Below the pieces are notes generated by a model. It did not search any database and had not been told where the DNA came from. It saw only the letters and a list, made by a program, of their open reading frames with translations. A program made the position numbers and the translations under genes. A stretch of DNA of 62,370 nt, filler included, from Sphacelaria rigidula (Eukaryota): NCBI GenBank assembly GCA_964200075.2. It is 11 parts of 11 records of this genome, joined end to end, with 100 filler letters (N's around TTAATTAATTAA, not from the genome) between each part and the next. Parts side by side here need not be neighbours in the genome. Positions count along the whole stretch, not along the records: positions 11,360 to 16,938 come from CAXNAA020026143.1; 10 more parts are not named here. The stretch is one strand, 5' to 3'. Position 1 is the stretch's first letter; every line of letters starts with the position of its first letter. Shown piece by piece: positions 1 to 62,370 of this stretch.

Positions 1-75
1 CGGCTGATGCGCCCACATATCCCGAAAGGGGTAGACTGGCATCCAGAATAAATGGGACGGCAACACACACAACAC
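1..75 (+). mobile_element. 3' end of tRNA-derived SINE with (CA)n tail
   Basis: GATGCGCCCACATAT..CGAAAGG..TAGAC.GGC.TCCAGAATA.ATGGGAC..CAACACAC matches the 3' ends of the copies at 31531-31892 and 54001-54365. Confidence 0.8.
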
Positions 76-174
76 TGTCCCATATCAAGTCGGAAAACAA
101 CCGTTTGATACAATGTTGAACAAACGGTTGATCCCGCCGCAACCCCAGGACTGGCCTCCTTCATACCGGGGTCA

Positions 175-870
175 TGCTCGGCGTAGTGCATGGCCCCGAT
201 TTTGTTCTACATGGCTTCGGAGAACACGCGGATTGTGTAGTGTGTAGCACGGTAGTTGCTAGAGTCCGATATTTTTCTCCTTTCCAGTTCAAGTGCCTCC
301 GCTACGTACTCTATCCCCGCCCCCCGATATCACTTCATTATCGCCTCCGCCATGTGATGTAGGAAATGCCAGTCACCCGCGTATATCCTGAGCTATTAAT
401 ATTTGCGGGGGGTACTCCGGACGAGGTGGTACATGAACCAAAACGTATCCTCGTCGCCGGCAACCGTACACGTCGCAGCTGCACCCCTCACCCACGCGGC
501 GTGGGCCAGCTATCCGGTGGATCGCGGCTTTCGAGTTGGCCCAACTCTTCGTGCCCCCGAACTGCATGGACAGGTACTTGGACACTTGCTGCTCCCTCTG
601 CATTGAAGATGTCGCCTGCTCCGGAGTATCGATGGTGCGGCGAAGAAAGAGCTCATGAGGTTGCTGTTGCACAGTGTTTCATACCTTCAGATCACGATAT
701 GAATCCCGGCCCCATTGTGGTAGCATCCGCCTGGTCACAGGATCACCCCGTAACTCCCCTGCTGTGAACCATACATGTCGGCATAGTAGGTTGAACCGGC
801 ATTCGCACACACCTGCTACGAGCGGGGCCAGCCAAGGGTAGGCGCGAACCTCGCTCAGGCGACGCACGGC
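175..870 (-). pseudogene. Degenerate DUF6589-like (GDxxT / GxxH motif) putative transposase fragment
   Basis: My manual minus-strand translation of about 470 to 200 reads TVAGDEDTFWFMYHLVRSTPRKY**LRIYAGDWHFLHHMAEAIMK*YRGAGIEYVAEALELERRKISDSSNYRATHYTIRVFSEAM. It has in-frame stops. Family assignment is from motif recall only. Confidence 0.5.
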
Positions 871-1340
871 GAGATTTTAGGACTTGGACGCTGAAATTTC
901 GACAGTAGCTTTTTATGATCAAAATGCAGAAGATCACATGAGCAGCAAAGAAAAAAATGAAAAAGAAGAAAGTTAGAGGGATTCGAGATTTCATAAAATA
1001 AAAACAAGATAATGCCATAAGTCCAGGAAAAAATGGAGAATCTGCAGCTGGAGTCGTGAAGTATCGGTTCCTTGGGTGCAGAAGGTCTTCCTGAAATTCA
1101 GCTCAAGACTAGTCGAATTAGGCCGTGCGTTTGACATTTTCCGTGACGCTGGTCCACCCCACTAATACCCAGTGCGGGGTGGTTGCTGACGTGAACCCGC
1201 CGCATTAAAAAAAACGCACTCCGATACGCTATCGCTCAACGGTATCAGACCCACCCTGTACCCTATGCAGTAAGCTGCATACGACGCCAATCGAACAGCG
1301 ACGCAGTCCTTTGTCATCAGGTGGGTCAGCNNNNNNNNNN

Positions 1341-4300
1341 GATATGCTTACATCGGGTTCATCCGGGAAACTGGGGAAGCTGTGGCGTGAGCAAGTTTTA
1401 GCAGCTTTTAAGCTGGCCCAGCTCGTATGGTGCTAACGTTTGTGTTGCAGCTGATATCCTTGCGTGCGGTAAAGACGACAATACAATCCCTCGGTGAGGG
1501 CAACCGAAGGGCATCTACCGGGAATTCCAACCCGCCCTACTGCCACAGGCTCGGTACCAGGTATTTCGTCTGGACCAGCGGGGCACGGCGGCTGTTGGGG
1601 TTCAAAGAGGCTACTAAGACGGGCAAGACGACGTTGGAGCGGAATGGCAGCTCGTATAATCGCCACCGTCAGAGGAAAAGAAGTCCACAACTCCGCGCAG
1701 GCATTCAGCCACAGTACACACAGACGCAGATGACTCATTTCACCTGTCGAAGTTCCAGCTCCAAGCAAGTGTGATGTTGCCACCGCCGCCTAAGATCCTT
1801 GCCACGGCGCATCCGAAAGCTGCTTCATCGAACACGGAGATATAGGTATCCCATATCTCGCCGTCCATGTGCCAGTGTGGTCCTGTCATCACATCCGCGC
1901 CCACGAGATGATCTTGGTTGCGATGGGTCTGTATGAGCGACATATCACCACACGAGGTTGCCACAATCACAGAAGTGGCGGGTTACAGCACACACGTGTA
2001 CGGTGCCCCCAGTAACAGCCATCGTCGCCTGAAAGTCGCACTTGTCCCAAGGGATCGCAGCAGCTCTCAAGGCAACAAACATCAGGTGCCTGTCCAACCT
2101 CAACTCCACGAAGTACTGCTCGCGCTTGTATCGCGTAGACTCTGCCATGCAGAATCCGTGAGCGGCGACACAATCAATGGACGCCACAGGTGTGCCGTGC
2201 GTTTTCAACACCAGCGCCGAAATTGAGGTCACGTATCGCCCTGAACCTCCGATCCAGAACAGTTTTGACGAGGATTCGTACCAACATTTAAAGTCTCCCA
2301 GCCTGCTTCTTCCTCTGCCTCTCCTTCCGCAAAGATTCGTCCCGTTTCGCCGATCCATAAGCCGTTGCGCTGGCGCGGGACATCGCCGACTCCCCTTCAA
2401 CTTGACCGCCCTGTCCATGGTGTGATGCACCTCCAGCACACTCCTCCGTGGCGCCCACCACTCCCGGCCCCCCAACCCGCGACGCCGGCGCAGCCGCATC
2501 AACCATCGGGGTAATGTAGGTCTCATCTCCCGACATACCTGTTGTTCTTGTTGTCGCGTCCCCCCCGGCCGCGAACCATAAGCCGGGGTCATTAGCCGGC
2601 ACCGTTAGATGGTACATACTGTCCATCAAGTCCAACAGAGTCGACGGTGTATCCTGCTTCCGGAAATCTCCCACGGGGCGGATTCTTGTCTCGGGGTCAG
2701 CAGTGTATTATTCAGTCTCGTTCCCCGACACGTTACGCAGTTCAGTCGCACCTTCGATGTCCTTCCTGACGATAGATCTAGCCGCTATCACCAAGGCCAG
2801 TTTATCCTCCGCATACCCTTGAGCTGTGACGTGCCCAAGCACGGACATGAGGGGCGGACCATCGTGGAGCCGGGCATCGAGGAGAGAGACCGAACGCTCG
2901 AGTTATTGCACCCTGGCACGGATTGTCCGAAGTTTCACATCAACTGCGCCATTGCTATCTCAGGTGCCACTGCCTAAGGCAGAAGTTACACGGACTTCCG
3001 TCGGCCATCACCTGCGGCCCCCTCAACCTCGCTCACCTCCTTAACCTCAGCGTTGGCTGTGCCGCCACCTCACCACCGTTCCGAAAATCGCCATCGCCGA
3101 TCCCGGTAGCGCCCGTCGCCGACAGTCCGGGCCAGTGCTGTGTTCCTAGCTTCTGTCAGCCACGATTGGACGTTTTCCAGGCGCACTATTTACCCCGCCT
3201 CAAGGTTCGCTGCTACCTTCCTCCGTACTTGTACGACGAACTCCGGGTCGGTAGACTGAGGATCAGGAGTGAAATCTACCGTTGGAGGTGTGGGACAGTG
3301 CGCGCGGATGGACTTGGTATTTTGCCTACCGCTGTTGCGCCTGTGTCTCTCGAAGGAGGGCAGAAAACAATCATCGCAGCTGCACAAGCAACCCGAACTG
3401 GGTGGGTAGCTCTGCAGAAGCGCAATGGCGCGCGCGCTAGTGTCATCTACACACTCCGGGGATATTTGCGCCTGTGCAACATGTGCAGCACCAAGATGAC
3501 CCCAGAATTTTCCTTCGCCGGGCCCCGGTCGATGGCACGCCACGCACAGCCGCGATGCCGGGTCGTGTGTCTGACCACAATGTGAGTGCGTATATCACTC
3601 GCCTTCGACGAGGAGGAACGTGATGCCACACTCGTCGCTACCACAGCCCCGCTTCGGTCTTCCACGACCGCTGTTTCCACTGACGGGTTTCGACTCAGCC
3701 GGCGTCTATTGCTCTCTCCTATAGCTATCATGATTTCCGGGATGGCCGTGTGCACTGCTGCGTCGCCTCGGTATCCTCCTTCGTTCACCGCGTCTTTGAT
3801 GTATTGGGGCTTCCCGATCCTTTGTCACATAGCCGCTAGTGCGAATTGTTGGCATTGATGCAACCTCCTCCTCTTCAGACCCCGCCGCAGATGCGCTGCC
3901 GACGTCTGGACACGTTCCTGTGGCGATGTCAGGTGCAGCTGCGCGTCTGCCCCCCCTTTTTTTTTTCGCCTCGATTCTGATCTCAAAGCGTTGGAATGTG
4001 TAGGTTTCGAGGAGCACGGTGAGCCCGATCGCTTGTTGCAGTGTCCCGAGGGCGCTGAAAAGCTGCCCGGCAACCCTTCTGGAGGCCCCAGTTGGGGATA
4101 CGGGTGTCGGTATAACCTCGGGAGAATGTAGTGCCTTCAACTCCTCTTTCTTTGCCCGATCCCTGTGCTGTAATGCAGCCTCCTGTTGCTCAGTCCATGT
4201 TCCCCATCCGTTACTCACATCCGGGTGGAGCATGCCGGGATGTGCCTCTCCCGGACCCGGACGGGGCACGTCTTTTCTTCGCCTTGGAAGAAAGAGTAGA

Positions 4301-5489
4301 ACTCTTTCACCTCCGAGGATCTCCCGCCTGTAGTTCCTCTGCCTTCGCGAGTGGTGGTGCCTACTTCGTGGAGGATTGTCGTCGGCCCAGTCGATGCCGA
4401 TAGCTCCCTGTCTGTCTACCTCGGACGCGCAGTTACTAGAGCCTGTAGGTGGGACCTCCCCTGGACGATCGACTGTCTGCTTTTCCACTCTGCCAGCTCC
4501 ACCGATCGTCACGCCCCCCACCACCCCCTCGGTTTCTACGGGTGCACCATCAGCGACCGCGCCTGGCGTCCCAGTGTCACTGAACAGAGCAATCGTCCTG
4601 TTCATCCCATAGGGCTGGGGATCCTGCTCTTCTCACACTGCGCCTCCGTCGCTGGCCTCATGTAGGCACAACCGCTTTGTGGGAATCGATGTGTCGTGTC
4701 CGCAGCAGTCTCAGGATAGATGTCAACGTTGGTGTGCTCAAAATAACAAGAGAAAACGCTAACAGTCTTCTATTTGATTTTCTGTACTGTACTTCGTGTC
4801 GTCCCACTAAACTAAATACTCATAGTCGTAGCCTGCCTACGCAATCCAAACCGAGATTCGAACCGAATCTAGGGAGGGAGAGAGAAGAGCAACGTGAGGG
4901 CGCAGAGAGTGCTATCTGGGCCCACCCTTGTGTCTCTTCACCCCTTCTTTCGTACATGACAACAAGCTTGTGGTGTAATCCCTTAAAGAACCCTCACTTC
5001 AGGCTTGGAGTACACCCCCACAGCTCAGGAAAATGGCGAAATCGCTGCAACTCCTCTAAGAAATCCGTGCCCCAAACTCTCAGAACTTCCGATCCTGCAC
5101 ACAAGTCTCCTTGACTTTCATCCCTTCAGTCTCGAATACACCCACATGCATGCAACCAGAAGCTCAAACTACGGGGTGCAGTACCGTAGATTACTACAGT
5201 ATCATCCTTGTTCCCCGGATGAGACCTAATTTCACTGCTGTTACTCCGATCCCCACACGCACGTTTCTTCTTTTCAGTTTAGGACTGGTTCAGCACGAAA
5301 TAATAACGCCCCCGAGAACTCGGCTCATGACAAGAGTAAATCGCGTGGGTTCAGTGTGTAGTACATATGCTTTATTGCAATCTAGTTAAATTGCTTCAGT
5401 AGAAATGTTTGAGTAGCTCGGCAGATGAGATCCCATCTGCGAGCCCACCCGGTAGCTAATTGCCTATGGTAGTAGTCCACTGACTAACA
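1341..5489 (-). mobile_element. Highly degenerate Ty3/Gypsy element (putative LTR, gag-like region, protease remnant)
   Basis: About 2030-1890 reads VTGGTVHVCAV..ATSVIVATSCGDMSL..DHLVGADVM, resembling the protease of the 22718-28296 Gypsy (LHTSWGPMVL..VLILGSGTL). Many stops and frameshifts. A candidate LTR lies at 5328-5489. Confidence 0.5.
5328..5489 (-). repeat. Putative 5' LTR
   Basis: On the minus strand it is bounded by TG...CA, contains AATAAA and lies upstream of the gag-like region. No second copy is present to confirm it. Confidence 0.35.
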
Positions 5490-5525
5490 ACATTATTCGT
5501 GCGTCGGGCTATTTTGCATACGTCG

Positions 5526-5580
5526 GACGAGCACGAGTGTCACTCGTGGCACTCGTGCTCGTTGGGCTGCTCGTTGGCCG
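5526..5580. repeat. Short inverted-repeat/hairpin (MITE-like), cut by contig end
   Basis: GACGAGCACGAGTG..CACTCGTG..CACTCGTGCTCGT is self-complementary. Confidence 0.45.
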
Positions 5581-5680
5581 NNNNNNNNNNNNNNNNNNNN
5601 NNNNNNNNNNNNNNNNNNNNNNNNTTAATTAATTAANNNNNNNNNNNNNNNNNNNNNNNNNNNNNNNNNNNNNNNNNNNN
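5581..5680. other. Artificial contig-joining linker (44 N + TTAATTAATTAA + 44 N); first of 10
   Basis: Identical 100-bp linkers start at 5581, 11260, 16939, 22618, 28297, 33976, 39655, 45334, 51013 and 56692 (period 5679). The intervening contigs are 5579 bp (the first is 5580). TTAATTAATTAA gives stops in all six frames. Confidence 0.97.
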
Positions 5681-5899
5681 GGCCTTCTATCTTCGCCCTG
5701 GCGGCCCAAGGGCCCCCCCCCCCCCCCCCCCCCTCCCCGGAGCGAAATCGAAATGAGTACGCCCCCCCCCCCTCCCCGGAAACGAGCCTGGCTCTGTCTA
5801 CTTGTCTCTTGTATTTCTTTCTCTACATTTTATTCTTCTATTTTCTTTTTTCTTCCATTTTTCTCTTTTTTGTTTTTGTTTTTTTCTGATCACGATCTG

Positions 5900-8800
5900 G
5901 ACGACGCCAGCTGCCCTTTGAGAGTAATGCTCCATCGGGCGTGCCCCTTCCTCTTCAGATCGTTCCCTTCCTTCAACCTGGCATGATGAGGGTCACGCGA
6001 CGCTCCAAGATGGATCTGCAAGCTGTCAAGTGCTGCTATCTCAACAACGGCTGCAACCATTCATCCTCAACTGTCAAGGTCATCAAAGCCTCAACCGGCC
6101 CCGTCTGTTATACCAATAAGGTGGTCTGGACAGTGCCCCGTCCACCACTCCAACCATCAGCGCCGCTCGACGGAAGGTGGGGGAACACAGTAACACTAAG
6201 ACTTCAGCTTCCGCCGCCGCCAACTTGCCGCCGCACCACCATGCCTCGCAACCACATCATCCCGAACCCGCCGCCACCGTCTACAACCCGCCGCTGCCAC
6301 CAAACCATGCTCCCTCACAACCACATGCTTCCACCGCTGCCGCCAATTTGCCGCCGCCAATTTGCCGCCGCCACCAAACCATGCTCCCTCGCAACCACAT
6401 GCTTCCGCCGCCGCCAAACCATGCTCCCTCACCATTACATCATCCCGCACCCGCCGCCGCCGTCTATACCCCGCCGCCGCCGCGAAACCATGCCCACTCA
6501 CAACCGCACCACCATGCCGCCGCTACCGCCGACTTGCCGCCGCGCCGACGTCCTGCTCCATCACACCATATCGCAACCGCCGCCGCCGTCTAAAACCCGC
6601 CGCCGCCGCGAAACCAAACTATCCCACTACCGCAATCACATGCCGCCGCCGCCAACTTGCCGCCACCGCCACATCGTACTGGTCCGCGAACTTACTATCC
6701 CATCTCACCACGACCATATTATACTGCTCCGCTGGGACGACACCACAAACCTTCCAATCTCGTCCCGCCGCGACCTTTGAGTGTTTTTCCGCCGCGATAT
6801 CGACCTTATTATCCTATTTCCCCGCAACCGCAACATACTTTGCCACCGCCACTACGTCGCACACGCGTGCCACCACCGACATTCACACCGACTCGTGCGG
6901 CACATCATTCACCTCTACCTTCCGCCACATCGTCGGCACCACCACCATCCGTCGCCACGCGACACAAACAAAACCAGCGCGACATATGGCCGACTTCACC
7001 ACCCCAGCAACCTCATTCGCTGCACCGTCAACCAACTTCACCCTCGATTTTCAAAGGCTCTTTGGCACCATCATCCATTTCAGAGGCTTCATCAACAACT
7101 CACCATCTACAAGACCGCTCTCTGTCACCGTTGCCCGACAGGGTGGTAGAGGAACTTGACCTGAGCAGTGACCCTCGGCAACCGGGGAGGACCCGATCGG
7201 AGACGTCCCAGCATACAGCCGAGAGGAAGGGGGGCGACAGCATTACATTTATTCATCATGAGAGGGATCTTTTTGCGCAGCTCGACAAACCATCCCTTTT
7301 ATCCGCCCACTTGACGCGCTCCGCAATAGAGGCCGGACGGAAGCGACAGGGGGATGGGGCAGGGGGGCGCAAGGGTTTGCAAAATCGGACTGCGACTACG
7401 ATGGCAACGCGCGAGGACATCAACATAGCGATGAAGGAGGAGCGTCCGCCGCATGAACCACCTAGACTTCCCCATCGCCCAGTGAAAGAGTTGACCACAC
7501 CGAAGACGTACGCTGAAGCAATTCGTCCGGAACAGGGAGGAGTATGGGAGGACTCCATGGTGCGAGAGTTTCAAGACCTGAAGGAAGCGGGAACCATGGA
7601 TGCGGTAATATAGCAATCAGTAGATAATATCATTCCCGCGAAGTGGGTTTACAACTGAAAGGCTGATGAGTTTGGGTGGCCAACAAAAACAAATCAAGAC
7701 TGGTCGCAAGGGGAGATTGACAACGGGCAGACATTGACTGTGGTGAGTTATATGCAACTACAGTAGCGGTTTCGAGTGTACGATTGCTGACAGCACTTGC
7801 TTGTGAGCAAAATCTTTCGTTGCGCCATTTCGATATCGAGCAAGCTTTTGTGCAGTCCGTACTGGACGAAGATGTTTTTATGCGTTTCCCTCATGGCTGG
7901 GGTAATTTATCTGGTAAGGTGGTGAGACTCAATATACCACTATATGGCCTCAAACAGGCTTCGAGACGGTGGCATCTTCATTAGCAGGATGCCGTAGGAA
8001 TCAAGGTTTTGATCAGTGCTTGGCGGATTCGTGTGTGTTCCGACTGATGGAGGACAACCAAGTAGTGATCACCTTGGTGGTATATGTAGATGATATTTTT
8101 GCCGGAGGGGATGAGGAAAGGTGTGATAGATTTGGTGCACAGCTGAACACGATGGTTCTAGTCAAAGATCTAGGAGAACTGAGACGATATTCGGGACTAC
8201 ATTACGAGAGAAACTTGAAAAGGGGGACCCTCACTGTATCGCAACAGACTTTTGCAGAGGAGTTGGCGGAGGAGTACCACATATCATGGGGGAATAAGAC
8301 GCCTATGAGTGCAGGTGTAAAACTAGAGGATTTTAATGAGGATGAGCAGGTCACGACTTTCCCATTCAGAGAATTGGTAGGGTCACTCATGTGGCTGGCA
8401 AACCAGACTAGACCGAATATTTGTAACGCGGTGAGAGTGGTAGCGAGATATTGCGCATCCCCAAGGTTGATTCACTGGCGCACTGCTCGTGGTATACTTA
8501 GGTATGTTCGGCGAACGAGTACACATTGGGCATTACTTTTCGGAGAGGCAGTTTGCAAGGTCTCAGCTTTCAAGCATATGCTGATGCAGATTACGCGAGT
8601 AAGGCTGCCGATAGGCGATCAGTGTCGGGTGGACTAGTCACGTGCGGGGATGGATGTGTGTCATGGTTCTCAAGGACGCAAATGTGTGTGACGTTGTCGA
8701 CTTCTGAAGCAGAACACGTTGCAATGACCGACTTGGTGAAGGAGGTGCTATTTTTGAGGCAGGTGTCGGAATTCATGCTGCCTGAAGTTGGAGAGACGTG

Positions 8801-8990
8801 TATCCCGATGTTCGAAGACAATCAGCGTGCTATTCGAATGGCACAGAACCCCGTATCGAACTCCAACTCTGAACACATCGATGCAAGATATCATTTTATC
8901 AGGGAAGTAGAGGGAAGACGGGACATTTCAAATATTCATGTCAGATCTGAGTACCAGCATGCCGATTTTTTTACGAAGGTTTCATCGGCA
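5900..8990 (+). mobile_element. Degenerate Ty1/Copia pol: post-integrase SH3-like region, Pro-rich spacer, RT and RNase H
   Basis: Motifs SKMDLQAVKCCYL..KASTGPVCYTNKVVW; IPAKWVY; HFDIEQAFVQ; LYGLKQASR; LVVYVDDIF; FRELVGSLMWLANQTRP; AYADADYA..DRRSVSG; LSTSEAE; EDNQ; HIDARYHFIRE; QHADFFTK. Stops and frameshifts throughout; no LTR seen. Confidence 0.95.
6205..6680 (+). repeat. Degenerate C-rich tandem repeats (CCGCCGCCGCCAA / CCATGCTCCCTC / CAACCACAT modules)
   Basis: Recurrent modules inside the Copia spacer give long Pro/His/Arg-rich ORFs in all three plus frames. Confidence 0.75.
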
Positions 8991-10530
8991 GCGTGCTTTG
9001 ACTTTTGGCTACTGCATTTACGTGCAATTGAGCAGGATCGACTCCAGTGACGGTGTACAGAGTGCCATGAACCAAGCCTATGGGTGAAGACACGACTTCA
9101 GACGATGTGTTTGCAACTTGGACTACTATAGAACCATCTACTGCTGACCAGTGGGACAAGGCACGTGCAACTATCAATGATTCGAAGACGACGGGACGGT
9201 CTACTCTAGACATTTCGTCTACTGTGACTAAACGAGGCTCAACAACGACGGTACAGTCACGGATAGGACGACAGCCTGTAAACGCTGCCTCGTGAAGGGG
9301 TTCGACAGTAACGAGTTCTAGCAAGGTGACAGATATTGGTGGAGCATCGACATGTACTGCTGCTTCGGTAGACTGTGGTATGCTTGAAGGCGAGACAGGG
9401 TGTTGACTACGGTGTACTGCGGGAATGGTTTGATTTCCCGTTGAAAAGGACAGTGTTTGGTTCGACCAGTTCAGTGTGGCGCCGAATTTTGACATGCAGT
9501 TGTTGTCAAGAAGTAAAGTATCGGACAAATACACACACTGACGTGATGCAGACGGAAGACGTGATTCACGCAGCCGGACATCCCTACGAGCCACCAATTT
9601 GCTACGAAGGGGGGGTAATCCCTACCAGAGATGTCGACCTCCTGGCTGGGCCCCTTCAGTTGCCGTCGGCGTCCCCGTCGGAAGAAGGAGGAGTCCCGGC
9701 AGCGGGCGCCGGCTCCGGTGCCGGCGCCGCTGGTTCAGCCGCCCTCGCCTTCGGCTCACCTGCTGGTTTGTTGACCTTCGCCTGGTTTCCTGTCTTGGGT
9801 TTTTTCTGTGGGGAAGTGGCGTGACTAGCGGCTTTTTTCCGCGCACGGGTCTTGTCAAGCAGAAGTTTATACGTACGGGGGTTCTCGATGGCGAGACGGT
9901 CGAGGCACTCATCGTTGTAGTGAGTGTGCGGGCGGGCGCACCTACGGTAGGAGCACAACCTAGGGCGGGCGGATGGGTCCGGGGACGGTGTTTTGCGTTC
10001 AAGGTTCGATTTATTTTCCGTTTCCCACGGGGTGTTGTGAGAGGCGAAAAGGTGACTGAGGAAACCGTGTGGCCGGATGTATTGCCCGCTTCAACATTAC
10101 GAGCGCGGCCAACAGCCTCTTGCAGGGCAACGGAAGGTTTTTGTGTTGTAGACGTGTGGGGAACGGTGGGCTGGAGACCGTTCGACCACATACAGACGGC
10201 GAACGCTGTCCAAGCATCGTCGGTGCCGGGTGCCCGTTTGACGGCTGACTCATAACGGCGTGGTACCTGACGGTACCTGGTCACGTAACGTTGTACTGAT
10301 TCGGCGGGGTATTGAGTAAAAGTGGCAATGGCACGAGCGTGTTCCTGCACACCGTTGGCAGGCATGCGCAAGTCTAAAAATCCCGACGCTAACTGGTCCC
10401 ACGTGCGTGGGGGCCTGAATGAACCCTTAGAATGTACATCGTCTGGTGTGACACGATCTGACTCCCAATCGATGAGATGCGCTACACAACCTAAAAGACT
10501 CGTAGTGCGCTCGTATTTGGGTAAAGCGCT
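8971..10530 (-). mobile_element. Ty3/Gypsy gag-protease fragment
   Basis: TWDQLASGFL..FTQYPAESVQRYVTRYR (Retrotrans_gag-like); Cys/His motif CSYRRCARPHTHYNDEC; protease C-terminal-like LLLDNNCMSKFGATLNWSNQTLSF. It abuts the Copia 3' end tail-to-tail. Confidence 0.75.
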
Positions 10531-10689
10531 GTAAAGCAGTGTGAATGAGCGTTATTTATTCGAAGCAAGTGCGTTCGAACAACTGTTGGCTGCGTTCAAC
10601 GGCGATTGAAGTGGAATTTCGTAGAATAAAACGGTCCAAAATACCCCCCCACCCACCCCCCCTATCGACAGAGTGTGCCAAAAATGCCA

Positions 10690-11259
10690 TGATGCTAGAC
10701 GGGGAAACATCGAAATATTTTGATATTTTGCAACGAGTTGCACAACAATGTACATTATCACCCACTCTACTCAAGGTTTTCATTAATGAGCTGATACGAG
10801 CAATAGAAGCTGCAAATCAAGGAGTCAAGGTGGGTGAAGATGTGATATCAGGTTTGATGTTCGCAGATGATTTTGTGTGGATTTCAGGAACAGCAGGAGG
10901 ATTGCAAAAACAGATAGACAAGGCGCTAGGATACACTAGGAAATAGAGAGTGATAGCGAATGTTAACAAATGCACGGTGCTCGTCTGTAACGAAGATAAG
11001 AAAAATCCGGTAGGGTTCGAGTGGAAGTGGGGAGAAGAGGAACTGTTAAGTGTAGACCAGTATACATACCATGGCGTAGATATATCAAAACACTGTTCTT
11101 GGGATGCACACACGAACAGAGTAATGGAAAAAGGGTAAGGCACAGATAGGCAAGTTGGACGTGATCCTCAGAGACCCGCACCTAGAGACTAGGATTAAGA
11201 AATATATCCTGATGAACGTGATCGTACCAAAGCTGGAATATGCAGGAGAAGTATGGGAG
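10690..11259 (+). mobile_element. Non-LTR retrotransposon (LINE) RT fragment
   Basis: FDILQRVAQQCTLSPTLLKVFIN..GLMFADDFV..NVNKC..YTYHGV; has a stop and a frameshift. Homologous to 40530-41735. Confidence 0.93.
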
Positions 11260-11359
11260 NNNNNNNNNNNNNNNNNNNNNNNNNNNNNNNNNNNNNNNNN
11301 NNNTTAATTAATTAANNNNNNNNNNNNNNNNNNNNNNNNNNNNNNNNNNNNNNNNNNNN

Positions 11360-11431
11360 CCGTCTCGAAAGGGATGCGTGGTCAATGGTCAAATGACTAA
11401 GGCAAGCAACAAATGAGTACGCCCCCCCCCC
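11360..11431 (+). mobile_element. LINE 3' terminus ending TGAGTACG(C)n
   Basis: Matches 41670-41738 and 62340-62370. Confidence 0.75.
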
Positions 11432-11810
11432 TATCGTAGGATAACTCTGGTCTTGGTCGCATCCAAGAGACAGTTCAAGCGCCTCGTAGAACCTGGGAGG
11501 GAAGCCTGTCAGCCGGAAGCGGCCCTGTCTTTGGAGGTCCCGGACACCTGCCCATTTTACCATTTGGAATGGGATACGGACGGGGAGGGGGTTGTGATGG
11601 GGGTAAGGTCGAAAATACCACACAACGGCCCCAGAGACTCGTACATTACCGCTGCGATAGGCGGTGCAGATGGTACGCAGCATGCTGTAATAGCCACTGT
11701 GCAAGAGAGTCGAGAGAGGAACGGGAGGCTCACCGCGAAGCAGCCTATCGCGGTCACTCCCAGGGATCTGGTCGTAGGTGGGCCGGGATTCGAGCGAAGG
11801 TGGCTGAGGG

Positions 11811-12067
11811 TGTAGACTTCTGGTACTCAAGATCAGATTGCCATGTGGACTCCTCCCATCACGGGCACATGGACTTTAGCAGCTTTAGTTATTCATATAT
11901 TAACCCTCAGCATAGTACAGGAGGACAGGACCATAGTCTCTCCCCACCATAGTAGCAAAACCGGCTCTACTAGTCATGGAGGTCACCATCACAGAGTCCG
12001 GCAATCAGACCCGCAACTCTACCTACAATGTCCCTGACCTTAGGTAACAATGGTGGCTAGGTCTACA
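11811..12067 (-). repeat. 3' LTR
   Basis: Direct repeat of 16023-16279 with a 7-bp terminal inverted repeat. Preceded on the minus strand by GAGAGCTTTGGGGTTGC (weak PPT). Confidence 0.93.
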
Positions 12068-14306
12068 GCAACCCCAAAGCTCTCTACTATCAACAAGTAG
12101 TCACATCAGAGCTTGACAAACTCAGACATCATTGGTTCCTGATAGTACCATTTTTTTCCGCAAAGAATATCAATCTCTTCCGCTGCTTTCGACTGCAGCT
12201 TTATACAAGCTTGCGCCACTTCCGAACAATTCGCAAGAGATTCAAGAAAATATCGCCCATCATGAACATGCAATCACGCTACTTGCACCACTTCGAGTTA
12301 AAAAGCGATAGCTAGCGCCAAATTCTCAAGTCTTCGCCCAGAACAAGTTTCTTGACTCTTCATCGGCACGAAACCGGAAATGTCAGCAAATGTCAAACTC
12401 CGGAAGATTCGTGACTCATCGTCCCTCTCATCCGAGACAAGGTACTTCTCAACATACAAAATGCACTTTTTGTACGTTCAACACCTGCGCGACGGAGTGC
12501 AACAGCCAAATGATACATCATCCTCACGCCAGAAGGAAATATGCACCCAACACGTCTGGAACGCACCTGGCCTCTTGCTTCTGAAACACCGTAAAAAACG
12601 TATGCATCGCATGCCTCCCCGCCGTCAAAGTTGCAATGCTTCAACTTGCCATCATTTCAGAAAAATAAGGGAAAGCCATGACTCAAACTGCTATTCAAGT
12701 CATGCCTACTAATCCAACGACGGCGAGCGGACGTCGACCTCCGCCATAATTGATCACCCCTCGTGAGCTCGTTCTCGAACTCTTGTTTTCGAGCAAATCC
12801 CAGACATTTCTATATCTCGTTTGGATCTTGGACCATCATATCTCATCCGTACATCAGCCAAAATGTAGAGATAATGATTTCCTCGACACTCTTGCAGTCC
12901 AACTACACCAGTTCTTTGAACAAAAGAACGCATCATCCACATGCTCCTTCTGACATGAACGAAAAACCAACCACGTGCTCGTTCAACCACGTGACGATCC
13001 ATACAAAAACGTGCCACGGTCAAAGATCATTGATGTATGAGCGCATAATGTCTTTATCTTCAACCACCGGAAGCACTCGCGTCATACCTGCTCACATACG
13101 ACGAGCCTACGCCTTGCGTACCTTTCAGCTCATTTTCACGCTAACAGCAGGGGTCACCGACTCCTACAGTCAGTACGAGCCTACGCATTTCGTAGTTTTT
13201 GCTCATTTTCACGCTAACAGCAGCAATCCATATATCCTGTATTCAGTACGTGGAAACCGCACAAATATGATCAGACTGTGTTCTGCGCGAACAAGATTAT
13301 ACGAGCTTCACTTCATTTAGCATACAGCAGAATGTTGAAAACTGCCCCACCCTAGGTCGTCACCAGACAACATTCATATCAGTACCATTCGAGCAAAACT
13401 CCGCACATGCATGCCAATATTTCACTCAGCACATGCAATGTCACCTTCCTCGCAGCAAACACCATGCATCGTCCGTGTCAACCACATCAGCACAACACAC
13501 ACATGTCAAATATCCACGTGTACGTCAGAGTTTTACCCTGCACACGCGATACGATCGTACTCGTTCAACAACCATGTTTCATGCGCAAACATGACCACAT
13601 ACAACACAATAACAAGCTGCAACCATTCTCAAAACGATTCGCGAATACCAGTCATAATGTGTTTCCTCATTCTCAACAAACACTCAATCACCTCAGCACT
13701 TGCTCCTCAACATCATCACCCAACTCGACGCTCACCACAACAACAAACACCTCAGGTAATACCTTCTTTGTAGTCCCCCAACCCGCTCCTGAGAAACAGC
13801 AGCACTCGAACCACAACCCCGTGCACAGCGTAGAGCAGCCTTTCCTCTCGGACACTACCTCCTTGCACCTTCAGTCTAGCTACACCTGGCACCCCCATGG
13901 GGTAGCTCAACACGCCTCTAAAAGGTATATTCGCACCGCCAAACAAATGCGACAAATCCTCCGCCCCCACAGATGCTTACGCATTCACGAACGCTCGTTC
14001 TTCAGCCGCTTTGACAGAGGAAATAAGAGGCGAAACGGGAACATCCATACAGTCCCGCACAGCAACACCTCCCTATGGCATCACGCCACCCTCCTCCAGC
14101 ACCTGACCGTACAGCGGCAAAGACACTGGAATCAACGCCGCCAAATACGCCAAACCTGTCCATGCATGCAGCAGTGCACACGACCACCCCAACACACGCG
14201 ACGCTCATCGTCGCCGTCAGAGTAGTGATCGCTAACAGCATCACAAGCTTGCAGCTCGCGCTGCGTACCCGCTTCGCGAGGGCCACACGCCTCTGTTGTT
14301 TCGATC

Positions 14307-14767
14307 ATGCAAGGCGTGTCCACAGCTACGCGCTGCTCCGGGGGCGATTCCGCCAACCCGGCATCCACCTGTCCTTCAAGCAGACACCCCTGCGAATCAT
14401 CTGAACGATCTCCCGCCGTGTCACTCGCGGAGATAGATTCACCATGAGCACGGCAAGCCCCAAGCTCACCCAGCTCGCTCGCCATACGCAAAAAACATCC
14501 CCCTGCAGCTTCGAGCATGCAAGGCGTATCCACAGCTACGCGCTGCTCCGGCGGCAATTCCGCCAACCCGGCGTCCACCCGTCCTTCAAGCAGACATCCT
14601 TGCGAATCATCTGAACGATCTCCCGCCATGTCAATGGCGCAGATAGATTCACCATGAGCACGGCAAGCTCCTAGCTCACCCTGTTCGCTCGCAATACGCG
14701 AAAAACACCCCCCTGCAGCTGCGAGCATGCAAGGAATATCTCCAGCTACACGCTGGTCCGACGGCAA
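14307..14767 (-). repeat. 210-bp in-frame tandem repeat (about 2.2 copies, 70-aa unit)
   Basis: ATGCAAGG unit starts at 14307, 14517 and 14727. ORF 14132-14881 repeats GELGACRAHGESI..AGDRSDDSQGCLLEG.VDAGLAE.PPEQRVAVDTPCM. Confidence 0.92.
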
Positions 14768-15058
14768 CAAGCAACTGGGACCTCCGCCCACCAGTACTTG
14801 CTCATTGGTCCATGTAGGCCCCGCCCTCTCAACATCGCCAAGAGCAGCCGCAGTATCACCCATACTCGCTATAGCCGTCACCTTTTGCTCAGCGCACTCC
14901 TGAACAGCAACAGCGGCAGCTGAGCGGCCTGCAGTCTACTCGAGCGGCGTGGCATATTCGCCCTCTCCAGCAGAAATACCAGCAGCATCCAAACCAATGC
15001 TTACCGTGGTACTTTCGGCGGGCGCGTTTTCATGCCTCTCCGCTTAGATCGACACGTG

Positions 15059-15637
15059 CTATGTCTCCTTCCCGCTCTGCACAGTGGAAACAGCTGCGCT
15101 GCATCGTGGTTTAAAACGCGCAGCACCTACTGCACGTTCGGCGGGTGCATTGTCATGCCTGTTCCCTGGGGCAGACACATGCTTCTCGGCTTTCACAGTG
15201 CAATGCGCCGCACCGGACGGCGCATGCTTGCGCAACGCGAGAAGCAACTGTTCGTCCTCAACATCATAATTATGTTTCAAGAACGTGTCACACAGACATT
15301 TCGCAATATGTTTCGGCATGAGCTCAGAAACTGCTGCCACCTCAAAGAGGTTTGTCCATCGCGCGTTCACCTGATCTACATCTCGCAAATATTGCTCGTA
15401 TTTGCGTAAACACTCGGCTGATTCGTCGCTCGAAAACTTGCGGCCGCAGTACGGAATCTCCAGCGCCAGTACAGGAACAACACGACCATCGACGATGACA
15501 TATTCCTGCGCCTCATCCATTTCAGTCAGTAGTACAGCACTCCACACGGCCTTTTTTGAAAAACGAAGCCGCCTCCCACTCACAGGAACAACAAATAATC
15601 TTTCCTTACCAATACGCGCTTGGCCACCAAACGACAA
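15059..15637 (-). pseudogene. Gypsy gag N-terminal region
   Basis: IPYCGRKF..YEQY..V..VN..ELMPKHIAKCLCDTF aligns by eye with LPEYGRVF..YRDY..V..SN..ELVPKHIQNCVSDTY at 27525-27797. Confidence 0.8.
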
Positions 15638-16010
15638 TGGCCACAGCGCCTCTTCCTCACGCAGGTCTCACCACGTGTTTGAAGTCCTTAGACTTCTCTT
15701 CCTGGCCATACATGGCCAAGCGTGGAACAAGCAACTCTCGCTGGCTTCACCAGGCAGTAATCGCCCCACTTTTTTGGAACGCTCACGGACTCGCCAGCTA
15801 TCGATGAACGCCCCGCACCTCACGCACGAGCGATACCACAGTCCGCCCTAGCACTGCCTCAGAACCTCCTCGGCTCTACTTCTCCAACTCCTCGCGTCGG
15901 TAACACGCCTTGAGCTGGTCTTGTTTGCTGCAAACTGATCAAGCCTGCAGACTTCCCTATCTTGAAGTATCAGCTGCTTTTAGCGGACCTACTACTCGTC
16001 AGCGGACTCA

Positions 16011-16022
16011 ATGAACGTTCAT
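16011..16022. promoter_or_regulatory. Palindrome at the PBS position (ATGAACGTTCAT)
   Basis: Directly abuts the 5' LTR end. With LTR bases it forms the 16-bp palindrome CAATGAACGTTCATTG (16009-16024). No TGG-type tRNA PBS. Confidence 0.75.
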
Positions 16023-16279
16023 TGTAGACTTCTGTCACTCAAGATCAGATTGCCATGTGGACTCCTCCCATCACGGGCACATGGACTTTAGCAGCTTTAG
16101 TTGTTCATGTATTAACCTTCAGCATAGTACAGGAGAACATGACCATAGCCTCTCCCCACCAGAGTAGCAAAACCGGCTCCACTCGTCATGGAGGTCACCA
16201 TCACAGAGTTCGGCAATCAGACCCGCAACTCCACCTACGATGTCCCTGACCTTAGGTAATAGTAGTGGCTAGGTCTACA
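16023..16279 (-). repeat. 5' LTR
   Basis: Direct repeat of 11811-12067; lies upstream of gag. Confidence 0.93.
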
Positions 16280-16859
16280 GACCCAGACGCGACACGGGTC
16301 GAGAGGGGTTGGAGGACGAGGTAGCCCCCGATGATGACCATGACGACTATGATACTGGAAGTGATGGCGATGGTGATGATGGTGGTGATTGCAATAATAG
16401 CAATGGTAATGACGCTGGAGTCTCGAGTTGCAGTGGCGCAGTTGGAGAGTGAAAGCAATAGGTTCACATACAGGTCGGGATGCGAGCGCGAACGTACAGT
16501 TCAGGGCGGGGTCGAGATGCCGTCATGTAGCATTATGGGGTGTTGCGATGATGTGTATGGCGGGACCATACGAAGCGATATTGGGGTGGATGCCAACGAT
16601 TTCTCTTTCGACTGAGACATTCCCGCAACATATATGCTCGAAGCGGATTGGAAAGCTCGATGGGTATTTGCAGTACGGTTGAGTCGTGCGATAAATTGTT
16701 CACGTTGTGTATCGGCCGTCAGTTCTTCAGGACAGTGGACGCCCAATCATCCGCTCAGCACATCACTGCGTTGGCAGTGATATCCCCCCACCACGTCACT
16801 GACGAGCAACCTGACGCCCAAGATTTTTGTCTGGACACGAGCCTCGAGATAAACAATAA

Positions 16860-16938
16860 ACAGTCTATTAAACTTTTTGGGGTTGATATCTAAAATGGGG
16901 TTGAAGTGGCATTTCTCTCTTGCACGGAAGACCCGAAA
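16860..16938. mobile_element. Terminal part of PIF/Harbinger-like MITE, cut by contig end
   Basis: TAA|ACAGT...ATGGGGTTGAAGTGGCATTTCTC; related to the TIRs at 17039-17111 and 35851-36260. Confidence 0.55.
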
Positions 16939-17038
16939 NNNNNNNNNNNNNNNNNNNNNNNNNNNNNNNNNNNNNNNNNNNNTTAATTAATTAANNNNNN
17001 NNNNNNNNNNNNNNNNNNNNNNNNNNNNNNNNNNNNNN

Positions 17039-17111
17039 GTCTTCTCTGCAAAAGAGAAATGCCACTTCAACCCCATATTGTGTATTACGCCCATTTTCTA
17101 GGATCCACTGT
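17039..17111. mobile_element. Terminal part of the same MITE family
   Basis: GAGAAATGCCACTTCAACCCCAT...CCCATTTTCTAGGATCCACTGT|TAA. Confidence 0.6.
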
Positions 17112-17114
17112 TAA

Positions 17115-18645
17115 CAGTCGATCGATAGCCGATGGCAATTACAATAGATACACTTCGTTCGCCATCGATGGAAATCGTGTACCGCAATAGATGGGATGTA
17201 GATATCGATGGCCATTGCCGTGATCAACAGATTTGGTGAGCCATCCATCGATGGTCATTGCCTTCATCAATAGACTTGGTGAGCCATCCATCGATAGTCA
17301 TTACCGTCATCAATAGATTAGGTAAGCCATCCATCAATACCTACTACCGTCATCCAGCAATAGATTTGGTGAGCCGTATATCGGTAGCCTCTGCCGCCAA
17401 CAACACATTTTTGGATATCTATCAATATGGTCATTGCCGTCAACAATCGATAGCCAGTGACGCTAACGATAGGTTTGAAATAAATATTGCTCACTGCAGT
17501 GGTCCGATGACATCAACGGCAATGCCTCTCACACATGAACACGCAACTACCTGAGGCGATAGCTGGCCACAGCTTCTGTGGAATAAAGTGGAAACATACA
17601 TAGAAATATGTGCATACATAGCGCTAGTGACCGACACTATTCAGCTACTTTAGTGATCACCAATAATAGATATCGGTGGGCGCGATTCAGATTGCATTGT
17701 GACCAGCGATATACATCGGTGGCCGGGAATTCAGATGTTATTGTGACCCTCGATAGACATTGGTGGGCGCAACTTAGATCCTGTTGTGACCAACAATATA
17801 TATCGGTGGTCGCGTGGCAGATTCTATTGTGATCAGCAATATATATATTAGTGATCGCAATTCAGAGCCTACTGCAACAAATAAAATATATCGATAGACA
17901 ACTTGGTCCCTCCATTGTCACGGCAATGATACACCTGTCTCTTGTCCCGAATCCATTGTCGCCTACAATAACTATCGTTGATAGACATTATTATTGATGC
18001 CAGTCGATTATGACTGATGATGAACATTGACAGTCAATTTTTCGGGGCTATTGTAGCACCAGTGTCCTGATATAGTCTATTGTCCAGGGTATAAGCAAAT
18101 CTCACCCACACACAAAAGTACCGTGAGTGCTCATGTCCATCAGAGGGACAATCATAAGTTCTAACACCACACTTACAACAAAATATGTAATTTTTTGTCC
18201 ACACATATTAGGGATTCCTACAGAATACGAGCCTTCCAAAATTGTAGAAACGTGACGTCATATATTCACAAGCAGTACCATCATATACCCACTGCATGTA
18301 TACCTGCGGCTTGTCTACCGTACTTTAAACGGAGTATGATATGCTCTATGCGTGGTATGTTGTAATGTAGGTGCGGCAAGACGACATAGAATATCCATCG
18401 GTAGACATTGTATACCACAGTAGATTCTGGTATGTATATATAAATCGATTTTCATTGCCGCCATGCATGGATTTTGTACCCAATATATCGATAGCGATTG
18501 CGGCCATCAATATATTTGGTATACAATCTGGCAATAGCCATCGTCATCAATAGATTTGGCACGCGGTATATCGATAGCCATTGCTATCATCAGTAGATTT
18601 GGAGAACTATCGATCGATACATTTGGTCGGCCGCAAAAGATTTCG
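17115..18645. repeat. Three degenerate ~43-bp tandem arrays with an ATCGAT/ATCGGT core
   Basis: Units such as ATTTGGTGAGCCATCCATCGATGGTCATTGCCTTCATCAATAG at about 17115-17472 and 18390-18645. Units TGTGACCAGCGATATACATCGGTGG...AGAT at about 17650-17915 look like the inverse. Confidence 0.7.
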
Positions 18646-19212
18646 GTGTAGGGTCACAACAAACTGCTGCCTGTAATCGAACATACTCACACTCAAGTAT
18701 GATATACATGGTTGATTGGATTTGCCTGGAGTATGTTTGTACCTCGGTTGAGGATCGGGTATGTACCTCGGTAGAGGATCGTGTATATACGGTCAATAAG
18801 TGCAGGTACTGTTTGCGACGGTTCAATTGGGCGGAAAATGATAATATCTCTCATGTGACACATGATAGTTTCTGGTGTAGGCTGTTGGAAAATGAGGCTG
18901 CGGAGCCATGCTCTTCAACGCTTCGTATGGTATAGACTATATGTATGTAGTGTTGGGATCGCAGGTGCCGGTCACGAAGGTTTGGTCTGATGTGAGGATA
19001 TGATGTGGGATAGCAGTTGTGATGCATGAACCACTCTCCTCGGTTGACCGTTCAACACGGTGGGTTGTTTGGACTGTCTTGCCCGCAAGAGGCACCTTGA
19101 ACATCATCTTCTGTCTACACTCCAAAGCAGCTTGTCTGCTTGCTTGGCTTAAGTGCCATTGCGCCAACTCTAGCGATCACGTCAAAGGGTTCATCGCGAC
19201 ACTTTTCTAACA

Positions 19213-19226
19213 GGTTTTATGAGCCT
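19213..19226 (+). promoter_or_regulatory. Copia-type PBS for an internal (half) tRNA-iMet primer
   Basis: GGTTTTATGAGCCT immediately follows the LTR CA. It resembles GGTTATG(A/G)GCCC, the complement of the tRNA-iMet anticodon arm, with two extra T. Confidence 0.7.
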
Positions 19227-19921
19227 CGTCGCTGGCGTTTACGGAGTGAACTTTGGAAGAAGGAAGACAGCAGCAAAAAGGAAGGATCTTTGCTGGAAAA
19301 CAACGTGAGTTGAGTCAACGTAAAGACGTCACTACATCTGTGTGGGTCTGGCACTGGCACTGCAACAGTGTGTCACGAAGTAAGGACGGCACGTTCCTGT
19401 GCGCACCTGGTAATATACGTAATTTTGAAAAAGCGGGACAATCGTAGAGTACGGTACGGTCGTAAGCCTGCAACAGTGACGGCACGCATCTGTTCCCGTC
19501 TGGCGCTACAGCAGGAGACCACAACCGGAACCGAGTAGTGTGTGTGATCTATGTTTGAAAGGTGAATCGACAACAGCGCGCCTGACATCACGGCTGACCT
19601 GGGGAAACAGTCAGTGGTCGGATCCTTTTTGGGAGAAATTGTAAGCTTGTACTTTTGAAGTGCACAGCCGCTGTGCTCAACACAACATCCTGTGTCAGTA
19701 TCCTGTCGAGAAGAGTCCCGACGCCGCAGTTAAGCGCCGTCCGCGGAGGACGCTGTAGCGGTGGGGGACCGTTCCCATCGCTCTTGATCTGCATTGATAC
19801 TTTTTGCGCTACCGACAACTCAAGCGGCGGTGAGCAAGCCGATTGTGTGGTGGGGAACCTATACTTGAACACCCTTAATTTTTACTCGTGACGTTGGAGC
19901 ACAGCAACGAACAGGATTCAC

Positions 19922-20746
19922 ATGGCGGACAATGAGGGTATTCGAGGGGTACTGAAACTCTGTCCAAAGTTTGATGGCGGAGACAAAGCGAGTTTCCGGG
20001 AATTCAAAGATAAACTCCGGGTGATCCTGTCCCTTCACCACAGTGCGGCCGCAGGAATCCTTCAGGGGCGGCAAAGACCCAGGCCCACCGTAATCGATGA
20101 TGACCAACCACCCTGTGATACGACAACTTCAGTGGCGTGGGACCGTGCAAACAATGATCTGTTTAGTATTCTGTTTTTTAGCACGGAAAAATCAGCAAAC
20201 AATACCGTCAGACGTCACATGGGGAAAACCCCACAGGATGGGATTGGGAACGGACAAGCAGCGTGGGCAGCGCTGAACAACAAATTTGACGGCAGCAGCA
20301 AAGAGGCACGAAGAGAGTTCCACGACAAACTCCACAACACAACGATGCAATCCGGAGATGATCCGGAAGACTTTCTGTTTATCATGGACGGCTACCTTGA
20401 TCGCCTAGATGAAATGGGACAAGGTATACCTGACGAGCGGTACGAGGACATTATCCTCCGAGCCCGACCTGCCGAGTACGAAAGGGTTCGTGTTGCTAGC
20501 TGCGAGAGGCGTGATTTTAATTTGACGGATCTCCGACACATGATCAGCACCATGTATACCGACTATCTCTCTCGCCCAGATGCCATCAACTTGGTCGCAG
20601 GTCGCGGGGTCGCCATGGAGGCCAGTGGAAGTCGTGATAGCAGGAGAAATCGTACCGTGTGTTTCCGCTGCGGAAAGCGAGGCCACGTCAAAAGAAATTG
20701 CCGGCAGCGGTTTACCGACCTTTCCCTGGGGCGAATCAATGCTTAG
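19922..20746 (+). CDS. gag: Copia Gag (UBN2/gag_2-type) with CCHC zinc knuckle
   Basis: Intact 274-aa ORF: GQAAWAALNNKF, MQSGDDPEDF, CFRCGKRGHVKRNC. Confidence 0.88.
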   Translation: MADNEGIRGVLKLCPKFDGGDKASFREFKDKLRVILSLHHSAAAGILQGRQRPRPTVIDDDQPPCDTTTSVAWDRANNDLFSILFFSTEKSANNTVRRHMGKTPQDGIGNGQAAWAALNNKFDGSSKEARREFHDKLHNTTMQSGDDPEDFLFIMDGYLDRLDEMGQGIPDERYEDIILRARPAEYERVRVASCERRDFNLTDLRHMISTMYTDYLSRPDAINLVAGRGVAMEASGSRDSRRNRTVCFRCGKRGHVKRNCRQRFTDLSLGRINA

Positions 20747-21306
20747 GACATCCTACCTCGCAAACAGGGCACCGCACTCCGGGCTAAGAATGCAGTGTCC
20801 GCAAAAGATGCTGCAGGGGAGAAAACCAGATCGAAGACATCCTCGAGTCATTGAGGCCAAGGCGTTCGTCCACACCAATGGGGGTACTCAGAAACTATCT
20901 CCCGAGCCAGTCGGAGGACGATTGGCTAGCGGGGGCGCTAAAAATTCACAAGGGGGCGAGCTTCTGGGGAGAATCGGCGTCATCACCAGGCGAGATATGC
21001 ACGACGGTACCCCGACTCGTGGAGGGACGCTTCCGCACGATGGTCCCCCGCAGGGTGGTACACTGCCGGAGCAACTCGTGACACACCCACGGGACGGATT
21101 TGACGAACACGCGGTGACACGGCTCGCAGAACCATCGCTAACCCATTATCATCGACACTCACTTCATGGTGAAGTGTGTACGCATGGCAACCCGCAACTA
21201 CAGGAAACAACAACAACAACAACAACGACGACGACGACAACGACAACAATAACACCATCAACATCACCATCATTATCATCATTAACAACAACTACTGCTA
21301 CTACTA

Positions 21307-21344
<38 letters not shown>

Positions 21345-22432
21345 ACCGCGGCTGCTGCTGCTGCTGCTACAAGGTTCGAGTCGGAGTGCTGGGCTGGAAA
21401 CAATTTCCCGGTTTCGGTTGCGTCAGTTATTCCGATCTGCAGGATTCAGCGTATCCGCATGATGTCGGCAATAGTTTGGGGGTACAACCTGGAGCGGTGG
21501 CAGACTGACAACAAGGTGCTGGAAAGAATCAAACATAAACTAATGGGACGTTTTTTTATGACGGGCATGGGAGATGTACCCTTAGTGCTGGGAATGGAGG
21601 CTGTTCGTGACCGTAATAGCAAGATAGTCAACACCAGCCACACAAATTACAACAAGTCCCTCCAGGAACGATACGAGATAGCGAACAACCCGGCGTGCCC
21701 TTCTGGGACGGGACAAGCACTTTCACTGGACCAGCCGAGAGACAAAACACTCAACGAGGACAAACAGTGCTTCCAGCCCATCACAGGCAGTGTGATGTAT
21801 CTCGCTCGAGTGGCCCGCTACGACGTTGGATCCGGCGTGAATCAACTGGCACGGGCGATGTCCAAACCGTCGAAGGCGCATGTGGCAGCTGCAAAACACC
21901 TACTTCGATATTTGGCCGGCATTACGGACCATGACATCACCTACAACCAGGGTAGTTTCCGATTGACGGCTTTTTCAGAGGCGAACTGGGGCAACAACCC
22001 CGACAACGGGAAATCAACATCATCATATTTTCTCTTTCGCTCGAATGGCTACGTCAGTTTCAAGGTAGGACTACAAGGATTAACGGCGCAATCGACGATG
22101 GAAGCAGAACTCGTGGCCACTGCACTCACCACAAAGGAAGACATGTTTTGCTCGAATATGATGCGGGAGATGGGATTTGGCACACGCTTCGACTCCGCTC
22201 CGGTCTACATCGACAACCTTTAACTATCCACGTCGCAGGGAACCGAACTTACAACTCGAGAGTCGAGCACGTAGCTCTATGGTACTTCTTTATTCAGGGA
22301 TTAGTCAAGGAGGGAAGGATCGGCATTCGTTACGTCAAGACCGAAGACCAACTCGCAGACATTGGGACCAAGTACCTCAGCAAACACAGGCACCGCCATC
22401 TCGTCAAGCTGATCAGCACATTCGAAATATGA
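20705..22432 (+). pseudogene. pol: Copia pol remnant: integrase C-terminus, microsatellite insert, RT C-terminus, RNase H
   Basis: GLPTFPWGESM..SYLANRAPH; LMGRFFMTGMGDVPLVLGME; FQPITGSVMYL; FSEANWGNNPDNGKSTS; AQSTMEAEL; YIDN; then after a frameshift HVALWYFFIQ..DQLADIGTK. Protease, IN core and RT YVDD are missing. Confidence 0.9.
21207..21370 (+). repeat. Compound trinucleotide microsatellite (ACA/ACG/TCA/ACT/GCT)n
   Basis: Directly visible; encodes poly-T/S/A in the 547-aa ORF. Confidence 0.95.
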
Positions 22433-22820
22433 GCACAGCCTGGTTGTAGCTTTGAATTCTTATTTCGTCCTTGAGTGCCGGGATGGTTGCACTGATGTGG
22501 GTGTTTGAAACTAGTACGTATTTGCATTAAGGGGGAGTGTGAAGGGTTAAGAGTTATACTTGCGTTGAGGGGGAGTGTTAGAAAATGAGGCTGTGGAGCC
22601 ATGCTCTTCAACGCTTCNNNNNNNNNNNNNNNNNNNNNNNNNNNNNNNNNNNNNNNNNNNNTTAATTAATTAANNNNNNNNNNNNNNNNNNNNNNNNNNN
22701 NNNNNNNNNNNNNNNNNCCTATTCTCAATCGTATCGAAGATTCTCAATCTCACGAAAACATTGTTATATGAGAATCCATGAACTACGCCAACAACCAATC
22801 ACAGCTTGGAACCAAATCAA

Positions 22821-24252
22821 TCAGAGCTTGAACCCATACTCAGCCAGCAAACGCGCCCGTACCTGCTTTGTTAGTCGCAACTTACGCAATGCAGAACGTA
22901 CAAACTGCGGGGCTCCTTCCAAAATGGTTCTCAGAGGCTCCCACGAGCTCTCATCCTTGCCGAAACCTACCCATTCCACGTGTACAACGAGACCCTCACC
23001 GTCTTGAGCCCCGGACAAGTCAACGATCGCCTCCATCTCGAATTCTCCTTGCGCAAACGCATACTGGAACACTTCCTTCAGATCCGCAGTGACCGCCAGC
23101 TCCGTGTCCGCGTAGTACCGTAGACGGGAGACATGCGCGTCCTTCACCTCTCCGTTGACGATATTCTGAATCTCGTACACATGTTGATGCTCCGCTGCCA
23201 CGATCCTCCGCGGTCCTGTCCACGTACTTACGAGGTTTGGCGTTGTACCTGAGCGCCTAACCCTCGCAGCCAACACATAGTCACCCACCATGAAATTTGA
23301 CAACTGTCCCTTACTAGCTACACGTCGTTGCAGTTCACTAGTCTTCTCAACATGCTGCACCACATCCTTGTGCAACGCTTGCTGCGCCTCCACGACTGAC
23401 GCCACCTTCTCCCGCAGCATGTCCTCATCCAGCACATCAAGTCGCCATTCGCTGCGAGTCGCCGATGCCAGGGTTGAAAAACTTGTGCGCGGCGCCCGTC
23501 CAAACATCACATGGTATGGCGTACTGGCGTAGCGCTCGCGGAATGCTGTGTTCAATGCCCACTGTACGGCAGGCACCAGTCCTACCCAATCATGAATCTC
23601 GCAGCATGGCCTTCAAAGTGCGGACAACCTCTCGCATTACCCTTTCACACGTACCATTGGACCACGGCGAGTTTGGAACCGCGAACCTCCTGTCCAGCTT
23701 CAGCGCCTCCTCCAATGCTCGCATCACATGGCTCTTAAAATGCGATGCGGTGTCACTAACCCTGACCTCCGGCGGGCCCAACGCCTTGCACCACGCCAGC
23801 AGATACTGCACAGTTGCTGCAGCTGTACACGACTCGGTGGACTCCAACCACGCGAAATTGCACAGATCATCCATCAATAAAAATGTGTACTTGTACCCGT
23901 CGCCTTCATCCAGGCCGCTCTCGCCCAGCGGGCCACTTTCGCCAACGTACAGATAATATAAATGTATTACCTCACCGGGCCGTGTGCCATGCACTGTCTC
24001 CCCTAGTAGCCGCGGAACCATCTCACCCGCTTTCGAGTCCGTACAATGCAAGCATTTCCTCACAAAATCCGTCACATGAGCTTCCATCTGAAACCAACAG
24101 CAATACTCTTGCAGCCGCTGCAGTGTCGCCACAACACCCCGATGACCCGCCTCCTTCATGTGAGCACACACCATCAAGCGTGTTTGCAGCTCTTTTGCTT
24201 GCGGCGGGATCCACAACAACACATTCCGCCCTGCTACATGCACGCGAAACAA
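22821..24252 (-). pseudogene. Gypsy integrase with C-terminal chromodomain
   Basis: CAHMKEAGHRG..CLHC zinc finger; VSDTASHF; PWSNGTCER; WTGP; EMEAIVD..VEWVGFGKDESSWEPL. Frameshift near 23580. Confidence 0.95.
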
Positions 24253-24449
24253 ACCCTTACCGTCTTTTGAAACTCGCCCAACAGCTGCTGCAAAGGTAGG
24301 GCTCCAGCATCCATCACTCCAAACCCGGCTTGAGCCTGCTCTTGGGCCTCACGAATAGCGTTCTTCGACGGCTGCGTTTCATCAGGCTGACCGCTCGCAA
24401 ACACGGCCGCAGCACGCCCAGACACCGCCGGAACGTTTACCTCCCTTGA

Positions 24450-25914
24450 CAATAAATCTCCCCAGCAGTTGCGCTCACCAGCAATGTGCCTGATGGAGTA
24501 ATCATACTGCCCGAGCACAGCCCGATTGCTCGAGCATCTAGGCAGCAGTCTTAGACACGGATGCAACGCAGGCCTCGGGGTCAAAGATGTATGCGAGGTT
24601 ACGATGATTGGTAAAGATATGTACCCCACCCCAGAGAAGATACTCCAACCTACGGAAAGTACCTACCATTGCATAGCCTTCCTTGTCCATCGTAGCCCAT
24701 CGAACCTGCGCTCCACGAAACGCCCCGCTAAGAAACCCCATCGGCTCATGGCTCATGTCTTCCACCGCCAATATACCACCCAGCTCATCCTCGGGCACCT
24801 GCGTAATAGAACTGCCCCAGTGTAGATCCGATGCGTCTGGAAACATGAAAACCTCATACCCCTGCTTGGAATATGACAGAGCGACGGCATGCGCCACCAA
24901 ATCTTGGGCCTCGTGCCACGCCTGAGCACGCCTGGACGTCCATGCTGACTCCTCGATTGTCCGGTTTGACGCCATTCGCTTGGTACGGCGCACGGTTCCC
25001 TGCATGTGTTCCTCCAGTAATACCCGCAGCGGCTCCACCACCTCCGCCAGACGCGGCAGGGACGTTCTCAGCCAGTTTACCGCCTGCAGGAACTGCATAA
25101 GCTCGCCTGCTGTGCGCGGGCGCCTAAGATTGGCCAACCCGCTCAGTCTCTCGCGGTCATGAGCCACTTGACCACCTGAAAAGACCTTTCCGCACCACGT
25201 GATCTGTGTGTCGTAGAACATGCCCTTGTGCGCAGCCGCATAAAGACCAGCATCCTCCAAACGGCCAAAAATCTCGTGAAGTGTACACAAAAGATCATCC
25301 TCATCTTTACCCCACCACAAGATATCATCCACCCATACTTTGCACTGAAGTCCGGTCAATAATCCTGTCATGATGCCCTGGAAGTACCCCGTCGCATTCA
25401 ACACCCCTTGCGGCACCCGTATGGGAGTAAACAGACCTTCGGGAGTCGCGATCGTGAATATTTCTTGTGCATCAACCGCCAACGGCATCTGCCAGTACCC
25501 TCGCAGCATATCAATCTTGCCAAAACACGCAGCGCCCAGCAGGTCGATCATCTCCGCCTCGTGGTTAGGCATAACATTCGGAACCTTCTCAACTTGCTTG
25601 TTTACCGCGCGATAATCACTCACCAGTCGATAACCGCCCTTCGTCGGCGTCGCCATGGCCGCACTCGCCCACTCCGCCTGCAAGCTGCGAAAGACTAGCC
25701 CATGCGCCACCAGCGTTGCCATACACCCCGCTAACCACGTTGCCTTTACAGGGGAATACACCCGCGGGCTCGCCTTGACTGCCCTAGCCCCAGGTTTGAA
25801 TCTCACCTTCAAGGGCTCTACTCGAGCAGGCGGATCACCGCGCAGTACTCGCCGAAAAGCGTTGGCACGGCGCCCAACAACCTCCCGAAGCTTATAAACG
25901 CCGCTCGCCGACAT
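24450..25914 (-). pseudogene. pol: Gypsy reverse transcriptase and RNase H
   Basis: YRLVSDYRAVN, KIDMLRGYWQMPL, RVPQGVLNA, KVWVDD, FPDASDLHWG, W..MDKEGYA, FTNHRNL, HIAGERNCWGDLLSR. Confidence 0.96.
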
Positions 25915-25929
25915 ACTCTTGTCCGCAGC

Positions 25930-26520
25930 CGCCTGTACTGCATGATCCAGTGCACAACACGACGCTCTGCCAGCTCCTCCTCTGGATTCATGTCCATCTC
26001 GGGACCACGCGATATCAATCGCTCAACGGAGGGATCCACGGGCTCCTCCTGTTCACCTGGATCCTGTAACGCCTCAATCGCAATGCTCACACGCCTACAT
26101 TCTCGGAATTCAGGCGTATCTGCACCTCTCACTAACGCGTGTCTTGAGCGTGCGCATGCGTCCAGCCCACTGTACACGTCAATGCCCATGGCTTCCAGCG
26201 TACCGCTTCCGAGGATCAACACATCATCGGCACCTGGCATAACTGCATAGTGACACGGATCCAACACCATCGGCCCCCAGCTGGTGTGCAGAGCGGTGCG
26301 CACTAGACACGTCTTCGACTGCATACTCTGTACATTACCATCAGTTAGTTTTACCGGGTGTGCACGAGCCATACTGGTGACAACGGACACATCAGGGAAC
26401 ACTGCTTGAAACTGGGCCGCCACCTTTTCAGACATGACAGTGATGCCAGCCCCCGAGTCCAAAACTGCAGTAACAGGGCAGACGTTCTTAACTGTGGAAC
26501 CTGGAACGGACAAGTCTGCC
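25930..26520 (-). pseudogene. Gypsy aspartic protease
   Basis: AVLDSGAGITV..VLILGSGTL. Confidence 0.9.
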
Positions 26521-26548
26521 CGGCAGCATCGCTGCTTGCGGTCAACTA

Positions 26549-27797
26549 TTACACCCTCAGCCTGTAAATCTGTAACCTCAGCGGTGTGCAGACCCCGCCA
26601 TACCGGAATTGTCTGAGACGTCCACTCCTGAGCCGGTCACGCCGCCAGTTGGGTTTGAGCTGCAGGAGCTGGAGCGGAAGGCTGGGGCGGCACCATGCCA
26701 TCCGCACTACTCGCACCCCCTTGCGTTCCATCCCCTGGGAAAACAGCCCGTGTGGGAGCAGGACCTTTACCGCCCCCCCGCTGACCATGGACCTGCTGCT
26801 GCTGCTGCTGCTGCGGCGGCGGCGGCGCGGCGGCGACGACGTTGCTTGCCCACCGGACGCACTCACCGCGGCCGCAGGTGTGCTCTGTTTGGGACAGTCC
26901 TTCTTGTAGTGACCCTTATCTCCACACTCAAAACAACCTGCATAGCTCGCACCAGGTTTGTGGGGCTTTTTCGAGCTCTTACCGCCACTACCTGCGCCGC
27001 CAGTACCTGTTGCGGCGGCCGCAGCCGCAGCGCCGGCATACGATGTCAGTTTCTTTTAGCCTGGTGAGCCGCTTTTTTGCCTAAGTTGCGGTTGCCGTCG
27101 GCGGTGTTTGTCAACCTCCTCAACAGTTTTCCATTCTTCCGCCAAGTCACGAGCTACCTCATAAACCACTTTCGGGCTCTCTTTACAGTCTATTTTCATA
27201 TAAATTATAGTTTGAACTTTATTCTTGAACTCAGGTGGGATCAGGCCGGCGACCATAGCTCTGATAATAATGTGTGCTGGACCAGCCTTGAACGTACGGT
27301 CAGATTCAAGGAAAACGCTCTCGGCACCTGCGTTTTCCGCAAAGTACTCCTGTAATGAGCTCTATTGCCCTTCTACTCGACCCATTGCAGTTGGTTCAGA
27401 CCGTGCGGCAAGGGCCTTTTTCACGCCTGCCGCAGCTTCGGAAGGATCAAGTTCCATATCGACCCAGCAATTGGCATGGCGTGCAATCCCTTGCTGCAAT
27501 TCGTCTTCGTCGAGTGGCGACCCGTCAAAAATAGGTGTCAGACACGCAGTTTTGTATGTGCTTTGGCACCAACTCTTGCATGGTCAAGATTGCACACTTT
27601 ACCGACCGGCCTTGGTTACTTTTCCCCACTGCCTCCTCATAGTCGCGATACCTTTGGTAAAAGCGTCTGGAAGCTTGCTCCCTGAATACTCGCCCATATT
27701 CGGGCAATTTCAAGGATCCACCCAAGGTCAATTCGGTTACTGCAAACTTCACTTCATCAACCGTCCCGCTGGTGCCCCCTTTCCTTCGCGCTGCCAA
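26549..27797 (-). pseudogene. gag: Gypsy gag with CCHC zinc knuckle
   Basis: Fragments at 27525-27797 and 27056-27256; CFECGDKGHYKKDC at about 26892-26936; frameshifts. Confidence 0.85.
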
Positions 27798-27963
27798 CCT
27801 TCCAACAGCCTCCTGTCACCGCAGTCGCCTTGGATTCGTGTGGCCTGCGCCTCTCTCTACGCCGCTTCTCCCCCCCCCTGCTATTCAAGGTGAGCGTCCT
27901 CACGTTTTACAAACAGTCGGGTGCGACGTCCAAAACCCAATTCAGAAACGACAAGTTTCCTGA

Positions 27964-27975
27964 ATAAACGTTTAT
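27964..27975. promoter_or_regulatory. Palindrome ATAAACGTTTAT at the inferred PBS position
   Basis: Abuts TGTGAAC (27976), the inferred LTR edge, with the same geometry as 16011-16022 | TGTAGAC. The LTR boundary cannot be confirmed. Confidence 0.55.
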
Positions 27976-28396
27976 TGTGAACCTGCCTGCAATCAGGACA
28001 AGGTTACAGTGCTGCTCCAAACGCTTCCTCCCAGTCACGGGCTCCAGAGACTTCAAGACTTCAAGCAGTTATACAAACGGCAGTCTTCGTTAACCAGAAG
28101 TAAGCTTCACGGGCTTTCCTCACGAACACGATATATTACGCATCCAATAGTCATCCTCCAAACAATCAATCCAGGATCAGCCGCATATCTACATATTGCA
28201 TGGATACTGTAGGTGGACTACCTACAGAACTGTTTCGCATAAGAATCGACCACAAAGAAAACAGTTCTTCCGTTTGAAATCCTGACTCTGAATCTGNNNN
28301 NNNNNNNNNNNNNNNNNNNNNNNNNNNNNNNNNNNNNNNNTTAATTAATTAANNNNNNNNNNNNNNNNNNNNNNNNNNNNNNNNNNNNNNNNNNNN

Positions 28397-28455
28397 GCAT
28401 ATACCGAAAGGTGTAGACCGGCGTCCAGAATAGATGGGACGACAACACAAACACA
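28397..28455 (+). mobile_element. 3' end of tRNA-derived SINE
   Basis: Matches 1-75 and the reverse complement of 54001-54070. Confidence 0.75.
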
Positions 28456-28879
28456 TCGTTAACTTTTTGTGGCATGCTTTTGATTGGTTGACTTGGTTGA
28501 TTGTCGCGCATGAACTGATCCGCCGTGAGTCTTGCGGCGTTTGATCACGAGATGCACATAACCAGGGTACATGAATCGAAAGATTCACTAAATGGAGAAG
28601 CTTGAGAAGAGCAGGGAAAAATCGAAGATTGAAAAAATAAAACTTGAAGTGGAAACAATCCGAACCGAACGGGGAGCAACAATAAGAAGATTAAAAAGTG
28701 AAGATTTTTCTGATATTATGTCAATGCTAGGAGGCAGCCATGCTTGTTCTACAGACGAACGTTCGGCCTCTAAATTAGTTCATGCCCACAAGTTCAAAGT
28801 TCAGGGGAAAATGTCCGCTTGAACGGGAACAAAAGAGACACTGTGAATACGACCCTGGCATAGCCACATCTCATATTTC

Positions 28880-29073
28880 CAGGGATATACACGTTACACG
28901 TGCCACAGCGTTACATGTTACGTTCACGTTACGTTTTAACCGAAACGTAACGTGAACGTAACGTGAACGTAACGTTAGAATTTCAAATGTAACGTTAACG
29001 TAACGTTATATTCTTTTTACGTGATGAACGTGAACGTGAACGTGAACGTGAACGTGTAACGTGTATAGCCCTG
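28880..29073. mobile_element. hAT-type MITE (194 bp)
   Basis: 22-bp TIR CAGGG(A/C)TATACACGTTACACGT (21/22 match); perfect 8-bp TSD CATATTTC at 28872-28879 and 29074-29081; internal AACGT(G/A) repeats. Confidence 0.93.
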
Positions 29074-31160
29074 CATATTTCCGCTACCGACTTCCCTGCA
29101 AAATCGATCATCCGGAGACTCAAGTTTCTGATCTTTTGTTCTCCGAGCAGACCCTTCACCTCTGAACCAGCTTGCGCTCACTTGAACCTAATGCGGGCAA
29201 AAGTTGGATTGAGGACACCCCTTCACCCCTTCTCCATCAGTCCCCGAACCAGACTGCCCGACACCGGCGAAGTGTCGAGAAATCGTCATACCAGCCAATA
29301 GTTCAGCAGTGTATCCGTCTGTCCTCGAGAATACTTGAAAAACTTATGGGGATAATCACCTCTTCCGAAAAGTAACTCTCCTCATCCCCAGCAGGACTGT
29401 TCCACGACCAAAGGGTCATGTGAATGTGCACACATATATCTGTGTTTAACCCTCGGACCGCGAGATAAGTCTTTCTGGATCATGCATACGTTTTGTCACT
29501 TGAAATTGATGCCGATTCAACAGAAGACTAACCTCGCGGTCTACGGGTTAACTACACTTCGATTGTGAAATAGTCAAGTTGCGCATATAATCGAAAAGCG
29601 GTTCATGAAAGAACGGCACACTCGTGCGTGTCACCCGTCTAGCTCTCCTTCTTATTTCCAGCTGATCGTCTCTGCTATGCTGATCACGTTCACACCATGT
29701 ACCCGTACATATCAAACGGGATCACCCGGCGAAGACGAGAACCCACCCCCACGCCACCCCACCCCACAACATAACTCCCTTGAAGGGATGGCGTTGGTTG
29801 GCCACGACACTGTGAACACTCAACACTAGCTGCGTAAGCTAGGCATTTTTCTTGAGGTGAGCATAATGGTGGTCGAGTTAGATCATGTAGTGTGGGCCGG
29901 ACGATGCCAACTCCGCGAAAAGGAGATGATCGTTCCACGCAGTGTTCGAAGGGTGGGACACCCATGAGGCAGTGTATAAGCCGTGGCTGTCGTTGGACGT
30001 GGCAATAACAACAAAGTCAAGCCGCCATCCATATGCAAGATAATCTGTACGCTTCGGGCCGAGCAATCTTAGCAGGATGCAGATCACCCTTCATGCGACT
30101 CGCCGAACACGCCACTGCGCATCGCGCTTGGTGATCGATTGCGATTCAAGTCTGACGAAAGCCCAGCGCGCTCCGTCCCGGCTTCGTAGGGATGCGAGGT
30201 CAATGGTCTTACGTCTTCCGCATACAAGATCATGAGAACAACGCCAACATACATGCACACACGAAATGCCGTAGCCTCGTGTGTAAAGCTTCAAGAAATA
30301 CTTCCTCTGTCCCATAAAGTCTGGGCGGTTATGTTTATACGAGCCCTCAACGTTGTCCGATTTGATTTTTGATGTTTTTTTCGGTTTCTTTGCCGGTTTT
30401 TTTCAGGTAGAGCAACATTTTATTTTTTGCAGCACGCTGTTAAACCATGCGGCAGAACGGCCGCAAAAAAATCAGACGGCCAAAAAGTGGCCGTATTTCG
30501 CCCCTTTCCCAGGGGCGAAAAAGTGTTGGAAAAAAAAAGGTTTTATTAACCGTCCTCAGCCTCAGCCAGGGAGTCCCAAGCCCTTTTAAAGGCATCCGCA
30601 TCGTATTTGACCACCCTTTTCGACGTCCCCGCCCTCTGCCGTACCCTCACCCCGGCATGCTCCACACTAAAGTCGTTATTGCTCATCTTTCGGAGTGTTT
30701 GGTCATAACAATTCTCAAAAATGGCCAAAATGGGGTATATTCCGATCTAATTTTAGTATTGAAAACTACCTTCTTTTTTTATCCGCCACGTCTGCGTTTT
30801 ATCTTTCTAAAGAACCCAACTATAGAGTAATCGTCAACACCGTTCCACCCGAACAAAAAAACGCCCATTACCGACCAGACTTATGGGACAGAGGAAGTAG
30901 GTCGTTGTTTTGGGCTAGTTGTCTGTACAGCAGGACAAAGTCATGTACCCGACAAACCGGCTCACCAAATGCACCCCCTTCAACTAGACCACGTGAAGGA
31001 AAAACCTCAACTGAGAGGTCGGGTTGCGATTCCCCCGCCACATTGAATAAAAATCGGTAGTAAAAATTTCAGGTGTGCGCAACCTCTTCACCCTCCTCCG
31101 CCTCCCCTTCCCTTCCCTCCCCTCGATTCCTTCGGTCCATGTGCCTCTTCAGTATCTCGC

Positions 31161-31274
31161 CTGTATGAAGAATGCCGTGATCTTGGAGCCGTGGTGCTCG
31201 AACGTGGTGGCGTTCGTGATGCCGAAGTCGGTCTTGTTCATGTCCAGTTCCGCCGCCGTCATGTGTCCATCCAC
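31161..31274 (-). CDS. Host-gene exon (38 aa), possibly a JmjC/cupin-like protein
   Basis: CAACAAAG acceptor; VDGHMTAAELDMNKTDFGITNATTFEHHGSKITAFFIQ with strong GC3 bias; ends CAG|GCGAGA (GC donor) or reads through to a stop. Confidence 0.65.
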
Positions 31275-31530
31275 CTTTGTTGCAAATAGCATTATTCGAT
31301 CAATAATAAAAAATATATTTTTAGACCCGCGGTCGAGACGGTAACATTATGGTCCTGTTCCGCGCATGGGGCGGCGTGTGGAGCAAAGCACGAATATCTG
31401 TCATCTTCAACGCGTCAGAAAGGGGGCAACTCTGCTGCACAGAGGAAGTGAGCACTATACATGCCTGAGAGTAGATGTCAGGTTGGGGTTGTCTGTTTTC
31501 ATTGACCGCAGAATGTTCCAACAGCAGAAA

Positions 31531-31892
31531 CCGGTCGCCCCGGTGGCCCAGTTGGTAGCCTCGAAACCTTCTGACGATTGAGATGTGGATTGGAATCTCG
31601 GTGCAGGTCACACGATCCGCGATTTTTTCTCACATAATGCCCAACAGTGGGGGAGCGACTATGTCGTGGCTAGTATACAAAAGTCGATTTCACGGTCGAC
31701 GAGGAAAAGGAACCGCTAAACCCTTCTCCCGATACAAGGAAGGGCAAACACCGCAGAAGGAAGGTGGGGTGCTGAAAACAAAGGAAAACTCATTAAAAAA
31801 AAAGAATAACCACAACTGATGCGCCCACATATTCCGAAATGTGTATGTAGACTGGTGTCCAGAAGAAATGGAATGACAACACCCAACACACA
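31531..31892 (+). mobile_element. tRNA-derived SINE, full-length diverged copy
   Basis: CCGGTCGCCCCGGTGGCCCAGTTGG A-box head, decayed B-box, body collinear with 54001-54365, CA-rich tail. Confidence 0.85.
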
Positions 31893-32227
31893 GATGTATG
31901 GTGAATATCATGAGGGCTCGTAGCTGCAGAAGGGGCACATGCGGACATCCTGGAAATAAGTCCACGACGGTCGGCGCCAATGCTACTGCAAATTTGTCGG
32001 GTGGCGAGGCAAAACGAAGTACACACACTGGTTCCCGTGGGGTCGAGATACGGTCGTAAACATGGGGCACCTGGCGGGCCAACTTGACGACCTTCTATAT
32101 ATTCCAGTGATCCGTGCTGTACTGATGACGTATACAGGGAACAGTGGTGGAGTACAGTAGCACGGGTATAGAGCAATGGACAGCATGCAGTACAGTACGG
32201 TAGGAAATTCACAGAATTCCGCGAAAC

Positions 32228-32318
32228 CTCCGGTAGCTTCAGCCTGCTGTATGTGTACTGAGCGTTGTCTGCGGTGTAGCTCCTGGCACCGCTGAGCACG
32301 ATTGGTCGAGCACGTTTG
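32228..32318 (-). CDS. Probable upstream exon of the same gene
   Basis: KRARPIVLSGARSYTADNAQYTYSRLKLPE|GT; phase-0 donor is compatible with the exon at 31274. Loosely resembles the JmjC N-terminal RPVVLxGA..KWT motif. The acceptor is uncertain. Confidence 0.4.
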
Positions 32319-34598
32319 CTGACATTTGCGAATTTGATGTGACTTCGACTGTTCCGCGCAAGCATACGTTCCTGCCCACTCCACCGTATTGACCGAGACA
32401 CTACACATTGCATTTTGCTACGGTCGGCATGAGGTACTTAATTGAACTGCTGAAAAATAATGGAGTCTAACGGCTATCGACGACTTCGGTCTGGCATTGA
32501 GTGCATCGACTGAATAACCGTGCTGCACTTTTGCAAACGCAGAAGCTGTGTCTTGTGTACGTTGTGTCTTGGGTGCGTCCATCATGCGACCATGGCTGGA
32601 TCTCTGGGGGGGTCAGTTAAAGTGCGACAATCAAATCAAATCAAACCATCAAATATCAGAAGCTACCGTAAAATTGGAGTCTGAGTTACCTGCGCCAGAG
32701 TTGTGAGGGTAGGATTAAGGGATGCAACGATGGACGGATTGCCAGTGTGATATTTTCACATTTCACTCTCGAGTGTCGGAAGCGTGAACAGTACATCGCT
32801 CATGACAAAAAAAAAGTGAGTGAACCATGACCAATCCTGTACCCTTTGTATAACGGTTTTCAAACAAGTGTGTCTTTCTGGACCAACTGAAGTGAAGATG
32901 CATCTGCCCTTCACGACAGCAGCAAACAAAAATATATCAACAACCAGACCGTTTATGTTGAGTGAGGGGACTGAAAAATATCCCGTAGTCACCATCAAGA
33001 CAGCGACCTGTGCAGTTCGTTCTAGGTTGGCGAGAAAAAAATAAGCAACACCCGGCACGCCACGTGGGTTTCGTGGGGGGACACGGCAACGTGACATGGG
33101 AGACAACAGTAACGACACGAACAGCCCTGCCAATGTATGCGCGGTAGTTACACATTTCCAACTGCTAGGCCTCTTGTTGCTCTCTAAATATTTTCGTGGG
33201 ATGCAGTATCGCCCCCCCACGATTCCTTCGTGAGAGTCATCATCATGCATGAAGTTTGTCTTGAACTACTGATTCCTGAAGGAGCCATGATTTTAAATAT
33301 AAGCAGAAAAGCAGAAAACCATGGTGGAGAGGGCAAGCACTACACTCCAAACAACAAACTAGCGTATGCCCGCGTAAGAGTTTGCTGGGTCTCAATTTCG
33401 ACAGGTGTGGTGTAGAGCATACATTTTATTCGCCCAAGAGCGCCGGGTTTCGTTGGTCAGACTGGTGTGCACTCATTAATGATGGCCGGTTCGGGTGGAT
33501 TTCGTGGGGGATCGAATCTCGATAAATTTGGTCATTTCTAGATAATTCTGGTTGCCGTCGTTGAAACAGTGAGGACGTGACTTGGCAAGAAATAAAAAGG
33601 AGATATATATATATATATATATTTGACGGTCTGCTAGAGTACTGACGTGAAAGCGCTATAATGGATAATATGCCTTTTTTTTTCTGTTCCTTCTTTTCTT
33701 CATAGCGTGCTACAGTTTCGTTTCATTGGGTACGTCCATCAAGAGACCACGGCTGGACCCCTGGGGGATCAGTAAAAATGCGACAATCGATCGATCGATC
33801 AATCAATGCTGTCATGGATATACCGGAAGAGAGACGAGTTTACCCATCAAGATTACTGCCTCATCCCGAGAAAGAGGGGGGGAAAGGGCGGGTGGGGGAG
33901 GGGGGTGAAAGTGACGGAAAAAAAAAAAGGTGACGGTTTTTTTCACGGGGGTTCGCGGCAAGCCGCGCCTTGTCCNNNNNNNNNNNNNNNNNNNNNNNNN
34001 NNNNNNNNNNNNNNNNNNNTTAATTAATTAANNNNNNNNNNNNNNNNNNNNNNNNNNNNNNNNNNNNNNNNNNNNTCAAACTCCGCCTAGCTGTCTTTTG
34101 GGGCGTAAAACGACGTGAAAGCTCGAGAAAGGCATTTTTCCAATTTTTTATTTTTGTCTATTATAGGAAGCGGCCTTAGTCACTGATTATTTTTATTGTT
34201 TGTCTTTTCGTTCGTACTTTTTCTTTCCATGTTCCTTGCCTATTCACCATATATATTTTTTTTCTCTCCCTGTTCCGTGTACTTATTTTTTGGTTATGTT
34301 TTAGTTTCAATTACGTCGTTGTTTGGTTCATTTATTTCCTGCTCCCCTCTCATTTAATCTATTTCTTTGTTTTATTTTCTTTGTATGTATATTTTTTTCA
34401 TTTATTTCATTTCATTTGACCTCCACATCTACGTATCAGGGGGATACGTGGATCGTCAATTACCCTCCCCACACCTCGGGGGGAGGGTGCCCCACCTCCC
34501 ACACCGTCTCATTTTGTATGGGATTTAAGATAGAATCGGTTTTATCGGAGTTTCTATGGCGTTTGGGGGGGGAAAGGGGGGGAGAATAGCGGTCTAGT

Positions 34599-34633
<35 letters not shown>

Positions 34634-35850
34634 GTTTTTTTTTTTTTTTTTTTCTCTTTACCATATCCCNNNNNNNNNGGGGGGGAGAATAGCGGTCTAG
34701 TACCCCCCCCCCCCCGGCCCTTTTCCCCCTCGTTGGTTATTTTTTTTATTGTCCCACTTTAACTAACCCCCCAGGGATCCAGCTAGGGTCACATGACAGA
34801 CATACCCGCGACAAAAAAACTGCAACACTCCCCAAAAACAAGCAAACAAACAAACAAAAGGGCAGAACAGAATAACATAGTAGACAGGATAATTGAAAGA
34901 AAATGAAAGAAATGGCCGGCCTCCGCCACATATAAATCGAGTCGTAGAAAACAAGGGATTCCAAATTAACACATGGGTACGTATATGTGCGGGAAGTTTT
35001 TGTCGTGGAAACTTTTCACGAGTGTTTTCTTTCTCGTCCTCACACAGAGTGTCCGAATCTTCAAGGACTCTACAGCCCCGAATGCCAGCCAGCGTGTGGA
35101 GCACGCGCTAAGGCGGCGCCCATCTGAGCTCCGCCAACTCGCTTTTCAGCGACGGGTTGGCGTAAATCCACTCTGCGTTTTTCGTCGCCTTGAGGCCGGG
35201 CAAGTTTCCGCTTCCAATTCGTACCATGTACAACCCCAACAATTAGCATGAGAACTTGTTACATGAAGTTCCGGCGTCTTCGTGCCCCCGAAACTGCACA
35301 CAGCACGTCTGCCTGCACTGCGTTGCAGACGGATGAGATATCAGTTACTTTTTCTGAGGTCTGTCGTGTTTGACGCTTCGGGTTCTCAATGTGACACGTC
35401 GAGATAGCTGAAGAGTGAATTAATCAAGTCACCAAACAAAAAAATTACCACGAAGTTGTCGTTCGTCCATCTTCTCCCGCGGAACATGAAAAGACCGCGA
35501 CGACGGGAATTTCTCAAAATCATCCCCATCGAAAAGACCACGACTAAGAATCACCAAATCCACGATTTCTTCGGCCTGATTGGCCCAAAGAAAGGGAGAA
35601 AAAAGTTGATCGCTGGTCCAAGGGGTATCCACGCAACTTTTGCGCCATTCCAAGTGTCTGGACTGCGTATACCTGGGTTGCAACGCTGAAAACAAAGCCT
35701 AGGGATTAATTCGTACGAATCGAATCAACTATACTGAAACCAAGTAATTTCCAGACGATTCGTTATTTGTCCGACCCTCGTAAGATTGGTAGTGCTGTTT
35801 CGGAAGTATATAACTCCTACTCGTACACGCTCATGAAAGACAGCGATTGA

Positions 35851-36260
35851 CACCGTGGATTCTCGAAAATGGGGTTGAAGAAAAAATGAGGTCCAACTCA
35901 AAAGCCGTGCTTTCCCTAACCTAAATTCATGACAAATGACTTTCATACGGACGACCTCCCTAGAACTTTTTCGGGGGATCTCTAGCCTTCTGTTCCCCCA
36001 AAGGGTGTGTGCGGAAGCACACTTTTGCCTCGATTTCGGAGAGATTTTTTTTTTTGGCTGACAAATAGTGCTTTCGCACATGCATACTACCCTTTGGGAG
36101 AACGGAAGGCCAGAAATCCCCCGAAATAGCTCTAGGGAGGTCGACAGGGATGGGGTCGTCCATATGAAAGTCGTATGTCATAAATTTAGGTCAGGGAAAG
36201 CACGCGGCCCTTGCGTTGAACCTCATTTGTTTTTCAACCCCATTTTCGAGAATCCACTGT
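35851..36260. mobile_element. Foldback MITE (~410 bp), PIF/Harbinger-like
   Basis: TIR AC(A/C)GTGGATTCTCGAAAATGGGGTTGAA; inverted similarity extends about 170 bp inward; TGA on both flanks. Confidence 0.85.
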
Positions 36261-36797
36261 TGATTTATATTTATGCACTTGTACAGTAAGAGCTATGGTA
36301 CTGTGGGCGTTTTATAACCCTCGCAACGGCGATAGGGGCGATGGCGGCGACGTATCCTTCGAGAAAAGGTCAGGGCCGGGTCTTGGGGAACTGTGCGCTG
36401 CACCGTCGACGAAAAAACAAGTCCGTATTTGGCAAATTATGGAAATATCCCGTGTTGTTCCCCCACGTTGGTTGGGGGTGGTGCACACGACCTTTGATGA
36501 GCTAGAAACGTAGATCATTTATGGTTTCTCCTCTGACTAGGGCATCCGCAGTGTTCTCTTCCAGATGGAGAGAACTGTCGCGTGAAAATGAAGATGCAGC
36601 ACCATTGAGAGACATTTGTGTTGCACCGTTCATCACTTCGCAAAATATTCAAACATATCACCTCTGTGTATTTGGTATGCAGTTGCTGCTGCGGTGTACG
36701 CAGGAGTTGAATGCTCCACTTGGGCTGCGGAGCACACCGAGGTTCCCCGTGAGTGTCTAGAAACTCCGGAATGCGTGCCGGTCAGTTACCGTGCGGT

Positions 36798-36950
36798 GTT
36801 GTTGTTGTTGTTGTTGTTGTTGTTGTGGTGGTGGTGGTCGTCGTGGTCGTTGTCGTCTTCACATTCAAAAGCGGTAACGATATCTGTGCAGTACTCGGTA
36901 CTGGACATCTATCTGATGCGGACGCCTTCCGTGATCACAGGCTAACTACC
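36798..36950 (-). repeat. Dispersed retroposon-like repeat with (CAA)n tail
   Basis: (GTT)n-TTCAC..ATCTGATGCGGACGC..CCGTG.TCACAGGCTAA. Related copies at about 42530-42668(+), 42950-43035(+) and 47528-47665(-). Confidence 0.75.
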
Positions 36951-37504
36951 CAAAATATTGTAAAATAAAACCGAAAATAAAATCGGACCCAGAAACAATT
37001 CACACAGACGCGATACAAAAGAAAAACCCTCCGAATAAATCAGAAGAAAAAGAGGAAGGAAAAACAATGCTGATAGCCCCCTAATTTCCGATGCCGGATG
37101 CGACCATTCGGCCTACTGGAGGCAGGGCTCGTTGGTCCACGCAACACGCGAAGCTAAATGAGAAGGGAGCCAAATTCGAGAACCACGATCACCAGCCAAG
37201 GCGAAAATAATCGCAGGGTTTTATCTTTGTACCTTTAGAGGGAAAGCCATGTGTACGAACATACTAGGCATGACAGGAAAAGCACCACAAAACAACACAC
37301 ACCACCTTGGGGGAGGGGTGCATGGAAGTCTGCAATGAATAGAGAAAACAAATCAAAGGGCGTTTGTGTGCATATATATTGCCTGTTTTTACTCCACAAT
37401 GCATCCTGACAATACCAAACATCATGCGCTGCATGGCCGTTTTCTTCGTGACTGTTTTGGGCTGGTTCCGGGAGGCAGCTATCGTGGCATTATTCAGATG
37501 TACA

Positions 37505-37505
37505 C

Positions 37506-37552
<47 letters not shown>

Positions 37553-37640
37553 CGCACTTTAAGTGATTCTCCAGGCGTCCACCCGTGGTCTCATGATAGA
37601 CGTACCCAAGAAAAACGAAACTGAAACACGCTCTGAGAAA
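37505..37640 (-). repeat. Dispersed retroposon-like repeat with (ATCA)n tail
   Basis: (GATT)n-GTCGCACTTTAA..CCAGG.GTCCA.CCGTGGTCTCATGATAGACGTACCCAAG. Related copies at about 32540-32645(+), 33700-33806(+), 34745-34810(-), 54893-55010(-) and 58885-58960(-). Confidence 0.8.
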
Positions 37641-39108
37641 AAAAAGGAACAAGGAAAAAATCAAAGAGGGTCAAACAGTATGATACAACAGACTTATTCG
37701 TAACAAAAAAAGGGTAATGAAAAAGTCAACACAAGCAAAGCACAGAAAGAATTGGACGACCTCAAACAAAAAACGGAAAATGAGAGGAAATACAGAGCAA
37801 ATAAAATAAAATACGACACAACGATGATTTTTGATCGATTGATTGTCGATTCAGTCGGGTCCGTTTCCTTCTCCTGGCGACTGTCCTTGCGTACACTGTA
37901 TTGCCCTTCACCTCCGATGCAGGGCGGCACTCGCTGCTCGGTCGGAGTCCCTTCAGCTCAGCAATTTTCATTTCGGAGGTAGCAAGTATTCTATTCGATC
38001 AGGTCTTCGATTGCAAAGTGATTTTTCACGAACCACGTGTTGAAGCTTCGAGTGTGACCGTGGTTTCGCCAACTCCTTGATGGAAAGGATGGCGCGACAT
38101 CTGGGGGGCAGTGCTGAGGACGCTACAAATTGTTCAGCGATACGGGGTGGGCATCGAGAACACCGTCTCGTTGAACTGACTTTGTCCCGGCGATGGTATT
38201 TAATAATGTGGGATCTCTAACACATGTTGAAAAGACAACAGCTGCTGGCAAAGTCGTTCCGCGAGGAAAGTCAGCCCAACAGAGCGGGATAAGCGTGAGA
38301 GAGAACATGGTATCGGGGGAGCCGGTGGTCACGTCTCCTGCAATACCATGGCCAGTCAGCTACCATCTTCAGACGACTATGTTCCAGGGATGTGTACGGA
38401 GGAAATCGCGTTTTGTCCTTGCTCTGAGATCAACAGTAAAACAAGTTTGACGCAAAGAAGGGCAAATAAAACCGCTGAAGATGACGAGGAATCAAACCAG
38501 CGTGTTCGCGTTGCAAAATATATCGTCCTCCTCCCTCAGGAGCCTTGGAAAAACAAAAACGCTGTTTGAAATTCGTGATATATTCGTACGGGTTTCGCTG
38601 TAAGTCCGTAGCAGGGGCCGTCATACGAATCCGTTCAAAGCGGAACGTACCCGGATCGAGTCCCCGTACCGATAACGTTGTCGTGTTCCCTCTTTTACTC
38701 ATATTTCGTATTAGTCCCGACGCTACAGTCTTCAATCCGTAAAACCACGGTTTGATCCGCGCATGTCCCTGCAATTTTCCTCAGCCCTTGAAGCGAAGAT
38801 AGACGTGGAATCATTTCCCATCGGAAACACACACGATACACCGCTGGCAGCGTAGGTCGGCGTTTTGTGTTGGAGGCGCAGCATGCCGATCGGGAAGCTT
38901 ACCTTACTTTCGAATTTGGCAGTCGGTGTCGTGTTTCCAGACCCTTGGTATATGTTTTGGCGATATCTCGACAACCGCTAAGCCGATTCGACCGCAAATC
39001 GTACAAAACGACGCGTCACGACGAGGCGCGTGACGTGGATGACTGCAGGTAATGTGAGTATGACATTAACGACCGGGATCAAATTTTTGTGTTGGAGACA
39101 CATCACTT

Positions 39109-39531
39109 CGATCGTGAGATGATATGGGCTGGAAATTGATGGCCGCATGAGAGGGACTGGGGCCTCGAAATTGGCAGTGTGGTCGGAGTTCTGTGTTGAA
39201 GACAGAGCGTGTCGATCGTGAGATGATATGGGCTGGAAATTGATGGCCGCATAAGAGGGACTGGGGCCTCGAAATTGGCAGTGTGGTCGGAGTTCTGTGT
39301 TGAAGACAGAGCGTGTCGATCGTGAGATGATATGGGCTGGAAATTGATGGCCGCAAAAGAGGGACTGGGGCCGCGAAATTGGCAGTGTATGTCGGAGTTC
39401 TGTGTTGAAGACAGAGCGTGTCGATCGTGAGATGATATGGGCTGGAAATTGATGCCCGGAGGAGAGAGACTGGGGCCGTGAAATTGGCGGTGTGGTCGGA
39501 GTTCTGTGTTGAAGACAGAGCGTGTCGATCG
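39109..39531. repeat. 104-bp minisatellite, 4 copies
   Basis: CGATCG unit starts at 39109, 39213, 39317, 39422 and 39526; copies are highly similar. Confidence 0.96.
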
Positions 39532-39754
39532 GGGGTATCACATTGTTGTTGAATAGAGCAGATGAGACGTGTGGCTTTAGAGGTCAGGATCATGCCTTGT
39601 AATACTTGGCCTTCGTGTCGGCGATGCATTGTACTGACGTCTCGTTCTGTTCCTNNNNNNNNNNNNNNNNNNNNNNNNNNNNNNNNNNNNNNNNNNNNTT
39701 AATTAATTAANNNNNNNNNNNNNNNNNNNNNNNNNNNNNNNNNNNNNNNNNNNN

Positions 39755-40075
39755 CGACGCCAACCCCATCGGGGATCCGCCCCTACAAAGCCGGGACGGA
39801 GCACGCCGGGTTCTCGCCGGATCAGGCGGTGAGGTGTTCATCGAGTCACAAGGAGGGTAGGCCGCATCGTGCTCGGCTTGTTCGAACCGGAGCGTACTGA
39901 TCATCTCGCATTTGGATGACAGTCTACAGCGAGCTGCTTCATTTCCTGGCATCGCCACTTCCAGAGACAGTCACGGGTTACACACTGACTCGTGGGTGTC
40001 TCACCAAGGGAGGAGGGTGTACTCATGATCTTGCATGCCATAGTCATGAGACTATTGACCCGACTAAGTGTTATA
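39755..40075. repeat. High-copy modular interspersed repeat
   Basis: Modules CCCTACAAAGCCGGGACGGAGC, GTACTCATGATC.TGCATGCCATAGT and GACACCCATGAGGCAGTGTATAAGCCGTGGCTGTC recur at about 29825-29995, 30160-30212, 44470-44650, 45225-45333, 51113-51150 and 56792-56820. Four contig ends fall within it. Confidence 0.75.
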
Positions 40076-40529
40076 CTCTTTCAGGTCCTGTGTTTCGTAC
40101 GCTACTATCATAGCGGCCCGCCACGTCTAGGGAATGACAAGGAGGTCACACTACTATGCTCCCCACATCCAATGGGGTGCGTGGATACTCCCTTAGTCTT
40201 GGTCTGCTTCGAATAATACGGGAACTGTTCGCCGCACAATACTTGTAGGGGGTGCCCGGGCCACCCCGTAGCATCCGAGAATTAAGGTTGGGTGGAATAC
40301 GAGGTGAGGGTGAAGTGCACCGTATTCTGCTAAATGTGGCAGAGATATGCCCAAAACTATAGTACAAGGTTAAATGCGGGCTTTGTTAAGTTAGATTGGC
40401 CCACCAACGCAGCCAATGAGCCACAACAAAGCCACGCAATTGTGTGAAAGAGAGCGTGCACGGGACGCATCTCGCAGCGAACGTAAAAACAAAATGCGCG
40501 GGTCTGTAGCTAAGATGATGAGAACCCGA

Positions 40530-41738
40530 TTGGAGTTGCAATGGAAGTGCGGAGAAGAGAAATTGACGATTGTAGACCCGTACACACACATCGGCGTACG
40601 AGGAGATCTCAACACGTTCTTCTTGGGGTGCACATACTTCGTATGAATCAAGTAAATGACAAGGGCACGGCGCAGATAGGCAAGATGGACGTGATCCTGA
40701 GATACTCGTACTTCGACACTAGGATCAAGAGATTTATGCTGATGAATGTGATTGTCCCGAAGCTAAAATATGCAGGAGATGTGTGGGAAGGGAGCACGAA
40801 GTTCGTGCAGCAACTGGAAACAGTACAGATGGCAGCAGCTGAGAAAATACTTGGATGCTCGAAAACGACGAGTTGTACGGCACTGAGAGCAGAATCGGGA
40901 ATGTACCCACTGAAAAAAAATAGAAATATGAAAAAAAAAAAAAATGGAGACATAACGTAAGGTACACGCCGAGAGACAGATGGCCAAAGTTAAAAGGGCT
41001 ATATGAAAGAAAGCAACGAAAGGGCAGGCTGTAATGAAGTGGAACAACGTAGTCGAGAAAGTATGGGAGAATATAGAAGGAAACCAAGACCAGATGATGG
41101 CTATTGGTGAGGGGTACAAGACAAAAGTAAACGAAAACATAGAAGAAAAAAAAAACTAGCGCTATGAAAAAAAGCGGACGAGGAAGAGCACCTGAAGATA
41201 TACGGGGGGCTGAGAGAACGGATGGGGATAAAACAATATCTGCAAGGCCGAATGAACTACGTGAAAAATGTTGAAATGCGATTTCAGCTGGGGGACCTGG
41301 ATTTGCCAAAAAGAAGAAAGAAACACAACAGTACTTGGGTGGAGGAGTAAGCAGATGCACAGAACTGCCCCTGTAGCAAAGAAATCGAGTGTCACAGCCC
41401 AGATAGCGGGGGAGTATGGACTATACCAGGAGGAACTGAAAGTGTTGGAGGGAGAAATGTTGGAACTAAATGAAGGTGGCATGAAAACGTTTGATGCATT
41501 CGACAGTGGCGAGAAAACGATCGCCATAGTAGGAGATAGATGTAGCCATAGACGGCGAAACAGGAAGGGGATAATATATATACAAGGTTCTTGTGCAATG
41601 TGTGAAAAAACTACATGTACGCCCCAAATGTTGGAGGTGTCGCTCGTGGGGGTAGAAACGGTGCCCGGTCTCACAAGGGATGCATGGTCAATGGCCAAAT
41701 GACCAAGGCAAGCAACAAATTGAGTACCCCGCCCGCCC
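40530..41738 (+). mobile_element. 5'-truncated degenerate LINE (post-RT region to 3' end)
   Basis: WKCGEEKLTIVDPYTHIGV..GKMDVILR..DTRIKRFMLMNVIVPKLKYAGDVWEG..KILGCSKTTS..LRAESGMYPL; same family as 10690-11259. Confidence 0.9.
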
Positions 41739-42668
41739 TTTATTCCTACAGCCCTATTCGCCGTACTTCGCACAAGATTTGGGTCACCCATGCGTAAGAT
41801 TCCCCTTCAAAATTGCAATCAAATGCCTGGCTCCATGACTCTAACCCACCCGCCCCTCAACAGTGCAACAACAACAACAACAACAACGACGACGACGACG
41901 ACGACGACGACAAATAAGGAGAGCACTACACACCGATATCATCGATCTCCAACCCGACAACCCTCACCTTTGTAATCCACTGATATCCTCACGTAACCCA
42001 CGCCTCCCCACACCACGCCCACCACCGCTCCCACCAGTCGCTCGCGCAACACTCCACACTCGCGAGCTACCGCCCCCCCCACCCATGCCATGGTCAGATA
42101 CCGCCCCGCTCGACATCCCTCGACACGCGGCGGAGGTACGATGAGCAGTACTCGACAAAGCAGAACGTAAAGCTGTTGCCCTGCCGTGAAGCACGGGCGA
42201 CCGCGTCGGCGTTGCCGTTGGGACCAAGGTGTGAAAGGAGTGCGCTGTCCGCCCCCCGAGAGCGAGGACCGTCCCGACGCCGACCTTGAAGCTGGTACCG
42301 AGTCTCATCCTACGGGAAAACCTGCTTTAAACACAAGGACGCGGCCACAGAGACGCGCGTGCACAGGTGGTTTTAGGATACAAGGGCACAGTGCTCACTC
42401 GAAGTGTCCTAATATTCCGTGAATTTTGAGGCCGTACCGAGTATATTGTATCACGTCTGTGTTGATTTGATCTGAGTCCCTTTTTTTTTCCCTTTGATTT
42501 GATTTCCTTATACTGTAGTTTGAGTAGTTCGTTTAGCCTGTGACCACGGTACGCGTCCGCATCAGATGCCCAGTACGGAAGTTAGAAGGGTCTGCGCAAA
42601 GATCAGAGCGTTTATTACGGTGAAAACGACAACAACAGCAACAGCAACAGCAACAGCAACAACAACAA

Positions 42669-42933
42669 CAAGGGTAGGTCGAGTAGAGTATAATCAATAC
42701 TCAGTATTTTTAAAGAGTCATACTTCTAGTGCTCGAAGTTTGAGTAGAGTATTTGAGGTCGTATTCGACCTACTCCAAATTTGAGTAGAGTATTTGTGGC
42801 TGTACTCGACCTACTCCAAATTTGAGTAGAGTATCTGAGGCCGTACTCGACCTACTCAAACGTCGAGTAGAGTAAATACTCAAGTACTGTACTCGAGTGC
42901 TCAAAAGTACGTACTCTACTCGACCTACTCTTG
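42669..42933. mobile_element. hAT-type MITE (265 bp) inserted in a (CAA)n tail
   Basis: 22-bp TIR CAAG(G/A)GTAGGTCGAGTAGAGTA; AACAACAA on both sides; internal ~39-bp tandem repeats. Confidence 0.88.
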
Positions 42934-43429
42934 AACAACAACAATGGAAGTCCGGAAGTTAGAAGGGTCTGCACAGAGATCAGAACGTTTGTTACGGTGG
43001 AAACAACCAACAACGACGGCGACGACGACGACAGCAACCAAGTACCCCAGAGCACTACGAACACTACATCGATGGCCGGAAATACTGAAGACTTCAAGGG
43101 TTCCTGACGTGTGCGTAGAGTAAAGCATCCGTACCCGAACCATGGTCTACCCGAAGGGAACCTGGGATATTGTGTCGTATTCCAGAGCACCTGGAGAATG
43201 GCTGCACGTACCCATTCCCTACCCGGCCTAGCCGCTCTTGCTATGTCGGTGAACTTTGGCTCCCGTGGTTTTTGTTACGTAGAGTAGATCAGGCGGTGTT
43301 ACATTGGACAGGGCGTGGCATTCACACTGCGTGTTATTCACGGATGCCGTCTCCATCACACGGCTCAACAAAACACAAGTAGACGACAAACATGGAATTT
43401 GGCCACCACTCGCGTACACGTGCCTTCTT

Positions 43430-43760
43430 CAACCCTGTACAACTTTGTACCCGATGGTATCGAAATGACTACGGTTGTCTTGTGTAGGGTATACCGGGTG
43501 GATTCGGGTACTTACACAAGTATGAAAGCTAGCGAACCCCCTATATTCTTCGTCCTCTGACGGCTCGAGAAGGGTATTCTCTGTTGCATCGTTGTCTAGT
43601 TGGTTTCGAGTTCCGTGTGCATCAACCGGGTTAGATGAGTCCATGCCAAACTTTTCAAGTGAGGAGTTCACGTATTTATTCTTTCTGATCACCTCCATAC
43701 CAAGGGTGAGAGATAGCAGTCCTACCTCCGATATGGAGACCCTTGTCTTGAGCGTGTCTC
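43430..43760 (-). mobile_element. Degenerate Copia RT fragment
   Basis: LKTRVSISEVGLLSLTLGMEVIR..KYVNSSLEKFGMDSSNPV..LLEPSEDEEYR. Confidence 0.75.
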
Positions 43761-46700
43761 ATGCGTGTTGAAGTTGTTTTATGGACGGCCCTGGCTCTTA
43801 TATCCATGAATGCTCTCCCGGATCATATCGGGAGCAATGCCACGGTAGGGGTGCAGTTTGTTTCGCTCTAACGCTCTTTATTGTAGGAGCCTCTCGATAA
43901 CAGATATCTGGGCCTTAGTGTGCGGCCTGAGAAATCTTTTTGACTGAAGGGGGCACCCACCCCTACCGTGGCGTCACTCTCGGAGTTTTCGGATCAGGGC
44001 CCGATACCGCGAATTCGGTACACATTCTGGTAGGTAGACATTCCGGCATGATCTTATCTGCCAACCGAAATCCCTCGCGTCCGGATACACCCTGCAGAAT
44101 ACAACCTTAAAGACTACAGCCTGGGGTTTCAAACCTCTACACAAACCACGAAAAAACTAGACCTGGATAATGGTGAAGCATCAACAGTTACCACTCCTCT
44201 ATGTGGGCTAGCCAGATTCTACGTGGAAGTGGATGGACAATGAGCACTCGCGGGTTCACCTGGCGATTGAATTTATGCCGTCTGAGACTATAGGTAATTC
44301 GTAATCTACTTCTGTGGCTTCGTCGGCTTTTTTCGTGTGTGGGAACCAGTACCAGATCTCAGCCCGACGTATTCCTTGTTGTCATTCTTTTACCCCCCTT
44401 GCTGTTATGTTTCCTCCCTCTGTTTTTCTTCGTTTCATTTTCGCCCCTCCTCTCCCCCCTCCTTTCCTCCTATGGGGTTGGCGTCGGTGATGCTGTAAAA
44501 CACGCCACTCACTGCGTAAGCTAGGCAACCAGGTTGCCGATTTGCTTTTGCGCGCTTGCGTTTTTTTTGCGGTGACCATGATGGTAGTCGAGCTAGATCA
44601 CATTGTGCGGGGTGGGAAAACCTCAACTCCGCGCAAAGGAGATGGTCATACTACAGTAGTGGGCGGTCTAACTATTTAGGGGGTTTTGGGGTTTTCCTCG
44701 CGTAGTACTCTTCGATAGAAGTCGAAATTGCTAGCGTCGGTAGTTTTGGTTCAACAAAACAGATCGTCCTCGAAATACAGTGCCCAAGTCAATGTATGTT
44801 GGTGTTATCGGGCGAAACGCGTAAATACCCCGTTCATCAGGAGGGTGTTATTGACCGTGAAACACAGTTTTTTGGCCCTAGTGCAATGAGTAGGCAGAAT
44901 TCAATTTAAATGAAACTGTACATTTCTTTACAAATATGATCAGGATGGGCTCGATCGACCGAAAATACAGAGGAGTAAGAATCTGGGCTGAAACGTGGCA
45001 GGACCCCCGATAACCGGTCAGCCCGTAAGTCACTCAATCACTGAGTACAGATTATTTTTTCCTCTCGGAATGTGGAGCGGATACAACTATCTTCAGATCC
45101 CCGATGTGATGAGCGGTGGCACGCGAAAAGAGCTCAAGAAAATCGCCAATTACGAAAAAGTCACAAAATGCCACAAAATGAATAGTTATACCGCCCACTA
45201 CTGTACGTAGTGTGTAAATGATGAGACACCCATGAGGCAGTGTATAAGCCGTGGCTGTCTCTGGGAGTGTACTCATGATCATGCATGCCATAGTCATAAG
45301 ACCATTGACCTCGCATCCCTACAAAGCCGGGACNNNNNNNNNNNNNNNNNNNNNNNNNNNNNNNNNNNNNNNNNNNNTTAATTAATTAANNNNNNNNNNN
45401 NNNNNNNNNNNNNNNNNNNNNNNNNNNNNNNNNTCAGGGGCAGCTCTGATTGTGTTCGGCTGTGTGGTAGGCCTTTGCATGTGCCCCTGTCAACCGGACA
45501 CGTATGTTCCCTTTCGAGATGTCCGGAAATCCCCTTTTGAAAAGGGGGGGACTTCTGTGCACGTTGAGGGGATTTCTTGGAGGGGGTGGTATCGCAGCGA
45601 TCAATCACTGATCGTTTCTGAAAAAGGGGATTATCCCCTTCGTTAAGAAATACCCTCAACCCCCCCCCCCCCCCTGATTTTTTCTTCGCATGTTTTTGGC
45701 AATTCTGTTCCAAAAACTGTTGTGAAATGTTCCGTCGCTAATAACTCACACAGAAAAAAAAACACGGGAGGAACGAAAGGGTGCTTCGCACAGATGTCCT
45801 GTACATCATGTCAAAATTCCATCGAAAACGACTAAAAATTAAGCTGGGGAATTGCGCCATTTCCTCCAAGTCCGGTTCCTACGTGTTTCGTCTTTGACTT
45901 GTCTTCTACTTTCGGCTCGGAGGTCTTCACAAACTACTCGTTGGTTCGCACACTACCACCAGACGCCTCGGCGCGCTGGGGGTCTCGTCTGCGTGCCATT
46001 TTGGATACTGCGCGCTTAATGCGACATGAGTTGTACGATCGCAGGTTGTGCGGCACCACGCGGCACAACCGACTGTGACCGAAAATCCAATTTCAGCCGT
46101 TTTCTTTTGGCTAATTTCGCCGCACATGGTACTCTCAACTCTCAACATTTTCGCACTTGATTGCAGTCCGGTATTTCGTTTGATGAGACCTTATCAGGTC
46201 GTAGTGCAACATGGATTCTAAGATGCGCGCTGATTTGCCGATTACCACGAGATATCATTGTAGGCACAACACGCGATACATCGTCACTTAGAACGGGCTG
46301 AAGGAAAGTGAGCTCCTCAGGCGGCCGAACCTGTACTGTTGTATTTACTTGAGGTTTTCTTGGAGGGTATTCCATCGACCAATCATGGGGGATGAAAAGT
46401 AGAAGGATACAGAGCAAACAGATTCCCTACCTCGCACGACTTGAGTTAAATGTGTTATGATCGCGGAGGTAGTGGGGCTCTCAGTTTCATGAGTTACCAT
46501 GTCGGTTTGTGTGTCGGACCTCTGCTGCTGATGCCTCAGCGGTCACCATGTTTTTCATCCCCTTCGAGCTAACAGCTTGCCGGTTCGCCCACACAGATTT
46601 TCTACTATAGATCTTTCGGGGGATGGTAATATACCGACCAATCGCAAACAGATGATCCTGCCTCGATAGGACACGGCCTTGACTCCAAACGTGCTATTCC

Positions 46701-46814
46701 GCGCCCACAGGATCCAGCGCAGACAGTGCTGTAGTATACATGATGGTACAGGTCACTTGTGGGACCGATCAGGTTACATTGAATTTCAGCTACTGAGGGC
46801 AGCATGCATCTCAC

Positions 46815-46918
46815 CAAAGACAGGGCATTCTCGGTTAAAGGGCGATACTTCTGCCTCAGCAGCTTGCTGCGGATCATTGATAGTGGTTCAACAACATCGC
46901 GCTGCGGTATCATCGCTA
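46815..46918 (-). CDS. Candidate exon of an unidentified gene
   Basis: ACAG acceptor and TTG|GTGAGA donor. Reads (V)AMIPQRDVVEPLSMIRSKLLRQKYRPLTENALSL. Phase-compatible with the donor at 47118 (G|GTAAGA) and a candidate exon at 46157-46330. Confidence 0.3.
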
Positions 46919-47527
46919 CTGTCTACCGGGTGAAGGGCTATCCTGTGCTGTCGACGGTGCTGGTCTCGCTTCACCCATTTTACTGTAGCGCACTGTACTG
47001 TAAGTACTATACTATTGTACTGTTGTAGTGTGTGTTGGAGTGCCGTGCGGTACAAAATCACCGCACCTTGACAATCATAAGAATCACCGACTCAAGATGA
47101 AGAAACCCCATTCTTACCTGCGACGATAGCTGAGGAGGATATGCCAAAGGGTTCCGGTGCTTTGACTGCTGCGTTAGCGTGTGTTAAAGCGCGGAAGAGG
47201 CGACCACGAGAGGAAAAGATTGCGCCAAGCACGGCCGCGCAATAGCGTTCAATCAAACATGACCCAAATATCGCTTAGATGATGGTGTATAACACCCTGA
47301 TCATTGCTTAAGACGCGTTATCCATTATTTCATTGTTTCAGACATATTTTTTTAATCAAAACCTCATTCGGACATGCCAACGAATGGCTTATGAAACAGC
47401 TTTATAGCGTTCAGGTTATGAGCTATCAACAGTTTTTTGGAAGAGTAAAATTTTGGGGCTCGAAAATATTAAGGTTGGGAAGTCTCCCTACTCCCCGACG
47501 CGACTACTCGTATGATGTACTATTGCG

Positions 47528-47580
<53 letters not shown>

Positions 47581-48110
47581 GATGATGATGATGATGCTGC
47601 TGCTGCTGTCTTCACATTAAAAACCGTTCCGGTGCGCGCCTTCCGTGGTCACAGGCGAACTATATTCTACTATAATATGGAAGTCAGCAGGTGTACATGT
47701 TGCTGGATATCAACTTCGGGCAAGCTTCGGGCCTTCAACACACTGCCATCAGAACCAACGGGTCTGACCATCACATTTTTATACTTCTAAATTATTTCCT
47801 GATTTTAATTGGTACAGTATGTACAGACAGTTATGTTATTGTTTTCCGGTGACCACCAACGAAGATCTGCTTCTCCCTTCTGTTCTTCTATTTCTCCCGT
47901 CGACGCACCTGTACCCCAGTTGTCTTCATCTGTGGACTGTTGTTGTGCCGCGGACACTCCCAGTTGCGGCACTTGCTAGTGTGAAATTCCTTGCCCAAAC
48001 GGGAGCCCTCGAGTATCGTACGAGGTGTGTGAGTTTGCTACTACAGACAGTACGAGGTGTGTGTTTGTTGGGTCGGTCTTCCCGTCTCTCGGGTTTGTCC
48101 GTCCCACAGC

Positions 48111-48536
48111 ATGGGAGGGAACTCCGCCCATAATGAGTTGACCATCAAGACTGATATGCCAGCAACGGAGGATGAGCGCACTCGATGGTCCTTCAGTAGC
48201 TTGCTCTCCTGCAATGCATGTGGCGGGAGCAGGATCAAAGCTGGTCACGGCCGCTACGGGGGTATGCAAGAAGGCAGTGCTCAAACCTGCGGGATTCGAA
48301 ACGCAAGACTTTCGACTGTGGCAACGTCAAGGGTGGTATCGGTCAGCGTCCTGTTCACCTTTCGTGTGATGTGTTTTATTATGTTGATATTCGGGGCCGC
48401 CTGGCTGACATGGGCTTACTACAGCAATCAAGGGGACTCCCCGGAAGACTCATCTTATCAAGATCAAGGGTTAGGTCCACAACCACTGCTGTGCTTACCG
48501 GATTGGAGCTATGTGATTACTGCGTTGTATTTTCTG
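48111..48536 (+). CDS. First coding exon of a multi-pass membrane protein (rolling-stone-like)
   Basis: CCCACAG|C ATG start; 142 codons with TM segments (VLFTFRVMCFIMLIFGAAWLTW; LPDWSYVITALYFL); CTG|GTGAGC donor. Confidence 0.65.
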
Positions 48537-49151
48537 GTGAGCTGCTTGATGGTAGATTCTCACGTGTTGTACACGTTTTAGTTTTCGGCAAGTCTCCTCG
48601 TCGCTGGCATCCCACCGGTATCCGATCTTTCATATCACAAGATATGCCCAAACCGGTCTCTTTGTATTATTTTCTTTTTTCTTGTCGTTCGAGCGCATTG
48701 ACTTTTGCTGGATTAATCAGCAACAGGAGGATTTCCGAGATCTCTACACGATAAGCCCGAGCCCCCGACCCACTATATCAATAATGTGTTGCCTAGCCTA
48801 CCAGAGAGCTAACATCAGTGATATTCCAACTCTTATCCACTTCAGACTCAACGGCCTTCCCTGTACATCCCACACACGACGACTTTGACAGGAGACCGAA
48901 TACTTACTACTGTCTGTACTGTATAATTTCCCCACCGGCTCTCATTTTTGAAAAAGAAAATATCTGCAGCAGTCCCCACCCAAATACGAGGAATCAATTA
49001 TCCCTGTGGCAGCCTGCGGCAATCAAAACAGTGAAAACAACTTCTATATCCGTCCCTACCCTGCCACATATGCTTTGTGTGTGTGTTGGGCTCTCCCAGA
49101 CTCCCAATCGCATGACGGTACTGACTCGTTCTATTGTTGACTCCATTACAG

Positions 49152-49363
49152 ATGAGCGCGGCAGCATGTCTCCGGCAAACCAAGGCAAAGGCGTATACAC
49201 CGCACACTCTTCGTGCGTTGCCAGCCAGTCTACCGGGCAGCTCGAGCAGCAGCAGCCATCGCATCAACGGGGATGCGGCCGACAGGAGTTTCTGTAACAC
49301 CCTCACGCTGTTCATGCTCGAGGTGTCTGTTGTGTTTCAGACCATCGTGGTACCTCTAGAGTG
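49152..49363 (+). CDS. Second coding exon of the same membrane protein
   Basis: TTACAG acceptor, phase 0; ..TLFMLEVSVVFQTIVVPLE(W); TG|GTGAGT donor. Resembles the LxExx..VTxxYW helix of rolling-stone proteins. Confidence 0.6.

Positions 49364-62370: not shown

Follow-up and report, generated by a model that had tools for sequence, protein, structure and literature searches.

The start of reverse transcription is a defining character of LTR retrotransposons, and the known routes comprise priming by a tRNA, by a half-tRNA and by Tf1-type self-priming (known priming routes are listed in PMC5371799). A palindromic site at the primer position has a published precedent in the fungal GalEa elements of the Ty1/copia superfamily, in which the Conserved Hairpin Site (CHSeq1), a 9-bp sequence directly after the LTR, is palindromic together with the last A of the LTR and has a complementary partner downstream. 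The authors of that report found no fitting priming model (PMC5445492), and an explanation for the GalEa palindrome has been lacking since 2017. In the chromoviruses Tf1, Tf2 and Tj1, sushi and Tcn1, the 5' end of the transcript serves as the primer (PMC4600332, PMC6317226). The dictyostelid Skipper chromoviruses are described as lacking both a tRNA site and an LTR complement, and a novel form of self-priming has been proposed for them (PMC5006619); TRIMs without a primer-binding site have been noted in bivalves (PMC6934838). The full-text literature searched, a body that lies outside subscription journals, Repbase, GyDB and supplementary files, describes no primer site of palindromic form for Gypsy elements or for those of brown algae or oomycetes, and PMC10886601 and PMC4202319 gave no match by term.

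The DNA analyzed here, referred to as the window, is a stretch of 62,370 nucleotides from Sphacelaria rigidula, in which 11 unrelated contigs of equal length (~5.58 kb) are linked by runs of N that have a TTAATTAATTAA core and recur every 5679 bases (e.g. 16939-17038); pieces that adjoin across these spacers are not genomic neighbours. The corresponding genome assembly comprises 244 Mb in 27,214 contigs, one window piece being a whole contig. One of the contigs carries a 4.47-kb element, designated family A, whose 257-bp 5' LTR has TGTAGAC...GTCTACA termini and an edge that is set by a second copy at 12067-11811 (93% identity), as the first-pass annotation of this DNA had stated. Equally in keeping with that annotation, the 5' LTR (16279-16023, minus strand) is followed directly by ATGAACGTTCAT (16022-16011), and no TGG-type tRNA site is present at the 5' LTR edge of the window copy. 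The same annotation had drawn attention to a perfect 16-bp palindrome, CAATGAACGTTCATTG, which is indeed present at 16009-16024; as a conserved unit it was rejected, since the 16-mer is perfect in just 3 of 30 family-A and 1 of 30 family-B copies and is thus specific to individual copies. The conserved unit is 14 bp long and in family A consists of the last A of the LTR, ATGAACGTTCAT and a closing T; the 14-mer is perfect in 15/30 family-A and 17/30 family-B copies (both comparisons used the best 30 of 40 A copies and the best 30 of 41 B copies). The features of both elements are collected in the table. Elsewhere in the window, other contigs contain arrays of 41-183-bp repeats (17219-18643, 39078-39531, 42732-42874 and 6211-6667).

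Table. Positions of features of the family-A and family-B elements in the window (a point marks a feature given without strand)
Feature	Position	Strand	Basis or remark
14-bp palindrome in primer-site position, family A	16010..16023	-	sequence and copy comparison
16-bp extension, copy-specific (3/30 family-A copies)	16009..16024	-	copy comparison
5' LTR of family A, 257 bp, TGTAGAC...GTCTACA	16023..16279	-	second LTR copy
gag-like frame, 202 aa between stops	15059..15667	-	matches gag of autonomous relatives at 30-33%
two tandem 210-bp units (89%), internal region of non-autonomous element	14285..14704	.	
polypurine-tract-like stretch ending GGGG(T/G)TGC	12068..12087	-	form common to families B and D
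3' LTR of family A	11811..12067	-	93% identical to 5' LTR; without target-site duplication
14-bp palindrome, A + ATAAACGTTTAT + T, autonomous-type family B	27963..27976	-	
5' LTR of family B, about 251 bp	27976..28226	-	start by eye; loose ends 27976, 28221-28227
zinc-knuckle and aspartyl-protease frames of B, broken by stops/frameshifts	25818..27055	-	
RT and RNase H frame of B	24538..26022	-	PF00078, PF17917, PF17919
integrase and C-terminal chromodomain frames of B	22821..24348	-	PF17921, PF00665; PF00385 below curated cut-off

The sole coding content detected in the family-A element is the gag-like frame, which has no Pfam match. When six polyproteins were compared by tblastn, the window copy gave no match to RT, RNase H or integrase, and matches to the pol region at two of six other loci fall outside or beyond the family-A part. 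The LTR pair of the window copy lacks a target-site duplication, the flanks reading GGTC vs CCCT. Because gag (30-33%) and the form of the polypurine tract are shared with element B, LTRs are present and pol was not detected, family A appears to be a non-autonomous, gag-only member of the element B lineage that would depend on families such as B for RT and integrase. At one locus (L024/L025, G000:C2072:8749-8779) a 17-bp tandem duplication repeats the family-A palindrome.

Element B, an autonomous-type chromodomain Gypsy element on another contig of the window, has ATAAACGTTTAT at 27975-27964, directly after the LTR end at 27976. This edge is set by two-LTR family members, and heterogeneous loose contig ends fall at the same position in two public runs, in 10 contigs of one and 5 of the other, compared as assembled contigs, which carry neither RNA ends nor strand. 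The gag sequences of A and B are 30% identical over 63 aa (E 1.5e-6), which bears out the earlier description of a gag-homologous relative with ATAAACGTTTAT in the same geometry on an independent contig. The domains of element B stand in the Gypsy order PR-RT-RH-IN-chromo, with a zinc knuckle in addition; the chromodomain at the C-terminus of the integrase (PF00385) scores 23.8 bits (E 4.3e-5) against a cut-off of 25.1, and a chromodomain is on record for close relatives (e.g. P0002 and P0017). Element B and its relatives have the Ty3/Gypsy traits of TG...CA LTRs, a polypurine tract and the arrangement PR-RT-RH-IN; most two-LTR relatives are 5.75-5.97 kb long, and 4 of 8 such copies have a 4-bp target-site duplication. 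By RT, the named close relatives are from Ectocarpus, at 63% identity, in keeping with a probable brown-algal host. Two family-B copies are arranged in tandem, 5712 bases apart, on another contig of the genome (G000:C3161). Two insertions within this pol frame mark a 29-row subgroup, a basic, RTKR-like one in the RT thumb/connection, ahead of the connection tryptophan, and one of 10-12 aa in RNase H (window 24538-26022); the basic insertion was discarded as a correlate of the palindrome, being missing from a palindrome-bearing 8-row subgroup.

An RT search of the genome, with 150 of 1770 candidates scored and 40 loci fetched, extended the comparison to four families that carry four perfect palindromes at one position: ATGAACGTTCAT (A), ATAAACGTTTAT (B), ATATCGATAT (C) and ATATCTAGATAT (D), among which there is a symmetric 2-nt change in length. 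The RTs of families C and D are 55-63% identical to that of B, and LTR edges in these two families are set by second copies (L063, L055, L067). A first pattern count, 126 vs 64 in the reversed control, is a weak test, as the control is itself high. Patterns anchored in the flanks, which leave the palindrome core free, gave 31 matches vs 0 in controls for A, 41 vs 2 for B, 174 vs 0 for C and 63 vs 1 for D, the core being perfect by eye in 18/31 (A), 19/41 (B), 24/63 (D) and, for family C, in about 57/100 among the matches listed (of 174). None of the family copies compared has a TGG site, and no intact member with a normal tRNA primer-binding site was found, the observation named beforehand as contrary to tRNA-independent priming. 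Within families, palindrome and flanks decay alike (0.964 vs 0.959; 0.952 vs 0.935), and the deviations in family A and B copies are scattered, one-sided changes at the flank rate, as expected of copies decaying after insertion.

Several other features of these loci were noted in passing. The LTRs of families A-D share, by eye, a GCC(C/A)GTG...TGG...GGAGTCC-like motif about 45-65 nt before their end, which survives in LTRs that are otherwise unalignable and possibly represents the start of R. In the same four families (window 15960-16090; L032, L057, L059) a short U5 hairpin ends ~7 nt before the LTR end, and the nucleotides immediately following the palindrome are able to base-pair with U5, an arrangement reminiscent of U5-IR and U5-leader stems. 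One family-D 5' LTR is preceded by a polypurine tract, in tandem elements (L066), and a family-C copy is interrupted, about 1340 bases upstream of RT, by a 90-bp perfect inverted repeat (L053) that is possibly an assembly artefact. A same-genome outgroup was formed by 20 other Gypsy RT loci, 18 of which had a match to B, at 25-30% identity, and the LTR edge could be fixed in a minority of the 20. Two of them (L212 and L214) read CA and then TGG, and a CA-led palindrome common to two others (L220 and L226) was dismissed as a primer-site palindrome on account of its position inside gag. About 2650 bases upstream of RT, L212 (G000:C8932) contains a tRNA T-arm-like GGTTCAAATCCC, ~30 nt before the apparent LTR end, after which the TGG-type site follows.

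An RT-RNase H alignment search of metagenomes and MAGs brought in 91 loci, of which 28, distant relatives with RTs 27-45% identical, have at least 1.8 kb upstream of RT and were scored. An ACA whose last A opens a palindrome of at least 10 bp is present in 20 of the 28, vs an expectation of 0.58 from dinucleotide shuffles (maximum 3 in 100) and 7 of 87 stretches in a coding control; five pairs among the 20 positive loci are near-duplicates. Three further loci are positive at the 3' side of apparently permuted contigs. The strict pattern is missing in five of the 28: L204 reads CCA, and L130, L169, L175 and L203, the last being too short, are without any. The LTR edge was set independently in families A-D, L128 and L187, and a polypurine tract followed by TG...CA was recognized by eye in L138, L168 and L202. 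The shuffles, the coding control and the flank-anchored controls together rule out a chance origin of the palindromes. Overall, the palindromes comprise 20 distinct sequences, 10-16 bp long and with 24% GC, which have 10 different 4-nt centres and are all self-complementary. On the left they invariably begin at the final A of the LTR; a closing T, which the search did not force, is present in 22 of 26 matches to ACA plus palindrome, and the next pair outward extends the symmetry in 5/20 loci, which is the chance level. It is symmetry, not sequence, that is conserved at the primer-site position, and the conservation of symmetry to which the first-pass annotation had looked is thus borne out across 20 different palindrome sequences. 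In a quick tree of 54 rows, built without Tf1 itself, the palindrome bearers fall within a 37-row group (SH-aLRT 89), and the one named fungal row (P0042) lies outside it; as this group is made of two subgroups (SH-aLRT 96 and 100), a single origin of the palindrome bearers is not proven. The search of viral contigs found no relatives. Contigs assigned to bacterial MAGs (L201-L211) encode these Gypsy polyproteins, with up to 69% identity, and their bacterial titles probably reflect eukaryotic contamination of bins.

Minus-strand synthesis of LTR elements has to begin at the U5 edge, and for the palindrome at that edge no partner emerged other than a further copy of itself; on these grounds we infer intermolecular priming. 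We give a probability of roughly 0.55 to the reading that this Gypsy lineage is independent of tRNA and uses the palindrome as its primer-binding site, the primer being the same sequence on a second element RNA. The two packaged RNAs would pair through the 10-16-nt palindrome, and one of them would be cleaved immediately 3' of the closing U; the RNase H domain is the probable nuclease, since in Tf1 this domain reportedly cleaves an RNA duplex. On the partner RNA, the final A of U5 would then base-pair with the closing U, which RT would extend into U5-R. Since the new DNA would be complementary to the R-U5 of the primer RNA itself, RNase H could shorten the long primer until the palindrome alone is left, and the shortened primer would give plus-strand strong-stop DNA a natural stop. 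The plus-strand strong-stop DNA would thereby copy the palindrome, and second-strand transfer would anneal two reverse complements of it, for which symmetry through the centre would be required. The tests of tRNA complementarity, primer-binding site and symmetry came out in favour of the tRNA-independent priming that had been proposed earlier for this locus, the priming step itself being predicted from sequence. Several observations speak against the intermolecular model, among them the weakness of some duplexes, local folds that bury the palindrome, decay within families at the pace of the flanks, and the five outside loci without the strict pattern. The predicted self-duplex energies of the palindromes of 24 elements range from -4.4 to -16.6 kcal/mol, AATAATTATT being an example of a weak one (-4.4 kcal/mol), and in predicted local folds the palindrome is often buried in other stems. 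Furthermore, inspection by eye of the matches listed (235: 31 A, 41 B, 100 of 174 C and 63 D) revealed no second, compensated palindrome within any family, so that the mirroring of mutations predicted by the priming model is without support among them.

Priming might instead proceed by fold-back, in which the RNA cut after the palindrome would hairpin with its own 3' end onto U5 and a second, uncut RNA would provide the copy of the primer site needed in second-strand transfer. The products would be the same, and central symmetry cannot separate the two mechanisms because second-strand transfer needs it in both. Hairpins are predicted for 3 of the 24 palindromes taken alone (5-bp stems in two, a 4-bp stem in one), at -0.9 to -1.8 kcal/mol, whereas the remaining 21 form none and the 10-nt palindromes allow at most 3-4 pairs. 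Fold-back is therefore unlikely, and of the two options raised in the first-pass annotation, intermolecular pairing fits the energies better. We also consider it improbable that the palindrome is a dimerization or packaging signal comparable to the retroviral DIS, the primer coming from elsewhere (another RNA or a protein). A self-complementary DIS is well established, for instance in SL4 of MMTV (PMC8096270), the comparison was raised by the authors of the GalEa report (PMC5445492), and palindromes specific to each family would sort RNAs by family. Against it, the DIS is described as lying in a loop, in addition to the primer-binding site (PMC5445492), and the palindromes in the MMTV primer-binding site are reported to be dispensable for dimerization (PMC8096270). 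In the elements studied here, the palindrome occupies the primer position with an edge that is exact to the base, and no other primer site is found nearby.

Dimeric DNA-binding sites typically have dyad symmetry, and the palindrome could in principle act at the DNA level, as the target of a protein dimer, be it integrase, Gag or a host transcription factor, or as a structure of the cDNA end. The symmetry fits such a site, but sequence and length vary freely (20 sequences, 10-16 bp) while symmetry stays, unlike what is seen in a protein site, and priming would be left unexplained; we regard this reading as very unlikely. A primer derived from a host tRNA half, or from another small palindromic host RNA, is less probable still. 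Priming by half-tRNAs is known in Copia lineages (PMC6317226), and the tRNA set compared, obtained by an Rfam search with 63 of 16541 candidates scored, is an incomplete one of 58 distinct sequences, many of them organellar; in that set, however, none of the four families has a tRNA complement above chance, the longest being 7 nt in each, a length reached by 129-161 of 200 shuffles (shuffle mean about 7). The match to a tRNA fragment that had been named earlier as a possible outcome thus did not emerge from these 58 sequences. The expected primer sites of the 23 tRNA rows on nuclear contigs all begin with TGG, and four palindromes in one genome would call for four palindromic host RNAs. Self-priming of the Tf1 type, in which the transcript would prime with its own 5' end, would suit the chromodomain and the absence of tRNA-type sites, as in the Tf1/sushi group, but is scarcely credible: across 24 elements, 15 of which were scanned with 299 nt of sequence upstream, the longest complement in the LTR measures 3-8 nt, short of the 10 nt that PMC6317226 takes as its criterion.

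Among described systems, GalEa, as reported in PMC5445492, resembles the present elements in the lack of a tRNA primer-binding site, in a palindrome that directly follows the 5' LTR and includes its last A, and in the lack of an LTR complement. GalEa belongs to the Copia superfamily, however, whereas the elements described here have the Gypsy order PR-RT-RH-IN-chromo and a 4-bp target-site duplication in half of the two-LTR copies examined (4/8); its palindrome is 10 bp long and exists in two main forms, in contrast to 10-16 bp and a wide turnover of sequence here. The GalEa partner, CHSeq2, lies 12-41 bp downstream, whereas no consistent or conserved downstream partner was found here (z <= -2 in 3/24 elements, within 60 nt downstream). 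With the Tf1 group the present elements share the chromodomain Gypsy organization, a probable independence from tRNA and an element RNA as the likely primer, as well as a U5 hairpin and U5-leader stems, which are predicted nearby; the primer-binding site of the Tf1 group is described as not palindromic (PMC5445492), and the palindromes here are without an LTR complement. Skipper is likewise a protist chromodomain Gypsy element reported to lack a tRNA site as well as an LTR complement, but it has a polypyrimidine tract (PMC5006619) where the present elements have a palindrome. The retroviral DIS, as described for MMTV (PMC8096270), is similar as a short self-complementary RNA able to join two genomes, and differs in that it forms a loop beside a normal tRNA primer-binding site, whereas here the palindrome replaces that site.

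More broadly, and tentatively, at slightly less than even odds, the palindrome bearers may constitute a deep, eukaryote-wide Gypsy lineage with a third priming route (two RNAs, with a primer cut and trimmed by RNase H) and a family-specific pairing code, GalEa having come to the same route independently. The palindrome motif would also mark elements that LTR finders dependent on a primer-binding site would score as incomplete. If intermolecular priming is the true mechanism, RNAs should have 3' ends at the closing U, strong-stop DNA should carry a palindromic RNA of 10-16 nt, and symmetric swaps should bring rescue. Twenty natural and fully symmetric variants, fixed to the base at the LTR edge, indicate that pairing, not sequence, is under selection at the site where these elements may begin reverse transcription.
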